A stretch of DNA of 64,000 nucleotides. Origin: a virus. The position numbers and the translations under genes were made by a program. Below, piece by piece: positions 1-64,000 of this stretch (position 1 is the stretch's first letter; every line of letters starts with the position of its first letter). Location of the stretch: IMG/VR virus record IMGVR_UViG_3300032360_001735, positions 6,411 through 70,410 of that record; one strand, 5' to 3'. The notes under the pieces were generated by a model that was not told where the DNA came from, searched no databases, and saw only the letters and a list, made by a program, of their open reading frames with translations.

Positions 1-672
1 AATAATATATTCTTCCCTTTCTGGAAGGCACGAAAGCATTTCTGATAAGACTTCAGCTTCCTCCTTCCGTTCTAATTGAAGCGATGGGCTAAAAGACTCT
101 ATATCGCACACCATTTCAATGAAAGGCAGCATCCCTTTTCCTTCGCCAGCCTCTACCGACGAGTCGAGTCTGAAAATTGGGGCAGTTATTTCAAATAATT
201 TTTCGACCTTGGCTACTGTCATGCCGAACTCTTTGGCTATCAGTTCGTTGCTTGGCACATCATCATGTTCTGCGATATATCGCCCCATGAACTTACGAAT
301 GTTCAAATATCTCTGCTTTAGGTAAACGGGGAGTCTAATTAGGCTGCTCTTATTGTTTAAGGCTCGTAGTATCTTTTGCCTAATCCAAAAAGAAGCATAA
401 GTTGAGAATTTTGCGCCCCTATTCGGGTCAAATTTTTCAGCAGCAACCATGAGTCCCATATTCCCCTCGTTTACCAAATCCTCGACTTCTACTCCAAGAT
501 TGGCGTAGTCTTTCGCCATTTTTATGACAAGGCGAATGTTTGATTCAATGAGCCGACATTTTGCGTCATCCTTCTCTTGCTCTGTTCCATTAAGGAGGGC
601 TTGACCCAACCGCTCCGCTTCACTTTGGTCGAGCATCGGGGGGAGGTTATTGAAGTCGCATTTGTCATTCAT
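1..672 (-). CDS. RNA polymerase sigma-70 family factor (RpoD/RpoS-like regions 2-3), runs off the left edge
   Basis: Not in the ORF track; manual translation from ATG at 672 gives MNDKCDFNNLPPMLDQSEAERLG...LIESNIRLVIKMAKDYANLGVEVEDLVNEGNMGLMVAAEKFDPNRGAKFSTYASFWIRQKILRAL...IRLPVY, the canonical region 2.1-2.4 motifs. Confidence 0.93.
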   Translation of the reverse strand, partial: MNDKCDFNNLPPMLDQSEAERLGQALLNGTEQEKDDAKCRLIESNIRLVIKMAKDYANLGVEVEDLVNEGNMGLMVAAEKFDPNRGAKFSTYASFWIRQKILRALNNKSSLIRLPVYLKQRYLNIRKFMGRYIAEHDDVPSNELIAKEFGMTVAKVEKLFEITAPIFRLDSSVEAGEGKGMLPFIEMVCDIESFSPSLQLERKEEAEVLSEMLSCLPEREEYII

Positions 673-864
673 CTTATAGTTCTCCAACCATATTTTTTAC
701 TTGCTTCTTGAACTCACGCAATTTCTTGGCTTGCTTCTCAAATTTGTATTTTTGGTAGTAGTTCGCCATGCGGTCACACTCACTCAAAAGACCATCTTTC
801 GTCCTTTTGTCTAGGTACTGCTTGCGTTCCTGTTTTTTATTTTGCATTTTTTATTAAAATTTAA

Positions 865-941
865 TGGTGGGCCTTGAGGGACTTGAACCCCCAACCTAGA
901 GATTATGAGTCCCTTGCTCTAACCAGTTGAGCTAAAGGCCC
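865..941 (-). tRNA. tRNA with CAT anticodon, most similar to tRNA-Ile2 (lysidine type); Met not excluded
   Basis: Reverse complement GGGCCTTTAGCTCAACTGGTTAGAGCAAGGGACTCATAATCTCTAGGTTGGGGGTTCAAGTCCCTCAAGGCCCACCA folds as a cloverleaf with encoded CCA. Confidence 0.93.
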
Positions 942-1129
942 AAATTCGCTAGTTTCACCTCGACTTCTTCTAGTGTTTCTTTTACGTCGATATACTGGTC
1001 GCCAAAGTGAACCTCGACATAAGCATCTCCGTAGGCACTTTGAGTTTCTTTAGCAAAATTTACATTGTCCCAATTCACCGTGACTTCTTTATTGCTGCCG
1101 TTATTGGCTGTTAGTGTTATATTTTTCAT
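932..1129 (-). CDS. small hypothetical phage protein (stop codon lies inside the tRNA 5' end)
   Basis: 65 aa ORF coupled to the upstream ORF by overlap at 1126-1129. Confidence 0.65.
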   Translation of the reverse strand: MKNITLTANNGSNKEVTVNWDNVNFAKETQSAYGDAYVEVHFGDQYIDVKETLEEVEVKLANLGL

Positions 1130-1377
1130 TCTAGTGATTTAACTGTTCCATCTTCGCCAATAATCAATCCACGATGTCGTTCTATCTCTGTAACATCAAT
1201 AATGTGGTCTTCAGCTTTCCTATTCCTGTTGTATTGGTCTACGAGTTCTTGCTCGTCCCGCTTTTGCCATTCTTCTTCAATAAAGCTAATGATGTCGCTA
1301 CGTCTATAAATAGCCCTATCATTTACAGCGTCCTTTAACCGTATGTAAACTTCTTCTAGTATTTCCTTGTCAGTCAT
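1126..1377 (-). CDS. hypothetical protein
   Basis: 83 aa acidic ORF in a co-oriented run. Confidence 0.65.
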   Translation of the reverse strand: MTDKEILEEVYIRLKDAVNDRAIYRRSDIISFIEEEWQKRDEQELVDQYNRNRKAEDHIIDVTEIERHRGLIIGEDGTVKSLE

Positions 1378-1388
1378 GGCTTAAAATT

Positions 1389-1422
1389 AAAGACTTGCCG
1401 CAGCGAAAGCCACGGCAAGTTT
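1389..1422 (-). terminator. putative intrinsic terminator hairpin
   Basis: ACTTGCCG...CGGCAAGT inverted repeat just downstream of the 1431..1703 ORF. Confidence 0.55.
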
Positions 1423-1430
1423 GAGTTGCG

Positions 1431-1703
1431 TTACTTATCCAAAGTCTGTGGGATAGTCTCGTCAACAGTGAGAGGGCTGGATGGGTTGCTTCTATCGACC
1501 TGCCGCGCATTATTTACGCTTGCTTGCGGCGATGGTGCGTTCTGCATACTGTCCAGTGTCTCTGACTGCGTTTTGTTCATGCTGTATGTTAGGTAGCCCG
1601 TGAAAGCAAAGTTTAAGGCAAGCAAAATAATCGCTGCTCGCGCATAAACGGTCTTTACTGTCGTTAGGGCTGGTTCGTTACTGTTTTCTGTTTCGTTACT
1701 CAT
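1431..1703 (-). CDS. single-pass membrane hypothetical protein
   Basis: Hydrophobic stretch AAIILLALNFAFTGYLTY; upstream TTGACT/TAACAT promoter-like sequence. Confidence 0.7.
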   Translation of the reverse strand: MSNETENSNEPALTTVKTVYARAAIILLALNFAFTGYLTYSMNKTQSETLDSMQNAPSPQASVNNARQVDRSNPSSPLTVDETIPQTLDK

Positions 1704-1754
1704 TCAAGTCCAATGTTACTATCGTTCTGCGATAAAGTCAATGCTTTTTCTTTG

Positions 1755-1768
1755 GTATATCGTCCACC
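1755..1768 (+). repeat. dispersed 14-mer GTATATCGTCCACC, copy 1
   Basis: Exact copies also at 21898, 29065 and 35900, all intergenic and in the same orientation. Confidence 0.85.
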
Positions 1769-1964
1769 TATAAACCTTTTTCATTTATTAAAAATTAAAA
1801 ATCATCTGAATCAGAGGGTTTCGTGAAAATTCGCGCATCCTCCGAATCATCGCGACAAGCATCACACATTAGAGTCTTCCCTCTTGGCAAATCGTGAACG
1901 TGTGTCAATTCGTGAACATGGAAACCACATTCGGGGCATTCGATTAAATCTGCAAAATACATGA

Positions 1965-2186
1965 TTACCACGCCCCTCCTGTACCACCGTCCTCTGGTTT
2001 AGCCCAGTATTTCTCCGTGGAAATGGTTGGGTTCTTGCCCCACCACTCCAGAAAATTCCCGACTGTACGGTAAACCCTTTCAGATACTTCATCGAGTGCC
2101 TGTTCGTCAGTCCACCAGCCTTCATGCGTGTCGCCGTGAATGTTCTTCATCTCTTGGACAAGTGCGTCTTTAATGCGTTTTTTCAT
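1965..2186 (-). CDS. hypothetical protein
   Basis: 73 aa ORF abutting the next ORF. Confidence 0.6.
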   Translation of the reverse strand: MKKRIKDALVQEMKNIHGDTHEGWWTDEQALDEVSERVYRTVGNFLEWWGKNPTISTEKYWAKPEDGGTGGAW

Positions 2187-2381
2187 TTAACATTCCTCCT
2201 TGCACTCGTAGTCTTTCTTCGTGACGCTCTTGTACGCTATGTTTCCAAGCGGCTCACTAAAGAGAAGGTTGTCGAGTTTTAGCGGCGGTAACGGCTTAAA
2301 CTCCTGTCTTGGTTCATTGTCGCATTGAGGGCATTTGCAGCCCACAAGCCACACCGATAGTATGATAATAATATATTTCAT
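2187..2381 (-). CDS. small putative lipoprotein
   Basis: MKYIIIILSVWLVGC signal plus lipobox; CxCxxC after the Cys. Confidence 0.6.
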   Translation of the reverse strand: MKYIIIILSVWLVGCKCPQCDNEPRQEFKPLPPLKLDNLLFSEPLGNIAYKSVTKKDYECKEEC

Positions 2382-2389
2382 TTACTGTT

Positions 2390-2605
2390 CTAACTGTGTC
2401 TATCTAAAAGTTTTTTTAATTTCCCCGCTTCTTCTGTTAAGTCCATTGTGTCTCCATCTTCTTTCTCAATCAAAGATAAAATAAGTAAATCATTCGGACT
2501 CAAACTGCCTGACCCTTGACCAAGCATCTTAAATCCCAAGTTGCTTTTGAGTCGCTTCTTTGCCCAATCATCTAGTTTGATTTTAACAATCATTAAATGT
2601 CCCAT
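2390..2605 (-). CDS. hypothetical protein
   Basis: 71 aa ORF in a co-oriented run. Confidence 0.55.
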   Translation of the reverse strand: MGHLMIVKIKLDDWAKKRLKSNLGFKMLGQGSGSLSPNDLLILSLIEKEDGDTMDLTEEAGKLKKLLDRHS

Positions 2606-2749
2606 TCGTCCAACGCTTCGGTTAACACTTGCTCCATAGTTTTACCATGCTCGTTTGCCTCCGCTGCTGCGTTTAACGCACTCCACATAACCTCCGCTTC
2701 AAGTTCGTATTCTTTTGCTGCGTCAAGGGTTTTGCGTACCAGTTCTAAA

Positions 2750-3931
2750 TTACTCATAGTCTCTAATTGCAATTACATAGGGGAAGCGAGGCACACCGTC
2801 AGGTGTGAGGTTAAAAAACTTAACCGTTGCTTCCACTCCTATTAAATCATCTGCATTATCTAGCAAATCTGCCAGATATTCAAACGAGCCTTTCACGTTG
2901 GAGTGAAATCCCTTGCCATGTTCATTTTCAAACTTGAAGTGTTTGATTGTTCCTGCACGGTTGCCCTTACCTTCTTCATACCCAAGGATAGTGTATTCTT
3001 TGTCCATGAACTCTTTGCGCTTGAGCAAAGTGGGTGAGCGTTTGTTCTCGTAAGGCCCGTCAATGCGTACCATTTGCCCCTCGTATCCCGCCTCCATGTA
3101 ATCTTCGTAGCAACGGTCTAGTTGCTCTCTACCGTGGATTTCAGTAGTCTCTACTATCACAAGATGGTCAGTTTCATCCAACCCCAAGTTGGCGTACTGT
3201 GCGTCCAACACGGAAGTTCTGTCGGAAAACAAATCCTTTTCTGTATAGCATCCACCTTTGCGGAATGGGTTGTCCTTACCTATTACTGGCGCATCATAAA
3301 TCCAATACTGAATCATTTCCCTGCTATCATCCAAGTGTTCTTGGGTAAGGTTCTGCTTGCGAACAAGGTGAATAATTTTGTTGAAATCGTTTTTGTAGTC
3401 ATGGTTATATAACTCACCGTCAAGAACAGCATTAGGATACTTTTCAAACAAAGGTTCTAACGCTTCATGGATGTGGGGTACGGCGGTAATCTCTTTGCCA
3501 GTACGGGTAAACAACCCCTCGCGCATGGCAATACAACGTATGCCGTCCAGCTTGGGTTGAGAGAATACGGCAGCACCCACTCCCGATTCATCAATTTCAC
3601 CCATTACCTCCTTCTCGCGGAGCTTGTTCTTGAAATCCTGTGCGAGCATCGGTTCGTAGAACCTCTTTTTGTCAATGTTCTCCACGTTCAAATGGTATCC
3701 GCTTTCCAGCTTTTTGTCATGCTTGGCTATGGCTTCTTTAATTGCCTGTTCGTCGCCAGTAGTCGCATTTGCGCGGCCAACATTTTTTGGCTTACAGGTT
3801 GTCCACTTGTTCTGAATCTTTTTACCATCCTGCTGACCAGAGATGGTGCGATATTTGTCACCATCGGTGATAATCTGCCAAGTTTGTGTTTTGCCTATCG
3901 TGGTTTTTTTATATAGTGTCGGTAGTTTCAT
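2750..3931 (-). CDS. lig: ATP-dependent DNA ligase (phage type)
   Basis: Motif I QPKLDGIRC, LDGELY, GYEGQMVR, LLKRKEF, OB-fold end TPDGVPRFPY. Confidence 0.95.
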   Translation of the reverse strand: MKLPTLYKKTTIGKTQTWQIITDGDKYRTISGQQDGKKIQNKWTTCKPKNVGRANATTGDEQAIKEAIAKHDKKLESGYHLNVENIDKKRFYEPMLAQDFKNKLREKEVMGEIDESGVGAAVFSQPKLDGIRCIAMREGLFTRTGKEITAVPHIHEALEPLFEKYPNAVLDGELYNHDYKNDFNKIIHLVRKQNLTQEHLDDSREMIQYWIYDAPVIGKDNPFRKGGCYTEKDLFSDRTSVLDAQYANLGLDETDHLVIVETTEIHGREQLDRCYEDYMEAGYEGQMVRIDGPYENKRSPTLLKRKEFMDKEYTILGYEEGKGNRAGTIKHFKFENEHGKGFHSNVKGSFEYLADLLDNADDLIGVEATVKFFNLTPDGVPRFPYVIAIRDYE

Positions 3932-3934
3932 AAA

Positions 3935-4147
3935 TTAGTCCATGTGGTTGTCTCTGTGGGGGTATTTCCTCATTTCTTCCGTCAAACTTTCGTGTGTCGG
4001 TAGCTTCCCCGCTATTTCGGGACGGTGCGTTTCAATCATATCTATGATGTCTTGGCAACGGTCAAAGTATTGGTCTATGGTATAAGGATGGTCGGTTGCA
4101 TCGGGGCATCTATCGTAGATTGCTTTAATCAGTTCGTAATTTCTCAT
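3935..4147 (-). CDS. hypothetical protein
   Basis: 70 aa ORF in a tightly packed minus-strand run. Confidence 0.6.
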   Translation of the reverse strand: MRNYELIKAIYDRCPDATDHPYTIDQYFDRCQDIIDMIETHRPEIAGKLPTHESLTEEMRKYPHRDNHMD

Positions 4148-4397
4148 TCTTTTCCTCCAATGTTTTGGTTAATCTGTCAACTTTTTCCTTGTTGCTCTGC
4201 CCTATCAAATAAAGCTGCCTGTTATATATCCTCTGCGAGTCTTCGACCAGCTTTTCCAAGTCTTTGTATTCCGAGTATGTGTAGAGCATCATTAGTGCAA
4301 ACGCTATTACCGTACTCCAGTAATATATCCTGCCTTTGCTCATTCTAGTATCTTTCCTCCATGTAATCATCTTCGGTATAATTTCCTGTATCTTCAA
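4125..4397 (-). CDS. membrane-anchored coiled-coil hypothetical protein (true start probably MSKGR)
   Basis: TM segment WSTVIAFALMMLY followed by a helical region. Confidence 0.55.
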   Translation of the reverse strand: MKIQEIIPKMITWRKDTRMSKGRIYYWSTVIAFALMMLYTYSEYKDLEKLVEDSQRIYNRQLYLIGQSNKEKVDRLTKTLEEKNEKLRTD

Positions 4398-4536
4398 ATT
4401 GAGTTAGGAGAAACTCTACCTCTTTAATAGCTTCCATCTCCACATCTTCGCATTCGGGCAAATGCTCCTGCCCCTCCATAGCTCGCAGTTCTCTCGCCAT
4501 ATTCAATACTATTTCTAACGCTTGTCCTGTTATCAT
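4345..4536 (-). CDS. hypothetical protein
   Basis: 63 aa acidic ORF. Confidence 0.55.
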   Translation of the reverse strand: MITGQALEIVLNMARELRAMEGQEHLPECEDVEMEAIKEVEFLLTQFEDTGNYTEDDYMEERY

Positions 4537-4537
4537 T

Positions 4538-4735
4538 TTATTTTTTTATAAAATCAAACTCCATAATCAAAGACAATTCACTTACAGGAACAGTAAACCA
4601 ATGCCTATTCGTTTCGTTAACGGTTACTATAACCGCTTTGTCTGCCGAGCCAACGGGGTATCGAACAAACCGATACTCTCTCTTTCTCCACATCACGGGG
4701 TCATTTGCTTTTAGTTCTTCCATTTTATCCTCCAA
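4538..4735 (-). CDS. hypothetical protein
   Basis: 65 aa ORF coupled with its neighbours. Confidence 0.55.
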   Translation of the reverse strand: MEDKMEELKANDPVMWRKREYRFVRYPVGSADKAVIVTVNETNRHWFTVPVSELSLIMEFDFIKK

Positions 4736-4934
4736 TTCCGTAGTCGCATCCTGTCGGTGCTTTTTTTGGCCCTAATTCATAAGGCTTCGCGTCTAGTATC
4801 GTGCCATTCATTGAGTGGGTTCGTGCTTCGTAGCCTTTTACTGCTGCGTTTTTGTTTTGGAATTTACCTCTGGTGAGTTCCCAACGCTCAACGCCATCGT
4901 GGGCGTACTTAATTTTTATCCAGTATTGTTTCAT
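4725..4934 (-). CDS. hypothetical protein
   Basis: 69 aa ORF coupled with its neighbours. Confidence 0.55.
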   Translation of the reverse strand: MKQYWIKIKYAHDGVERWELTRGKFQNKNAAVKGYEARTHSMNGTILDAKPYELGPKKAPTGCDYGIGG

Positions 4935-5215
4935 TTAATCCTCCAATTTCTTAAAGTTGTTTACTACGATTTCACAAAGCTCATCCAACATTTCATCGCG
5001 GGGTACTATGCTCGCGCAACAGGTATCATAATCCAAATAACTCCTAATATCCTCTTGAATTTGTTCTCTTACTTCTTCTTTGGTCATTTTTTAATTTAAT
5101 TTTTAATATACCAATCTAAATAAGCCTCCCAGCCCAACCCTATTGCTGTCACAACAATAGCACAAACAATTAAGGTTCCGACAATAAACATAGTTCCGTC
5201 TGGTTCTCTCATAAT

Positions 5216-5965
5216 TTAATCCTCCAATACATAGCTCCAGTAGCGGCTATCTGTTTGTTCTTGTTTTCTGTCCCACAAGATTGCACGGGCAATCGTTGAC
5301 GGCACATTCCACATAGCGCACATACCCAGCCAGTAGTCTTCAATTTCCTTATAGCGACGAGCATCTTTAGTCTGACTTAAACCATAGGCTTGAAACAAAT
5401 GGGTATCCATACAGGTTACTTTCGCTTCGTTGGGATAAATCATTTCAAGACCAAACGACACTTTGGCAACCCCAAGTCCAAGTATGTTTTTCACAAGTCT
5501 GTCGCGGAATGTTTGCCAGTTGCCTCCTTGGTACTTATACCAATCGGGGTCACTCCAAAATTTGTGGGCGAACTGCGAGACAAATCTTGTACGATTTTTA
5601 TGCAAGCCTACTCGACTCTCAACGAGTAGTCGTTCAAGCTCATCATCGCGGTTCACCCATTTAGTCCAATCCTTAACGGCTTCGTAGCCTCTCACGTTGG
5701 ATTCCCAACTGGTATGGACGGACATAAATGCAAAAAGCCAACGCTGGAACACCTCCGTGTCGTTCTTGGGTTTTATGCTTTCCCAGTAAGTCTTATACCG
5801 TTCAACTTCCTCCGCATCGAATGAGTTGAACAGGGCATCAACCTTGGCGAAATCTACGTCATTGCGAATCTTTGTGGGTTTCCAATCGTTGTCCCACAAG
5901 GAGAATTGGTGCTGACCCGTTTTTTTGACTTGCGGGGTTCCTATAAAGTCGAGTTGTGCTTGCAT
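5216..5965 (-). CDS. HhH-superfamily DNA glycosylase/AP-lyase-like protein (OGG2-like)
   Basis: RDRLVKNILGLGVAKVSF...CMDTHL resembles the HhH motif and DxH of thermostable 8-oxoG glycosylases. Confidence 0.6.
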   Translation of the reverse strand: MQAQLDFIGTPQVKKTGQHQFSLWDNDWKPTKIRNDVDFAKVDALFNSFDAEEVERYKTYWESIKPKNDTEVFQRWLFAFMSVHTSWESNVRGYEAVKDWTKWVNRDDELERLLVESRVGLHKNRTRFVSQFAHKFWSDPDWYKYQGGNWQTFRDRLVKNILGLGVAKVSFGLEMIYPNEAKVTCMDTHLFQAYGLSQTKDARRYKEIEDYWLGMCAMWNVPSTIARAILWDRKQEQTDSRYWSYVLED

Positions 5966-5992
5966 ACTCCTATATTAAAGGAGTTCTAAACT

Positions 5993-6445
5993 TCAGTCAA
6001 GCATTATTTTGCGTAATTCTATTTTATAATAATTAAAAATCTCCCTAGCTTGAACATCTCTTTCGTATTCTTCGGAATAAACCACAAGTGGAATCCCATA
6101 GGCTGCTATCATTGTCGCGCAATAGGAGCAGGGTAATAATGTAACAGCAATAAGTTTAGCTTCCCCCTTCTTGAACAGCGACATACAGTTAGCCTCGGCA
6201 TGAATCATATATTTGCGTCTGTTATCTCTGTCAGACCAAAAATCTTCGGTTGGCTCCGCACCTGACGCTAGACCATTGTAACCAAGACCGAGAACCATGT
6301 TCTCTTTATTTAGGGCGCAAGCTCCGACCTTCATGTACGGGTCTTGGCTGCGTAACGAGGCGGCTTTAGCTATGGTTAGAGCGTATTCTTCCCAAGATAA
6401 TCTAGTGTGTGGGGATTGAGTTGAGTTCTCTTTCATACAATACAT
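5993..6445 (-). CDS. dCMP deaminase
   Basis: RSQDPYMKVGAC, GYNG, HAEAN and PCSYC zinc motifs. Confidence 0.93.
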   Translation of the reverse strand: MYCMKENSTQSPHTRLSWEEYALTIAKAASLRSQDPYMKVGACALNKENMVLGLGYNGLASGAEPTEDFWSDRDNRRKYMIHAEANCMSLFKKGEAKLIAVTLLPCSYCATMIAAYGIPLVVYSEEYERDVQAREIFNYYKIELRKIMLD

Positions 6446-6947
6446 AGTTTAGGGGATATTGAGAACCGTAGCGTTTTTTTCTTGCTTTAACTATGTTTTC
6501 TTTTGTCTCCCAGCCAAAAAGATGCACTTCTTTTGGCTTTTTTTTGTCATAGCAAACACCCAAATAAACGTCCACGTTTTTCATCTTCTCAAGGTCTTTC
6601 TTCATTTCGCATGGAACTTTCAGATGTGGGTCTTTCATAACCATCCCGCTCCCGTGGTCGATGAATGATTTTACGTCAACTTTACCACCCAACGCATCTA
6701 TTACCATGTCGTAGCCATCATCGCCATGCTTATCGAAAATCCTTTCGTCTATTTGGACTCCGAAATACTTGGCTACGGCTATTTCTGCTATTAGCCCTGC
6801 TGCGTGTGACGCTTCCGAACTGCCAGCTTTGTCAGAAAGATGCGCGTGTCTGCCGCGCCCAAAGTATTTTTCTTTCTCGTTTCGTTTTTTTGCTATCTCT
6901 TTAGCTTTATTTATGTCTTCATCTGTGAGAGTTACTATTTGTCTCAT
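6402..6947 (-). CDS. PD-(D/E)XK restriction-endonuclease-fold protein
   Basis: GLIAEIAVAKYF...DGYD...VDVKS catalytic-like pattern. Confidence 0.55.
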   Translation of the reverse strand: MRQIVTLTDEDINKAKEIAKKRNEKEKYFGRGRHAHLSDKAGSSEASHAAGLIAEIAVAKYFGVQIDERIFDKHGDDGYDMVIDALGGKVDVKSFIDHGSGMVMKDPHLKVPCEMKKDLEKMKNVDVYLGVCYDKKKPKEVHLFGWETKENIVKARKKRYGSQYPLNYVLYERELNSIPTH

Positions 6948-7680
6948 GCGATTCTAGCCCTTCTAATATGGTTAATGTTTGGCTTGGCCCTGTCACTGGG
7001 AAAATCTCCCCATCGCCACAAAGCGCAATATCTTTGGCAATGTCGTAATCGTTTCCACCCTCTTGGGTTTTGTCTCCAAAAAACATCATCCTACCCCCTA
7101 TATTAGCACGAATATATTTGCTTGCAAGTGATTTGTTTTTTCCTTTCGGCTGTATGTCCATACTTATTTGCCCGCCTATCAGAATCTCTATATTTGGGTA
7201 CTCGCCGCTCAAATGGGCCGCTATTTTTTTTCTCTCACCATGCTCCTTATCCCACTCAAAGTAGGCTTTCCTTTCTTCCATATTTGAATCCCTACCCGCT
7301 ACGGAAAAATTTACCATCCCCGTTCTCTGTTCTAAATAGTTATTTTTCTTAACGGGATATGGAGAACCCATTTGAAAGTTGCATAAATCTGAAATAAGCT
7401 CGATAGGCGGCTTCCACTCGTTTCGGTAAATCAATTCCCTCTTACCGTTGATGACCCAAAACTCATTAGCCATGCTGCAAAAAATACCCTCTAGCCTTTT
7501 GAGTATGCTATTTGGTATTTGGTGTTCTACCTTTTCAATTCCACTACCAGCAACTATATAGACATCCTTTTCATCCATCCAAGAAAGAAACGCCCACGCA
7601 TTACTTGAATCCATACGCTGTTGCGGGAGAGTCAGCGTCCCGTCCACATCGAATAAATAACTTATATTTTCTTCGCCCAT
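6919..7680 (-). CDS. HAD-IIB phosphomannomutase (eukaryotic PMM-like)
   Basis: FDVDGTLT, EQRTGMVNFSVAGR, IGGQISMDI, FFGDKTQEGGNDY. Confidence 0.85.
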   Translation of the reverse strand: MGEENISYLFDVDGTLTLPQQRMDSSNAWAFLSWMDEKDVYIVAGSGIEKVEHQIPNSILKRLEGIFCSMANEFWVINGKRELIYRNEWKPPIELISDLCNFQMGSPYPVKKNNYLEQRTGMVNFSVAGRDSNMEERKAYFEWDKEHGERKKIAAHLSGEYPNIEILIGGQISMDIQPKGKNKSLASKYIRANIGGRMMFFGDKTQEGGNDYDIAKDIALCGDGEIFPVTGPSQTLTILEGLESHETNSNSHR

Positions 7681-8021
7681 CCTCCAGCAACCATCATCTC
7701 GTTTATTATTTTACCTTCGTACTTGTCTGACCGAAAGTAGTACCCAGTGATGTGCAACTCTCCTATACATCTCCCATATTTGCCAACCCCATGAGAAATG
7801 AGCAAAAATTCATCCTTGTTCGCGGCGATTGCGTCTTCAAGTATCTTTTTAGCTATAAACCCTTTTTTCTTTTCTTCTTTATTTCTGGTGCGAATTTCGG
7901 GAGTATCTATGCCAGCGAGCCTAATGCGTTTTTTAACCCAAATATCGAACCCAAGGTCAACCATAGCATCAACGGTATCACCGTCGATTACTCTTACCAG
8001 ATTGCATTTATATTTGTACAT
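7662..8021 (-). CDS. thermonuclease (SNase-like)
   Basis: RVIDGDTVD...RIRLAGIDTPE...GKYGRC. Confidence 0.9.
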   Translation of the reverse strand: MYKYKCNLVRVIDGDTVDAMVDLGFDIWVKKRIRLAGIDTPEIRTRNKEEKKKGFIAKKILEDAIAANKDEFLLISHGVGKYGRCIGELHITGYYFRSDKYEGKIINEMMVAGGWAKKI

Positions 8022-8249
8022 TTAATTTATCCACTTAATATAGCCATAGACGTTCATCATCACCAAGACAAAGGACATTAACGCTGTGGGCCACGCCCTT
8101 TTCTCCACGCAATATAGTCCAACCAAGACGTTCCCGACAATCCACACGAGCCAACAATACTCGCTCATATTTGCGTTGAGGTAATATCCATACAATACCA
8201 AAAATGCGCCCAACCAGCCCAGAGCGTGATGTTCGTATAGTTGTTTCAT
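8022..8249 (-). CDS. small multi-pass membrane protein (PnuC/PQ-loop-like)
   Basis: Three hydrophobic helices in 75 aa. Confidence 0.6.
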   Translation of the reverse strand: MKQLYEHHALGWLGAFLVLYGYYLNANMSEYCWLVWIVGNVLVGLYCVEKRAWPTALMSFVLVMMNVYGYIKWIN

Positions 8250-8806
8250 GCAAGCCTCCTGCTTTCGTAACTAGCGGGGTAAAGCTCCTTCTCTAAAGAA
8301 TAACACGATTCTAACAAATCGTGGTCAACGCCTAAAAGGATTCTTATTTCTGCTAGTTCATGGTCGTAAAACTGCTTGAAGGCCACTTTCGATAAATCTA
8401 CTTCGCATTTATTTCCAGCAGCAACGGCCAAGTTGAAAACAAACCTCTCCTCCTCTCCAAACTTATACCCCTTCGGGTACAGATATTTGGAGCAGAACAT
8501 AAAGAGATTCTTGCGGAGTCTAAACATTTTTTTCGTGCTGCCCATTGTATATCCTATTACAAACGCCTCATCTTTTACTAATAATCCTCGCCCCAAAAGA
8601 ACGTGTATGCAATCATGAGTAAATAAGTCTACGTTACCAGCAAAAAGCCCCACATCATAACGAGGGTTTTCCACTAATTGAATAACAAACGGAACTTCCT
8701 CCTGACGGAGCTTAAAGTTTTCCATCTCATTCAGACTCTCCTTGAGCGTCATTTTCTCACAACGCTCTATTTGGGGATGCCATCTTTCGGAATCCGTCAT
8801 GCACAC
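8246..8806 (-). CDS. Coq4-like HDxxH putative metalloprotein
   Basis: THDCIHVLLGRG...DEAFVIGYTMGS. Confidence 0.5.
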   Translation of the reverse strand: MCMTDSERWHPQIERCEKMTLKESLNEMENFKLRQEEVPFVIQLVENPRYDVGLFAGNVDLFTHDCIHVLLGRGLLVKDEAFVIGYTMGSTKKMFRLRKNLFMFCSKYLYPKGYKFGEEERFVFNLAVAAGNKCEVDLSKVAFKQFYDHELAEIRILLGVDHDLLESCYSLEKELYPASYESRRLA

Positions 8807-9324
8807 TCTATTTTACTCCAATCTGTTAATCCCTCACCCGTTTTACGATTAAATCCGTCTTGCTCCCACGTTACGGTTCTACCCGTGTCTCCATTGAACC
8901 AGTAATGAGCTACTTTTATTTCCACTTCTCTTTCTGGGTCTTTTCTGCTGACAAAATAAATATCATAAATAGAATCTACAAGATTAATGTCTTCTTTAGT
9001 CCTAACGTGACAATCAACAAAATCTGTGGCATCATCAAATTCGGCAAAATGTAGTTTGCCTCCGTCCATCCAACCAGCATAAGGCCATCCTTTATCCTCT
9101 TCAAAAGTCATGTATTCCCTCTGGTAAGCGAAGCTGCCTTTAATGTTCTGGCTAAATGTCCACTCGCCCTGCTGCCTCTCATAACAATAAACTCTGTAAT
9201 CCCAACGCTTCCACATGGACTCTTTCTCTGGCCCCTTCTCGTCGTCCTCATATTTGCAGGTAATTGCGATGGCGGGTATGACCGCTGCGGGTATTGACGC
9301 TTTAATGAACTCTCTCCTATTCAT
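8797..9324 (-). CDS. hypothetical protein with Tat-like N-terminus
   Basis: MNRREFIKAS twin-arginine-like start; TTGATT-N17-TATAAT promoter immediately upstream. Confidence 0.6.
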   Translation of the reverse strand: MNRREFIKASIPAAVIPAIAITCKYEDDEKGPEKESMWKRWDYRVYCYERQQGEWTFSQNIKGSFAYQREYMTFEEDKGWPYAGWMDGGKLHFAEFDDATDFVDCHVRTKEDINLVDSIYDIYFVSRKDPEREVEIKVAHYWFNGDTGRTVTWEQDGFNRKTGEGLTDWSKIECA

Positions 9325-9353
9325 AATCTATTATAGACTGTTATTTTTGAAAA

Positions 9354-10034
9354 TCAAGACGTATGAGCGCACAAAATAAACATATCTAAGTGTCCCTGTT
9401 GGGCTGTATTTGCCACCACTGGGCTTCCCCAGTGCCATAGCTTTTTATCGTCTATCATTACCATTTCGCCATCATCAAGCTCATATCTTAGAAATGGCTC
9501 GTTTTCATGCGTGTTGAGTGGCCCACCTTGGTCAACTTCATATCTATTTTGGTAAAGATGCACCGCCCCGCCACTGATGTTGTCTCTGCTTATTGAAATC
9601 ATGCCTATTCGGTCAAAGCCGTCTTGATGAACTCCTTCTGGTGCAAGCTTGGATTCTCCGTTTAGGGTAACGCAACGCATCTGGTGAACGTCAATTTTCT
9701 GTCCGTCTATCATGTTATTTGCGTTTTTGAAGATGAGGCAAATCTCCTTAAACCCGTCGCTTTGCAAGACTTCTTCTTCGATATTTTCGAATACGCGCTT
9801 CATTCCCCCTTGGTGCTTATTGTAGTCTTCGCTTTGCGTGAAGTCTTTAATGGGAAGATGCTCTATTTCCGCTTCCTCCTTTGCGTTCCAAAAGCTGGTG
9901 CGAAGCTCTATCACGGAATAACGCCTGAGTCTGAACTTACCGTCCTTGTGGTCTGTTTCTGGAAGCCTGTCGAATGAGTCTTGTAGCTCTGTCACGGCAG
10001 AGTTGCTTATCCTTGTTAGTTCTAGTGTTTTCAT
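9354..10034 (-). CDS. 2OG-Fe(II) dioxygenase family protein
   Basis: RLRRYS, VHQMR, PEGVHQDG (HxD), LWHWGSP (distal His). Confidence 0.85.
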   Translation of the reverse strand: MKTLELTRISNSAVTELQDSFDRLPETDHKDGKFRLRRYSVIELRTSFWNAKEEAEIEHLPIKDFTQSEDYNKHQGGMKRVFENIEEEVLQSDGFKEICLIFKNANNMIDGQKIDVHQMRCVTLNGESKLAPEGVHQDGFDRIGMISISRDNISGGAVHLYQNRYEVDQGGPLNTHENEPFLRYELDDGEMVMIDDKKLWHWGSPVVANTAQQGHLDMFILCAHTS

Positions 10035-10134
10035 TTTTTGTCCTTTCTAAAGAGCGAAAATATAATGTGATAAATAGCGTAAAAGAAGTAACCAACACTA
10101 TAAACCGCTAAAAGAAATAAATCTTTACAATACT

Positions 10135-10968
10135 CTAACCCCTTTTTTTGTTCCATTTAATACTTTCCTTTATTATATTATAGGAAACAAACTTAAGGTT
10201 TTTCCATTCTTTTAATCTCCTCACGACGTAGGGTAGCCAATGTTCGCCAAATGGTATATAAATTCTAACTCTGTACCCTTTATTTTTTAAGTCTCTTTGC
10301 AAGTCTCGCCTGATGCCGTAAAGAAATTCATAATCGTATACGTATTCGGATGATATAATTTTATTTAATAGTTTTTCGTCATGCGTGGCAATCGTTGGTT
10401 TATTTGCCCCTCTGAGCGCCAAATGTGTTGCTAGGCTGGCGAATCGTGCTTGAACGGTTGCTGCGTCGAGGTCGCCCTTGTACGCCCCTTTAACCAGCCT
10501 GACCGAAACATTATTGTCTATTAAGTGGTCAATATCTTCCTCGCTTCTATTTAGGTTAGCCTGTATGGCTACCCCTACATTACCATATTTTTTATTTAAG
10601 GAAATTGCAAGGTTTCTGGTTAGCTCAGTCACGTTGGTGTCTTCCATGTCTAGGCGTATCGTATGCCCGTTCTCTTTGGCTCTCAATGCTATCCTCATTA
10701 CGTAGCGCCAAGAAATATAAGGGTTTATGAGCATCCCTAGTTGAGTGGGCTTGATGGAAATGTCTATATTTCTGCCGTTATAATATTTAATTATTTTAAG
10801 ATACTGCTTGAAAGCTGACTTACAATCACGGATGGTCTTGCTGTGTTCTCCGACGTAATCAACGGACACCTCGTATCCGTCATCTAATAGCTTATTTATG
10901 GAGTTTTTCGCGGAATTAAGATCATAACCCGCTATGAATCGTTTGACTAGTGGAAATAAAAGTTTCAA
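10135..10968 (-). CDS. monofunctional proline dehydrogenase
   Basis: RFIAG, SIKPTQLG, RLDMED, VRLVKGAY, IATHD, RIYIPFG..W.PY..RRL.E. Confidence 0.92.
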   Translation of the reverse strand: MKLLFPLVKRFIAGYDLNSAKNSINKLLDDGYEVSVDYVGEHSKTIRDCKSAFKQYLKIIKYYNGRNIDISIKPTQLGMLINPYISWRYVMRIALRAKENGHTIRLDMEDTNVTELTRNLAISLNKKYGNVGVAIQANLNRSEEDIDHLIDNNVSVRLVKGAYKGDLDAATVQARFASLATHLALRGANKPTIATHDEKLLNKIISSEYVYDYEFLYGIRRDLQRDLKNKGYRVRIYIPFGEHWLPYVVRRLKEWKNLKFVSYNIIKESIKWNKKRG

Positions 10969-10979
10969 CTCATATTATA

Positions 10980-11276
10980 TTAGTTGTTTCTCCTGCTGTT
11001 ATACATTTCTATTTCCTTAACGCCCTCTTTAGCGAAGGTCTGGCAATGCCTTGCAAATTCGCTGCCCATACCTACGTGTTTTGACCCTAGATATGTATAT
11101 AATACTATTGCAAGGTCGTTGTATTCTGCTAGTTTAGCCTTGTCGGCCAATAGTTTTATCGTTTCTTCAAATTCTTTATCGGTCATTGCTCGTCGCATTG
11201 GTGTTTGTAGGGAAAAGGCTTCCTTTCTCGAACACAAGAATCTAATTCTTTTCGCATTTGCTCGCACCTTTCCCAC
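10980..11276 (-). CDS. hypothetical protein (true start probably MTDKE)
   Basis: ORF in the minus-strand run. Confidence 0.5.
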   Translation of the reverse strand: MGKVRANAKRIRFLCSRKEAFSLQTPMRRAMTDKEFEETIKLLADKAKLAEYNDLAIVLYTYLGSKHVGMGSEFARHCQTFAKEGVKEIEMYNSRRNN

Positions 11277-11485
11277 GCTTCTTCTTCTCGTATAGTTTTA
11301 TAATCTCTAGAGTCGCATTTACCCCAACAGAGTACTTGCCAGCAGAGTTTTAGCCTGTTTCTCCAGCTTAATTTATCTTTACCGCTCAATTTATACTCCC
11401 CCGCATTCACTCGTTGTGTCGTGCTCATCCCACCATTTCTTCTCATAGGAGCTATATTCCGCCTCCTTAACTTCTTCGCTCTCAA
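11183..11485 (-). CDS. hypothetical protein
   Basis: ORF in the minus-strand run. Confidence 0.5.
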   Translation of the reverse strand: MRAKKLRRRNIAPMRRNGGMSTTQRVNAGEYKLSGKDKLSWRNRLKLCWQVLCWGKCDSRDYKTIREEEAWERCEQMRKELDSCVRERKPFPYKHQCDEQ

Positions 11486-11508
11486 TTTCTATTGTTATTT
11501 TCATGAGC

Positions 11509-12054
11509 CTATCTGAGTTCCTCTTTTAAAAGCCTCCACCTGTCACTATCTATTTTTTTACTGCCATCATCTATCCTCTTGACCATCTCCACGACTTCTT
11601 CTACCGAGTCGTAAATGTAGTGATGGGGCATCATACCCATCATCCACAGCGGGGTTGCGTGTTTACCTCCCTCCATGGAAATAAAGATCGGCTTTTTCAT
11701 TCTTACCGCTGTAACAATTTCCTCTGCACTCCCCCAGCTTGCTACTTCTGGCAAAAGGTGAGCAATAATGAAATCACTTCTGTCTACGAGATTTAAATCA
11801 TAGCTACGAACTAGCTTCATTCTTTCGGCCACGTCATTGAAGTAACCGTGTTTTTGGCAATGATCTAACGAAAGGCGAGTGTCCTCGTCTTCCTTTACGT
11901 CTTTGACGAAGGGCTTCTCGTATGGGTTAAACACCCTAATTCCAAGAGGGGTAAGTTCTTCTGTAACTTGTGTCCGCCAATCGCGCCCACTGGCATATTG
12001 CATATGCCCTACTAGGTAGGTTCGGGTTTTGTTAAGTAAGTTTTTCTGCTTCAT
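11509..12054 (-). CDS. nucleoside 2-deoxyribosyltransferase-like protein
   Basis: TYLVGHM, VFNPY, DLNLVDRSDFIIA, GSAEEI. Confidence 0.75.
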   Translation of the reverse strand: MKQKNLLNKTRTYLVGHMQYASGRDWRTQVTEELTPLGIRVFNPYEKPFVKDVKEDEDTRLSLDHCQKHGYFNDVAERMKLVRSYDLNLVDRSDFIIAHLLPEVASWGSAEEIVTAVRMKKPIFISMEGGKHATPLWMMGMMPHHYIYDSVEEVVEMVKRIDDGSKKIDSDRWRLLKEELR

Positions 12055-12277
12055 GTTTAGAAGGCCTATAGGTCCCGTCCTCGTAAGCTTCTCTTCGGGA
12101 CTGCATCTTAGCTGCGTATTTGGAGTTCCGAGCTTTTCGGTATTTTTTTCTGCTAGGCTTCTCGTAATACTTTTTCTCTCGGATGATCTTAATTATACCT
12201 TCCCTGCTCACTTTTTTCTTCAAGCGTCTTAGCGCTCTCTCAACTGGCTCGCCTTTTTTAACTTTGATTTCCACCAT
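12032..12277 (-). CDS. rpsU: ribosomal protein bS21
   Basis: VKKGEPVERALRRLKKK...YYEKPS signature. Confidence 0.93.
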   Translation of the reverse strand: MVEIKVKKGEPVERALRRLKKKVSREGIIKIIREKKYYEKPSRKKYRKARNSKYAAKMQSRREAYEDGTYRPSKHEAEKLT

Positions 12278-12431
12278 ATTTTTTTTTAATTTTTTTAACG
12301 ACTTCTCTGTTTACGTCTCTTATAACCCATTTAGAATTATCGATAAACTCTTTGTCGAACTCGGGATTGCGGCCATGATAATGACGATCTAAAGAGACCA
12401 GTATATCTCGGATTTCCGCATAAGTAAGCAT
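12258..12431 (-). CDS. small hypothetical protein (57 aa, not in ORF track)
   Basis: Manual translation MLTYAEIRDILVSLDRHYHGRNPEFDKEF...; preceded by a GTGTAAAA motif variant. Confidence 0.5.
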   Translation of the reverse strand: MLTYAEIRDILVSLDRHYHGRNPEFDKEFIDNSKWVIRDVNREVVKKIKKKYGGNQS

Positions 12432-12445
12432 TGTTGAATTTTACA

Positions 12446-13036
12446 CTATCTTTCATCATAAGGGCGACTGGTTTTTTCGCTTGTATTGCGCTGCACAAAG
12501 GAGCGTAGTTTTTCTGCTATGTCTTTTTCTGAGGTAAGTTTGACCCATTTGGCGTTAAATAGCAACTGCTTGCTACTCATTTTTAGGTATAAGTCTGTTG
12601 GTATAGTGCTAGTTTTAAGCCTAAGACAATTGAACCCCTTCCATGTAAATCCGTCCAAAACGTCCCGAAGCTTTTCGGATGCTTCGTGGCATTTTCTTAT
12701 TTCCGTTAGCTTCTTGGATGCTCCCCTCGAGTTATCACGACGATGGATTTTTCTCTTTTTTACCTCTTCAAGACCATCCTTGAGGTCTTTAGACTTTAGG
12801 CGCACAAATTTGACGTCTCCGTCTTTTTTTGAAATCGGATAAAAAAAGGCACCATTCTCATCGATGTGTATGTGGGGGACCGAGGAGAGTTTCTTTAGTA
12901 TATCGACGCTGGCCCTTTTAGCCTTCTTTTTCTTGTTATACCAATAAGCAGCCTTTTTGGCTACTTCTACGAAATTATTAGCGACAACAACCTTAACGGG
13001 TTTGCCGCTGTACACTATTTCATATAGCTCTGACAC
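12446..13036 (-). CDS. basic hypothetical protein
   Basis: 196 aa ORF; TTGACC-N17-TACTAT promoter 6 nt before the GTG. Confidence 0.65.
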   Translation of the reverse strand: MSELYEIVYSGKPVKVVVANNFVEVAKKAAYWYNKKKKAKRASVDILKKLSSVPHIHIDENGAFFYPISKKDGDVKFVRLKSKDLKDGLEEVKKRKIHRRDNSRGASKKLTEIRKCHEASEKLRDVLDGFTWKGFNCLRLKTSTIPTDLYLKMSSKQLLFNAKWVKLTSEKDIAEKLRSFVQRNTSEKTSRPYDER

Positions 13037-13075
13037 TATCTAATAGTAGGTCATTTCTAAGAAAAGGTCAAGAGA

Positions 13076-13264
13076 TCATTTAGAGTTCTTTAATGTATTG
13101 AAGCCTTTGCGAGCAATACTGTTTATTTCAATGGCTTTTTCCCAAGTCTCGTTTTTTTCATTTCTATTTTTATTTATTAATAAAAGAGACTCCTTGCCTA
13201 TTCTTTCGAAAAACTGCATGGCTTCATCTACATTACTATCGTGGCTTTGTCCACAGCATGACAT
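13076..13264 (-). CDS. small hypothetical protein
   Basis: 62 aa; GTGTAAAT-N6-ATG upstream. Confidence 0.6.
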   Translation of the reverse strand: MSCCGQSHDSNVDEAMQFFERIGKESLLLINKNRNEKNETWEKAIEINSIARKGFNTLKNSK

Positions 13265-13270
13265 GCATAT

Positions 13271-13278
13271 ATTTACAC
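13271..13278 (-). promoter_or_regulatory. GTGTAAAT motif 6 nt upstream of a start codon (candidate phage-sigma/late promoter)
   Basis: Same motif and spacing at 16829, 17699, 18776, 35449 and 36502. Confidence 0.7.
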
Positions 13279-13300
13279 GCTTTGAGGCTCAATTCTGCCA

Positions 13301-14260
13301 TTATAGGAGTATCGTGGTCGATTCAGAATTAATCCTCTGACGGGCAAAATAATTAAATTGACTTTTATTGCATATAATCCGCTTGCCCTCGCACATCAAT
13401 TCCATGTCTAACAGAGCATCACAAATGAGAGTCCAAGGGTTAGTGTTAATGGGGGTAAGTACTGGGTAAGAGTGGGTCGTTGCGTTATGCCCCGGTCCAC
13501 AACCATAGGGCAACCAACATCGATCTGAGTGGAATACCCTGTCTCCAAAGAGTTCCTGACACTTATTGACGAACCTAACGTCATCTGAACAGACAAAGAA
13601 GTCGCTGTCATGTTTTCTCATCTCTTCAAGGAAAAGATTCTCAGCTATGGTCATGCGGGCACGGGAAGCCGAGACATTAAACTCGTTTGCGGGTACTTCA
13701 AGCTCTCCGTTGCCGAGTCTGGCGTGAACGACGGTGCTATTTTTAACGCGAGGTAATAGTAATTCGAATTGCGCTCTATCTCTCACTTTTATGGGTAATT
13801 CAGAATAATTGGGTACTGCCCCCTCAACGGCGGATTCCCGTCGCTCTAAAAGATATTTCCATACATTGATAAGTCCTTCGTTGGGGTATCCATATTTGAC
13901 CGGCCCAGCACGGCCACCAGAAAGCCAGTTTATAATCTCGCGTTGAAGCGGCCACCAGTCTCCCCACTCAAGAACCCGCAGCCATGGTTTATTTTGGTGT
14001 TGTCGTATTGAGTCTAGTTCTTTTGAGTTATATATTACCCTAGGGTGAAACTCTAATAACCGACTGGCCTCCTCGTCGCTGTAGTATTCGCTGCTGGGAA
14101 AGCCTGTTTCGTTGTGAACCCCCTTAAAAAATGGGAATGTGCGTAAATCACACAGAACAGACAAATCAAACCTATCGGCGAATATCAAAAGGCTGGCTAG
14201 CCCTTCCAATTGTCCGCCTAGACCATCTCCTCTTTTTCTGCTTGTATATTTTATGTCCAT
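13301..14260 (-). CDS. NodZ/GT23-like fucosyltransferase
   Basis: GDGLGGQL, VVHARLGNGE, FFVCSDD, ALLDMELM pattern of GT-B fucosyltransferases. Confidence 0.6.
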   Translation of the reverse strand: MDIKYTSRKRGDGLGGQLEGLASLLIFADRFDLSVLCDLRTFPFFKGVHNETGFPSSEYYSDEEASRLLEFHPRVIYNSKELDSIRQHQNKPWLRVLEWGDWWPLQREIINWLSGGRAGPVKYGYPNEGLINVWKYLLERRESAVEGAVPNYSELPIKVRDRAQFELLLPRVKNSTVVHARLGNGELEVPANEFNVSASRARMTIAENLFLEEMRKHDSDFFVCSDDVRFVNKCQELFGDRVFHSDRCWLPYGCGPGHNATTHSYPVLTPINTNPWTLICDALLDMELMCEGKRIICNKSQFNYFARQRINSESTTILL

Positions 14261-14830
14261 TCAAGGAAGACGGTTTTCAATCTTTGAAACGATCCGTAGG
14301 AAAAAGCCCAAAGCTCTAGCGGAAAGCACTAGGAAAAATCTTATTACGAAACTGACATACCATAGCGGCTTATACCACCACTTCTTTTTGGTGGCGACTT
14401 CTTCGCTTAACATTTTTCGTGTTCGCTCTTGGAATTTTACTCGGTCTGTGTTTTTGTTTTTTTCCCATTCAAGGAGTTCGATTTCTTTTAAATCTCCCTT
14501 CCAGAATAGAGTTTTGAATGACATAACGAAATCGTATTTGTCCTCCAAATGTACCCCGTGGAAGATTAGTTCTCCTGTGTACTCTTTTTTTTCTATGCCT
14601 ACGGAAAAGGTCTCCAAGGAATCTTCTTCCACTTTGAAGTCCATCTTCTCTTCGTAGATCTGGCCGTCTGATTCAATCGAGAAGGTGCTAAAAAGATTCT
14701 CGGAAAGGCTCTGGTTCTCGGTGAACTGGAACATCGTTTCCCCCCAGTTGGGGGGATTTTTCATTTCTTCCGCTAATTCTTCCGGTATCGGCAATGGGTA
14801 CTCGACCTTGACTTGGTTTAAGTTAAACAT
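14261..14830 (-). CDS. hypothetical phage protein with C-terminal membrane segment
   Basis: 189 aa ORF coupled to its neighbours. Confidence 0.65.
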   Translation of the reverse strand: MFNLNQVKVEYPLPIPEELAEEMKNPPNWGETMFQFTENQSLSENLFSTFSIESDGQIYEEKMDFKVEEDSLETFSVGIEKKEYTGELIFHGVHLEDKYDFVMSFKTLFWKGDLKEIELLEWEKNKNTDRVKFQERTRKMLSEEVATKKKWWYKPLWYVSFVIRFFLVLSARALGFFLRIVSKIENRLP

Positions 14831-15428
14831 CCCAGTCTGCCCTTTGAAGCTCCTTCCTTAAATAGTAAACCCTTGACATAACTGTCCCAAGTGGGACATT
14901 AGCCTCTCGGGAAGCCTCCTCATAAGTCATTCCTCTTAGCAAAACTAGATCGGCTATTTGCTGTTTCTCCTTAGACAGGGAGTTCATTATTTTATTAAAT
15001 TTTTTAGACTTGAATGAGAACCCATCTTTTTCCTCTAAGTTTTTAGCTGGCGTTTCTATTTCTGGGCGAATTTTAGCTAAGAGAAGTTCCTCTCCTGACT
15101 CGCCGCTGTTGTGGCTGAATGCGCAAGCGTCCTCGAAGAAGACTTCTCTTTTGCTCTTTCTTGCGTAGTCGTAGAACGCATTGAAGGCTATTCTGATAAT
15201 CCAAGTCAACAGTTTGCTTTTATTTTGAAAAAGGCCAATTTTTTTCCAAACTTTTATCCAAGTTATTTGGGTTATCTCTTCGGCGAGAAGATAATTACCG
15301 CATTTCGACAATACAAAAGACCTTACCCTGTCATTGTATTTCTCGTGGACAAAATCGAAAGCCTTAGAGTCTCCTTTTTTAAGGAGGTTGCAAAGCTTTT
15401 CTTCGCTTAGCGATTGATAATCAATCAT
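14823..15428 (-). CDS. ECF-type RNA polymerase sigma factor
   Basis: AEEITQITWIKVW, LLTWIIRIAFN, region 4 MTYEEAS...VPLGTVMSRVYY. Confidence 0.9.
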   Translation of the reverse strand: MIDYQSLSEEKLCNLLKKGDSKAFDFVHEKYNDRVRSFVLSKCGNYLLAEEITQITWIKVWKKIGLFQNKSKLLTWIIRIAFNAFYDYARKSKREVFFEDACAFSHNSGESGEELLLAKIRPEIETPAKNLEEKDGFSFKSKKFNKIMNSLSKEKQQIADLVLLRGMTYEEASREANVPLGTVMSRVYYLRKELQRADWDV

Positions 15429-15472
15429 ATAGAAAGCTAAGCTTTTTTCTAGGGGAAGTCAAGAGGTATTGA

Positions 15473-15832
15473 TTATTTACCTTTATATGTTCTTTTTCCG
15501 GAACGCTCAATTTTTCTCCAAGAGCATTCTTGATAAAGGAATCTGCTAAGAGCATTCGCGAATGTCGTCACTGATCTTTCGGTCTTGTCCCAAAAAAATG
15601 CGTGGGCAAATTCGTGTATGCAGGTGTTTAGCTCTGACTGTTTTGTTAAATAGGGGTTAATGTATATGCGGGGTCTTTTGTCGTCTGGAGCGTAACACAC
15701 GCCGTCTGCTTCATCGTAATGTTTGCCGTGAGGCTTCTTAAATAGAACAACATACTCTACGCCTTTAGAGTTCTTAAAGGTGAAGAGGTCGTCGTCTTTT
15801 TTCTTTGCTTTCTTTTTCTTTTTTGCTGCCAT
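15473..15832 (-). CDS. HExxH zincin-like metalloprotein
   Basis: NTCIHEFAHAF motif preceded by GVCY and IYINP. Confidence 0.65.
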   Translation of the reverse strand: MAAKKKKKAKKKDDDLFTFKNSKGVEYVVLFKKPHGKHYDEADGVCYAPDDKRPRIYINPYLTKQSELNTCIHEFAHAFFWDKTERSVTTFANALSRFLYQECSWRKIERSGKRTYKGK

Positions 15833-15837
15833 ACGTA

Positions 15838-16203
15838 TTATTTAAAATGGGGGTTTTTTCTGCGTTTTTGTATTCTTTTCTGCTGTTTGGCATACTGTTC
15901 AAGTTGTTTCCTTTGCTCTTCGTCATGGACATGAACATTCGGGAGCCAAGTTTTAAGGACATCGCAAACCTTAATAAGCCAGTCGATGCACTCTTGGGCT
16001 TCTTGCTTGTCGTGGTCTAGCATCACCTCGTCTGGCACACGGGTTTTGGAAAGGAAGGATTTAAAGTGCTCTAAGGTTTGGGCTTGATAGTAATCGGGTT
16101 GGACACTATTTTTTTTGCAAAGACACAGTTTGTAGTTGAGGGACTGACCTTTCTTTTTCCGTTGTCTCTCCCTCCAACCATGCTGTCGCACCATCATAAC
16201 CAT
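15838..16203 (-). CDS. hypothetical protein with divergent cyclic-phosphate-processing receiver-like domain
   Basis: PDEVMLDHD...CIDWLI...PNVHVH pattern; start trimmed to remove overlap with 16227..16514. Confidence 0.45.
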   Translation of the reverse strand: MVMMVRQHGWRERQRKKKGQSLNYKLCLCKKNSVQPDYYQAQTLEHFKSFLSKTRVPDEVMLDHDKQEAQECIDWLIKVCDVLKTWLPNVHVHDEEQRKQLEQYAKQQKRIQKRRKNPHFK

Positions 16204-16226
16204 CTCGTCATTTGAGATGTCTAGCT

Positions 16227-16514
16227 CTATTCGCCTTGGGTTTTTTTTCCTTTTTTGCATTCTTTCATCCTTTTCGTAAAATATTCTGCGAGCTTTTTGT
16301 CGAACTCTCTTATTTGAGCCGCTTCGAAGTATCCTTTGTTTTCTAGATACTCCAGTTTTCTTTCTAGATTCTCTAGCTTTTTTATGTCTCCCTCGTTGTC
16401 GTCTAGTTGCCAAGCCTCGTTCATCGCTTTTTCAGATTGGGCTTGCCACCAATTCATAGACTCATTTAATACATCGACCTGTTTAGCTAGTTCGTCAAGT
16501 TCTTTATTGCTCAT
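16227..16514 (-). CDS. coiled-coil hypothetical protein
   Basis: 95 aa helical ORF. Confidence 0.6.
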   Translation of the reverse strand: MSNKELDELAKQVDVLNESMNWWQAQSEKAMNEAWQLDDNEGDIKKLENLERKLEYLENKGYFEAAQIREFDKKLAEYFTKRMKECKKGKKTQGE

Positions 16515-16822
16515 AGTAAAAAATCAGAATTATTCTCGTCGTCGAGCCTGTTAGTAACTGTAATTACGAATTTCTTATTCGCGTCTTTTATCTCTACGTG
16601 GAAATCTTCATGTCCTATCTCTATCGACTTTTTTTTTAAAAACTTATAAAAACAATCATGGCAAATAAAGCGGGTTTTGTCATTCATGATTATGTTAAAG
16701 TAGACGAGCTTTTGAGCTTTGTAAAGAATATCGTAATCCCTCTTTGAGTAAGAGAGATCACATCTTTCGCATGACGCTTCACCCTTAATCTTGTAAGGGC
16801 GAATAACTGTAAGCTGAACCAT
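16511..16822 (-). CDS. hypothetical protein with CxxC...CxxC zinc site
   Basis: CERC and CHDC; start placed at MVQL because GTGTAAAT lies 6 nt upstream. Confidence 0.6.
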   Translation of the reverse strand: MVQLTVIRPYKIKGEASCERCDLSYSKRDYDILYKAQKLVYFNIIMNDKTRFICHDCFYKFLKKKSIEIGHEDFHVEIKDANKKFVITVTNRLDDENNSDFLL

Positions 16823-17115
16823 GTCATTATTTACACCCGTCAACATCATCATTATTGTAATAATAGTCAAAAATTTCTTTTGAGTCTACCTCTGGCTCTC
16901 TGCCTAAATATATTGCTACCAAAAAAGAGCCAATAAAGCAAAGCACTACTTCAAAAATCGGAGCTTCCATCGTCTATCTTTCTTCTATGATAAGCTTTTC
17001 ACCCTCAGGCTGTATTTTTTTTCTATGTGCTTCTGCCATAGCCTTGCCTTCCTCTGTAAACGGGAAGGCTCCGTAGATGTAGCTATTCTTATCAAGAATT
17101 ACGTAGCATTTTTCT

Positions 17116-17319
17116 TTATTTTTTATTTTCGGCATTTTTATGATTTTCTAAAAGTTCCTTAGTCAGTTTAAGGTGGTGAGTGATCCACCCGTCTCCGTCA
17201 GCAAGGGGATTCATCCAGTCTGCGCGCCGCTGCTCAAACCTGTCATCGATCTCGCTCTTTTCGATAACTTGCTCAAGCAGAATCAGGGCTTGTTCAAAAT
17301 CTGATCTTTGGGCACTCAT
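17116..17319 (-). CDS. hypothetical protein
   Basis: 67 aa ORF with an upstream promoter-like sequence. Confidence 0.55.
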   Translation of the reverse strand: MSAQRSDFEQALILLEQVIEKSEIDDRFEQRRADWMNPLADGDGWITHHLKLTKELLENHKNAENKK

Positions 17320-17371
17320 GCACTCTAATCAATATAATAGCGGAATTCTAACGTAAAGTCCAGAACTTTTG

Positions 17372-17692
17372 TTACTTTAGTCGCTCTGGGAGGTCTTCAA
17401 ATGGGGTTGGCAGAAAAATAGTCCCCCTAAGCTCGCGTTCTGGGTCAACCATCTGCTCCATTGAGAACCCCTCAGATTCCGCCCACATCCATTTTCTGAC
17501 ATCTATGATGAAGCTTTCCAGCTTAGCTTTACCCCCTTTCGGCCCACATAGACCAATGGCTGCAACCTTTTCGTTTTTCCTGTTCACGAGTAAAATTAGA
17601 CTTTTTTCACATTCGACAATCTCAATTTCGAATCCCAAAACTCTACAGTAAGTTCTGCATAGCTTGGCCTTGGCTTTCAGTAGGTGATTCAC
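17372..17692 (-). CDS. hypothetical protein
   Basis: 106 aa; GTGTAATT-N6-GTG upstream. Confidence 0.6.
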   Translation of the reverse strand: MNHLLKAKAKLCRTYCRVLGFEIEIVECEKSLILLVNRKNEKVAAIGLCGPKGGKAKLESFIIDVRKWMWAESEGFSMEQMVDPERELRGTIFLPTPFEDLPERLK

Positions 17693-17756
17693 GCAATTAA
17701 TTACACAATCATTTATTTCTTATGAAAATAAAGAGAACTACGCTATAATAAGAAGA

Positions 17757-18308
17757 ATGAAACATATTCCGAAATGCCTAAGGCACCCTCTCTGGTTGTT
17801 AGCTATTATTTTGTTCGTTTGGTACCTGTCCTTTGGCTATAAATATGGATTTATTTACAATCACGGTGTTAGCATGCAGCCCACCATCGAGGATGGGGAG
17901 TGGATTATAATGCAGAAAAGATCCACCATGGAGAAAAAGTGGACGCCAGACAGATATGACGTTGTTATCATTAATGATGTGAGCGCGGGAGACAGGCTCT
18001 CTAAAAGAATTATAGGCTTACCCGGAGACACTATAGAAGTCAATGAGGGGGTCATATATTTGAATGGAAGAGAATTAGAAGACCCATTTGGAAAAGGAAA
18101 AATACTGGTCTATCTCGTAGACGACAACGATAAAAACTTAATATACTGGAATGGGCCAGAAGCGGGTGCGCCAGTCGTGCAAATGATAAGCCACACAAAA
18201 GAAAAAATTAAAGAAGGGTATGTATGGGTTATTGGGGACAATAGATCAGAATCTTGGTACGGTATGTTACCAATAAAAGATATAAAAGGGCTAGCGGTGA
18301 TCTTTTGA
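17757..18308 (+). CDS. lepB: signal peptidase I (S26)
   Basis: N-terminal TM, GVSMQPT (catalytic Ser), SKRIIGLPGD (catalytic Lys), WVIGDNR. Confidence 0.92.
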   Translation: MKHIPKCLRHPLWLLAIILFVWYLSFGYKYGFIYNHGVSMQPTIEDGEWIIMQKRSTMEKKWTPDRYDVVIINDVSAGDRLSKRIIGLPGDTIEVNEGVIYLNGRELEDPFGKGKILVYLVDDNDKNLIYWNGPEAGAPVVQMISHTKEKIKEGYVWVIGDNRSESWYGMLPIKDIKGLAVIF

Positions 18309-18311
18309 AAA

Positions 18312-18524
18312 ATGGATATAGATAAACTAATCTTGAACGGAATATCCGTAGAAGTGCATCATGACAAAACCGGTAGCTGGAAAAAAGATAAAATTTACAT
18401 ATACGACTGTACTGAAGAGCTCCCCGAGGAGGAGGCACAACGCATGGTGGATTATCTATACCAAGAAGGGTTCATAATGGACAGGAGGACGGAGATGACA
18501 ATAGTCAGAGGTGGACTCTATTAA
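18312..18524 (+). CDS. hypothetical protein
   Basis: 70 aa, directly after lepB. Confidence 0.6.
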   Translation: MDIDKLILNGISVEVHHDKTGSWKKDKIYIYDCTEELPEEEAQRMVDYLYQEGFIMDRRTEMTIVRGGLY

Positions 18525-18769
18525 TCCTCCCAGACCCAGCCGCCCCTGCCGCCATCAAAAATTTTTCTTCTAACTTTTGGCTTCGGCTCTTCTTCTGGGG
18601 TTTCTCCCTTGTCTCCCTTGTCTCCCTTGTCGTGACAGTCGCACTTACATTTATCGAAATTACACAGGCCGACCTTGCAGACCCAATGTTTCAGTCTCCT
18701 CCATAAATTACCATGCTCTGGATCCTTTTTGACAAATTTACCAACTCCCGAACTCCATGTGCTACTCAT
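18521..18769 (-). CDS. small Cys-containing protein with KGD triplet repeat
   Basis: CKVGLCNFDKCKCDCH then KGDKGDKGE; GTGTAATT-N6-ATG upstream. Confidence 0.55.
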   Translation of the reverse strand: MSSTWSSGVGKFVKKDPEHGNLWRRLKHWVCKVGLCNFDKCKCDCHDKGDKGDKGETPEEEPKPKVRRKIFDGGRGGWVWED

Positions 18770-18777
18770 AACATAAA

Positions 18778-19338
18778 TTACACAGAACTCGTAAAAGCAT
18801 CCTCGTAAAAATCAAATATCATGACCACTCTGTCTTTGTCCGTGTTATTCTGCGCTTCGTGCTCAATTGTATCATCAAATATGAGGATCTCTCCTTCCCT
18901 CCAAGTCTTCGTTTCTCCACCGACCCTTAGCCAGCAATCCTTTTCGGGAATTATGACTCCGTCCTGAGTGGGCCTTGGTACAGATAGAGCTAAATGAGAT
19001 CGTATGATTCGATTATCGGCAATATAGCCAGTATGAGGATATATATGTGCGCCAGCCCTAAGCCAACTAAACCCAACTCCATGAAGGTGGCTCTGATCTA
19101 TTTTACTGAGCAATGAGGTGGTCTTGGGGTAATCCGAGGGGGAGTTGAAGAGAAATCTACCGTCTGCGTAAAGAACGCGAACCATCCATTTTCCATTGTG
19201 AATTACCTCTGGAGCGTCTTTGGTGACCGCCCAAGGGTGGAACTTTCTGCTTCCAAACTCATTAAATTCCTTGAGCGCCGTAGGGAAGATTTTAGTAATT
19301 AAATCAGCGTGCTTTAATTTTTTAGTATTTATAAACAT
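18778..19338 (-). CDS. aspartyl/asparaginyl beta-hydroxylase-like 2OG-Fe(II) oxygenase
   Basis: FSWLRAGAHIYPHTG, RSHLAL, WREGEILIFDDTIEHEAQN..DKDRVVMIFD. Confidence 0.9.
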   Translation of the reverse strand: MFINTKKLKHADLITKIFPTALKEFNEFGSRKFHPWAVTKDAPEVIHNGKWMVRVLYADGRFLFNSPSDYPKTTSLLSKIDQSHLHGVGFSWLRAGAHIYPHTGYIADNRIIRSHLALSVPRPTQDGVIIPEKDCWLRVGGETKTWREGEILIFDDTIEHEAQNNTDKDRVVMIFDFYEDAFTSSV

Positions 19339-19447
19339 AAAAGGGAAGACGCAACGCGCACCCGCAAGCACGCGTTACGTCGTTACTCCACCTTGGTCAT
19401 CCCCTTGGCACCCCATAATCTTCTTTAAAAGACTAGGTGTGGAAATA

Positions 19448-19600
19448 TTATTTTTTGCACACGCAATCGCAATCGACAACTGAGCAACTGTCGGATGAAC
19501 AACAGCCCGCATCGCAGGAACAGTCCGGACATCCGGAATTTCCCCAGTTACAGCCGATTACAAAAGCGCCAGCAAACAAAATCACTACTAATTTCTTCAT
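19448..19600 (-). CDS. small Cys-rich putative lipoprotein, metallothionein-like (50 aa, not in ORF track)
   Basis: MKKLVVILFAGAFVIGCNWGNSGCPDCSCDAGCCSSDSCSVVDCDCVCKK; start overlaps the protease stop codon. Confidence 0.7.
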   Translation of the reverse strand: MKKLVVILFAGAFVIGCNWGNSGCPDCSCDAGCCSSDSCSVVDCDCVCKK

Positions 19601-20535
19601 TTTCTATTGTCTTCTATGATTAATACTCTAGGATGAATTACACGCAACATAAACGGAAACATCTTTTTAGTTGCTTCCTTTTCTTCGTCTTTAGCCTCTT
19701 CCTTTTGTTTGGGCGTGTTTTCAACGGGCATTTTCATCAAGTCCTCCTCGCTTGGCATTGCAACCCCAGCGTCTAGCGCCCACATAATATTATGTTTTTC
19801 GCAATATTCGACCATCCTGCGAACAGGTACTATAAGGTTAAACCCTTCTCCCGCTCCACGGACCAACATTCCTACGTATCTGGCGTCATTTTTTAAATAC
19901 ACCCCGCCGCCGCTAGAACCCGGAAAAGCGGTGCAGGTTGTTTGGTCAAAAATACGCTTGTTCAATTGTTTTAAAATTCTACCGTGCTGAGAGTAGATCC
20001 CGTCTGTCATGCTGTTCGCTCCCATTTGGCCCAGCAGGGAGCCAACATGCAGGAGGTCTGTCCCGAGTGGCGGGATTTTTTTATCAAGATAAAATGTCAC
20101 GCTGCCGGTTACAAAATTGTATTTACGCACACGAAGGAGAGCCAAATCGTGTCCATCTTCGCTTTCTGAGTATTTTAACACCTCTGCGTCCATTTGAAGA
20201 CGACCAACTGTTCTGCCGTTTTGTCGAATTTCCTTGATAATCAAGGGGTCTTTAAATTCTACCAACGTCTTCGGGGAGCCATTAACTAAAACTTTTCTTT
20301 CAGAGCGAAGATTGTCTATAACGTGAGCCGCGGTCCAAACAAAATTCACCAAATTTCCCTTTGTGTCTTTTCGGGTAAATATAACTCCAGAGCCTTCTCC
20401 AGCCGACCAAGGGCCTTCTGATCTAATTGTAACAGACACATTTTGAAGGTGTTCCGCTGTTGATTGCTTCTTTTCTGCCGCAAGCGAGGAGATCGCGAGG
20501 GAGAAACCGAGGATAAGGGTTCCAAGTGCTTTCAT
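19597..20535 (-). CDS. secreted trypsin-like (S1) serine protease
   Basis: Signal peptide; TAAHV (His), DLALL (Asp), PGSSGGG (Ser). Confidence 0.9.
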   Translation of the reverse strand: MKALGTLILGFSLAISSLAAEKKQSTAEHLQNVSVTIRSEGPWSAGEGSGVIFTRKDTKGNLVNFVWTAAHVIDNLRSERKVLVNGSPKTLVEFKDPLIIKEIRQNGRTVGRLQMDAEVLKYSESEDGHDLALLRVRKYNFVTGSVTFYLDKKIPPLGTDLLHVGSLLGQMGANSMTDGIYSQHGRILKQLNKRIFDQTTCTAFPGSSGGGVYLKNDARYVGMLVRGAGEGFNLIVPVRRMVEYCEKHNIMWALDAGVAMPSEEDLMKMPVENTPKQKEEAKDEEKEATKKMFPFMLRVIHPRVLIIEDNRK

Positions 20536-20573
20536 AAATGCCTAATTATAGTAAATCTCAAGAAAGGCTTTGT

Positions 20574-21251
20574 CTAAAGTTTTTTATTTAGCCCTTCTTT
20601 CCTTCCGTATAAATCGTTAACGGGGGAAATTTTTTCTAAAAATTCATATTCATGGTTGGAGAAGAATTCAGACAACAGTTCCTTGTGTTGTGCTGTTTCA
20701 ATTAATATGTGCAGTGGGCGATTTATGGTAAGGTCAAGTCCTTCCAAGACGTATGGCTCATACCCTTCAACATCCAAACTTAAGAAGTGTACGTCTGAGC
20801 CTCTGATATTATGTTTTTTTAAAAGCTTAGATAAGGTTGTGCAGGGAACCTCTATGGGTTCCTGTTCTTTCGTGCTCCATCTATCATCAAATTTAAAATC
20901 GGGTGACTCCGGCATGCAATCATCAAAACCATCATCGACTATTCTACCGCAAAGACTATCTCCGTGGTCATCATACTGGAAAAAGCCTTTAATAGTGTCT
21001 CTTGGGTAGGAGGGCGAAACTAAGGCGCAGTGTTCCACTATTGAATTTGGCCTTCTCCTTACGCAGTCTTTATATTTGTAAATGTTGGGCTCTACAAGCA
21101 GCCCACTCCAGCCACCAACGGTTTCGTAAAGGTACGTGTTGCTCTGTTCTATTCCGTCATTCGCGCCAGCCTCTACAAAAAACCCATTGCTTATACCCTC
21201 CAAATGCGGGAGCATTTTTAGGTCGTCGCCGTGGTTAGAAAACGATCTCAC
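20574..21251 (-). CDS. FkbM-family methyltransferase
   Basis: FFVEAGANDG, GWSGLLVEPN, FLSLDVEGYE. Confidence 0.9.
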   Translation of the reverse strand: MRSFSNHGDDLKMLPHLEGISNGFFVEAGANDGIEQSNTYLYETVGGWSGLLVEPNIYKYKDCVRRRPNSIVEHCALVSPSYPRDTIKGFFQYDDHGDSLCGRIVDDGFDDCMPESPDFKFDDRWSTKEQEPIEVPCTTLSKLLKKHNIRGSDVHFLSLDVEGYEPYVLEGLDLTINRPLHILIETAQHKELLSEFFSNHEYEFLEKISPVNDLYGRKEGLNKKL

Positions 21252-21682
21252 TGCTCTATTCTTTCGTTTATTTCAGAAGACGACCTTATTTTCTCCCCAA
21301 GTCCGTCTATCATTTTAATGTTATATTTTTTTGCGACCTTCGCCTCTGGTATCTCTTCTACCCCTCTATCTCCCCCGTTAGCAAATGCTATTTCACAATC
21401 AGGATAGGACAACCTCAGGCTCTTAGCAAGCACTCCGAGAGACGAGCACACCGTTATATTGTCGTCTACGCTTAAGAACGGTAAATCTACATATTTTATA
21501 GCTTTAACTATTTTTAGCCTGTCTTGCTCATTTAGGAACGCTCTGCCCTTCTTGATTTTTGCCTGTGTGTCGTTATTAACTATAACAACTAATTTGTCCC
21601 CAAGAGCTTTTGCAAGTTGAATCATTTCCAAATGACCGACGTGAATAGGGTCAAAATACCCGCTGACTATTACAATTTTCAT
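21248..21682 (-). CDS. cytidylyltransferase-like (HIGH) nucleotidyltransferase
   Basis: SGYFDPIHVGHL, FANGGDR, SSS. Confidence 0.88.
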   Translation of the reverse strand: MKIVIVSGYFDPIHVGHLEMIQLAKALGDKLVVIVNNDTQAKIKKGRAFLNEQDRLKIVKAIKYVDLPFLSVDDNITVCSSLGVLAKSLRLSYPDCEIAFANGGDRGVEEIPEAKVAKKYNIKMIDGLGEKIRSSSEINERIEQ

Positions 21683-21689
21683 AAGCCTT

Positions 21690-21890
21690 TTATCTCCAAA
21701 TGTTTTTGTCTTCTTTTCTTTTTCTTCTCATGTAGTCGCGCTTTTGTTTCCTGCGCTTTGCTTTGTCTCTAGAGTCGTATTTGTCTTTAGCCTTCTTCGC
21801 TGCCTTTTTGCCCTTTTCGGTTTCTAGATATTTTTTCTGCGACTCATATATGTCGTCCACCAATTTTTTTCTTCTTCTTTTTCTTTTCAT
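21690..21890 (-). CDS. very basic small hypothetical protein
   Basis: 66 aa K/R-rich ORF directly downstream of the 14-mer motif and a TACTAT box. Confidence 0.55.
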   Translation of the reverse strand: MKRKRRRKKLVDDIYESQKKYLETEKGKKAAKKAKDKYDSRDKAKRRKQKRDYMRRKRKEDKNIWR

Positions 21891-21897
21891 CTCTATA

Positions 21898-21911
21898 GTA
21901 TATCGTCCACC
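21898..21911 (+). repeat. dispersed 14-mer GTATATCGTCCACC, copy 2
   Basis: Exact match to the other three copies. Confidence 0.85.
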
Positions 21912-21940
21912 TACTATTTTTTCTACTTTTTTTTGGAGAA

Positions 21941-22017
21941 TGGTACCCTCGGAAGGACTCGAACCTTCGACCCTCTGTTTAGAAGACAGATGCTCTATCC
22001 AACTGAGCTACGGGGGC
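21941..22017 (-). tRNA. tRNA-Arg(TCT)
   Basis: GCCCCCGTAGCTCAGTTGGATAGAGCATCTGTCTTCTAAACAGAGGGTCGAAGGTTCGAGTCCTTCCGAGGGTACCA. Confidence 0.95.
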
Positions 22018-22020
22018 AAT

Positions 22021-22094
22021 TGGAGCGGGTGGCGAGAATCGAACTCGCGTTATCAGCTTGGAAGGCTGGAGTAATACCATTATACGACACCCGC
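22021..22094 (-). tRNA. tRNA-Gly(TCC)
   Basis: GCGGGTGTCGTATAATGGTATTACTCCAGCCTTCCAAGCTGATAACGCGAGTTCGATTCTCGCCACCCGCTCCA. Confidence 0.95.
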
Positions 22095-22985
22095 GGTTAA
22101 TTCTGAGGCAGGCTTGTTGATTCCAACGATTTTCCCATGTTTGTCAGTTACTAAGCTAAGGTCAGAGGGCTCATATTTTTGCCAGCTTTTGTCCACTTCA
22201 TCAGGCGAGTTTGTCCAGTTGCCCTCATCCGAACACCACATAGGCCATGGGCATGGCATCGTCTGGGTGCCCGGTCCCCAGCGGGTACTCCTGAGAGCAG
22301 GCAAAATGGACACAAAATCCAAGCGAACATGCTCATAGCTAGAAAGGTCAATATGCCACAGAGACGCATCGAAATCAATTGCAAGGCCTCTGCGCTGAGA
22401 CATCCGAACAGGAATCTCTGGCTCTTCCCGGAAGACGCCCCAAAGATCGAAAAGAAGTCCTTTCTCTGAAAAGAAGTTCTCAACAGCTTCCCTGACTCCA
22501 AACAATGGGTTATTGTAATCATGGCCGGCGAAAATGCCATCCGGTTTCAGCTTCGGAAACCAAGCGTTCAGATCTTCTGTTACCGACTCATACGAATGGT
22601 CTGCGTCCAGAAACACAAAATCCAAGGATTGATCTTCGTATAGTTTAGCGGCCTCAACAGAGGGTTTCCTTATGGGGTTGATTACATGTTTAACGCGTTT
22701 AGTATTTTTCAAGAAAAGATCGTAAAGCTTTCCTTTCTTAATCACGTCCATCTCTTTGTGGTTTGCTCCGTCTTCGCTCCCCTCCCAAGTATCCACGCAA
22801 TCAAATTTAATATTCTTTTTGCTGTTTATGATATTTACAGCCATCTGAACCGAACTGCGACCAGCCCATGACCCCACCTCTACAAAGTGCGCTCCGTCTT
22901 TATTGTATTTGACGACCTCTCTGTAAAGCTGGTTGTCGCTGGGGCAGCCCCACCATCCTTCTATTTTCTCGTAAAAATGTTTCAT
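22080..22985 (-). CDS. class I SAM-dependent methyltransferase (Methyltransf_24-like) with C-terminal extension
   Basis: FVEVGSWAGRS, CVDTW, DFVFLDADHSYE, GIFAGHDY. Confidence 0.85.
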   Translation of the reverse strand: MKHFYEKIEGWWGCPSDNQLYREVVKYNKDGAHFVEVGSWAGRSSVQMAVNIINSKKNIKFDCVDTWEGSEDGANHKEMDVIKKGKLYDLFLKNTKRVKHVINPIRKPSVEAAKLYEDQSLDFVFLDADHSYESVTEDLNAWFPKLKPDGIFAGHDYNNPLFGVREAVENFFSEKGLLFDLWGVFREEPEIPVRMSQRRGLAIDFDASLWHIDLSSYEHVRLDFVSILPALRSTRWGPGTQTMPCPWPMWCSDEGNWTNSPDEVDKSWQKYEPSDLSLVTDKHGKIVGINKPASELTAGVV

Positions 22986-23983
22986 TCTACCACGGCTCTT
23001 CCTTTGTCTTCTTCCCAGTCTCTCTCTACCCTATCTACCTCTAAGTTTCTGGTGATTGCTGCATCAATTATGTAGCTTGTCATTCCTACTTCGACCATCT
23101 GAGCAAGCAGAGCTTCCATATCCTTGGGGAAACAGGTGCCTCCGAAACCCCTTTTCCCGTCTGGGCCGGGAACCATGGTGTGACTTTCGGCTACTCTGTC
23201 ATCTAGACATACCAGTTCCCTCACTAGCTCATACGACACGCCTCTCTTCGTGCAGAACTCTTCTAGCTCGTTAAAAAATGAAACCTTGGTGGCTAGAAAA
23301 CAGTTTTTCATATCCTTGCACATTTCCGCAGCGTCTGACGGTGCAAAATGTACTACGGGTGGGTTTAAGAGCTTCTCATTCTTGAATGCCAGCTTGAGGA
23401 GGAGTGATACTTTTTCTTTGAAGTCAAGGTTGTTGGGGTCGTATGTTCCGACCACCCAGTCTTTGCTCTGTCTAATGTCTTCAACCCAGTTTTTTTCGGT
23501 CAGAAACTCCGGCATAAAATTAACGCCGTGTTCCCTGCAGAACCCAACCGGAACCGTAGACCTAACTATGATGGGGACATCACCAACATTATCTTTTAGT
23601 TTTTGAATGACGCTTTCTACTATGCCCGTATGGCAGCGCCCACTTTTCTCCATTGGGGTTGGGACGCTAACAAAAATAAGGTTAGCGTTTTTAAGCTCTG
23701 ATATATCTGGGCAATAGATAGAGTTGCTGTCGGTGAAGTCTTCCTCCTTGACTTCTTTAACATCATGAATAAGGACTCTAACATTCTCGCACCCAAGGAG
23801 GCTGGTGGCTTTTCCTACATATCCATAGCCGACTATGCCTATGCTCATATTTTTGGCGACAAGGTGTCTCTTTTTACTCAATATCTCTTTCTTTGCTTCT
23901 TCTAGTTTAGCGGCGCTGACCGGCGTGCCTTCTAGTTTCTCGGAAATCTCGTCTGGCGTGAGGCTCTCTTCAGTACTTTGCAT
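22982..23983 (-). CDS. UDP-glucose/GDP-mannose dehydrogenase family protein (short phage form)
   Basis: GIVGYGYVG, VSVPTP, RSTVPVG, PEFLTE, GFGGTCFPKD. Confidence 0.9.
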   Translation of the reverse strand: MQSTEESLTPDEISEKLEGTPVSAAKLEEAKKEILSKKRHLVAKNMSIGIVGYGYVGKATSLLGCENVRVLIHDVKEVKEEDFTDSNSIYCPDISELKNANLIFVSVPTPMEKSGRCHTGIVESVIQKLKDNVGDVPIIVRSTVPVGFCREHGVNFMPEFLTEKNWVEDIRQSKDWVVGTYDPNNLDFKEKVSLLLKLAFKNEKLLNPPVVHFAPSDAAEMCKDMKNCFLATKVSFFNELEEFCTKRGVSYELVRELVCLDDRVAESHTMVPGPDGKRGFGGTCFPKDMEALLAQMVEVGMTSYIIDAAITRNLEVDRVERDWEEDKGRAVVE

Positions 23984-24022
23984 TACATCTATAATATATG
24001 ATACTAGAGGGAAAAGTCAAAG

Positions 24023-24064
24023 AAAAAACCCGCCGCGCAAAGCCAACGAAACGCGACGGGTTTT
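24023..24064 (-). terminator. intrinsic terminator
   Basis: AAAACCCGTCGCG...CGCGGCGGGTTTTTT hairpin with U-tract on the minus strand. Confidence 0.7.
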
Positions 24065-24155
24065 ATAAAGCGAACCTAGTTATTTATCACATACTGTTAG
24101 TGGCTCGCATTAATTATGACGGGGTAACTGGTGCTTAATTCAATCTCATTTCGCC

Positions 24156-24890
24156 CTACTCAACTTGCTTGCCTCCCTTGGGTAGTTTAATCTTGGCCTC
24201 ACCCTCCTCCTTGTCTAGCTTCTTCATCTCTTCTTCTACGTTAATCACGGCCACGGTGGCGTCGCTGTACTCGCTCATATAGTCGCCCTGACTGTATTCA
24301 TCAGTGAAAATCTTAGTCGTTTCTAGTTCCGTTTTCTTTCGCTCTTTAGCTTTTACTTTGGCTTGTTTTTCTCTCTCCTTGTCTCTCTTGGCTATATCCT
24401 CTGGGAAGAGCGTCTTGTCAAAGAGGAAGTCCCTAAGGTGACCGACGGTCTGTATCTTATTAAAGTCCATCAGCGTGTTATCTATTTCCACTCCGTACTT
24501 GTCTTCTAGATCGAGAAGCATCTCAATGGCTTCAAGAGAGTCTAAGTCGAGGTCCTCCTTAAGTCTAGACTTTAAGGTGACTTTTACCCCTTCTTGAGCC
24601 ACGTTTAGTGCGATTTCCTCCTTGAGAACCTTAGAGAAGAGTTTTTTGTCTGGACAAAGACCCATATTTACCCCGCCAACGATTTTGCTGGCCGTGGGCT
24701 TACTAACGGCCTTTTTCTTTGGCTTTGATGGATTCTTTTTGCCTTTGGTGCGGCGAGAGCCGTAAACGATTTCGTCTGGCCACGTGCTGGGGTCGGAACT
24801 GTCTACCGCTGGCTTGTGGCTAACAACATTGCGAGACACCTTGTCGCCGAGCTTAACTGGTTTTTTCTTGCTGTTCTTTTTCGGTTTCAT
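24156..24890 (-). CDS. acyl carrier protein domain embedded in a larger K-rich protein
   Basis: Central LKEDLDLDSLEAIEMLLDLEDKYGVEI...IQTVGHL (DSL phosphopantetheine site). Confidence 0.8.
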   Translation of the reverse strand: MKPKKNSKKKPVKLGDKVSRNVVSHKPAVDSSDPSTWPDEIVYGSRRTKGKKNPSKPKKKAVSKPTASKIVGGVNMGLCPDKKLFSKVLKEEIALNVAQEGVKVTLKSRLKEDLDLDSLEAIEMLLDLEDKYGVEIDNTLMDFNKIQTVGHLRDFLFDKTLFPEDIAKRDKEREKQAKVKAKERKKTELETTKIFTDEYSQGDYMSEYSDATVAVINVEEEMKKLDKEEGEAKIKLPKGGKQVE

Positions 24891-25134
24891 TCTTCTTCTC
24901 TATTAGGGTTAGATTCAATTTGGAGCACATAATTTTATACTGTTCTATATGTTCGGGTTTAACCTGATTTGCTGCGCATGTCAATTTATGATGTAATGCG
25001 GGTAGTTTTGTTGCGGCTATGGTATCCATGTCTATGTCTTTCATGCCTCCAAACGGAAACAAATTATTAACTACATACAAAACAATCCCTTTCTCTTCGT
25101 CTGTTAAAGTGTTTAGGACATGCCTATAAATCAT
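24853..25134 (-). CDS. hypothetical protein
   Basis: 93 aa ORF between acpS and the ACP-domain gene. Confidence 0.6.
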   Translation of the reverse strand: MIYRHVLNTLTDEEKGIVLYVVNNLFPFGGMKDIDMDTIAATKLPALHHKLTCAANQVKPEHIEQYKIMCSKLNLTLIEKKNETEKEQQEKTS

Positions 25135-25511
25135 TCCCAGCTTTCCACGATTGTCGTCGCTGTTGCATACTCTCTAGTGTGACTCACGCTCACGTGAACG
25201 TCGCACTCTAGGTTGCAAAACGTTTCTAGTGCGTACTTGCTGAACTGAATGTAAGGCTGACCCGACTCCCTTCTCCTAAGCTCTATGTGCTTCCACTCCA
25301 TCTTGGCTCCTATTCCGTGCCCAAAGCACTTAGCTGTGGCTTCCTTCGCCGCAAACCTAGCAGCAATATACTGCGCTGGGTTTTCATGAGACAAACAGTA
25401 TTCTTTTTCGTCTGCCGTCAGGATTTTATTTAAAAATCTTTCGCCCCATCTGTCAAAGAGTCGCTGAACCCTAACCACGTCAACTATATCTGTTCCTATC
25501 CCTAATATCAT
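25131..25511 (-). CDS. acpS: holo-ACP synthase (phosphopantetheinyl transferase)
   Basis: GIGTDIV, AARFAAKEA.AKCFG.GIG, SGQP, VSVSH. Confidence 0.95.
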   Translation of the reverse strand: MILGIGTDIVDVVRVQRLFDRWGERFLNKILTADEKEYCLSHENPAQYIAARFAAKEATAKCFGHGIGAKMEWKHIELRRRESGQPYIQFSKYALETFCNLECDVHVSVSHTREYATATTIVESWE

Positions 25512-25786
25512 AATATTTCCACTATTAATTGACCACCCATTGTCACTTGGACGCTCTGATTATCATTTAGCTCTTTGATTAGACGCCTGTCGTCCTCATT
25601 TATTTTATGAGCTAGCGAGCCAAAATAGTCCACTAAGATTTGTGTCTTTTGTGTTCTCTCGCATTTACAGCAGTTTCTTGAGATGTCTCTAAGGCTCATG
25701 AGGGTATTAATAGCGTCGCTATCAGCAAACTTTTCCCTGTGTTGCTGAATAAAGTTAAAAAATTTTGATCCATCGATGACTACCAT
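25508..25786 (-). CDS. hypothetical protein with CCKC motif
   Basis: 92 aa coupled ORF. Confidence 0.6.
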   Translation of the reverse strand: MVVIDGSKFFNFIQQHREKFADSDAINTLMSLRDISRNCCKCERTQKTQILVDYFGSLAHKINEDDRRLIKELNDNQSVQVTMGGQLIVEIL

Positions 25787-25787
25787 T

Positions 25788-26132
25788 CTAATAGAGTTTT
25801 TTTATTATAAAAAATAAAGACAAACTAATCAAATTAATTACCGGAAAATACAAAAAGGAAAAATCGCCGCTTAGGGTGGCTACTGCGGACAGCCAGACGG
25901 AAAGGCAAAGGGGGCAAGTGATAAGGCTTATCCAGAAGGAGTCACAGTATTTAACCCTCAAAAAATCCAAATAATCCACCTCGGAGCATAGAGCGTCATT
26001 CTCGTAGGCTGTAATATGAAAATGGAGAGAGAAGCCGAAGGCCTTGGCGTAATGCACAAACGCGTCAGTTTCAAACCATATTATTAGAGCTAACGCAACC
26101 CAACAAGATAAGACAATGAGCTCTACCGCCAT
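25788..26132 (-). CDS. DUF1360-like membrane protein
   Basis: LITCPLCLSVWLS motif and TM helices. Confidence 0.6.
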   Translation of the reverse strand: MAVELIVLSCWVALALIIWFETDAFVHYAKAFGFSLHFHITAYENDALCSEVDYLDFLRVKYCDSFWISLITCPLCLSVWLSAVATLSGDFSFLYFPVINLISLSLFFIIKKLY

Positions 26133-26133
26133 A

Positions 26134-26565
26134 CTATATTATTTCCCTGAGGCTCAGGTTGTCTAAAGATTTCTCTACCGTGATGGTCGCCATCTCGTCG
26201 CCCCTATCAATGCGGAAAGAATTATGCGACCCGAACAGGGCTGAGTGAGCCTTCATCGACTCGTTTTTCAAATACAAAAAGTCCGGAATCGCTAGATTGG
26301 CAAGGGTAAGTTTGACTTCTCCCCCCGAGCTCATGAGTTTAGGTAGGCAAACCACCCCACACTCTAAGAGTAAGTGCTCCGACGGATAGACCTTGACGGT
26401 CAACCCCGGCGAAGGGAACAACATTATGCCTGTGCTCACTTCCGCTCTCTCAAGCGGCTGAATGCTCTTACCCTCATTAGCGAAGAGCTTAAACACCGGC
26501 TTGCCTGCTTCAACCTGCTCGGGGTCTTTGGTGTGAGGGTCTAGTCTGGTAAAGTTTAAAACCAT
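26134..26565 (-). CDS. degenerate trimeric dUTPase-fold protein
   Basis: IQPLERAEVSTGI and FRIDRGDEMA match the dUTPase layout but the catalytic motifs are eroded. Confidence 0.6.
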   Translation of the reverse strand: MVLNFTRLDPHTKDPEQVEAGKPVFKLFANEGKSIQPLERAEVSTGIMLFPSPGLTVKVYPSEHLLLECGVVCLPKLMSSGGEVKLTLANLAIPDFLYLKNESMKAHSALFGSHNSFRIDRGDEMATITVEKSLDNLSLREII

Positions 26566-26570
26566 AAAGC

Positions 26571-26647
26571 TGGCGGGAGCGACGGGACTCGAACCCGCGA
26601 CCTCTGGCGTGACAGGCCAGCGCTCTGGCCGATTGAGCTACGCCCCC
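26571..26647 (-). tRNA. tRNA-Asp(GTC)
   Basis: GGGGGCGTAGCTCAATCGGCCAGAGCGCTGGCCTGTCACGCCAGAGGTCGCGGGTTCGAGTCCCGTCGCTCCCGCCA. Confidence 0.95.
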
Positions 26648-26660
26648 ACCCACCTTTCTC

Positions 26661-26921
26661 TTAGCTGTTTGTCTCCTCCATATCACTGGCGGTTACCTTG
26701 TAGGTTCTCCTAGGTCTTCCAACTCCATAGGTCGATTTACCAACCTCGGTAAGCTCGCCACGATTAACGGCGGAACGCACCTTCATTCGGATGGAGGCGT
26801 CTGTCAGGTTCTTTCCAGACGCTTCTGAAACGTCCTTAACTGTGAACACGGTAGCGTTTGTTGGCCACGTGACACGAACAGAGGGTCTTCCTCTCTTCGG
26901 TTTTTGTGTATTTTCATTCAT
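26661..26921 (-). CDS. small putative DNA-binding protein (AT-hook-like KRGRP plus winged HTH)
   Basis: KRGRP; FTVKDV...IRMKV...GEL; GRPRRTY wing. Confidence 0.6.
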   Translation of the reverse strand: MNENTQKPKRGRPSVRVTWPTNATVFTVKDVSEASGKNLTDASIRMKVRSAVNRGELTEVGKSTYGVGRPRRTYKVTASDMEETNS

Positions 26922-27003
26922 ATCTCGTCAAGATAGACCAGCTACCCGACCTTTGCAAGTTTTATTTGAGAAAAAAATAAAAGGAGGGTATGATAGGGTA
27001 AAG

Positions 27004-27438
27004 ATGACTGTCTTAGACGCCACCTCTCATTTATTCGAATGGTTCAAAACTCATGATTCCTTCGAGGAAAAAAACGTGAAGGATGTTATTCTTATATCTG
27101 ACACTCCAGAAAGAGACAAAGCAGCCTTTTTGTGTTGTTTGGACGAGCTCGTGACAAATGAGATTCTTGGAGTAACAGAAATAAAAGAAAGAAAAATTTG
27201 GGTACTCAAAAAAAGTCTAGAATCCTACGATCAAGGCGTTGATATCCCTTATCCTTTAGCTCTAGAAATAGCAAGCTGCATTGGTAGAATGTGTACGGTT
27301 CTGGGTGACCGCTCCGATGAGGCTGACCCCAAGTCTCTTACTACTAAAGACATAATGAACCTAACATTCATATGCAAAACCCTACAAGGACCGCCTGATA
27401 GTACGACAGATGCGCCACCCCCAGAAATTTCTCTTTGA
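27004..27438 (+). CDS. hypothetical protein, first gene of the plus-strand block
   Basis: Start moved to MTVLD at 27004, downstream of TTGAGA-N17-TATGAT. Confidence 0.65.
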   Translation: MTVLDATSHLFEWFKTHDSFEEKNVKDVILISDTPERDKAAFLCCLDELVTNEILGVTEIKERKIWVLKKSLESYDQGVDIPYPLALEIASCIGRMCTVLGDRSDEADPKSLTTKDIMNLTFICKTLQGPPDSTTDAPPPEISL

Positions 27439-27463
27439 CTTTCTGATAGAAGGGCTTTACTAT
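27435..27463 (+). promoter_or_regulatory. sigma70-type promoter preceding a long non-coding region
   Basis: TTGACT-N17-TACTAT. Confidence 0.7.
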
Positions 27464-27468
27464 CTGTC

Positions 27469-27845
27469 AAAAGGTGCGAATCCTTTTCAGCCCGCCGAGA
27501 GCAAACGGTAGGGTTTCCCAAGGATGACCATAGCGGCACGCTGAGCCATCAGCTGATTCCAAAGGGCTGGCTCCTCTAAGCACAGAGGATAAAGGACGGG
27601 TGGGTAATTCCCACCGCAGTAACCCGGCGTGAGCGGTTGACCACTGTAATGAGTTTTTAAGCATAGTCCCTCAACCTTTTTATAAAGGTAAGTGGTTCCA
27701 GTTTTATTACTGGTTGTGTACTGTCTTCTGAATGTCCCATCAGAGTTTTAAAACACTGGGTCCAGAGAAAGAAGAAGCATGCTACATGGAATCCCCTACA
27801 CAGGGGGTTTCATGTCTCATCCGAAAAAGAAGCAATCATGCTTTG
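27469..27845 (+). ncRNA. candidate large structured non-coding RNA (unassigned)
   Basis: No credible ORF; about nine consecutive hairpins directly after a promoter. Confidence 0.55.
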
Positions 27846-27910
27846 GGTTACTAAAAGATTTGACAGGAGCGACATAAGGTTGTAATTTTTATTAATATAT
27901 ATAAGCCAAA

Positions 27911-28516
27911 ATGAAAACATTGTTTATTGGAATAAGTGGCGTGGCCGCATCAGGTAAGGATTTATTTTTCAACCTGCTGAAGAACGAGTTGGACAAAAGA
28001 GGAATCGCTGCTCATAAATATTCACTAGCGGACTCCCTCAAGGGGGAGGTTAATGAATACCTCAAGGAGCACCATCGAGTAGATATATTTAACTGCACCA
28101 GAAGAGAGAAGGATTCTGTCAGGCCGTTTTTAGTATTCCACGGAAGCATGAAGAGGGCTGCGTCTGAAGGTAGACACTGGATAGAAATTTTAGACAAAAA
28201 AATAACAAAAGAAAAATTAACAGGAGTTGTTTGTGTTACTGATATAAGGTACGATGAATTTGAAGGGGACGAAGTAGACTGGATAAAGGAAGAACTTGGA
28301 GGGGTACTTGTCCACATAAAGAGAGAAGCAGTAGAGCCAGCTAACGAGGAGGAAGAGAGACAAGACCCGTCTTTAATAAATAAAAGCAATTATAAAATCG
28401 AATGGCCCACGTTACAAGGGTGTCAAAAGGACATAGAAAGCCAGCTAACAAAAGAATATATAATAAAATTCTCTGATTGGCTTTTAAATGAAAACACCAG
28501 ACGACTTCCTAGCTAA
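27911..28516 (+). CDS. deoxynucleoside monophosphate kinase
   Basis: GISGVAASGKD P-loop, SLADSLK, VTDIRY. Confidence 0.8.
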   Translation: MKTLFIGISGVAASGKDLFFNLLKNELDKRGIAAHKYSLADSLKGEVNEYLKEHHRVDIFNCTRREKDSVRPFLVFHGSMKRAASEGRHWIEILDKKITKEKLTGVVCVTDIRYDEFEGDEVDWIKEELGGVLVHIKREAVEPANEEEERQDPSLINKSNYKIEWPTLQGCQKDIESQLTKEYIIKFSDWLLNENTRRLPS

Positions 28517-29063
28517 TGAAGTAAAAGAAAAAGACTGCGAAAATAGCTTGGTCGAACTCATAGGTAGACACTCCAATCTATGTTACAATATATGTCAAAA
28601 ATATATGCCCGTGATGCATGCATCTGGAATTTTTGTAGACGACGTGCTTGGTGATAAAGATTACATAATTTACCATTCAGCTAAAACTTTCGACCCCACT
28701 CGCAAAACTAAATTTTCAACTTGGCTAGGCAATCAGGTTAGGTATCATTGCCTTAATAAAATTAATAAAAATAAAAAATACGTAACAACAGAAGACCAAG
28801 AACTGAGCTTCCTTATAGATAAAGACGGAGAAATAGAGGACACAGCTGAACTCAGAGACTACATCTCAGATTTGCTAAGCAAAATAAAAGACAAGCGCAT
28901 TAAACAAATTTTTGAATTCAGATACTTCAGTAACGAGGAAAAAATGACTTGGACCGCCGTGGCGAAAAAAATCAACGTGAGCTCACAAACAGCAATAAAT
29001 TTGCACAACAGAGGATTATCCATCTTAAAGAAGAGGATGAAGAAGGACGCAGCTGTTTATTAA
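28488..29063 (+). CDS. divergent sigma-70 family factor (regions 2 and 4)
   Basis: FDPTRKTKFSTWLGNQVRY; HTH MTWTAVAKKINVSSQTAINLHNRGL. Confidence 0.8.
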   Translation: MKTPDDFLANEVKEKDCENSLVELIGRHSNLCYNICQKYMPVMHASGIFVDDVLGDKDYIIYHSAKTFDPTRKTKFSTWLGNQVRYHCLNKINKNKKYVTTEDQELSFLIDKDGEIEDTAELRDYISDLLSKIKDKRIKQIFEFRYFSNEEKMTWTAVAKKINVSSQTAINLHNRGLSILKKRMKKDAAVY

Positions 29064-29064
29064 T

Positions 29065-29078
29065 GTATATCGTCCACC
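29065..29078 (+). repeat. dispersed 14-mer GTATATCGTCCACC, copy 3
   Basis: Exact match, immediately after the sigma gene stop. Confidence 0.85.
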
Positions 29079-29138
29079 AATTACTTTTTTTGAAAAATAA
29101 TTTGACAAGGATAAACAATAGGGCTACTATAGAAAAGT

Positions 29139-29435
29139 ATGAGTACTGAAAATAATAACCAAACCAACGACAGTGAATGGAGACAGCGCGAAATGGGCGC
29201 TCTCTGGAAGAAGACTGGCAGAAACCAGACCTTCCTTTCCGGCCAGATTAAGCTCAAGACCAGTGATGGTGCTGAGGAATTAGTTCGGATCATTGTTTTT
29301 AATAACAAAAATAAGAAGTCCGATAACGCCCCAGACTTTGTGATCTACAAGTCTGAGGACAGGCGAGAACAGTCCTCCGAGCAGTCTGCTGCCTCGGAGA
29401 CGAGTACAGTAGAGGCTGACGGAAATCTCCTGTAA
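29139..29435 (+). CDS. DUF736-like putative ssDNA-binding protein
   Basis: MGALWKK..FLSGQI..FNNKNKKSDNAPDF with an acidic tail; TTGACA-N17-TACTAT promoter. Confidence 0.65.
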   Translation: MSTENNNQTNDSEWRQREMGALWKKTGRNQTFLSGQIKLKTSDGAEELVRIIVFNNKNKKSDNAPDFVIYKSEDRREQSSEQSAASETSTVEADGNLL

Positions 29436-30512
29436 ATGAGTTTTGCCGTAAACGTACCTATTAACTCCGTTTCTTTCGGGCAAACGTCAACGGCGTTACT
29501 GAGAGAAATGAAAGAGAGGTCACTTGACCCTTCGATATTTCCTATCGGGGGGCAAGTGGATCTTTCCACCCAAGAACCTAATCAAGAATTCGACCAGTGG
29601 GTGCAAAAAAACTGTCAGAAAGCTCCTGCTTCTCACAATAGGAACGTCCCTGTATTTAAACTGTGGCACCTTAACGGCTCACTTGAGTCATTTAGCGACA
29701 AACAAACTCTTCTTTCTTTTTACGAACTAGACGAACCTACTGCTGCCGAAACGAACATAGCAAGAAATCACACTGTTCTATTCTCTTCCGAATACACCTG
29801 CGAAGTCTTCAGAAACAGGGGCGCAGAAACTCATTACGTTCCCATGTTCTTTGACAAAAATAATTTTAAAAATACTAATAAAAAATACTTCGATGATGAA
29901 AGGGTAACCTTTAATATAGTAGGGAAAGTAGAGAAGAGGAAGCGTCACGAAAAAACAATCCGCGCATGGATTAAAAGATTCGGAAACGACAAGAAGTATT
30001 TCCTTCAATGCGCTGTCTACAACCCGTTCTTTAAGGACGAAGACAACAACGCGATCATCAGTAACATATGTGAAGGCCAAAAGTATTTTAACGTGAGCTT
30101 TCTTGGCTTCATGGGCAAAAATGCTATTTACAATGACTTTTTAAACTCTGCAGACATCGTTCTCGGCATGTCAGGCGGAGAAGGGTGGGGCCTTCCGGAG
30201 TTTCATTCGGTAGGGCTCGGAAAACACGCTGTAATCATGAACGCTCACTCCTACAAAGGGTGGGCTAATGAAAACAACAGCACCCTAGTCAATCCCGGCC
30301 CTAAAATGGAAGCATACGACGGAGTGTTCTTCCACAAGGGCCAAGCATTTAACCAAGGAAACATCTTTGATTACGACGAAGACGAGTTCATCGCTGCATG
30401 TGAAGAGGCGGTTAAAAAAGTTGAAAACAATAGAGTCAACGAAGAGGGACTCAAGATACAAGAAGAGTTTACTGTTGCTAAGACCCTAGATAGAATACTG
30501 GAGTTTGTCTAA
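29436..30512 (+). CDS. GT-B (GT4-like) glycosyltransferase
   Basis: VGKVEKRK, GGEGWGLPEFHS. Confidence 0.8.
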   Translation: MSFAVNVPINSVSFGQTSTALLREMKERSLDPSIFPIGGQVDLSTQEPNQEFDQWVQKNCQKAPASHNRNVPVFKLWHLNGSLESFSDKQTLLSFYELDEPTAAETNIARNHTVLFSSEYTCEVFRNRGAETHYVPMFFDKNNFKNTNKKYFDDERVTFNIVGKVEKRKRHEKTIRAWIKRFGNDKKYFLQCAVYNPFFKDEDNNAIISNICEGQKYFNVSFLGFMGKNAIYNDFLNSADIVLGMSGGEGWGLPEFHSVGLGKHAVIMNAHSYKGWANENNSTLVNPGPKMEAYDGVFFHKGQAFNQGNIFDYDEDEFIAACEEAVKKVENNRVNEEGLKIQEEFTVAKTLDRILEFV

Positions 30513-30866
30513 ATGCCTATTTACGTGTTTCAGCACCCCGAAACCAAAGAGGTTACCGAGGAGGTTCAAAGAATGAAAGACCCCCACGTCTACATAGACG
30601 AGGAAGGGGTAAAGTGGCAAAGAATATGGGCCATACCCAACGCCTCCGCAGACGTGAACATAGATGCCTTCGATCCGAATGTTTTCAATGATAAACATAG
30701 ACACAACGACAAGGCGTCTTACGGAGACATACAGGATCACGCCAAAGAATTAAGCCAAATAAGGAAAGAGAAATCAGGACTCGGGCACGATCCAGTACAA
30801 AGAAAGTACTTCGACGACTGGAGCAAGGAGAGAAAAGGGAAGAGGCACCCCGCGGACAAGGGTTAG
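30513..30866 (+). CDS. FmdB-like small protein
   Basis: MPIYVF start typical of the family; Cys residues absent. Confidence 0.5.
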   Translation: MPIYVFQHPETKEVTEEVQRMKDPHVYIDEEGVKWQRIWAIPNASADVNIDAFDPNVFNDKHRHNDKASYGDIQDHAKELSQIRKEKSGLGHDPVQRKYFDDWSKERKGKRHPADKG

Positions 30867-30969
30867 CCTATACACTTTCTATTTTTCTTTCCCTCCTAAT
30901 ATCTTTCTTCACTTTAGCCTTTCATTTTTGTTAGAACAGATGTAATATCTTACTGTCAGCAAGGCAAGA

Positions 30970-33423
30970 ATGAACTCCCCAAAGGTCACACAAGTAAAGA
31001 AGAGAAACGGAAGACTTCAGAAGCTTAACATCAATAAAATCAACCTCTGCGCTCAGAGAGCATGCGAGGGGCTAGACGACGTCTCGGCTAGTGAAATAGT
31101 TATTGACGCCAACGTCCAGCTTTACGAAAAGATTCCGACTAAAGATATTGACAGAGCTCTCGTCATGTCTGCGAGAGCTAAGATCGAAAAAGACCCCAAT
31201 TATTCCTACGTAGCAGCTAGATTGTTACTCGGAAACATTCACAAGGAGGTTTTTGGCAGCAGCGTGGACAAGGACGCATTTGACCACCAATATAGGCTCT
31301 CTTTCATTAGAAACATTAAGCTCTTAGTCAGGGAAGAAGTTCTAGACGAGAGGCTCCTCGATTTTGACCTGAAGAAGCTGTCTTCAGCCCTAGTCCTAGA
31401 AAGAGACTATAAATTTAAGTACCTTGGCTTACAGATACTATATGACCGCTATTTTCACTCCCTAGAGGAGAGGAGACTCGAATCTCCACAATCTTTCTGG
31501 ATGCGAGTAGCGATGGGGCTAGCGATAAATGAAAAAGATAAGGAAAAAAAAGCAATCGAATTCTACAACTGCATATCTAACTTCAGACTATGCTGCTCAA
31601 CTCCGACGCTATTTAACAGTGGTAGCACTCATTCTCAGCTTTCTTCTTGCTATCTTAACACTTTCGATGATTCTATCGACGGAATCTTCGAAGGGCTCTG
31701 GCAAGAAGCAAGGAAATCCAAGTTTGCAGGAGGACTAGGTTTTGACGTCACCCCTTTCAGAGCCTCAGGCTCCTACGTTAAGGGCACAAATGGATCGTCA
31801 AGCGGATTAATTCCGTGGTTAAAACTTTACAACGATACCCTCATCGCCGTTGATCAAGGAGGAAAACGTCCCGGTGCTGGTTGTGCCTACCTTGAGCCTT
31901 GGCATTTAGATATCGAAGACTTTCTCGACCTGAAAAAGAACACAGGAGAGGAAAGGAGACGCTGTCACGATATGAACACGGCCAACTGGCTGCCAGATTT
32001 GTTCATTAGAAAAATACAAAAGGACGAAGACTGGTATTTGTTTAGCCCAAGCGACGCGAGAGACCTGCACGAACTGTACGGAGAGAAATTCGACAAAAGA
32101 TACAACCACTACTGCAGAAAGGCAGACAAAGGAGAGATAGCCAACTTCAAAAAAATGAGAGCAAAAGACCTTTGGAAAAAGATGCTTCGCTCCCTTTATG
32201 AAACGGGCCACCCTTGGATGACATTCAAGGACCCCTCGAACTTTCGTTACTCCAACAGTCATGAAGGCATCGTTCATAGCTCTAACCTATGTACAGAGAT
32301 CTTTCTACACACGAAGCCCTCTCTATATAGCGAAGGAGAGAAAGTTGAAGTGGGAGAGACCGCTGTCTGTAATTTAAGCTCGGTAAACCTCAAGGAACAC
32401 TTAGATGAGAACAACGAATTAGACTTCGAGCTCTTAGCTAACACTATATCTATACAAATGAGAATGTTAGATAATGTGATCGACTTAAACTTCTACCCAA
32501 CAAAGGAAGCGGAAAAGTCTAACCTATCCCACAGGCCCGTGGGTGCTGGAAGCATGGGGTGGGCGGATGTTTTCCACGCCTATAGCATAAACTATTCCTC
32601 TGATGAAGCGGTTAAGTTCTCAGACGAACTGTACGAATACATATCCTTTCACTGTCTTCTTAATTCAAGCGTCATCGCTGCTGAGAAAGGCAAGTACGAA
32701 ACATACGAAGGATCCAAGTGGTCCAAGGATAAGCTCCCCATAGATACATACAAAAAACTAATGGATTATATCAGTGAAGAGCCCATCTCGTTCAGCGAAA
32801 GATCCTACGTGCCCGAGTCAAACTGGGACTATCTACGGAAACACATTCAAGAGCATGGCATGAGGAACAGCAACACCATGGCTATCGCACCCACCGCCAC
32901 GATCTCCTACATACAAGGGTGCAGCCCCGGCACCGAGCCCGACTTTTCTGTCCTTTTCGTATACGAAAGCAAGAGCGGAAACCTGCTTATCATAAACGAG
33001 TGGTTCGTCAAGCAGTGCAAGAAGCTAGGCATTTGGGACCAAAATTTCATAGAGACCGTAAAAGCTGTGGACGGCGACGTTTCTAGACTAAATGGGGAAC
33101 TACCAAAGGAACTCAAGGGGTGCTACAGCACGGCCTTTGACCACGATCAGTTCAAATTAATCGACGCCGCCGCAGCGAAGCAAAAATGGATAGACATGGG
33201 TCAGAGTTTAAATTTATTTAATAATAAAAGTTCATTAAAGTACTTGAATGATTTATATATTCATGCTAGAAATAGAGGCTTGAAGAGCACGTATTATTTA
33301 AGAAACAAAAGCGCGAGTCAAATCGAGAAGTCCACGACTGCCTCAGTGAGAGTCGAAACCTCCGATGAAGAGTCTGCCTCTTGCAGTATTCTCAACGGCT
33401 CAGACTGTGAGAGTTGCCAATGA
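30970..33423 (+). CDS. nrdA: ribonucleoside-diphosphate reductase alpha subunit (class I, ATP-cone)
   Basis: VKKRNG ATP-cone, TPTLFNSG, SSCYL, SNLCTEI, AIAPTA, KSTYYLR, C-terminal CESCQ. Confidence 0.97.
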   Translation: MNSPKVTQVKKRNGRLQKLNINKINLCAQRACEGLDDVSASEIVIDANVQLYEKIPTKDIDRALVMSARAKIEKDPNYSYVAARLLLGNIHKEVFGSSVDKDAFDHQYRLSFIRNIKLLVREEVLDERLLDFDLKKLSSALVLERDYKFKYLGLQILYDRYFHSLEERRLESPQSFWMRVAMGLAINEKDKEKKAIEFYNCISNFRLCCSTPTLFNSGSTHSQLSSCYLNTFDDSIDGIFEGLWQEARKSKFAGGLGFDVTPFRASGSYVKGTNGSSSGLIPWLKLYNDTLIAVDQGGKRPGAGCAYLEPWHLDIEDFLDLKKNTGEERRRCHDMNTANWLPDLFIRKIQKDEDWYLFSPSDARDLHELYGEKFDKRYNHYCRKADKGEIANFKKMRAKDLWKKMLRSLYETGHPWMTFKDPSNFRYSNSHEGIVHSSNLCTEIFLHTKPSLYSEGEKVEVGETAVCNLSSVNLKEHLDENNELDFELLANTISIQMRMLDNVIDLNFYPTKEAEKSNLSHRPVGAGSMGWADVFHAYSINYSSDEAVKFSDELYEYISFHCLLNSSVIAAEKGKYETYEGSKWSKDKLPIDTYKKLMDYISEEPISFSERSYVPESNWDYLRKHIQEHGMRNSNTMAIAPTATISYIQGCSPGTEPDFSVLFVYESKSGNLLIINEWFVKQCKKLGIWDQNFIETVKAVDGDVSRLNGELPKELKGCYSTAFDHDQFKLIDAAAAKQKWIDMGQSLNLFNNKSSLKYLNDLYIHARNRGLKSTYYLRNKSASQIEKSTTASVRVETSDEESASCSILNGSDCESCQ

Positions 33424-33599
33424 AAACCGTAAAAGAAAAAATCCTAAAAGCCATGTACAGAAGCGTAGATAGACAGAACCTCCACATTGCCCTTGGCAAT
33501 CATCAGAGCGCGGAAGCAGAGAAGTGGCTTCAGGTAAATTTGAGACATAATTTCAATGAAGTAACAAAAAAGGAGATAGATGTCGATCATGGAATTTGA
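33414..33599 (+). CDS. small hypothetical protein
   Basis: Overlaps the nrdA stop. Confidence 0.5.
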   Translation: MPMKTVKEKILKAMYRSVDRQNLHIALGNHQSAEAEKWLQVNLRHNFNEVTKKEIDVDHGI

Positions 33600-34176
33600 T
33601 TACGAAAAATACAAGGACGACCCAAGGATTTTAGATAGGTTTGCTTCTTGGTACATAAGACTAGCGAAAGACGGAACTCTTCCTCTTAGGACAGTTTACG
33701 AAAACGGTACTTTTTTTATTGGGGGAGAGAGAGACCCCTTTCGTGGCATCGGCGGAATAGTGCTATACCGTCAAGAAAATTTACAAGTTCAGCTGTTCGT
33801 TGTGCCTCCCCATTGTGTGCTCCCAGAGCATACACACCCGAATGTAGACAGTTACGAAAGCTATCTTGGTGGACCCCTTTTCTTTGAAAAAGAGGGAAAG
33901 CCAGTAATACCAAGGGATAAAATTTTTAAACTGGAGAACGAGGCCAGTACTATTTTCCCCCAAGTTTGTTTCCATGCCGTAAAAGTCCCCTCCTTCACGG
34001 CTCATGGCGCAACAACCGGCAAATCCTCCTGCTCGTTTCTTTCTATACAACATTGGAAAAACGGCATAGAACCAACATCTGTTGAGAGGGACTGGAACGC
34101 TGATGAACCAGCGTTTCCAGAACACGAAATAACATCCAACGTAGCTCTAGACGAAAAGGAAAACGATGGCAAGTAG
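33580..34176 (+). CDS. cupin-fold protein
   Basis: LPEHTHPNVDSYE (HxH...E) and AHGA. Confidence 0.65.
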   Translation: MSIMEFDYEKYKDDPRILDRFASWYIRLAKDGTLPLRTVYENGTFFIGGERDPFRGIGGIVLYRQENLQVQLFVVPPHCVLPEHTHPNVDSYESYLGGPLFFEKEGKPVIPRDKIFKLENEASTIFPQVCFHAVKVPSFTAHGATTGKSSCSFLSIQHWKNGIEPTSVERDWNADEPAFPEHEITSNVALDEKENDGK

Positions 34177-35185
34177 CACTAAAACTGGACTTCTCTTGGG
34201 CGAAGAGGTGGCTAGCGTCAACCAAATCCTGCCTCACAAACACAAGTTTGCGTGGGACTTGTTCCTCAAAGGCACAGCCAACAACTGGTCTCCAGCGGAG
34301 GTCAACATGAGCGACGACGTAGATCAATGGAAAAGCGGCGCACTCACTAACGACGAAAAACTCTTAGTCAAGCGATGCTTGGGCTTCTTTGCTGGCTCCG
34401 AATCTCTAGTAGCCAACAACCTCCTACTTACTGTTAATCGATGGATAACAGACGCAGAATGCAGGCAGTATATTTTAAGGCAAGCCTACGAAGAGTCCTT
34501 GCATAACTGGACAGTCGTCACATGCTGCGACAGCTTTAGCCTTAGGGTAGCTGAAGTTTACGAAGCGTATCTAAACATACCGTCCATAAAGGCTAAGGAT
34601 GATTTTCTAATGGAGATCACCACAGACGTTAACCGTCCAGACTTTTCCACAAAAACAGTAGAGGGCAAGAGGGAGTTCCTCAGGAATCTTATTACCTACT
34701 ACATCGTCTGCGAGGGTACGTTCTTCTTTAGTGGGTTCGCCATGCTTCTTGCTCTAGGTAGACAGAACAAGCTGCCGGGGCTGTCTGACCAAATTCGCTA
34801 TACGCTCCGTGATGAGAGCCTACACATCCAATTTGGAACATATTTAATTAACACCATAAAAGAACAGTACCCTACGGTATGGACTAAAAAGTTTGAAGCA
34901 GAGACGGTTGAACACGTCAAAAAAGCCATCGAACTCGAAGTGAGATACGTACATGACGTATTACCCCGCGGTATACTGGGGCTTAACGCGGATATGTTTG
35001 TTGAATACATGGAATACATCGGAAACAGACGACTCGAAGGCATAGGTATTGATTACCGTTTCGAGGGAGACAACAACCCATTCCCTTGGCTGTCCGAAGT
35101 AGTAGACACACAAGCAATGACCAACTTCTTCGAGAGGAAAGTCAAAGATTATCAAAGCTCCGGCTCTCTCGTAGATGACTTCTAA
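34166..35185 (+). CDS. nrdB: ribonucleotide reductase beta subunit with class Ic (R2c) signature
   Basis: LGFFAGSESLV, EESLHNWTV, CEGTFFFSGF, RDESLH, NFFERKV.DY. Confidence 0.95.
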   Translation: MASSTKTGLLLGEEVASVNQILPHKHKFAWDLFLKGTANNWSPAEVNMSDDVDQWKSGALTNDEKLLVKRCLGFFAGSESLVANNLLLTVNRWITDAECRQYILRQAYEESLHNWTVVTCCDSFSLRVAEVYEAYLNIPSIKAKDDFLMEITTDVNRPDFSTKTVEGKREFLRNLITYYIVCEGTFFFSGFAMLLALGRQNKLPGLSDQIRYTLRDESLHIQFGTYLINTIKEQYPTVWTKKFEAETVEHVKKAIELEVRYVHDVLPRGILGLNADMFVEYMEYIGNRRLEGIGIDYRFEGDNNPFPWLSEVVDTQAMTNFFERKVKDYQSSGSLVDDF

Positions 35186-35202
35186 TTTTTAGAAACAAAT
35201 AA

Positions 35203-35397
35203 ATGAAAGCACTAGTAACAGTAGCGATAGGGATGCTCATTGTAGCATCAGGTTGTTCGAGTACAGTAACCCTTGGCCCGAAGGCTAACGAGAACGAGGT
35301 TCTCGGAGCCACGGCTGGCACAGGCGGCGCGAGTTTAACTCTCCCGCTGGTCAGGGGGGAGGTGACTCCCACGACGACCACGAAGACCAAAAAGTAA
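35203..35397 (+). CDS. small lipoprotein
   Basis: MKALVTVAIGMLIVASGC lipobox. Confidence 0.7.
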   Translation: MKALVTVAIGMLIVASGCSSTVTLGPKANENEVLGATAGTGGASLTLPLVRGEVTPTTTTKTKK

Positions 35398-35415
35398 CAA
35401 TAAAGTTACTCCACA

Positions 35416-35448
35416 CCCCCGTCTTTTTTTGAGGCGGGGCTTTTTTTT
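35416..35448 (+). terminator. intrinsic terminator
   Basis: CCCCGTC...GGCGGGG followed by T8. Confidence 0.75.
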
Positions 35449-35456
35449 GTGTAAAT
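35449..35456 (+). promoter_or_regulatory. GTGTAAAT motif 6 nt upstream of a start codon
   Basis: GTGTAAAT-ATAGGT-ATG(35463). Confidence 0.7.
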
Positions 35457-35462
35457 ATAGGT

Positions 35463-35747
35463 ATGGACTATCAAATTCTCGTCAATATAGCGGTTGGAGT
35501 GGTTACCCTCATGGGCGGTTGGGTTTTTAAGATGATGATGGGAGCCGTAAATGAAATTAAAGCGGAGCACCATGACTTAATGGTCAAGCATCACGAAGAC
35601 ATAGACAAACTAAGAGAAAAGCATAATGCCCTAGCCCTTTCCCTCCCCAAAGAATACGTGAGTAAGGAAGACTTCAAGATGTTCTCAGAGAGAATGAACG
35701 ACAGGTTTGACCGCCTCGAAGAAAAAATAGACGCCCTCAAAGGCTAA
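35463..35747 (+). CDS. N-terminal TM plus coiled-coil protein (holin-like phage protein)
   Basis: ILVNIAVGVVTLMGGWVF, YVSKEDF..F..RFDRLEEKID. Confidence 0.6.
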   Translation: MDYQILVNIAVGVVTLMGGWVFKMMMGAVNEIKAEHHDLMVKHHEDIDKLREKHNALALSLPKEYVSKEDFKMFSERMNDRFDRLEEKIDALKG

Positions 35748-35860
35748 ACTCATGTTCTGGAAGGTCATAAAACGATGTGTTCTTGGCGGGTTTTTAGCGT
35801 TTGGCTTCGGAATCTTTCTAGCGTGGGTATTAACGACGTTAGTTAACAGATAAAAATGCA

Positions 35861-35887
35861 CAAAAAAACGAGCCCGAAGGCTCGTTA
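35861..35887 (-). terminator. intrinsic terminator for the convergent minus-strand genes
   Basis: AACGAGCC-TTCG-GGCTCGTT followed by a T-tract on the minus strand. Confidence 0.75.
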
Positions 35888-35899
35888 GGGTTGTTAGAC

Positions 35900-35913
35900 G
35901 TATATCGTCCACC
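35900..35913 (+). repeat. dispersed 14-mer GTATATCGTCCACC, copy 4
   Basis: Exact match, intergenic. Confidence 0.85.
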
Positions 35914-35923
35914 ACCTATTATT

Positions 35924-36220
35924 TTATTGCTTTTTTCCCCATTTGACTCTATTCCAGCATCTTTCGTGCACATAATAGATAAAGACTTTGGTAAGCACCT
36001 CTACCGCAGCTATTGTTCCGGCTATCATAGGCTCTCCCGTAACAAAATACGAAACAACAAACGTATCTGCGCTAGCTGTTATTCTCCAAGTTGAAGCCTT
36101 AAGTAAAGACCTTTTGCCTGAATCTGGCCCCTCTTCGTCTGGTAATTTTAATCTGAATTTCACCGTGTACCCCCTTTTATCTGTGTTATGTTTTGGACTA
36201 AGGTGAGGGTGTTCTCCCAC
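35924..36220 (-). CDS. DUF2061 membrane protein
   Basis: RSLLKASTWRI...KVFIYYVHERCWNRVKWG. Confidence 0.85.
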   Translation of the reverse strand: MGEHPHLSPKHNTDKRGYTVKFRLKLPDEEGPDSGKRSLLKASTWRITASADTFVVSYFVTGEPMIAGTIAAVEVLTKVFIYYVHERCWNRVKWGKKQ

Positions 36221-36495
36221 CTTATTCCCTTTGTTACTATCGTATTCGAGTAATTGAAATCCGTATCCAGTCTTAGTCCTTCTTCTTGGTTTTCTCCTAT
36301 AAAATCATCAACAAAATCGAATAGCCCCCTCTCTTTTAAATTTTTCCAATAAAAATCTATTGCTTTTTTCTCTGCTTCTAGTAATATACTATAATGAAGC
36401 TGTGTCTTCGCAACTAATGTCAAGTACCGAAAGTAAAGCCCCTCAGAGAGGGGTTCAATAGACAACGGTGACACGATTATTAGGTTCGAATTCAC
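36160..36495 (-). CDS. hypothetical protein
   Basis: 111 aa; GTGTAATT-N6-GTG upstream. Confidence 0.6.
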   Translation of the reverse strand: MNSNLIIVSPLSIEPLSEGLYFRYLTLVAKTQLHYSILLEAEKKAIDFYWKNLKERGLFDFVDDFIGENQEEGLRLDTDFNYSNTIVTKGIRWENTLTLVQNITQIKGGTR

Positions 36496-36551
36496 AGGTA
36501 TAATTACACCATATTGTTTTGATTTTTTTGCGAAATTACATATTATAAGGT

Positions 36552-37313
36552 ATGAAGCCTAAAGTTTCTCTATATACGTCCTTATTTAAGGGGGCAAAGC
36601 ACCTTAAGGGGTTCCTAGAAGACGTCGAAAGACAGACCATCTTTAAGGAGTGCGAGCTAGTTATAATCAACGCGAATTCCCCAGAAAGAGAAGAGGAAGA
36701 GGCTATTCTTAAGCCTTACCTCCACAAACACAGAGGTCACGGCAACGGCCTCATCAAATACTCGGTTCTCGATAGCGACCCCGGAGTTTACGCTGTTTGG
36801 AACCTATGCGTCAAGGAATGCTCCTCAGACCTCGTCTCAAATGCGAATGTGGACGACAGGAAGCACCCACAACACCTAGAAATGCATTATCAAGGGCTGA
36901 AGGACAACCCTGACGTAGATTTGGCGTATGCTGAGGTAGCTGTCACCTACAAGGCCAACGAGACCATGGAAAAAAACAGCGCCGTGCTGGTCCAGAACTT
37001 TCCGGAGTATTCGTTTATAAATTTAATAAAATATAACATGCCACACAACAATCCGGTATGGAGAAAATCCATTCACGAAAAACACGGATACTTTAGGGAG
37101 GATATGATTTCCGCAGCAGACTTCGACATGTGGCTAAGAGCAGCGTCAAGCGGAAGTAAATTTAAAAAGGTAAGTGGGGTGCTTAGCTTATATTATAAGA
37201 ACCCAGAGGGCGTTTCAACCAAGGGCGACACCTTGGACGAAGCAATAGCTGAGGTCAATAAACTAAGAGAAGAATACTCGCACAAGGTAGACTACAGAGA
37301 GTTAACGTTATGA
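36552..37313 (+). CDS. GT2 glycosyltransferase
   Basis: PKVSLYTS, GVYAVWN, NANVDD, ADFDMWLR. Confidence 0.88.
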   Translation: MKPKVSLYTSLFKGAKHLKGFLEDVERQTIFKECELVIINANSPEREEEEAILKPYLHKHRGHGNGLIKYSVLDSDPGVYAVWNLCVKECSSDLVSNANVDDRKHPQHLEMHYQGLKDNPDVDLAYAEVAVTYKANETMEKNSAVLVQNFPEYSFINLIKYNMPHNNPVWRKSIHEKHGYFREDMISAADFDMWLRAASSGSKFKKVSGVLSLYYKNPEGVSTKGDTLDEAIAEVNKLREEYSHKVDYRELTL

Positions 37314-38149
37314 TAATCCCAGTTTGCACAGTAGTTACGGAAAATTGTTACAATGAATTCTTGTTGTTCAAAACATCGATAGAAGCATTTCACGACTGCG
37401 AATGGTTCGTCTCGTGTGACCCGTGGGTCAAGGAACAGCTTGAGGAAGGCGAAAGACTCCACGCTCATTGCTTGATAGAGTCCGACAACTGCGACCACGT
37501 AATAAACGACGAGGAGCAAAACAAGAATTTCACTAAGTTGATCTTGACCAAATTCGACATATGCAACGAAGGGTTAAAGCATCACCCATTTGTGCTGCTC
37601 ATTGATGATGATATGATTTTTACAAACCCCATCGACGAGGTAATACTAGAGCTACTCAAGAATAAAGTAGTCGATGCCTGCGTCACGCCCCACATGACAG
37701 ACGGATACGGTGACGAAAAAGTAACTGGGTACTTTAATTGTGGTATGGTTTTTATATCCAACCCACTGTTCGTCGAACATTGGGCAACCTTAACAGCTAA
37801 CCACGAGCAGCTTGGTCTATATTACGAACAAAAACCCTTGGAGCTAGTCCTTAAGTCTTTCGTTACGGTTAACCTACCCCTCAACTACAACATCGGATGG
37901 TGGAGATTCCTTACTCCGCAAACCCAAAAGAGGCTTGAGCTCTTTAATATAAAAGACCAGAGTTTATACTTCGGCAGGAGACCGGCGATTAATTTTCACG
38001 TACACACGCTTAAAGATCTAAAATACCAGAACCAAGGACAGTTCCTTAAGGATCTTTTGTTCGACTCGCTCCCTCAGTGTTTCAACCCAGCTTACAGAAA
38101 AATAATAGAAAAATACGAGGAACTTAATAATGAAAATATACAAAGCTAG
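37310..38149 (+). CDS. GT-A (GT8-like) glycosyltransferase
   Basis: LLIDDDMIF DxD, YFNCGMVF, EQKPLE, YNIGWW. Confidence 0.75.
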   Translation: MIIPVCTVVTENCYNEFLLFKTSIEAFHDCEWFVSCDPWVKEQLEEGERLHAHCLIESDNCDHVINDEEQNKNFTKLILTKFDICNEGLKHHPFVLLIDDDMIFTNPIDEVILELLKNKVVDACVTPHMTDGYGDEKVTGYFNCGMVFISNPLFVEHWATLTANHEQLGLYYEQKPLELVLKSFVTVNLPLNYNIGWWRFLTPQTQKRLELFNIKDQSLYFGRRPAINFHVHTLKDLKYQNQGQFLKDLLFDSLPQCFNPAYRKIIEKYEELNNENIQS

Positions 38150-38951
38150 AACGGCTTGGACGGACTCCTTCCCCGAACTGCTATCCATGTGGGAAGAGAA
38201 AGGGTGGGTCGAGGTGATACAGACGGAAAACAAATGCACTTGGGTAGAAAACGAAGGAGATATACTGCTCTATGAGCACGACACCCTTGGTCAGCTTCCG
38301 ATGGACTGGAACTATGGTCTTTTTGCCACTTCAGTTCATCACGGGCACAAAAGCAGCCCATGGATACTCTGGCCTAGGCACCCAAGAAATCTAGAACAAC
38401 TACTCGATGAAGAAGGAATACTTAATCATAACCAGAAGGACATAGAGTCTATTTTCCTAGGTAAAGTGGAGAACCCGGTTCAGAAAGAAAGAAGAACCGC
38501 CTACGACTGGAGTAGATGTGTCGAAGAATTCTCAATGCCTGTTGAACTCGGTATATCTGGGAACTATAAACTGCCAAACATGGAATATCTGAAGAGGATA
38601 AGAAGGGCCAAGTTTGGCTTGTGTCTTCCCGGCTATGGTTCCAAGTGTCAAAGAGAGGTGGAGCTTATGGGGGTAGGAACAGTGCCTATCATAACCAAAG
38701 GGGTTGATACTACATATTTCCGATCTCTCATAGAAGGGGTGCACTATCTTTACGCGGAAAGCCCAGATCACGTTAATGAAATAATAGATAGCTGCTCCGT
38801 CCAAAAATGGAAACAGATGCAAGCTAATTGCGTGGACTGGTACATGCATAGCGCTTCGCGAGAAGGGTCACTTGAAACGACTCAACTAATAATCATGAGA
38901 TACCTAAACGAAAGCGGTAGGAGCTCAGAAATAGCCTTTGATGATGAATAA
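38130..38951 (+). CDS. GT-B exostosin/GT47-like protein
   Basis: AKFGLCLPGYG.KCQREVE.M..GTVPI. Confidence 0.65.
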   Translation: MKIYKARTAWTDSFPELLSMWEEKGWVEVIQTENKCTWVENEGDILLYEHDTLGQLPMDWNYGLFATSVHHGHKSSPWILWPRHPRNLEQLLDEEGILNHNQKDIESIFLGKVENPVQKERRTAYDWSRCVEEFSMPVELGISGNYKLPNMEYLKRIRRAKFGLCLPGYGSKCQREVELMGVGTVPIITKGVDTTYFRSLIEGVHYLYAESPDHVNEIIDSCSVQKWKQMQANCVDWYMHSASREGSLETTQLIIMRYLNESGRSSEIAFDDE

Positions 38952-39855
38952 GATTAAACCACGGCACAAGAGTCCAGCGGAAGAGTATAAAAATAAATGC
39001 CTAAGCTCCGAAGATCTAAACAGCAAGCTTAGAACCCTTGTCCTCGAAGGCACCCCCGTTAGCGCCGCCAAGATGGGCATGGTCGAAGCGCTGTCCGTTT
39101 ACCACTATCTACTCCGCAAAGAAAAAGGACACAAGACTGAATATCTTGGCATAGGGCAGCTTATGTTCGTTAACGCTGGGATTTTCCCACCAACAGTTGA
39201 GTCGTTTGATAAGTTCAACGAGACCTACCTCTCCTACTTCTCTGATTTGGATTTATTTGGAATGTGGATATGGGGACCAGAACCCTGTGGCGAATACGAA
39301 AAGTTAGTGTACGACGAATACACAACCGACGCGTCCCTGTGCCTTGGCGGTGATTGGATGCCCTTCTTCCGTGAAAAGCCTTGGACAGCAGAGCTAAAAG
39401 ATAAAAGAGTGCTTGTTATAAGCCCGTTTGCGGGCACCATAACCGAACAATATGAAAAGCGCGAAAAAATTTGGGACAGCAACCCAGACGTGCTACCATC
39501 CTTTGATCTTAAAACTATAAAATGTCCACTCTCAGCGGGGATAAGTGATTCACCATTCACAGACTGGACAGAAGGCCTTCACGCCATGGAAGACATAATG
39601 GATAAAACAGACTTCGATGTATGCTTTGTCGGTGCGGGAGCATGGGGACTGCCTCTAGCTGTTCACGCCAGAAGACTAGGCAAAATAGGAATCCATGGGG
39701 GAGGAGACACTCAACTCTTGTTCGGCATAAAAGGGAAAAGATGGGACGACAACCCAAACATAAGCGACAAGCTATACAACGAGCACTGGGTTAGGCCATC
39801 CCAAAATGAAACCCCAACAAACAGAAGGTTTATTGAAGATGGATGCTACTGGTAA
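38938..39855 (+). CDS. conserved glycan-cluster protein (GT-D-like)
   Basis: KRVLVISPF, FDVCFVGAGAWGLPL, IHGGG.TQLLFGIKG.RWD. Confidence 0.6.
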   Translation: MMMNKIKPRHKSPAEEYKNKCLSSEDLNSKLRTLVLEGTPVSAAKMGMVEALSVYHYLLRKEKGHKTEYLGIGQLMFVNAGIFPPTVESFDKFNETYLSYFSDLDLFGMWIWGPEPCGEYEKLVYDEYTTDASLCLGGDWMPFFREKPWTAELKDKRVLVISPFAGTITEQYEKREKIWDSNPDVLPSFDLKTIKCPLSAGISDSPFTDWTEGLHAMEDIMDKTDFDVCFVGAGAWGLPLAVHARRLGKIGIHGGGDTQLLFGIKGKRWDDNPNISDKLYNEHWVRPSQNETPTNRRFIEDGCYW

Positions 39856-40159
39856 AACGCTAGAAAAAAAAGTGAAAGGGCTAGAAAAACTACGAGCAAA
39901 GCTGGAGAGAGAACAGAAAAAAGAGCTCACAGAAAAAGAACAGTTTTACAAAGGCCAAGTAGACGTACTATCAAAACTCCAAGTTGGACCAGAAGAACAA
40001 GCTAAAGTGCAAGAACAAATGAACGACATAAGAGCTAAACAAGTAGAAGAGCATAACAATATAATAAGGAACAGCGAAATTAAAATAAGCTCTGTTTACG
40101 CTCAAATAAATTTACTAACTGAGTTCATCGCCGAGGGATATAAACTAGAGAAAAAATGA
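39806..40159 (+). CDS. coiled-coil hypothetical protein
   Basis: K/E/Q-rich helical ORF. Confidence 0.55.
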   Translation: MKPQQTEGLLKMDATGKTLEKKVKGLEKLRAKLEREQKKELTEKEQFYKGQVDVLSKLQVGPEEQAKVQEQMNDIRAKQVEEHNNIIRNSEIKISSVYAQINLLTEFIAEGYKLEKK

Positions 40160-40935
40160 AAAAAATATTTTTAGTAATAGCAGACTATAAAGACGAAAAG
40201 CAAGACCTTTTCGAGAACAAGATCTCTCCAATAAACGAAGCGTACTGCCTTAAGCACGGGTTCGAGTACATGTTCGTAAAAGAGGACACTCCGCCCATGA
40301 TAAGAGATAACCCTACTTGGTGGAAGTTTACCATACTTCAGGAACTCTTGGATAAAAAGCAGCTAAATGACGGCGACGTTTTCACTCATCTAGACGCGGA
40401 CATGGTCATAGTCGACGACAGCATGTCGTACCAGACCAGCAAGTCTTTTTCCTACTCGATAGACAATGGTAACAGCCACTGCATGGGCAACTACACAATG
40501 ACCATAAACGACTGGTCAAGGAAGCTCATAAAAAACGTACTGAAAGACGAACAACTTAAAAAAATGCACAACGATCCAGAGTGGAGGTCTTATTGGGCTA
40601 CTGGCGGAGGAGTTATGAGAGAGCAGGGCGTCTGGTATACCCTAGCTGGAATTCAACCGCATAGCTGGGTTCCCTTCCCCGATCTGCCTAACTCCGGATT
40701 CCATTCGAAAACTACCCCCGAACCAGTCTACTCCCTAGAAGAACTCGAAGAACACGTGGAAATCAGAGGCCCAGAATGGAACTGCACGCTTCTTTCTGAA
40801 GAAGCTGACGACCATATCAGTCAATCCTTACAAAAATATAACATAGTCAGAAGTAAAAAAGAAGATATAATAATTAGGCATTTTGCTGGTGGTCAACGAT
40901 GGAGAGAAGAATATCTTAATTTGCATGAAAGATAA
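40156..40935 (+). CDS. GT34/MNN10-like glycosyltransferase
   Basis: YCLKHGFEY, WWKF, LDADM, HFAG. Confidence 0.7.
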   Translation: MKKIFLVIADYKDEKQDLFENKISPINEAYCLKHGFEYMFVKEDTPPMIRDNPTWWKFTILQELLDKKQLNDGDVFTHLDADMVIVDDSMSYQTSKSFSYSIDNGNSHCMGNYTMTINDWSRKLIKNVLKDEQLKKMHNDPEWRSYWATGGGVMREQGVWYTLAGIQPHSWVPFPDLPNSGFHSKTTPEPVYSLEELEEHVEIRGPEWNCTLLSEEADDHISQSLQKYNIVRSKKEDIIIRHFAGGQRWREEYLNLHER

Positions 40936-41839
40936 ACTAAGAATAAATTTTGTAGACTTCTGGCCCAACCTCGAGAAGCGTGATAATTATTTTTATCACT
41001 TGCTCTCTACTGAGTTCGACGTGGTTATAGACGAAGAAGAACCTGAAATTCTTTTCCATTCTGTCGACTACCTTAACGAACAGAACCACAAAAAGTACGA
41101 CAACGGAAGAACGGTAAAAGTTTTTTATACCGGCGAGAACCAAAGGCCCGACTTCGACGAAACCCATTTCGCCTTCTCATTTGATTATTCTGATGACTCA
41201 AGGAACTATAGGCTACCGCTATGGATGCTACATTTAAATTGGTTTGATGTTCCACACAACGAGGACAGAGACCAATCCTACCTGCATTCCTTGGACGATT
41301 TTCTAGATAAAAAAATAGACATAGACAAGATAAGAGAAACAAAAAAAGAATTTTGCACATTCATATCCTCTGTCGCCAAAGGTCGCCGAGTTGATTTTGT
41401 ACCAAAACTACACAACAAATACAAGCCTATAGCATGCGCCGGAGGCTTGTTTAATAATGTACGCGGTAAACTTAATGGACGAGGAGACCAAAGGTGGAAA
41501 ATAGAATTTTTAAATTTATTTAAATTCAACATAAGCTTCGAGCACACAAGACAGCCCGGTTATGTTACAGAAAAAATAATTCACCCCATGTTTGCCAACA
41601 CTATACCTATTTATTGGGGGAGTAGACGGGTAGAGGAGGAATTTAACCCGAAGAGCTTTATTAATGGAAATAAATACCACAATGATGAAGAACTTATTGA
41701 CGTCATAGCAAAGATAGACAGCGACGAAGATCTATATATATCAATGCTAAACGAACCTTGGTTCAACAACAATGAAATACCAGAGTACGCAAAGCCAGAA
41801 AACGTCATGAAATTTTTTAAAGAAAAGGTGTTAGCGTAA
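40925..41839 (+). CDS. GT10 alpha-1,3/4-fucosyltransferase
   Basis: FYTGENQRPDF, FSFDY..NYRLP, FKFNISFE...GYVTEKI, PIYWG. Confidence 0.9.
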   Translation: MKDKLRINFVDFWPNLEKRDNYFYHLLSTEFDVVIDEEEPEILFHSVDYLNEQNHKKYDNGRTVKVFYTGENQRPDFDETHFAFSFDYSDDSRNYRLPLWMLHLNWFDVPHNEDRDQSYLHSLDDFLDKKIDIDKIRETKKEFCTFISSVAKGRRVDFVPKLHNKYKPIACAGGLFNNVRGKLNGRGDQRWKIEFLNLFKFNISFEHTRQPGYVTEKIIHPMFANTIPIYWGSRRVEEEFNPKSFINGNKYHNDEELIDVIAKIDSDEDLYISMLNEPWFNNNEIPEYAKPENVMKFFKEKVLA

Positions 41840-42594
41840 TGAGGCTGCCAAGTTTAAATATTTTTGAAAAATACGCCCATATAGACCCCGGAGGGCCAAG
41901 CCTTCCAAGGCCTCAGCCTTCTGACTGGGCATTTAATTTCTTCGGGGAGCAAGAGTCCTTGTTCTTTGTCGAAGTCGGAGCTTACGACGGGGTAGGGTGC
42001 AGCAACTGCCTGCTCTTCGAGGAGGCGTACAACTGGGACGGCATCTGCATAGAACCGCACCCCGAATCGTTCAGGCAGCTTGAAATAAACAGGCCCAGAC
42101 CAAAAAAATATAACTTAGGGTTAAGCTCTACCGGTGGAACTTTAGAATTTTGGCAAGTCAATGGTTCCGCGGCGTCCCTTAGTGGATTTAAGGATTTTTT
42201 TGATGACGATCACGAATCCAGAATATATGAGGAAATAGAGAAACACGGTGGCGATGTTGAAAAAAAAGAAATAGAATCTGTAAGACTTGAAGATCTTTTA
42301 AAAGAAAACAACATTAAAAGAATAAATTACCTTAGTATTGACGCAGAAGGCGCAGACTTTGATATTCTAGAGAGTATTAACTTTGATGAGGTAGCGATTG
42401 ATTTTATTAGCTGCGAGAGGAGCGACTCTCCAGAGCAAATTTATAAAGTTGCGCAGTTTCTAGCGTCGAAAGGGTTCCTGCCTGCGGGGTGGTGTTGCGC
42501 CGACATATTTTACTGGAAGCCGTTGCAACAGCATCAGGATCATAAGAAGAGGCGGAAGGGAGGTAGGTTGCGTCATGAAGCTCAATGTAGATAA
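41839..42594 (+). CDS. FkbM-family methyltransferase
   Basis: FFVEVGAYDG, WDGICIEPH, YLSIDAEG. Confidence 0.9.
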   Translation: MRLPSLNIFEKYAHIDPGGPSLPRPQPSDWAFNFFGEQESLFFVEVGAYDGVGCSNCLLFEEAYNWDGICIEPHPESFRQLEINRPRPKKYNLGLSSTGGTLEFWQVNGSAASLSGFKDFFDDDHESRIYEEIEKHGGDVEKKEIESVRLEDLLKENNIKRINYLSIDAEGADFDILESINFDEVAIDFISCERSDSPEQIYKVAQFLASKGFLPAGWCCADIFYWKPLQQHQDHKKRRKGGRLRHEAQCR

Positions 42595-43288
42595 AATATT
42601 TTGCTGCCACCACCCCTCTGAATTTCTCAAGAGTAGGAAGGAAAAGTTAGTAAACTTTTTTAAAGAAAACGACATAGACGTCGAGTGGGTTGAAGGATTC
42701 CCTCCGGAAGAAGCCGAAAACTACGATTACAGCGGGTTAGTACACAGGACAATGACTAGAGGACCTATGGACTGCAGAACCGACGAGGCAAAAGCTAAAG
42801 ATCTTTCTCGCAAGGGCGTATCTCTCATATTAAAGCATAATTATTGCTACGAGCAACAAATTAAAAACAATTACAAAAACATATTGATACTAGAAGACGA
42901 TGTAGATCTTTTCTCCGGCTTTTCCGAACAATATTTCAATAAATGCATGCGAGAATTCGAGGCCGCCGGTTTAGAAATGCTATACTTAGGCTCATGCTGC
43001 GAGATGAAGCACCCAGAAGCCAGACCAGACAAGTATGTTTACTACGATCACTACACGAAACCACTTCCATCTAGATGCACCCACTGTTACGTAGTCAGCA
43101 CAGAAGGAGCCCGCAAAACACTGAAGCACTCATTCGGTATGTTCGACTCCGTAGACTGGCAATTGAACTGGATAATAGAAAAAGAAAAAATAAAAAATAG
43201 CTGGGCAGAACCCAGCGTAAGGCAGCTAAACCTTGGCTCATCTCTTAATTCAGAGGGAGATCCAGAAAACCTACAGGTAGATGAATAA
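42575..43288 (+). CDS. GT25 glycosyltransferase
   Basis: SLILKH, ILILEDDV, THCYVVS.EGARK. Confidence 0.8.
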   Translation: MKLNVDKIFCCHHPSEFLKSRKEKLVNFFKENDIDVEWVEGFPPEEAENYDYSGLVHRTMTRGPMDCRTDEAKAKDLSRKGVSLILKHNYCYEQQIKNNYKNILILEDDVDLFSGFSEQYFNKCMREFEAAGLEMLYLGSCCEMKHPEARPDKYVYYDHYTKPLPSRCTHCYVVSTEGARKTLKHSFGMFDSVDWQLNWIIEKEKIKNSWAEPSVRQLNLGSSLNSEGDPENLQVDE

Positions 43289-44399
43289 GCCCAAAACCAA
43301 GGTAGCGTTTGTTAAGTTCGCCGGCATGGCTTCCGGAGGGGTCGAAAAATATCTTCAGACCATTGCCTGCATGCTGCCTAAAGACGAGTTTGAAGTAGAT
43401 TATTTTTACACAAACGCCGCTCCTTTCATCAATTCCGATTTCGTACACCCAGACAATGATCCAGAAAGACTCAAGCTGGTAGACTCCCACGGCGTCAGGA
43501 CCATTAAGGTCCACGTGGATGCAAAGTTCGGCGACCCAGAGCCTTACGAATGGGTAAACACAGATTTTTGGGAGCTATTTGACGAGTCTAAGTACGACGC
43601 AGTAACAACCGCGGGAGCGGGATGCCTAGAGTATCCATATAATTTAATCAACAAAACTAAAATAATAGCAACCATCCATGGCTTTCATGGCTATGACAGA
43701 CCCAATATTCACAAGGCTATTCTTTTGTGCGATTGGCAAGCGGGTGAATGGGCAAAAAACGGCGGAGATATAAGCAAAGCCGTTACTATACCCGGCTTAA
43801 TAGAAGCTCCCCCGAAGAAAGAAAGCACAATCAGAGAAGTTATGAGTATACCGCGGGACGCCTTTGTATACGGGTTCCATCAAGGGAACAGGGAGGAGAT
43901 ATTCTCGCCAGCGTCCTTACAAGCATACGACCTAATCAAAAATCCCAATAACTACTTTGTTATGATGGGCGGAGCAAACAAGCATAGGGAGCTAGGCAAG
44001 CAACTCAACTGCCCTAATATAAAATTTATAAACTTTTCAAGCTCGACAGAAGATATCCATAATTTTTTAGGAGGCATAGACGTCTTCGCTCACGCCAGAG
44101 CAGATGGAGAAGTGTGCTCTGGGGCTATAATAGAAGCCCTGTACCATGGTAAACCTGTCATATCCCACCCAGCATTGAACATGGGGCACGCCGAACAGGT
44201 AGACGGATGCGGAAAACTGGTTTACACCTTAGAGGAATACGCAAAAGAGATGCTCAAACTAGAAAGAGATAAAGATCATTACAATAACATGTCGAAAAAT
44301 GCACTTGAAAAATATCGAAAAAAATACGACTATAACGTGATAAAAAGAAAAATATTAGATGTGTATCTCGAATTAAGACACCTAAACGAAAGCGAATAG
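43281..44399 (+). CDS. GT4 glycosyltransferase
   Basis: SGGVEKY, DVFAHARADGE...IIEALYHGKPVI. Confidence 0.85.
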   Translation: MNKPKTKVAFVKFAGMASGGVEKYLQTIACMLPKDEFEVDYFYTNAAPFINSDFVHPDNDPERLKLVDSHGVRTIKVHVDAKFGDPEPYEWVNTDFWELFDESKYDAVTTAGAGCLEYPYNLINKTKIIATIHGFHGYDRPNIHKAILLCDWQAGEWAKNGGDISKAVTIPGLIEAPPKKESTIREVMSIPRDAFVYGFHQGNREEIFSPASLQAYDLIKNPNNYFVMMGGANKHRELGKQLNCPNIKFINFSSSTEDIHNFLGGIDVFAHARADGEVCSGAIIEALYHGKPVISHPALNMGHAEQVDGCGKLVYTLEEYAKEMLKLERDKDHYNNMSKNALEKYRKKYDYNVIKRKILDVYLELRHLNESE

Positions 44400-44402
44400 A
44401 AT

Positions 44403-44981
44403 ATGAACGAAATAAAAAACGATGTAAAAAGGTATCTTGGGGAGGTTTCTACCATATGTAGCTCTATAGACCAAGAAGACATAACGAACTTCTGCGGAGG
44501 CATAAAAAATATCAAAGAAAATGGGGGGCGTTTATTTATCATGGGTGTCGGCGGTAGCGCCGCGAACTCTTCCCACGCAGTAAATGATTTCCGAAAAATT
44601 CTAGGTCTGGAAACGTACTGCCCCTTCGACAACGTTTCCGAGCTAACAGCGAGAATAAACGACGACGGCTGGGACACATCCGTATCAAACTGGCTTAAAG
44701 TCTCTAGGATAAACGAGAAAGACGGGGTGATGGTCTACTCTGTTAGCGGGGGAGGAGAGAACACATCTCAAAATCTAGTTAAAGCCATGCTTGCAGCGAA
44801 AGAAGTTGGCGCGAAAGTGTTCTCCATTACTGGAAGGACCGACGGGGAAGCCAACAAGTTGGCGGATTACCCCGTGGTTGTACCAAACGTTTCAGAGGAG
44901 AGAGTAACCCCCCATACCGAAGAATGGCAAGGCGTAGTATGGCACCTAGTAGTTAACGTATTAAAGGATAATTTAAAATGA
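44403..44981 (+). CDS. gmhA: SIS-domain phosphoheptose isomerase
   Basis: GVGGSAANSSHAVND, TARINDDG, SVSGG, HTEEWQ. Confidence 0.8.
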   Translation: MNEIKNDVKRYLGEVSTICSSIDQEDITNFCGGIKNIKENGGRLFIMGVGGSAANSSHAVNDFRKILGLETYCPFDNVSELTARINDDGWDTSVSNWLKVSRINEKDGVMVYSVSGGGENTSQNLVKAMLAAKEVGAKVFSITGRTDGEANKLADYPVVVPNVSEERVTPHTEEWQGVVWHLVVNVLKDNLK

Positions 44982-45685
44982 ATGTAAAACTTTTTGCAGA
45001 TGGGGCAGTCATTTCAGAGATGGTCGACTGTTACAACAATGGATCAGTGCAGGGGTTCACGACTAACCCCACCTTAATGCGTCAAGCGGGTATTGAAGAC
45101 TACGAAAGCTTCGCTAAAGAAGCGTTAGAAAAAATTCCTGATGCACCCATTTCATTCGAAGTGTTCTCTGATGATTTTCCAGATATGCACAGACAAGCTC
45201 TTAAGCTTCACAACATGGGAAAAAATGTTTACGTCAAAATACCAATCACGAACACAAAGAGCGAGAGCAGCCTCCCATTAATAAAAAGCCTTGTCGATGA
45301 GGGAGTCAAGGTAAACACTACTGCTATCATGACAGTGTATCAAGTTAGGGACCTATGCGAGGTGCTCTCACCAGACGTACCCAGCGTCGTTTCTGTATTT
45401 GCTGGCAGAATTGCCGATTCCCTTCGTGACCCAGACCCCATAATGAGAATGTGTAAGCTAGAATTGAGTTATTACCGCTTGAAACATTCAGCAGAACTGC
45501 TATGGGCAAGCTGCAGGGAGGTTTACAATATAAAACAAGCAGACGATTGCGGGTGCGAAATCATTACGGTGTCGCCTTCTATTCTAAAAAAATTAAAACT
45601 GAAAGGCAAGGACCTAGAGGAGTACTCTCTAGAAACAGTACAAATGTTTTACGATGACGCTTCTCAGGCCGGATACAAACTATGA
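44978..45685 (+). CDS. tal: transaldolase (short TalC/FSA type)
   Basis: GFTTNPTLM, SFEV, YVKIP, SVFAGRIAD, WASCRE. Confidence 0.92.
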   Translation: MNVKLFADGAVISEMVDCYNNGSVQGFTTNPTLMRQAGIEDYESFAKEALEKIPDAPISFEVFSDDFPDMHRQALKLHNMGKNVYVKIPITNTKSESSLPLIKSLVDEGVKVNTTAIMTVYQVRDLCEVLSPDVPSVVSVFAGRIADSLRDPDPIMRMCKLELSYYRLKHSAELLWASCREVYNIKQADDCGCEIITVSPSILKKLKLKGKDLEEYSLETVQMFYDDASQAGYKL

Positions 45686-46662
45686 TTATAACCCGGGCTC
45701 CATTCAGAATAACCCTTGGCGGCGGAGGCACAGACCTCCCCTCGTTCTACGAGAAGAACGAAGGTTTTGTATTGACCATGGCGATAGACAAACACATCTA
45801 CGTCACATTTAAAAAAAATATCCTAGAGCCCAAAATAAGGCTTCAATATTTGAAGACTGAATTCGTAGACACCCCAAGGGAACTAGAACATGAACGAGCA
45901 AGAGAAGCCCTCCTCTTGCACGAGGTTACAAGAGGCGCGGAGATAAGCAGCATAGCAGACCTGCCGTCTCGGGCAGGACTGGGGTCTTCCGGTAGTTACT
46001 TAGTGGCCCTACTCACCGCGTTAAGATGCCATAAGAAGCTGTCTCCCGAACCGAAGATCATAGCTGAAGAAGCCTGCCGTATAGAAATCGACATACTCAA
46101 GGAGCCAGTAGGAAAACAAGATCAATATATAGCTGCTTTTGGCGGGGTGAAAAGCTTATATATAAACCGTCATGGAAAAGTCGAAGTAGAAGATTTGAAC
46201 TTATCACAGAGCAGCATGCAGGACCTCTTATCCTCTGTTCATATTTACTACACCGGCGTGTTACGGTCTGCATCAGAGATCTTAAAGGAGCAGTCTTCCC
46301 TGCAAAACAACGCAGAAGAGAACCTAAAACAAATAAAAGACATAGGCTACGAAGTAAAAGAGAGCTTGCTCAGTGCAAACTTCGACAACTTTGGCTTACT
46401 CATGAACAAACACTGGCAATTAAAAAAACAATTATCAAAAAAAATTAGCCTTTCCTCGATGGATAAGCTTTATGATATAGTTAAAGAAAGATTCGGCGTC
46501 CTTGGCGGGAAAATAATCGGCGCTGGAGGGGGAGGCTTTATTATGCTGTATGCCCCCAAGAATCGCGCAGAGCTTGAATCTTTTATGAATGAAAACGGAT
46601 ATCCAAGAGTGAGTTATAACATAGATTACTCTGGATGCCAAACAATAGCGAACTTTGGATAA
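45682..46662 (+). CDS. GHMP sugar kinase (HddA-like heptose-7-phosphate kinase)
   Basis: PFRITLGGGGTD, GLGSSG, GKQDQY, GAGGGGF. Confidence 0.88.
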   Translation: MIITRAPFRITLGGGGTDLPSFYEKNEGFVLTMAIDKHIYVTFKKNILEPKIRLQYLKTEFVDTPRELEHERAREALLLHEVTRGAEISSIADLPSRAGLGSSGSYLVALLTALRCHKKLSPEPKIIAEEACRIEIDILKEPVGKQDQYIAAFGGVKSLYINRHGKVEVEDLNLSQSSMQDLLSSVHIYYTGVLRSASEILKEQSSLQNNAEENLKQIKDIGYEVKESLLSANFDNFGLLMNKHWQLKKQLSKKISLSSMDKLYDIVKERFGVLGGKIIGAGGGGFIMLYAPKNRAELESFMNENGYPRVSYNIDYSGCQTIANFG

Positions 46663-46668
46663 AATAAA

Positions 46669-47370
46669 ATGGACAACTTAGAACTTGAAAATAAAATGGA
46701 CGAATTGCAAGTTGCAATTAAAAACGATGGTAAACGAATAGGGGTATGGGACAATCACGAGACTTACCACAAGGCGTGCACGTCAGAAGTCTCCGTAGAT
46801 GGACTATGGCTAGAATTTGGCGTTTACCGCGGGAGAACTATTACAACCATAGCGAAAGAAACCTCCAGCATGGTGTATGGATTTGATAGTTTCGAGGGTT
46901 TGCCAGAAAAATGGGATCACGACAACCCAAAGGGGGTATACGGATTAAACGGATCAATTCCACTCGCTGCAATTACCGGAGAGAACGACGATAACCCGGG
47001 TATGTATGACCCACGCCCCACGATAACCACGGAGCCTTGGCAAGACAACATTGTCTTAATAAAGGGGTGGTTCGAGGAAACGCTCCCCTTCTTCCTCAAA
47101 GAACACAAAGAAAAAGCAGCCTTCGTACACATAGATAGCGACGTGTATAGCTCCGCACAAACAGTACTTTCCCTTCTAAAGGAAGGGGACCGCTTCCAAG
47201 ACGGAACGATACTTTTATTCGACGAGATAATCGATTACCCGACCTATAGGGAGCACGAAATAAAAGCGTTTGCTGAATTTTTACTAGAAACTAATTACAA
47301 ATACGAATGCCTATATCACCAAAGCTTGGGAGATTATAGCCAAGCGTGTTTTAAAATTTTAAAAAGATAA
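46669..47370 (+). CDS. TylF/MycF-like methyltransferase
   Basis: LEFGVYRG, GFDSFEGLPE, KGWFEETL, HIDSDVYSS, FDE. Confidence 0.85.
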   Translation: MDNLELENKMDELQVAIKNDGKRIGVWDNHETYHKACTSEVSVDGLWLEFGVYRGRTITTIAKETSSMVYGFDSFEGLPEKWDHDNPKGVYGLNGSIPLAAITGENDDNPGMYDPRPTITTEPWQDNIVLIKGWFEETLPFFLKEHKEKAAFVHIDSDVYSSAQTVLSLLKEGDRFQDGTILLFDEIIDYPTYREHEIKAFAEFLLETNYKYECLYHQSLGDYSQACFKILKR

Positions 47371-47374
47371 GAAT

Positions 47375-48130
47375 ATGGAAAGAGAACAAGGGTCGAGAAC
47401 GAAATACAAGGAAGCAAACGAGGACTGCGTCCACGATGGTCACCTTGGCGGTTGCGCTATGAATGGAGACGGCGCTGGGTATTGCCCAAGAACATGGTCG
47501 CACTTAATAAAAAAATACAACATTAAGTCCATGGTAGACGTGGGTTGTGGGGCAGGATTTTCCGCAGATTATTTCAAGGACCTAGGGGTAGAAGTATTGG
47601 GGGTGGAAGGATGCAAGGAGGCCGTAGAAAGATCATTGCTTCCAAAAGAAAACGTGGTCCTCCATGATTACGAAAATGATGGCCCATACGTACCGGATAG
47701 AGACTTTGACTTTTGTTGGTCAAACGAGTTCGTGGAACACGTAGAGGGGGACTGCGCTCAAAACTTCCTAGCAACATTCGAAAAGTGTAGGATGGTTGCC
47801 ATGACATTCGCCGGCCCCGGCCAAGGCGGACACCACCACGTAAACGAACAGCCAATTGATTACTGGCTAGACCGCCTCTCTGAAATTGGCTTTACCTACG
47901 ACGAAGAAGAGACCAAAGAGTGCAAGGAATTCGCCAAGTTAGACATGATCAAATATTGTCCGTATAGCGGCAACCACTTTGTTGCTAGAGGTCTCCTCTT
48001 TCACAGGAGCAGAGACCCGCTTCCCAAAAATGAATCATATTCTTACGCAATGCCAGACGTCCCCCCTTTGAAACCGCACTGGGATAACTGGGTTTTTTAT
48101 AAGAAAGGAGGTAGGTTTGAGAACGACTAA
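47375..48130 (+). CDS. class I SAM-dependent methyltransferase
   Basis: VDVGCGAG, EFVEHV, PGQGGHHHVNEQ. Confidence 0.85.
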   Translation: MEREQGSRTKYKEANEDCVHDGHLGGCAMNGDGAGYCPRTWSHLIKKYNIKSMVDVGCGAGFSADYFKDLGVEVLGVEGCKEAVERSLLPKENVVLHDYENDGPYVPDRDFDFCWSNEFVEHVEGDCAQNFLATFEKCRMVAMTFAGPGQGGHHHVNEQPIDYWLDRLSEIGFTYDEEETKECKEFAKLDMIKYCPYSGNHFVARGLLFHRSRDPLPKNESYSYAMPDVPPLKPHWDNWVFYKKGGRFEND

Positions 48131-49031
48131 ATCTAATATCAAAATAGCGATGTTTTGGGAGTTCTACGAGGACGACCCTACATACTGGAGTAGCACCAGC
48201 GGCATCAACCACCACCTTAAAAAAATGGTCGACACGGTTGATAACTATCACATCCCCAAAGAAGATAAGTCCTTAGGTTTTAAGGAGTTCTTGGAGCGAG
48301 GCAAACAGTACGACGCCTGTATACTATGGAACGCCGGGAGCCTAAGAGAAGGCACCCCATACTGGAGAAAAGATGTCCTTAAAGATTGCCTGTTAGTTTT
48401 GGAAGCCGGTGACGAGCCCCAAGCCTACCAACAACACGTTGAACTCAGTAATCAATCAGACTTGGTTTTAACCACCGACCTAAGATGTGTTTGGGCGTAC
48501 AAACAACGAGGCATTAACGCCCACTGGTTCAACTCTTGGTGCAACGAACAAATTTTTTACCCAAGTAAACCAGACGACCCAGAACCGGACCTAGGCGTTA
48601 TAACAACCATGTATGGTGACCGCAAATTCGAGTCAGAAATATCATCTGCCCTAGGAGACAAGTATCTAAAAAAGAACGGTCTTGAAGGTGATGAAAACGG
48701 GGAATTTTTTCGTAGAGGTAAGATGATCTTCCAACAAGCAAGATGGGGAGAAATTACTAGAAGAATTTTCGAAGGTATGGGCTGCCGCAAATTAGTATTC
48801 ACTGACTACCTCCATCCAGACACGGGTATATATGGATTATTTCAGCAAAGAGAAGATATAATCTATTACGGCGACGCTAATGAGTGCATTCAATTGATGA
48901 ATTACTTCCTAGAACACGACGAAGAAAGAGAAGAAATCGCGAACAATGGATATGAAAAAATACTCAAATATCATTCTTCAGAGAAGAGAGCTCAAGAGTT
49001 GCTCGACCTCATAGAGAAATTAATTAAATGA
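48117..49031 (+). CDS. CgeB-like GT-B glycosyltransferase
   Basis: RRIFEGMGC...YFLEHDEEREEIANNGY...H. Confidence 0.75.
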   Translation: MRTTKSNIKIAMFWEFYEDDPTYWSSTSGINHHLKKMVDTVDNYHIPKEDKSLGFKEFLERGKQYDACILWNAGSLREGTPYWRKDVLKDCLLVLEAGDEPQAYQQHVELSNQSDLVLTTDLRCVWAYKQRGINAHWFNSWCNEQIFYPSKPDDPEPDLGVITTMYGDRKFESEISSALGDKYLKKNGLEGDENGEFFRRGKMIFQQARWGEITRRIFEGMGCRKLVFTDYLHPDTGIYGLFQQREDIIYYGDANECIQLMNYFLEHDEEREEIANNGYEKILKYHSSEKRAQELLDLIEKLIK

Positions 49032-49969
49032 TTGTATCCAAATGCCCAATGAGAATATCTTTAGCCGGTGGCTCCACTGACCTAGAAGAGTACGTAAGCT
49101 CTAACGGTTACGGCAGCGTCATAAGTTTTCCGTGCACTCTATATTCTTATATCAGCATCTTCCACGACAAAAATGGGTATAATAATTTTTTTAATAAATA
49201 TATAATAAACTATACATTAAGAGAGCAGGTCGACGACGTATGCGAAATAAAAAATGACGTGGCCAGAGAGGTGCTTAACTACTTTAAGTGTGGACCGCTA
49301 GCTATGACCTTTCACGCGGATGTATTTTCAGAAGGGTCTGGGTTAGCCTCCTCTTCTGCTTATTTGATAGCCTGCATCAAGGCGGTCTCGGTGCGCAAGG
49401 GTGTTACCCTTTCCGAGATTGACATATGCAACCTAGCCTTAGAAATAGAAAAAAAATTCAACCCACTTACTGGCTATCAAGATATATATGGCTGCGGCCT
49501 CAGCGACCTAAAAAGAATGCACTTTTATGAAGAGGGGAGGGTAAAAGTTCAGTATCTCAAAAAGAATATGTTTACTTTTTTTGATATGTATCTTGTATAT
49601 ACAGGCGTAAAAAGGAAATCCACCAAGCTACTTCAAAGTTTAGACTTGAAAAAAATTGATAAGATACTACCATTAGTAGACGAGATGGAGAAAAGCATAA
49701 ACAACTACGACGCCCAAGGTTTTCTTGATATAATCAAAGAAGGATGGGCGAAGAAGAAGGAAACCTCCCCAATGATAACACAAAACGTCATCATATCCGA
49801 CATAGACGACACCTTAAGGAGAGACAAGAGCGTCCTAGCCCACCGGCTATGCGGCGCAGGCAACGGCGGATACTTCTTGGTATTTAAAAAGAGAGACTCC
49901 CCAAACGAATTAAAAAATTGTCTTAAAATTGAAATGTCAGAAGAATCAATCACATGCCAAACAGTATAA
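49028..49969 (+). CDS. second GHMP sugar kinase (HddA-like)
   Basis: PMRISLAGGSTD, GSGLASSS, GYQD, GAGNGGY. Confidence 0.85.
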   Translation: MIVSKCPMRISLAGGSTDLEEYVSSNGYGSVISFPCTLYSYISIFHDKNGYNNFFNKYIINYTLREQVDDVCEIKNDVAREVLNYFKCGPLAMTFHADVFSEGSGLASSSAYLIACIKAVSVRKGVTLSEIDICNLALEIEKKFNPLTGYQDIYGCGLSDLKRMHFYEEGRVKVQYLKKNMFTFFDMYLVYTGVKRKSTKLLQSLDLKKIDKILPLVDEMEKSINNYDAQGFLDIIKEGWAKKKETSPMITQNVIISDIDDTLRRDKSVLAHRLCGAGNGGYFLVFKKRDSPNELKNCLKIEMSEESITCQTV

Positions 49970-52590
49970 AAATGAACAAAAATAAAATAGTTATAACAGG
50001 CGGCTTGGGATACATAGGGGTCGAATTGTGCAAACTTTATTCCGGCGAGGCTTGGCGCAAAGACATCGTCGTTACAGACAATAAGTTCGCTTCTGAAAGA
50101 GTAAAACAACTAAGAGACTGGGGCATAAAGTTTGTTCAGGCCGACATCTTAGACAAGGACGCAATGTCAGACATCCTAGAGGATGCAGATGTGGTGATTC
50201 ACTTGGCAGGCGTCACAGACGTAGCCTATACCAAGACGGATGGAGATTCCGAGAAGGACGCTAGGATAACCGAGGTTGCAGTGAGCGGAACTCGTAATAT
50301 AATAAAGCTCACAAAAGAAGATTGCAAAATAGTGTTCCCGTCCACTCATGTTGTTTATGAAGGGTTCAGTGAAACAAAATTAGACATAAAAGAAGACGAA
50401 GACCCCACGCCAATTTTGACCTATTCCAACGGTAAAGTCAGATCAGAGAAAGACCTCGCGGAGTCTAACAAAAATTATGTTGTCCTGAGACTAGCTACCG
50501 TCTGTGGTTATTCTTCTGATACAATGAGAATGAACATCATGCCAAATCTATTCTCAAAGATAGCCTCGCAAAACGGAAGCATCAAATTATTTTCCGGAGG
50601 CGTCCAGCTTAAGAGCTTGGTTCCGTTGATCGATGTTGCTAGGTGTTTCAAATTCATGGCTGAAAACGAGTCCATCAGCAGGGAGATCTTCCACTGCTCC
50701 AAGGACTCCATGACGGTCAAGGACGTAGCAATGATTTGTAAAGAGTTTAATCCAGATTTAGACATAACAGAAACAGACGACGAAATCCCCAACCTTGGCT
50801 ATACCATTTCCAACGAAAAGCTTTTGTCGACAGGGTTTGAATTCCTCTACGATGTAAAAGACTGCATTAAGGAGATGATAGAAAACTGGTCAGAAAAAGA
50901 AACAAGACCAGAGTTAGAATATACAGTGCAAGGAGGAAACGAGTACGTTGACGACAGAGGCAGGATAAACAACTACGAGCTAACCGAACCCATTAACCTC
51001 ATAGGGTGGATAGAATCTACAGCTGGTTCAATTAGGGCAAACCATTACCACCCGATACAGGAGCAAAAATGCCTCCTTATATCAGGGCAGTACATAAGCG
51101 TAGTCAAAGACCTCACAGTTCCAAACGCCCCAATCATCACCAAAGTGATAAACCCCGGAGACATCGCGATAATCAAACCAAACGTAGCGCACACAATGGT
51201 TTTTACTGACGACTCCCTCTTCTTGAACCTCGTCAGAGGAGAGAGAGACCATGAGAATTATGGTATCACACACACGATACCCTATGAGCTCGTTAGCAGA
51301 GAGTTCGCTGATAGACTTATAGAGAGCTACGCGTCAGAATGCAGAAGCTGCGGGAATACGAGCCTAGAGAGGGTAGTTTCCTTAGGGGAGTCTCCTCTTG
51401 CGAATAACCTACTCGATTCAGCAGATCAAGAATCAGACACCTACCCCCTTGAAGTTGACTATTGCCCAAGCTGTCACAACTGCCAGCTGAGTTCAATCGT
51501 CCCTCCGGGAAAAATGTTTGACAATTACCTGTATGTATCTTCTACTTCCAAAAAATTTAGGGAACACTTCGAGAAGGTTGCGTTGGATTATATAGAAAGA
51601 TTCAGGCTGGGACACAACTCAACCGTTGTAGATATCGGAAGCAATGACGGCATCGCTCTAAAACCCTATCTGGAACACGAATACGACATCAGCGTGATTG
51701 GTGTTGAACCGGCAAAGAATGTAGCTGCAATAGCAAACGAGAAGGGCATCAAAACAATCAACTCTTATTTTGATTCAGATACAGTAGAGGAAATCGGTCC
51801 GGGTACAGCAAGCCTAGTAACCGCCTCAAACGTGTTCGCTCATTCCGATAAACTGAAAGAGATAACGCGTGACGCCTTTTCTCTACTTAGGTTCGACGGA
51901 ACTTTCATCGTGGAGGTCCAATACTTGCTAGACACCATGAGAGACCTCACCTTTGACAATATTTACCACGAGCATGTCAATTACTGGTCTGTTACCTCTA
52001 TCAAAAACTTTTTTGAAAACTTAGGTTATCAGGTTACCCGCGTAGAACGCATAGAGACTCACGGAGGCTCCATAAGAGTATACGTAGGTCGTACAGATTT
52101 GCCGGGGGCCTGCCAAGGTTTCCCCCTAGGAATGACAAGAATGGACAGGGATACCGTCACGGAGTTCTTGAGGGAGGAAGGAGAAGTAGGACTCTTAGAA
52201 CACAGGTCTTATTTAGCGTTTGGAAAAAGCATTGAAAAAATAAAAACAAACGCCAGAAACAATATGGACGCCCTAAAGCTCATCTATAAAAAAATCGCGG
52301 CCTACGGATCACCCGCTAAGGCAACAACGTCGCTCAACTATTTTGGAATTAACAATAACGATATTGAATACACCATTGAAGACAACGACTTAAAACACGA
52401 CAAGTTGATTCCCGGAGCGAACATTCCCATTAAAAGCAAGGAGTACTGTAATGAAAATCTTCCCGACCTCATAATCGTGTTGGCTTGGAATTTCTTTGAC
52501 GTTATTGTAGAAAACAATCAAGAACTGGTAGACAAGGGGGTAAAGTTCATCAACATAAAAGAGCTACAGAAACCGGAGATGCTAATATGA
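49954..52590 (+). CDS. three-domain fusion: NAD-dependent epimerase/dehydratase + cupin + NDP-sugar C-methyltransferase
   Basis: ITGGLGYIG/YSNGK; RANHYH; CRSCG...CPSC zinc site, DIGSNDG, YHEHVNY, YGSPAK, LAWNF. Confidence 0.85.
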   Translation: MPNSIKMNKNKIVITGGLGYIGVELCKLYSGEAWRKDIVVTDNKFASERVKQLRDWGIKFVQADILDKDAMSDILEDADVVIHLAGVTDVAYTKTDGDSEKDARITEVAVSGTRNIIKLTKEDCKIVFPSTHVVYEGFSETKLDIKEDEDPTPILTYSNGKVRSEKDLAESNKNYVVLRLATVCGYSSDTMRMNIMPNLFSKIASQNGSIKLFSGGVQLKSLVPLIDVARCFKFMAENESISREIFHCSKDSMTVKDVAMICKEFNPDLDITETDDEIPNLGYTISNEKLLSTGFEFLYDVKDCIKEMIENWSEKETRPELEYTVQGGNEYVDDRGRINNYELTEPINLIGWIESTAGSIRANHYHPIQEQKCLLISGQYISVVKDLTVPNAPIITKVINPGDIAIIKPNVAHTMVFTDDSLFLNLVRGERDHENYGITHTIPYELVSREFADRLIESYASECRSCGNTSLERVVSLGESPLANNLLDSADQESDTYPLEVDYCPSCHNCQLSSIVPPGKMFDNYLYVSSTSKKFREHFEKVALDYIERFRLGHNSTVVDIGSNDGIALKPYLEHEYDISVIGVEPAKNVAAIANEKGIKTINSYFDSDTVEEIGPGTASLVTASNVFAHSDKLKEITRDAFSLLRFDGTFIVEVQYLLDTMRDLTFDNIYHEHVNYWSVTSIKNFFENLGYQVTRVERIETHGGSIRVYVGRTDLPGACQGFPLGMTRMDRDTVTEFLREEGEVGLLEHRSYLAFGKSIEKIKTNARNNMDALKLIYKKIAAYGSPAKATTSLNYFGINNNDIEYTIEDNDLKHDKLIPGANIPIKSKEYCNENLPDLIIVLAWNFFDVIVENNQELVDKGVKFINIKELQKPEMLI

Positions 52591-53069
52591 ACAGGTATGA
52601 AAAGCTAAAAGAAAACGGGATGAAATTAGGCTTTGTCTGTAGCTGTTGGGACCTGATGCACGCAGGGCACTGTCTTTTCATTAAAGATGGAAAAAGTCAA
52701 TGCGACTACCTTATAGCTGGATTACAGACGGACCCAAGCGTAGATAGACCAGAAAAGAACAAACCGATACTAAGCCTTGAAGAAAGAAAAATAATCCTAG
52801 AATCTAACAGGCACATCGACGAAATCGTGATGTACGAAACCGAAAAAGACCTCGCCATGGCTCTGGAGAAAATAAGACCAGACGTGAGAATCCTCGGTAG
52901 CGACTATTACGTTATCGACAATGGTGGACCAGCCTACTTTACAGGATCAGGCACAGAGAAAGAAGTATACTACCACGACAGAAGCAAGCATGGCTGGTCT
53001 ACTAGTGAGATTAGACACAGAATATTTAAAGCAGAGCTAAACAAAGGCAACGGAATAAGCGTTTCGTGA
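52587..53069 (+). CDS. TagD-like cytidylyltransferase
   Basis: WDLMHAGH, GLQTDPSVDRPEKNKP, STSEIR. Confidence 0.88.
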   Translation: MNRYEKLKENGMKLGFVCSCWDLMHAGHCLFIKDGKSQCDYLIAGLQTDPSVDRPEKNKPILSLEERKIILESNRHIDEIVMYETEKDLAMALEKIRPDVRILGSDYYVIDNGGPAYFTGSGTEKEVYYHDRSKHGWSTSEIRHRIFKAELNKGNGISVS

Positions 53070-53914
53070 AAATAGCCATCATATCTGAAGATGATTTTGG
53101 ATTTTCAAAGGGGCTCAAAAGAACCAATCACGATGTAAGCCTATACGGCTGCTCCTCGATCAACGATCTCTGCCGTGACGTGAGCGGCGGATACAGACCG
53201 GACTGTATCTTCCTAATGGAAGACGGCAGAGTCCCCCCGGCGTTCTGGAACAAGAGCAACATCGAATCTCATTTTAACTTTTCCCCCACTTTAGTCTACT
53301 TTACAAGGGAATGTCTCGAACCCACAGATAGTGACCTTAAAAAAATAGAATCCAGCGACTTGGTACTGACTCAAAACATGCATTTAATATCAGACCTAGC
53401 CTTTAACAACGTAAATGTATTTAGATTCCCCTACTGGGCGGACACAAGCGTGTTCTTTTCCACCGATTCCCCAAAGAGATACGACTGCGTTAGCTCCACA
53501 AGCAACCTAGAGGTAGCAAACAAGTTTGAATCAGCCCTCTCCTCTAAAGGACTCAGTTTTTTGAATAAGCCAATCTGTGATCCTGATTTCCTAAACAGCG
53601 GCAAAGTTTTCTTGAACTTCGAGGAAAAAGTAGTAGTTCCTCGAGCTTTTTTCGAGGCTTCCGCGTGTGGATTACCCATTTTATCGTCTCACTTAAATGA
53701 ATGCTCCGTGATAGAATCTCTCCTCGAGGAAGAAAGAGAGATTCTTTATTTTTCTTCTCTTGACGAATGCGTCAGTAGGGCATATCTTTATGCTAGAGAT
53801 GGCAGAGAAAGAAGCGTTGTGGCTAGAAAAAGTTTTTATTTAATTGAAAAATATCATACAATAGAGAAGAGGATACGAAAATTTATAAAAGAAATTAAGA
53901 TTTTAAGATTATGA
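53066..53914 (+). CDS. CgeB-like GT-B glycosyltransferase
   Basis: RAFFEASACG...HTIEKRI. Confidence 0.65.
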   Translation: MKIAIISEDDFGFSKGLKRTNHDVSLYGCSSINDLCRDVSGGYRPDCIFLMEDGRVPPAFWNKSNIESHFNFSPTLVYFTRECLEPTDSDLKKIESSDLVLTQNMHLISDLAFNNVNVFRFPYWADTSVFFSTDSPKRYDCVSSTSNLEVANKFESALSSKGLSFLNKPICDPDFLNSGKVFLNFEEKVVVPRAFFEASACGLPILSSHLNECSVIESLLEEEREILYFSSLDECVSRAYLYARDGRERSVVARKSFYLIEKYHTIEKRIRKFIKEIKILRL

Positions 53915-54834
53915 AAACACTAGTAACTGGAGGAGCGGGCTTCATAGGAAGCAACCTTGTCGATCATTTAGTCTCAGAGGGCCACGAAGTAATTGTCCTT
54001 GACGACGAATCATCAGAGTCTAATGAGGAATTCTTTTGGAGAGATGGCGCGAAAAGAGTTCCTCTAGATATCTGTGACGCTGACGGTCTGGACGCACTCT
54101 TTTCCAGAGAGAAAGAAGTGCATGGTCAAGCAATAGACTGGGTTTTCCATCTTGCTGCCGAATCCAGAATCCAACCTACGCTTGAACGCCCACAAAGAGC
54201 CTGCGAGGTCAACTTTGTCGGAACCTGCAATGTTCTCCAAGCGGCCAGACTTCATGGTACAAAACGAGTAATTTATTCATCGACCTCCTCGGGTTATGGG
54301 TTAAAAAACGAACCCCCGCTAGTGGAGACGATGAGTAGGGAATGCCTCAACCCGTACTCTGTAACCAAAGTGGCGGCAGAAGACTTGTGCAAAATGTACT
54401 ATTCTCTGTGGGGACTCGAAACAGTTATCCTAAGATACTTTAATGTCTACGGTGAGCGCCAACCCATTGCGGGTCAATACGCCCCGGTCATTGGTATATT
54501 CCTTAGACAAAAAGCCGCTGGCGAAGCAATGACTATCGTTGGCGACGGAGAACAAAGAAGAGACTTCACTCACGTTAAGGACGTTGTTTCTGCAAACTAT
54601 CTATCAGCAACCACAACTGACAAGAAAGCTCTTGGCGAAGTGTTCAACGTAGGGACGGGTACCAATCATAGCGTCCTTCAGGTTTCTGAACTAATCGGCG
54701 GTGATCATTCTTTTATACCAAAAAGACCCGGTGAGGCGGATACCACCCTAGCAGACATAAGCAAGATAAGAGACATCCTAGGCTGGGAGCCCACAGTAAA
54801 ACTTGAAGACTGGATAAAAGAAAACAATGTATAG
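53911..54834 (+). CDS. NAD-dependent epimerase/dehydratase (UDP-sugar 4-epimerase-like)
   Basis: TGGAGFIGS, PYSVTK (YxxxK), RYFNVYG, RDFTHV. Confidence 0.92.
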   Translation: MKTLVTGGAGFIGSNLVDHLVSEGHEVIVLDDESSESNEEFFWRDGAKRVPLDICDADGLDALFSREKEVHGQAIDWVFHLAAESRIQPTLERPQRACEVNFVGTCNVLQAARLHGTKRVIYSSTSSGYGLKNEPPLVETMSRECLNPYSVTKVAAEDLCKMYYSLWGLETVILRYFNVYGERQPIAGQYAPVIGIFLRQKAAGEAMTIVGDGEQRRDFTHVKDVVSANYLSATTTDKKALGEVFNVGTGTNHSVLQVSELIGGDHSFIPKRPGEADTTLADISKIRDILGWEPTVKLEDWIKENNV

Positions 54835-55804
54835 CAATTACATAACACCAGAAGTCGGCGTAAATAAAATCTTCATAGCTGGTCATCAAGGCATGGTTGG
54901 TTCCGCGATTGCCAAAAAACTAGGAGAAGGATACATCCACGCTAAAAAACGAGTCCTTGACTTACAAAGACAAGACAAAGTAGAAGCCTTCTTCGCTGAA
55001 TATCGCCCAGAAATCGTTATCTTGGCGGCGGCAAAGGTCGGTGGAATTCACGCAAACAACACGTACAGGGCGGAGTTCATGTACAATAATTTACAAATCC
55101 AAAACAACATAATCCACTCCTCTTGGTTATTCGGAGTCAAAAAATTAATATTCCTAGGCAGTTCTTGCATCTATCCCAAATTTGCAGAACAGCCCATTAA
55201 GGAAGAGTACCTGCTTTCCTCGCCTCTTGAGTACACAAACGAACCTTATTCTGTAGCCAAGATTGCTGGAATCAAAATGTGTGAAAGTTACCACAAGCAA
55301 TACGGTTGCAACTTCATTGCCGTAATGCCATGTAATCTGTATGGACCCAACGACAATTTTCACAATGAAGACTCTCATGTTCTCCCGGCGCTAATTAGGA
55401 GATTTCACGAAGCTAAACAAAATAACGAGCCCCACGTTGAGGTTTGGGGCACGGGGAAAGCTCAGAGAGAATTCATGCACGTCGACGACCTAGCTGATGC
55501 TGTTCTCTTTACTCTCCGAAAGATAGACGCAGAGCATATCTACAAACAAAACATTTCCCATTTAAACATAGGCACTGGTCAAGAAATATCCATAGCAGAA
55601 CTCGCGAAAAAAATCGCACATACAGTTGGTTACGAAGGAGAGATAAGGCACCAGCTTGACAAACCCGACGGGACATTACGCAAGCTATTAGACGTTTCCA
55701 GACTTGAGCAGTTCGGATGGAAACATAAAATAAGCTTAGAAAATGGACTTAGCGACACCTATAACTGGTATGGCGAACAGGACGCAGCAAATTTGAGGTT
55801 ATGA
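54827..55804 (+). CDS. fcl: GDP-L-fucose synthase
   Basis: AGHQGMVGSA, AAAKVGGIHAN, GSSCIYPK, YSVAKIAG, WGTG. Confidence 0.95.
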   Translation: MYSNYITPEVGVNKIFIAGHQGMVGSAIAKKLGEGYIHAKKRVLDLQRQDKVEAFFAEYRPEIVILAAAKVGGIHANNTYRAEFMYNNLQIQNNIIHSSWLFGVKKLIFLGSSCIYPKFAEQPIKEEYLLSSPLEYTNEPYSVAKIAGIKMCESYHKQYGCNFIAVMPCNLYGPNDNFHNEDSHVLPALIRRFHEAKQNNEPHVEVWGTGKAQREFMHVDDLADAVLFTLRKIDAEHIYKQNISHLNIGTGQEISIAELAKKIAHTVGYEGEIRHQLDKPDGTLRKLLDVSRLEQFGWKHKISLENGLSDTYNWYGEQDAANLRL

Positions 55805-57351
55805 ATCACCACTTTATGCAATTCGAAGGCAGAAATTATATCAATGGAGTATGGAAAGCTACCGCCGACATGTACTCCAAGATTAACCCATCCACAGGAA
55901 AGGCCCAAGGAGCGTTCCCGTCAAGTGGACCAAGCGACGTCGGCACCGCCGTGCTGGCTGCTCGGAAAGCGTTCAAAAGCTGGAAAAAAGTAAGCCGCTT
56001 TGTCCGTTCAGACTACATGAACAAGGTCGCTCAACTTATTGAAAGAGACAAAGAGAAACTGGCTGCGGTTATCTCCCTAGAGACAGGTAAAAACTACAAC
56101 GAAAGCGTCGCTGAAGTTAACGAAGCTCTCCACATGGCTCAGTTTGCTTTCGGTTCTGGCCGCTACTCACATGGAGAGGCCGTTTCTTCTGAGATTGCCG
56201 ACAAGGATTCCTACATGCTTCGGAAACCAAAGGGTGTAATAGCAATTATAACACCATTCAATTTTCCTTTGGCGATTGGAATGTTCTGGAACGCCGCCCC
56301 CGCCCTTGTAGAAGGAAACACAATAGTAATTAAACCAAGTGAAGATGCTCCAATGTCCACCCAAATGGCTGTCAAGATTTACGAGGAAGCTGGCATTCCT
56401 CGCGGAGTCATTAATCTGGTGCATGGTGACGGGCTCGTTGGTAATCTTTTGGCTCATGCTGATATCGACCATATTTGCTTTACTGGTTCTGCCGAGGTTG
56501 GGCAGTCTATTAGAAAAGTAGCCGCCGAGAGTTGGCACAAAACCACCTCATGCGAAATGGGCAGCAAGTCTGCCTGTATTATTTTTGACGACGTAGAGAT
56601 GGACCTAGCTGTAGAGTCCGCGGTTGCTAGCGCATTTAAACTCTCTGGCCAACGGTGCGTTTCCTCTAGTAGGATGATAGTCCAAAGAAGCGCCTATGAC
56701 GAGTTCGCTAAGAGATTCGCTGAAGAAGCTTCTAAATTAAAAACAGGCAATCCATTTAAAAAGGTTTTTTCATCAAGCGGAGACCCGGGGTGCGTAGGCT
56801 GGGAAGACTATGTTCCCGACGAAAGCGTTTATTATGGTCCGATCATCAACAAGCAAGGATTTGAAAAAATAAAAAAATATAACAACATGGTCTTGAATGA
56901 CCCGCTGGCAGAAGTTCTGTTGGACCCTGTTTATGAGGACATAAATGATAGAGCTTTCTTTTCTAGCCCAATGGTTTACAAGGTCGAATGGAGAGGGGTA
57001 GACGCTCCATACCTTAGGAACGAAGTCTTTGGCCCCCACGTCGCAGTTATCCCCTTTGATACTTTAGAAGATGCGATCCGTATTTATAACGATACTGAGT
57101 ACGGCCTTGCGGTTGGCGTTCTTACGAATGATTTCCGCAAAGCACGAGTACTCCGAGACGAATGCGACGCGGGGATGATTTATTGGAATGGTGGGTCTAT
57201 CGCTGCTGAATCTCACCTTGCTTTTGGCGGAGTTAAGAAGTCCGGAAACGGGTTCCCAAGCGCGGCCAGAACATTCAGGGCTGTAACCCACGAGATCAGT
57301 TGGACAGTTAACCATGCAGATAGATTAACCTTTCCACAAGGAATGAAATAA
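55801..57351 (+). CDS. aldehyde dehydrogenase family protein
   Basis: PFNFP, FTGS, EMGSK, GQRC, EVFGP, FGGVKKSG. Confidence 0.95.
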   Translation: MNHHFMQFEGRNYINGVWKATADMYSKINPSTGKAQGAFPSSGPSDVGTAVLAARKAFKSWKKVSRFVRSDYMNKVAQLIERDKEKLAAVISLETGKNYNESVAEVNEALHMAQFAFGSGRYSHGEAVSSEIADKDSYMLRKPKGVIAIITPFNFPLAIGMFWNAAPALVEGNTIVIKPSEDAPMSTQMAVKIYEEAGIPRGVINLVHGDGLVGNLLAHADIDHICFTGSAEVGQSIRKVAAESWHKTTSCEMGSKSACIIFDDVEMDLAVESAVASAFKLSGQRCVSSSRMIVQRSAYDEFAKRFAEEASKLKTGNPFKKVFSSSGDPGCVGWEDYVPDESVYYGPIINKQGFEKIKKYNNMVLNDPLAEVLLDPVYEDINDRAFFSSPMVYKVEWRGVDAPYLRNEVFGPHVAVIPFDTLEDAIRIYNDTEYGLAVGVLTNDFRKARVLRDECDAGMIYWNGGSIAAESHLAFGGVKKSGNGFPSAARTFRAVTHEISWTVNHADRLTFPQGMK

Positions 57352-57354
57352 ATT

Positions 57355-57774
57355 ATGAGCAGTGAACACCCAGAAGCAGCCATGTACAATGAGCTAGCAA
57401 AGAATATGGAATTCCACGAGTCCAGCAGGCTAGCGTCTGAAGGAGAGGAGAGAGTGGCGTTGATTGACATTGACGAAACAATTTGCTTTTACTCAGGTAA
57501 ACGCAGGTATGACCTAGCGGAACCCCACAACGAGAACATTGCAAAAATAAATAAACTATACGACGATGGCTGGCACATTGTTTATTGGACCGCCAGAGGG
57601 GGGTCCGAAAAATCTAAGGCATCAGGAAAGTGTTATTATGATTTCACTTGGGAACAACTAGAATCTTGGGGGTGTAAGTTCCACGACTTATCTACAGGGA
57701 CGAAAGGAGAACACATAAAACCTCCTTATGATTTAATAGTTGACGACAAAGCGAAAAGGATTGAAGAATTATGA
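57355..57774 (+). CDS. HAD-superfamily phosphatase (capsule-biosynthesis-phosphatase-like)
   Basis: LIDIDETIC, YWTARG, KP..D..VDDK. Confidence 0.8.
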   Translation: MSSEHPEAAMYNELAKNMEFHESSRLASEGEERVALIDIDETICFYSGKRRYDLAEPHNENIAKINKLYDDGWHIVYWTARGGSEKSKASGKCYYDFTWEQLESWGCKFHDLSTGTKGEHIKPPYDLIVDDKAKRIEEL

Positions 57775-58005
57775 GATACATAAGAGTTCCATACATGAAA
57801 AGAAGACATTTCACCAGAAAAATCAGAGAAACAGAATCAGAAGTTTACCAACTCAAGAGGGAGGGAGACTGGCTGGGGGCCAGCCGCCTTCAACAACAAC
57901 TTCGCAATTGCTGGTGGGGGTATAGATGGCTTTTGTCGCATTAATTTTAAGCGTGGGGATAACCCTTGGTATAGGCATTCTCCTCGCTAAACTTATAGAA
58001 AAAAA

Positions 58006-58476
58006 ATGAATACTTTTACGAAATGGTTTTTGCTCAATTCTGTCGTGGCGACAGCAGCTTTCTTTGCTGAAACAAAAGGGGCGCTCTCCACGATGATCAA
58101 GAATGACGTTAGTCATCTAACTATTGTAATTATGATACTGTATGTTCTCCTTACGGCATTTGTCGGTAAGCTGTGTTATTTAGCGGATAGGCTAGACAAA
58201 AAGAAAGTTGAGCATGACGCGGTTAAGCTTTCCAAACAATCGGAGGTAGGCTGGTTTGCAGCGGAACACTTCTTTTCACTTGGCTTACTAGGTACCGTTT
58301 TTGGCCTATGCGTGGCGACAGCCACTAACCTTGACGAGACAGCGCAAGTGAGCGCCATTGTGGCGGGACTAAAGACTGGATTGAATACCGCGTTCTACAC
58401 TACCATCTGCGGTATTGTCTTCAGCCTACCACTGCAAGCTCAGCTGATGATTTTAAGATATAAACTAGAAGAATAA
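58006..58476 (+). CDS. MotA/TolQ/ExbB proton-channel family protein
   Basis: LGLLGTVFG and GLNTAFYTTICG TM motifs. Confidence 0.85.
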   Translation: MNTFTKWFLLNSVVATAAFFAETKGALSTMIKNDVSHLTIVIMILYVLLTAFVGKLCYLADRLDKKKVEHDAVKLSKQSEVGWFAAEHFFSLGLLGTVFGLCVATATNLDETAQVSAIVAGLKTGLNTAFYTTICGIVFSLPLQAQLMILRYKLEE

Positions 58477-58479
58477 ACA

Positions 58480-58686
58480 ATGATGTTATATAAATCAAAA
58501 TTAAATATCAAAGTCAGTGATTATATCGGAGCGTTAATACTTTGGTGTGTAGCTATAGTATGCACGTTAGGATTTGCAGCTATTCCATTTCAACTCTGGT
58601 TAGCTAAGGTGATTTTAGATAACTGGGAAATCGAAGCCGAAACTCGGTTTAGCAAGGGGGATTTTAAGCCGCCGCGGGAACAATGA
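58480..58686 (+). CDS. small membrane protein
   Basis: One hydrophobic helix, between the ExbB-like and ExbD-like genes. Confidence 0.55.
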   Translation: MMLYKSKLNIKVSDYIGALILWCVAIVCTLGFAAIPFQLWLAKVILDNWEIEAETRFSKGDFKPPREQ

Positions 58687-59291
58687 TTAACAGAGGATAT
58701 AAAAAATTCTTTTCATTCAGACCGTTTATCGACGTGCTGTTTTGTTGCCTGTTAATGCTTGTAGCTATTCTGTTTCTTCTCAAGAGCGAAGAAGAGCAAA
58801 CAAAAGTGCGCCCACCCAATGTACTGTATGAGGTTATTCTAACGTGGGACGGAAACAGCGAAGACGACTTGGACCTATACGTTAGATCGGCGTCTGGACA
58901 TACCGTAGCATTCAACAACAGGGAAGGTGGTCAAGGTAGCCTAATTAGCCTAGACCATGACGCGTTAGGCAAGCGCAGAAACAACAGCCTAGAGCAAGGA
59001 CTAGCGGGCACGGTTGTCGCCTTTAACGAAGAGGTGGTTTCCTTCAGGGGCGTGACAGAGGGGGAGAATATAGTCACGGTGCATGTCTACGCCAAGAGAG
59101 ACGACGAACCGACGAAAGGGACGATCAAGCTAATAAAAATTAAACCATTCAGAGAAGTAGTAGTCAAGGAAAGAGACTTTACCACCACTGGAGAAGAGAA
59201 GACCGCCTTCAGATTCAAAACAGACAAAGACGGAAACATCCTTGACGTAAACGAGTTAACCGCAAACCTAAGAGACCCATTACCACAGTGA
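58683..59291 (+). CDS. ExbD/TolR-like single-TM protein with YfaP-like extracytoplasmic domain
   Basis: PFIDVLFCCLL (intramembrane Asp); LTWD..DDLDLYV. Confidence 0.65.
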   Translation: MINRGYKKFFSFRPFIDVLFCCLLMLVAILFLLKSEEEQTKVRPPNVLYEVILTWDGNSEDDLDLYVRSASGHTVAFNNREGGQGSLISLDHDALGKRRNNSLEQGLAGTVVAFNEEVVSFRGVTEGENIVTVHVYAKRDDEPTKGTIKLIKIKPFREVVVKERDFTTTGEEKTAFRFKTDKDGNILDVNELTANLRDPLPQ

Positions 59292-59872
59292 GACTAGACC
59301 ACATAGCCTACAGAGTAGAAAACAGATACAAATCTGCTGGCTTTTTTACAGAGGCTTTCGGTTATAGTCTTGGCACAGAATTCCAAATAGAATTTGACGA
59401 TGGGTCCAAGGCGGACTGCATAGCTTTAGTGCCGCCAGAGACAAGACACTCAGACACTAACCTTTGGACCTATTTTTCTCTACAAGCTGACCCTCACGGT
59501 TCACACCTAAATTCCGCATATGGAGCAGCGGGAAGCATCAAGTCAGAATACCATGCACCACCAGAAATTTTTGTAAGCGATGGTTCTGAAGGCTCAATCG
59601 TCGGTGATTGGGTAAAGGCAAGAGGTGGGGTCGGAGGGGTGCACCACATAGCTTACCAAGTTGAAGACGTACAGGCGGTTATGAAGGAGTGGAAAGAAAA
59701 GGGGTATGCGGAATTTTACTCTGAAGAACCAATTATATGCAAAGACCCCGACTTAACGCAAGTATTCACTAAGCCATCAGAACTAACAGGAGTAATATAC
59801 GAATTTATTAACAGAGAAGGCGCGGGCTTTTGCAAAGACAGCGTTAAAAAATTAATGGAAAGCTCTAAATGA
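59288..59872 (+). CDS. VOC-family (HPPD-like) metalloenzyme
   Basis: LDHIAYRV, GVHHIAYQV, LTQVFT, YEFINR..GF. Confidence 0.8.
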   Translation: MRLDHIAYRVENRYKSAGFFTEAFGYSLGTEFQIEFDDGSKADCIALVPPETRHSDTNLWTYFSLQADPHGSHLNSAYGAAGSIKSEYHAPPEIFVSDGSEGSIVGDWVKARGGVGGVHHIAYQVEDVQAVMKEWKEKGYAEFYSEEPIICKDPDLTQVFTKPSELTGVIYEFINREGAGFCKDSVKKLMESSK

Positions 59873-60363
59873 TTTACGTGTTATACGGACAACCCGGATC
59901 AGGCAAGACCTCTTTAGGCACATTGTTAGCAAGTCATCTCGACACGCCATTCGTTATTGATGGAGATGAGTTCAGAGAAATGTTTACTAATAAAAATTAC
60001 GGCAGAGAGGGGCGCGAAGAAAATATTAGAAACGCGAATGCCGTAGCGACCTACCTAAACAAAAAAGGGAAAGATGGCAACTGGAAGGCGATTTACATTG
60101 ATGTAGCTGACGGCTGGAAAAGCCACCCCATCAATAAAGAAACCCACGTGGTTGTGTCTTTGGTAAATCCCTACAAGAATCTGCGGGACGAATTACGAGT
60201 CAATAATGGAAACGAAGTAGTTGAAGTTTTATTACTGTCGAACAGAGAACTAAGAAAAGAATATCACGTAAAAGACTTCGAGGCTGGACACACCGCCGGC
60301 ATAAATACAGACGGGGAAGTAGAAGACAGTTGGAATTATTTAAAAAAAATATTAAAGTTATGA
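59869..60363 (+). CDS. adenylylsulfate kinase-like P-loop protein
   Basis: GQPGSGKT, DGDEFR, GREENI. Confidence 0.75.
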   Translation: MIYVLYGQPGSGKTSLGTLLASHLDTPFVIDGDEFREMFTNKNYGREGREENIRNANAVATYLNKKGKDGNWKAIYIDVADGWKSHPINKETHVVVSLVNPYKNLRDELRVNNGNEVVEVLLLSNRELRKEYHVKDFEAGHTAGINTDGEVEDSWNYLKKILKL

Positions 60364-60695
60364 GGTCAGTCTTATTGGTGATAATGTTCTTATTGGTGGG
60401 ATGCAAGACGTATTATGCTCCCAACGGAAAGGCTTTCCCTAGAAGTTGGGGCAAGCCACCTGAGATGGGAACAAAAGATTATCGTCCACTACCTTATTGC
60501 TACGGGTATGGTAGTAGTACGCTTTATCATTGGATTTCGGAGAACAGGGGATATCAAAGCCCCAGCGGCAAACCTTTCCCCAGAAGTTGGGGTAAGCCAC
60601 CCGACATACAAACAACAGATGTTGTTCCTTTACCGTATGGCTATGGACATGGGAGCAGCACGCTACGAGGTTGGATAAATGGTAAAAGAAAGTGA
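60360..60695 (+). CDS. lipoprotein with two ~45-aa internal repeats
   Basis: LLVGC lipobox; GK.FPRSWGKPP..T.D..PLPY.YG.GSSTL..WI twice. Confidence 0.75.
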   Translation: MRSVLLVIMFLLVGCKTYYAPNGKAFPRSWGKPPEMGTKDYRPLPYCYGYGSSTLYHWISENRGYQSPSGKPFPRSWGKPPDIQTTDVVPLPYGYGHGSSTLRGWINGKRK

Positions 60696-60931
60696 CATTT
60701 TTGGCGGCAAGCAATGGACCAGAGAAGAACAGTTCGCAGACGAAATGGAAGCTCTTAAGTACCAAATGAAATATACGATACAAAGTCATAGAAGATTAAA
60801 GAAAGGCGAATGGAAGAAGATACAAGACTTTATTGATGGAATAGAAAAATGATTGAATACCTTTTATTACTGCAAATACCCTTTTATATAATTGCTGCGG
60901 GTGTTTGGTATATAGCGTGGAAGATGAAAAA

Positions 60932-61513
60932 ATGAATATAGCATTACCAATTTTGTTGTTGATATTTGGAGGCTTGACCTTTTGGGTTTTAAATGAGTCG
61001 TCTCTTAAATGGTACATAAAAACGGCCTGCATCACCGCCTTCTGCGCATTTACTGTCGTTTTCTATTCATCCATCCATTCCTTCTTAGGATGGCCCGCGA
61101 ATGAAGATGACATGCCCGAGAAGGTGCTCATGCACTGGGTTATAATCAAAGAGCCGAACAAGTTCGCAAAGTTTAATGGAGCCATTTATATACTAGCAGA
61201 GTCAGCCGAAAAAGAAACAAGTACTCTACGAAAATTTTTTGGGTACAGTGAAGACAGAATCGAGCCCAGACTGTACCAGCTAAAATATAACCGCAACCTG
61301 CACGAGCACCTACAAAAAAATATTATGCCTAAGCTTAAGTCTGGACGACCAGTATTTGGAAAACTAACCAAAGAGAAAAAAGAATCCAAGCTGGGGTTCG
61401 GTCCGGGCAAGAACCCCAACAAGGGTAAAGGTGATGGAAGTGAATCTCAAGAGCAGGAGTGGCACTTCCATGAGCTACTGCCCTCAGAAGTTCATAGGAA
61501 ACCAGAGAGGTAA
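60932..61513 (+). CDS. two-TM membrane protein with soluble C-terminal domain (likely partner of the ExbB/ExbD-like pair)
   Basis: Two N-terminal TMs, GWP, EPRLYQL.Y. Confidence 0.6.
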   Translation: MNIALPILLLIFGGLTFWVLNESSLKWYIKTACITAFCAFTVVFYSSIHSFLGWPANEDDMPEKVLMHWVIIKEPNKFAKFNGAIYILAESAEKETSTLRKFFGYSEDRIEPRLYQLKYNRNLHEHLQKNIMPKLKSGRPVFGKLTKEKKESKLGFGPGKNPNKGKGDGSESQEQEWHFHELLPSEVHRKPER

Positions 61514-61566
61514 ATAAATCTAAATTTCCTGAGCGAAACGACTATTATAAGGAAAGGAAAAACACT

Positions 61567-61647
61567 ATGGGAAGAGATAAAGCAAAACCGAAAAGAGAGA
61601 AAAAGAAGCCTAAGAAAGACAAAAAAAAGAAGAAAAAGAATAAGTAA
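61567..61647 (+). CDS. 26-aa lysine-rich micro-ORF
   Basis: MGRDKAKPKREKKKPKKDKKKKKKNK after an AGGA-type RBS; stop overlaps the next ATG. Confidence 0.45.
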   Translation: MGRDKAKPKREKKKPKKDKKKKKKNK

Positions 61648-62003
61648 TGGGAGAATGGACAGACTTAGCACCGGACATTTGTAGGCAGCGCCTCATCGTA
61701 GAAGGCACCCTGCATAATGTATTTTTGCCAGAGGACATGACTAAGTTCTGTAAGGAGATTACTACGGTTTTAGATATGACCGCAGTCACATCGCCTATTT
61801 GCAACCATGACTCACATTACGGCTGGTGCGCTTATATGCACTGGAAGGAGTCAGGTATGCATATCTATGCATGGGACAATAGAACTCCTAAATTCTTTTC
61901 GATTGATATATATACCTGCAAAGACTTCGAGCCCATGGATGTAATAAGATATACGCGTGAATTTTTTGGAGATAATTTAATAAAAATAGCTTGGAAAGAA
62001 TAG
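61647..62003 (+). CDS. S-adenosylmethionine decarboxylase-family pyruvoyl proenzyme
   Basis: WKESGMHIYAW (E|S cleavage site), SIDIYTCKDF. Confidence 0.8.
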   Translation: MGEWTDLAPDICRQRLIVEGTLHNVFLPEDMTKFCKEITTVLDMTAVTSPICNHDSHYGWCAYMHWKESGMHIYAWDNRTPKFFSIDIYTCKDFEPMDVIRYTREFFGDNLIKIAWKE

Positions 62004-62010
62004 TATAAGT

Positions 62011-62154
62011 ATGGCATCGAGGAAAACATTCGTCTACGAACACAAGCGCCACAAAAAGAAAACCCGCCAAGGCTGCAGCAACAGAAGCAAAGGCATGAAA
62101 AGATACAGGGGGCAAGGCGGCCCGCGTAAACGTTGTAAGTTACAAAAAAGATGA
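62011..62154 (+). CDS. small basic phage protein (47 aa, not in ORF track)
   Basis: MASRKTFVYEHKRHKKKTRQGCSNRSKGMKRYRGQGG...; stop overlaps the next start. Confidence 0.55.
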   Translation: MASRKTFVYEHKRHKKKTRQGCSNRSKGMKRYRGQGGPRKRCKLQKR

Positions 62155-63266
62155 AAGCTTTTGTATTTGGTACGGGCAGGATGGGAACGGCTATATCTTG
62201 GGCCGTAAAAGAGCTTGGCCTTGAGCTAGCCTGTGCAGATGTGGACCCTGACGCTTTTGACAGATGGGTTAGAGACATAGGACTCTTAACTGCGGATGAC
62301 GTAGACTTCTATCATGTCAAAGCAGACGGAGATTGGATTGGAACCCTTACGGAAGCCTCCCCTGACGTAGTTATATCTTCTCTACCTTACCACCAAACCG
62401 AAACGCTTGCTAGAATTTGTATTGATAATGGGTTCCGTTACTGTGATTTAGGCGGAAGAGTAGACGTGTCTCAGAGGATCAATGACTACGCAAAAGAGAA
62501 AGCCACAAAACCCGTCATGACCGACTTGGGTCTCGCCCCCGGCTGGGTTAATATCTTAGCGGAAGAAGGGTGTAGACAGATTCACGGACAAGCAGACGAA
62601 GTAGAAATGATGGTTGGAGGTTTGCCAGACTATTCACAAAGCACACACAATCCCTTACGTTACGCAGTTACTTGGTCAGTAGACGGATTAATTAACGAGT
62701 ACAAGGACGACTGCCTTATTCTTGAAGACGGTGAAATAAAGACAGTTAAAGGAATGGACGGACTGATAAGGGTGGAAGGAGAAAATTTTGGTCAAATGGA
62801 AGCCTTCTATACCAGCGGCGGAGCGTCGCACTCCATTCATTCCATGCGGTCAAAGGGAGTCAAGAATTGTTCTTACAGAACCTTAAGGTACCGAGGACAC
62901 AGAGACATAGTCAAATTTTTAATTAAAGATTGCGATTTAGACGACGAGACCTTAAACAATATTTTTGTTAAAGGTTGTGGGTTCGCGCATGAGGACGAGG
63001 TGTTTATCGTAGCGAAAGTGAAGGGTGGAGATAAAGCTTGGGGAAGAGAGAGAGTGATAAAGTTCGACGAAAACTTTTCTGCCATGCAAAAAGCCACGGC
63101 CTTCCCAATTAGTTCAGTCGCTGCTCTTATGGCAGAAGGAATTTTTGATGGGGATAAAGATCAACACAGAGATTACTATACCCAATACGGTAAAAGCTTA
63201 AACTACAGCGATATTCCATTTGATTTATTCAAAAAGAAACTTGAAATATTAGAAATAGAAACATGA
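62151..63266 (+). CDS. saccharopine dehydrogenase / lysine 6-dehydrogenase family protein
   Basis: GTGRMG, SSLPY, YCDLGG, DLGLAPG, VGGLP, WSVDGLINEY, EAFYTSGG, TLRYRGH. Confidence 0.9.
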   Translation: MKAFVFGTGRMGTAISWAVKELGLELACADVDPDAFDRWVRDIGLLTADDVDFYHVKADGDWIGTLTEASPDVVISSLPYHQTETLARICIDNGFRYCDLGGRVDVSQRINDYAKEKATKPVMTDLGLAPGWVNILAEEGCRQIHGQADEVEMMVGGLPDYSQSTHNPLRYAVTWSVDGLINEYKDDCLILEDGEIKTVKGMDGLIRVEGENFGQMEAFYTSGGASHSIHSMRSKGVKNCSYRTLRYRGHRDIVKFLIKDCDLDDETLNNIFVKGCGFAHEDEVFIVAKVKGGDKAWGRERVIKFDENFSAMQKATAFPISSVAALMAEGIFDGDKDQHRDYYTQYGKSLNYSDIPFDLFKKKLEILEIET

Positions 63267-64000
63267 AAAAGGTTTTAGTTACAGGAGTACTTGGCCAAGA
63301 CGGCGCTAACATGTGCGAGTTCTTACTGAAAGACCCCAACAACAGGGTTTTCGGTATGATACGTCGCGTATCCAATCCAAATTATGTAAACTGTAAAAGT
63401 TTTCTAGACAACCCTAACTTTCAGCTTGTCTATGGAGACTTAGGCGATGAATTTAGTATAGGGAAACTAGTGCAAGACATCCAGCCTGATTTCTTTATTA
63501 ATCTTGCTGCTAATTCATTTGTCGCCTGCAGTTGGGATATGCCGCAGCAAGTGATGGACACAAACGCCCTTGGGGTACTTAGATGCTTGGAAGCCATCAA
63601 GAACTATCAACCAAATTGCAGATTCTATTCTGCCGGATCAAGCGAAGAGTTCGGAAACATAGATTATTGCCCCCAAGACATGAAACACCCAATGAAGCCG
63701 CGTAGTCCTTACGGGGTTTCCAAATGTGCCGCGCACCATATGGTGAAAGTATACAGGGAGTCTTACGATATGTTTGCTGTCCATGGGGTGCTTTTTAACC
63801 ATGAAGGGACCAAGAGAGGGGAAGAGTTCGTAACTAGAAAAATCACCAAAGGAGTAGCTAGAATCTACCACAAGATCAGAAGCGTAGACAGCTGGAGGGG
63901 TCGCCATGGGGACGCCGCAAGATTTGACCCAATTGAACTTGGCAATCTTGACTCGAAAAGGGACTGGAGCGATAGCGAAGATTTTGTTGAGGGAATTTGG
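63263..64000 (+). CDS. gmd: GDP-mannose 4,6-dehydratase, truncated by the window end
   Basis: Manual translation MKKVLVTGVLGQDG...NLAANSFV..SW...SSEEFG...PRSPYGVSK...FNHE...FVTRKIT...LGNLDSKRDWSD. Confidence 0.93.
   Translation, partial: MKKVLVTGVLGQDGANMCEFLLKDPNNRVFGMIRRVSNPNYVNCKSFLDNPNFQLVYGDLGDEFSIGKLVQDIQPDFFINLAANSFVACSWDMPQQVMDTNALGVLRCLEAIKNYQPNCRFYSAGSSEEFGNIDYCPQDMKHPMKPRSPYGVSKCAAHHMVKVYRESYDMFAVHGVLFNHEGTKRGEEFVTRKITKGVARIYHKIRSVDSWRGRHGDAARFDPIELGNLDSKRDWSDSEDFVEGIW

What the first reader, a model, noticed from the sequence alone, without database searches (positions are those of the whole stretch)
27435..27860. Promoter-driven ~380-nt hairpin-dense non-coding region at the strand switch: candidate novel large ncRNA (or origin)
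Seen: this is the largest ORF-free stretch in an otherwise wall-to-wall coding window. It starts right after TTGACT-N17-TACTAT (27435-27463) and is a chain of stems: AAAAGG/CCTTTT (27469-27487), CCCGCCG/CGGTAGGG, GAGCCA/TGGCTC, CCTCT/AGAGG, GGTGGG/CCCACC, CAGT-AACC/GGTT-ACTG, ACCTTT/AAAGGT, CCAGT/ACTGG, TCTGA/TCAGA, and a long ACATGGAATCCCCT/AGGGGGTTTCATGT hairpin (with G-U pairs, which favours RNA over DNA) enclosed by AAGCATG/CATGCTT. It lacks tmRNA ends, the RNase P core and a group II intron domain V. Known: large phages carry big structured RNAs such as GOLLD and ROOL, often near tRNAs. Inference: an undescribed structured RNA class, or an RNA-primed replication origin, since it lies ~0.5 kb from the minus-to-plus gene polarity switch.
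Basis: partly seen in the sequence, partly recalled or inferred. Interest (0 to 1): 0.78.

Follow-up and report, generated by a model that had tools for sequence, protein, structure and literature searches.

The report
New structured RNA of marine phages
A roughly 345-base RNA gene with its own promoter and terminator, folded into a knotted shape that is kept across dozens of uncultured large ocean phages, matches no known RNA family, and what it does is still unknown.

Summary
Window 27469-27817 (+) is a stand-alone gene for a ~345-nt structured RNA. It has a sigma-70-type promoter (27435-27463) and a GC hairpin plus U-tract terminator (27790-27817).

- **Family size:** 77 distinct homologues in marine viral and metagenome contigs, 72 near full length. 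Nucleotide identity is 70-80% where the neighbouring dNMP kinase is only about 40% identical as protein.
- **Known families:** no Rfam family matches the window or 12 homologues. No cultured phage carries it.
- **Structure:** a covariance-model alignment of the core (71 distinct sequences) has 96.2% of cells paired against 81.3% in shuffles. 23 of 36 pairs change on both sides, including one pseudoknot.
- **3' domain:** it holds a second pseudoknot and a closing helix. Both are supported by covariation or permutation tests.
- **Expression:** one marine RNA-library contig covers 27546-27814 only. This is weak evidence.
- **Not a leader:** the gene relocates or inverts in some phages, so it is not a leader of the downstream gene.
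- **Origin:** not supported.

Two things remain unexplained. A purine-rich stretch before the terminator is repeated just after it and co-varies between phages. A second, unrelated conserved RNA-like element with the same repeat design fills the same slot in sister phages. Function is unknown.

The parts
27004..27438 (+). Upstream neighbour: acidic 144-aa protein with an N-terminal winged-helix fold. The true start is ATG 27004, not 26791. Its TGA stop lies inside the RNA promoter's -35 hexamer.
   Evidence: Homologues all start at MT[VI]L. AF2 model pLDDT 86.4. Best Foldseek matches are MarR/BlaI-type winged helices at E 0.017-0.04. No Pfam or PHROG family.
27435..27463 (+). Sigma-70-type promoter of the RNA: -35 TTGACT (27435-40), 17-nt spacer, -10 TACTAT (27458-63). 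Inferred start is near 27469-27471.
   Evidence: Scan. TTGAC at the matching place upstream in 26 of 30 homologues, counted by eye on the sequences printed.
27469..27487 (+). H1, the 5'-terminal hairpin (AAAAGG / CCTTTT).
   Evidence: Complementary arms are seen in the homologues with changed letters (alignments). Not counted by column because the hairpin shifts in the alignment.
27489..27515 (+). H2, an 8-bp helix with an internal loop and conserved loop GAGAGCAAA.
   Evidence: 95.0% paired vs 83.7% shuffled (0 of 500). 5 of 8 pairs change on both sides.
27516..27572 (+). Variable multi-hairpin domain, with different inner hairpins in different subgroups.
   Evidence: Alignments. Single-sequence folds. 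Not resolved.
27573..27588 (+). H4 hairpin (CCTCT / AGAGG).
   Evidence: A hairpin at this place in the single-sequence folds of most homologues. Arms differ between the window and L001.
27594..27597 (+). 5' strand of pseudoknot PK2 (GGAC), pairing with GTCC 27666-27669 inside the H7 loop.
   Evidence: 99.3% paired. 3 of 4 pairs change on both sides (AU to GC in 9 and 11 sequences, CG to AU in 2). The pseudoknot was not part of the covariance model.
27599..27615 (+). H5 hairpin (GGTGGG / CCCACC).
   Evidence: 6 of 6 pairs change on both sides, 98.1% paired.
27623..27636 (+). Two invariant C-G pairs closing the conserved loop CGGCGTG. A possible pseudoknot PK1 joins 27629-31 with 27662-64.
   Evidence: closing pairs never vary. 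PK1 is 90.2% paired but has no change on both sides, so it is unproven.
27639..27697 (+). H6 (27639-45 / 27691-97), enclosing H7 (27650-53 / 27670-73, with the conserved 16-nt loop) and H8 (27674-77 / 27686-89).
   Evidence: H6 98.2% paired with 6 of 7 pairs changed on both sides. H7 99.6%. H8 90.0%.
27698..27713 (+). H9 hairpin (CCAG / CTGG).
   Evidence: 4 of 4 pairs change on both sides, 94.9% paired.
27714..27789 (+). H11, the closing helix of the 3' domain (27714-20 with 27783-89). It encloses H10, PK3 and R1.
   Evidence: Duplex energy own vs other genomes -10.2 vs -6.9 kcal/mol, 0 of 2000 permutations as low. Again 0 of 3000. Inner 4 pairs by column: 3 change on both sides.
27727..27760 (+). 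H10 hairpin (27727-31 / 27740-44). Pseudoknot PK3 joins its loop CCCA (27736-39) with TGGG (27757-60).
   Evidence: H10 has 5 of 5 pairs changed on both sides. PK3 has 3 of 4, 79% paired on an unrefined alignment.
27762..27782 (+). R1: purine-rich single-stranded stretch. It is the first copy of a co-varying direct repeat.
27790..27817 (+). Intrinsic terminator: stem 27790-96 / 27803-09, loop, then U-rich tract 27808-17.
   Evidence: a C-run/G-run hairpin followed by U or A in 28 of 30 by pattern; 90.5% paired. The RNA-library contig ends at 27814.
27821..27841 (+). R2: second copy of the direct repeat, just beyond the terminator.
   Evidence: Kept also where the next gene is convergent.
27860..27888 (+). 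Promoter-like site of the next gene (TTGACA-N17-TAATTT).
   Evidence: Read from the sequence. Conserved in L001. Not called by the scan, so it is weak.
27911..28516 (+). Downstream neighbour, dNMP kinase.
   Evidence: PHROG 139, E 5e-14.

Best explanation
Window 27469-27817 (+) is an independent gene for a stable, highly folded non-coding RNA of about 345 nt. It founds a new family confined, as far as searched, to one clade of uncultured large marine phages.

**Shown**
- A conserved sigma-70-type promoter lies directly upstream, so the host polymerase can make the RNA without phage factors.
- The RNA folds into a 5' hairpin, a conserved helix H2, a variable domain, a compact core of six helices tied by at least one pseudoknot, and a 3' domain.
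- In the 3' domain a closing helix (H11) and a hairpin-loop pseudoknot (PK3) frame a purine-rich stretch (R1). No pairing partner for R1 was found.
- A GC hairpin with a U tract ends the transcript.

**Inferred**
- The RNA acts in trans as a folded particle. It is most likely a binding platform or decoy for a host or phage protein early in infection.
- R1 plus the terminator hairpin and U tail is the exposed interaction module. By recall, not by a test here, this resembles the A-R-N-rich site plus terminator of Hfq-type small RNAs.
- The copy of R1 just beyond the terminator (R2) shows that the R sequence also matters outside the mature RNA. How it matters is not known.
For: **Family and conservation**
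- A profile search gives 100 hits, 77 distinct and 72 near full length, in 154 fetched loci.
- The covariance model of the core hits 77 of 77 distinct loci at 75-142 bits. It hits 0 of 54 other dNMP-kinase loci at E<=1.
- RNA identity is about 70-81% where the dNMP kinase is 38-48% identical as protein.

**Structure**
- every control lies far below the observed values. Partners slid by 1-3 columns give 37-50% paired against 96.2% for the structure.

**Strand**
- The promoter and terminator point the same way.
- There are many G-U cells in the helices.

**Independence from neighbours**
- Five distinct loci have a convergent gene downstream (L044, L045, L047, L048, L057).
- In 13 of 84 loci that hold both, the winged-helix gene is on the other strand, 0.56-2.1 kb away.
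- In one phage the winged-helix and kinase genes abut while the RNA sits about 2 kb off (L006 and L091).

**Not coding:**

**Expression**
- A 269-nt contig of an RNA library is identical to 27546-27814. The same run has no cover of either flanking gene apart from a 37-nt piece at 28180-28216.
Against: - No function was tested, and the host is unknown.
- The expression evidence is one low-depth contig (depth 3) of an oligo-dT library. The tool warns that it may be DNA carry-over and cannot show ends or strand.
- The 5' end is inferred from the promoter only.
- The core alignment was fitted to the nested helices, which inflates their paired percentage. The pseudoknots were not fitted.
- Pseudoknot PK1 has no compensatory change.
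- R2 lies outside the proposed transcript, and a purely trans-acting RNA does not explain it.
- In most loci the RNA is co-oriented with and directly upstream of the kinase gene, so an added cis role is not excluded.
Confidence: 0.7

Rival explanations
1. Cis-acting leader (riboswitch or attenuator). The fold senses a ligand or factor and decides whether transcription stops at the terminator or runs on into the dNMP kinase, sigma factor and ribonucleotide reductase genes. R1 and R2 would be parts of the switch.
For: - The terminator sits between the RNA and a co-oriented nucleotide-metabolism block in most loci.
- In L035 the second repeat runs into the kinase start codon (alignment).
- H11 and the lower terminator stem compete for the same 4 nt.
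Against: - The RNA is kept with promoter, terminator and R2 where the next gene is convergent (5 distinct loci) and where it is inverted or moved.
- The next gene has its own promoter-like site in the window and L001.
- Sequence downstream of R2 does not pair specifically with the H11 5' strand (661 of 2000 and 1577 of 3000 permutations as good).
- No known riboswitch model matches.
Confidence: 0.12
2. Replication origin or primer RNA. The transcript, through its purine-rich R1, hybridises to the identical DNA stretch R2 next to an AT-rich segment and primes or opens the origin at the divergent strand switch.
For: - The locus lies next to a divergent switch of gene direction in the window and in the complete relative.
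- The cumulative GC-skew minimum of the window is at 26-28 kb.
- R1 equals R2 in sense, so the RNA could pair with the template strand at R2.
- An AT-rich stretch follows R2.
Against: - The skew flip coincides with the coding-strand flip, and AT skew flips too.
- There is no skew extremum at the locus in the complete 158-kb genome.
- A strong terminator releases the RNA.
- The gene moves or inverts relative to its neighbours.
- There are only two repeat copies, with unphased spacing of 53-69 bp.
- The pseudoknotted fold is selected at the RNA level.
Confidence: 0.07
3. R1 and R2 are DNA sites (operators) for a phage DNA-binding protein, for instance the neighbouring winged-helix protein, and only by position overlap the RNA gene. 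This concerns the repeats only and can be true together with the main reading.
For: - The repeats co-vary between phages. No RNA partner was found for their core.
- R2 lies outside the transcript, about 25 nt upstream of the next -35.
- A winged-helix gene is present in all 26 family-A loci of the L005-L084 set and in 26 of the 54 loci of that set without family A.
Against: - The protein is strongly acidic (sequence), and its fold matches are weak (E 0.017 or worse).
- Repeat spacing varies from 53 to 69 bp.
- R2 persists where no co-oriented gene follows.
- The R motif is not enriched elsewhere in the window (15 matches vs 12.2 expected).
- The 3' tail of R1 plus the 5' flank of the terminator pairs with the stretch between H9 and H10 (helix H11), which puts R1 in a selected RNA context.
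Confidence: 0.1
4. The region encodes one or more small proteins, and the conservation is at protein level.
For: - Short ORFs exist: 40 aa at 27732-27854, 32 aa at 27779-27877, and 65 aa on the - strand at 27467-27664.
- A 15-codon ORF at 27838-27885 keeps its length in L001 (reading).
Against: - ORFs differ in place, strand and length between homologues.
- Gaps are 1-2 nt long.
- Substitutions are compensatory across helices.
- A start codon is not kept at R1 or R2.
Confidence: 0.02

Closest known systems
GOLLD and ROOL (large ornate RNAs often carried by phages and prophages; Rfam families. Cryo-EM work PMC12286853 seen as search listing and abstract only)
   Same: A large, intricately folded RNA without a known function, carried by phages, with its own transcription signals and tRNA genes in the neighbourhood (tRNA-Asp 26571-26647).
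   Different: - No match to any Rfam model.
- About 345 nt, against the roughly 600-800 nt I recall for those RNAs.
- Found here only in marine viral and metagenome contigs.
- Nothing is known about oligomer formation.
tmRNA and RNase P RNA (structured RNAs that phages sometimes carry)
   Same: Similar size range, pseudoknots, proximity to tRNA genes.
   Different: - ARAGORN finds no tmRNA, and Rfam models do not match.
- The 5' and 3' ends do not pair. The 5' end is a local hairpin and the 3' end is a terminator.
Bacterial small RNAs with an A-R-N-rich site followed by a terminator hairpin and U tail (Hfq class II type; recalled, not tested)
   Same: A purine-rich stretch (R1), for which no partner was found, lies directly before a GC hairpin with a U tract.
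   Different: - This RNA is several times larger and has a pseudoknotted core.
- R1 co-varies with a DNA copy beyond the terminator, which those sRNAs do not have.
- No Hfq link was tested.
ColE1 RNA II and T4 origin transcripts (structured or promoter-driven primer RNAs; recalled)
   Same: A folded RNA made from a strong promoter near a strand switch, with a purine-rich segment that could hybridise to nearby DNA.
   Different: It ends at an intrinsic terminator, no skew signal was found in a complete genome, and the gene is mobile relative to its neighbours.
Candidate structured RNAs of viruses catalogued from IMG/VR (Fremin et al. 2023, PMC10690425; outline and section 2.1 read)
   Same: Same data source. 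Parts of this RNA may be among their 8495 candidates from DNA viruses.
   Different: - Their candidates are 29-151 nt long, so the full 345-nt RNA is not described as such.

Membership tests
Any Rfam 15 family | Covariance-model score at or above the family's gathering score | tested here: not met
   - Whole window at gathering score: only 4 tRNAs.
- 27300-28000 at E<=10: one 16.8-bit hit to leuA-Halobacteria, whose gathering score is 47.9.
- 12 homologous loci at E<=5: nothing in the RNA region.
tmRNA | tRNA-like domain formed by paired 5' and 3' ends, plus a tag reading frame | tested here: not met
   ARAGORN finds no tmRNA in the window. The ends are a local hairpin and a terminator.
RNase P RNA | Match to the bacterial or archaeal RNase P models with the conserved P4 core | tested here: not met
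   No Rfam hit even at E<=10.
GOLLD / ROOL | Match to the family covariance model | tested here: not met
Stand-alone bacterial-type RNA gene | Own promoter conserved in position | tested here: met
   TTGACT-17-TACTAT. TTGAC at the matching place in 26 of 30 homologues (counted by eye).
Stand-alone bacterial-type RNA gene | Own intrinsic terminator (GC hairpin plus U tract) | tested here: met
   (28 of 30 by pattern).
Stand-alone bacterial-type RNA gene | Discrete transcript with defined ends | tested here: inconclusive
   One RNA-library contig covers 27546-27814 at depth 3. Contigs cannot show ends or strand.
Structured RNA (general) | Compensatory base changes beyond what controls give | tested here: met
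   - 96.2% vs 81.3% paired; 413 vs 118 cells changed on both sides; 0 of 500 shuffles reach the observed value.
- Searches agree.
Cis-regulatory leader / riboswitch | Fixed position upstream of, and co-oriented with, the regulated gene | tested here: not met
   A convergent gene lies downstream in 5 distinct loci. The RNA is inverted or displaced in others.
Iteron-type replication origin | Several phased direct repeats next to an AT-rich segment, at a skew extremum | tested here: not met
   - Two repeats only, with exactly two copies per record in the four family-B records searched.
- Only one further 14-nt R2-like match in the window, and no enrichment of the R motif there.
- Spacing is 53-69 bp.
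- No skew extremum in the complete genome.

The most novel reading that the evidence does not exclude
Two RNA families with no detectable sequence similarity (A, the window's; B, in sister phages) fill the same early-gene slot. Each carries an internal copy of the very DNA sequence that lies just past its own 3' region; in A no pairing partner was found for that copy. The boldest reading the data allow is a 'self-addressed' RNA. The folded RNA would use R1 to recognise its own downstream DNA, by R-loop or strand invasion at R2 beside an AT-rich stretch. It would thereby prime replication or switch on the adjacent nucleotide-metabolism operon. That would be an RNA-guided cis-DNA recognition device not described in phages.
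Probability: 0.08. Interest if true: 0.92.

Novelty: categorically new. Interest (0 to 1): 0.76.

Why it matters
Large RNAs with complex conserved folds are rare, and they have repeatedly turned out to be ribozymes, riboswitches or assemblies with new architectures.

This RNA is conserved more strongly than the proteins around it. It occurs in a whole clade of abundant but uncultured ocean phages with genomes of about 160-190 kb. It is made from a host-type promoter and has at least two pseudoknots.

It therefore gives a defined, testable object of about 345 nt for structure determination and for asking what large marine phages need an early RNA for.

The co-varying repeat across the terminator recurs in a second, unrelated element at the same locus. 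Current models of small-RNA or terminator function do not predict this regularity, and it can be tested directly by mutation.

"Categorically new" refers to the family: there is no relative among 4227 Rfam models. The general kind, a stand-alone structured phage RNA, is known.

Tried and rejected
**Searches that found nothing**
- Cultured relatives: blastn of the region against 50,697 phage records gave no match. tblastn of the winged-helix protein gave none. tblastn of the kinase gave only a 30% Thermus phage hit. The reductase reached at most 47% identity.
- Bacterial genomes: one pattern scan of 185,579 species genomes gave a single contig of a MAG labelled Pseudomonadales (L085). Its RNA is identical to L007's, so it is probably a binned phage contig. 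This is no proof of host.
- Literature: two searches found no description of this RNA.

**Partners for the R repeats, all rejected**
- Best-duplex mapping gave no consistent site except the H9-H10 linker for the R1 tail.
- 5-mer complement tallies found only U-rich stretches.
- The H1 3' strand does not co-vary with R1 or R2 (726 and 417 of 3000 permutations as good).
- Sequence downstream of R2 is not an alternative H11 strand.
- R is not a general promoter-like motif.
- The repeats do not share a start codon.
- R spacing shows no helical phasing.

**Other rejected or unproven points**
- A 5'-3' closing helix (CTGTCAAA / TTTGACAG in the fold) is not kept in L001.
- PK1 remains unproven.
- The winged-helix protein as an obligate RNA partner is weakened. 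It occurs in 26 loci without this RNA, and it is not always adjacent.
- Joints that would show terminator-deleted variants: none in the 4 runs laid (table 5). Contigs show presence only, so this is not evidence of absence.
- RNA-run cover outside 27546-27814: none apart from a 37-nt piece at 28180-28216. A part without cover is not evidence.
- Earlier notes of this scan held nothing on this region.
Full report
**What is there**

The window is 64 kb of a 70-kb IMG/VR viral record estimated 41% complete.

Between a + strand ORF ending at 27438 and the dNMP kinase gene at 27911 (PHROG 139) lies a stretch with no conserved ORF. Directly upstream is TTGACT-N17-TACTAT at 27435-27463.

The stretch folds better than dinucleotide shuffles on both strands: z -3.76 on + and -3.63 on -.

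No known RNA family matches:
- Rfam at gathering score finds only four tRNAs in the window.
- A permissive scan of 27300-28000 finds one chance-level hit.
- ARAGORN finds four tRNAs and no tmRNA.

**Relatives**

Exact-pattern and protein-neighbour searches of IMG/VR first gave one close relative. It is 81% identical, shows visibly compensatory differences, and its gaps are 1-2 nt long.

I therefore aligned 30 kinase homologues and fetched 80 viral loci around that gene.

- nhmmer with the window's RNA found full-length matches in 30 of the 84 loci then held, 24 of them distinct. This is although the kinases are only 38-48% identical as protein.
- One conserved 27-nt pattern then found 16 viral contigs, 1 contig among 185,579 species genomes and 54 metagenome contigs.
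- In all 154 loci there are 100 hits, 77 distinct and 72 near full length.
- No cultured phage record has the RNA or the flanking winged-helix protein.
- Public runs holding the stretch are labelled marine, seawater or viral metagenomes. They come from 17 studies, and two of the samples may be the source of this DNA.

**Structure**

I aligned three parts of 30 seed sequences and counted pairs for structures that I read from the alignments.

- *5' helix H2:* 95.0% paired vs 83.7% shuffled.
- *Core:* 93.0% vs 77.0%.
  - A covariance model of the nested core helices (128 positions) then hit all 77 distinct loci at 75-142 bits. It hit none of 54 other kinase loci.
  - On its alignment of 71 distinct sequences, 96.2% of cells pair, against 81.3% in shuffles and 37-50% when partners are slid.
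  - 23 of 36 pairs change on both sides, in 413 cells against 118 expected.
  - That alignment was fitted to the nested helices. The pseudoknots were not part of the model.
- *Pseudoknot PK2* (27594-97 with 27666-69): 99.3% paired, with AU-to-GC switches in 9 and 11 sequences.
- *Pseudoknot PK1* (27629-31 with 27662-64): compatible at 90% but without a compensatory change.
- *3' domain:*
  - Hairpin H10.
  - Pseudoknot PK3 between the H10 loop and 27757-60.
  - Closing helix H11 (27714-20 with 27783-89).
  - The terminator stem.
- *H11* is also supported without any alignment. The stretch between H9 and H10 pairs better with its own genome's partner than with others' (-10.2 vs -6.9 kcal/mol; 0 of 2000 and 0 of 3000 permutations as low).
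- *Variable domain 27516-27572:* it differs in its inner hairpins between subgroups, and I did not resolve it.

Frequent G-U cells in the helices, together with the direction of promoter and terminator, put the RNA on the + strand.

**Gene boundaries and expression**

- TTGAC stands at the corresponding place upstream in 26 of 30 seeds (counted by eye).
- A C-run/G-run hairpin followed by U or A was found in 28 of 30.
- The inferred transcript is about 27469-27817.
- In one oligo-dT RNA library a 269-nt contig is identical to 27546-27814 and stops 7 nt after the terminator stem. The flanking genes have no cover in that run, apart from a 37-nt piece at 28180-28216 with 5 differing letters.
- This is a weak hint only. 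Depth is 3, contigs show neither ends nor strand, and DNA may be present in such a library.

**Context**

- *Upstream ORF.* It really starts at 27004 and encodes 144 aa. It is a strongly acidic protein whose N-terminal half models as a winged helix (pLDDT 86.4), with weak MarR/BlaI-type matches and no family.
- *Adjacency.* In 54 of 84 loci holding both, the protein ends 0-120 nt before the RNA match on the same strand. In 15 more the two overlap by up to 25 nt.
- *Rearrangements.* In 13 the protein gene is on the other strand, 0.56-2.1 kb away. In two it is on the same strand, 0.8-1.4 kb away. Five distinct loci have a convergent gene after the RNA. So the RNA is its own module, not a 3' or 5' untranslated part of a neighbour.
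- *Complete relative.* In a complete 158,301-bp relative with terminal repeats the RNA sits at about 90 kb, at the head of the leftward gene block beside a divergent switch. No cumulative GC-skew extremum lies there.
- *Window skew.* The skew minimum at 26-28 kb coincides with the flip of coding strand and AT skew.

**The unexplained repeat**

In all 30 seeds the sequence just before the terminator hairpin recurs just after it. The two copies are R1 (window 27762-82) and R2 (27821-41).

- The two copies resemble each other more within a genome (mean score 22.6) than between genomes (13.5) or after shuffling (10.0).
- In 16 of 30 genomes, no other genome's R2 scores higher against the genome's own R1.
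- As I read the rows, R1 usually has one extra base near its 5' end.
- The 3' tail of R1, with the 5' flank of the terminator, forms H11. The purine-rich core of R1 has no specific partner that I could find.
- The sequence downstream of R2 does not replace the R1 tail in H11.
- The motif is not enriched elsewhere in the window.
- The spacing is 53-69 bp.

**A second family at the same locus**

29 of the 80 kinase loci (25 distinct) have none of this RNA. They hold instead a different conserved, mostly ORF-free element of about 450-505 nt in the same slot.

- There is no Rfam match in the 11 loci tested.
- Its consensus fold has 64 pairs, 29 of them changed on both sides.
- 24 of the 25 carry an exact 12-16-nt direct repeat about 185-240 nt apart. 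Its sequence co-varies between phages. Shuffles reach 12 nt or more in 7 of 500.
- There are exactly two copies per record in four records of 34-89 kb.
- The 'internal copy plus copy beyond the end' design is thus shared by two elements that show no sequence similarity (nhmmer E > 3).

**Verdict**

This is a real, new family of structured RNA genes. The function is unknown. A trans-acting folded RNA made early by the host polymerase is my best reading (0.7). The rivals are a cis leader (0.12), an operator-only explanation of the repeats (0.1, not exclusive), an origin or primer RNA (0.07) and coding (0.02).

Fremin et al. (PMC10690425; outline and section 2.1 read) catalogued 29-151-nt candidates from IMG/VR. 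Whether fragments of this RNA are among them could not be checked, because the supplements are closed.

Noticed in passing
L013, L022, L024, L030, L034, L036, L037, L039, L056, L064 and others, between the winged-helix ORF and position 2501: A second conserved, mostly ORF-free element ('family B', about 450-505 nt, 25 distinct copies) fills the slot of the window's RNA in sister phages. No Rfam hit in the 11 loci tested. Its consensus fold has 29 of 64 pairs changed on both sides. It has its own co-varying 12-16-nt direct repeat.
   Followed up: partly
window 26791-27438: The longest ORF (215 aa) over-extends the gene. All homologues start at the Met of 27004 (144 aa). The protein is very acidic, with a winged-helix N-terminal half and no family. 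Its TGA stop (27436-38) lies inside the -35 hexamer of the RNA promoter.
   Followed up: partly
L085 (species-genome contig titled as a MAG of an uncultured Pseudomonadales bacterium): This 44-kb contig carries an RNA copy identical to that of viral locus L007, so it is probably a phage contig binned into a bacterial MAG. It is at best a faint host hint.
   Followed up: no
L036 2367-2439: A tRNA gene (71.6 bits) sits between the family-B element and the dNMP kinase gene in this relative.
   Followed up: no
L044, L045, L047, L048, L057 (R2) and L007 (R2): In these loci the second repeat contains a start codon immediately followed by a stop codon (ATG-TAA, ATG-TAG or ATG-TGA). The start codon is not kept in other members.
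   Followed up: no
window 27838-27885: A 15-codon ORF starting in R2 keeps its exact length in the close relative L001, while the RNA itself has several 1-2-nt gaps. Only two sequences were compared, and the ORF overlaps the next promoter.
   Followed up: no
window 20461-20474 (- strand): A 14-nt exact copy of part of R2 lies in the sense of a minus-strand 312-aa ORF, about 60 nt after its start (blast E 0.003 in the window). It may be chance in A-rich coding sequence.
   Followed up: no
window 28180-28216: A 37-nt piece inside the dNMP kinase gene is matched, with 5 differences, by very high-depth contigs in several runs (word depth 45 and 328). It is presumably a conserved stretch shared with abundant other organisms.
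   Followed up: no
window 688-2749 and 35186-36159: These stretches have no ORF of 100 aa or more and are longer than the finding's region. The first holds tRNA-Met (865-941). They were not examined for small genes or RNAs.
   Followed up: no
G005 (record of L099), whole record: A complete 158,301-bp relative with direct terminal repeats. Its genes form three blocks: + at 1-50 kb, - at 50-90 kb, + at 90-158 kb. The RNA sits at the 90-kb divergent switch.
   Followed up: partly
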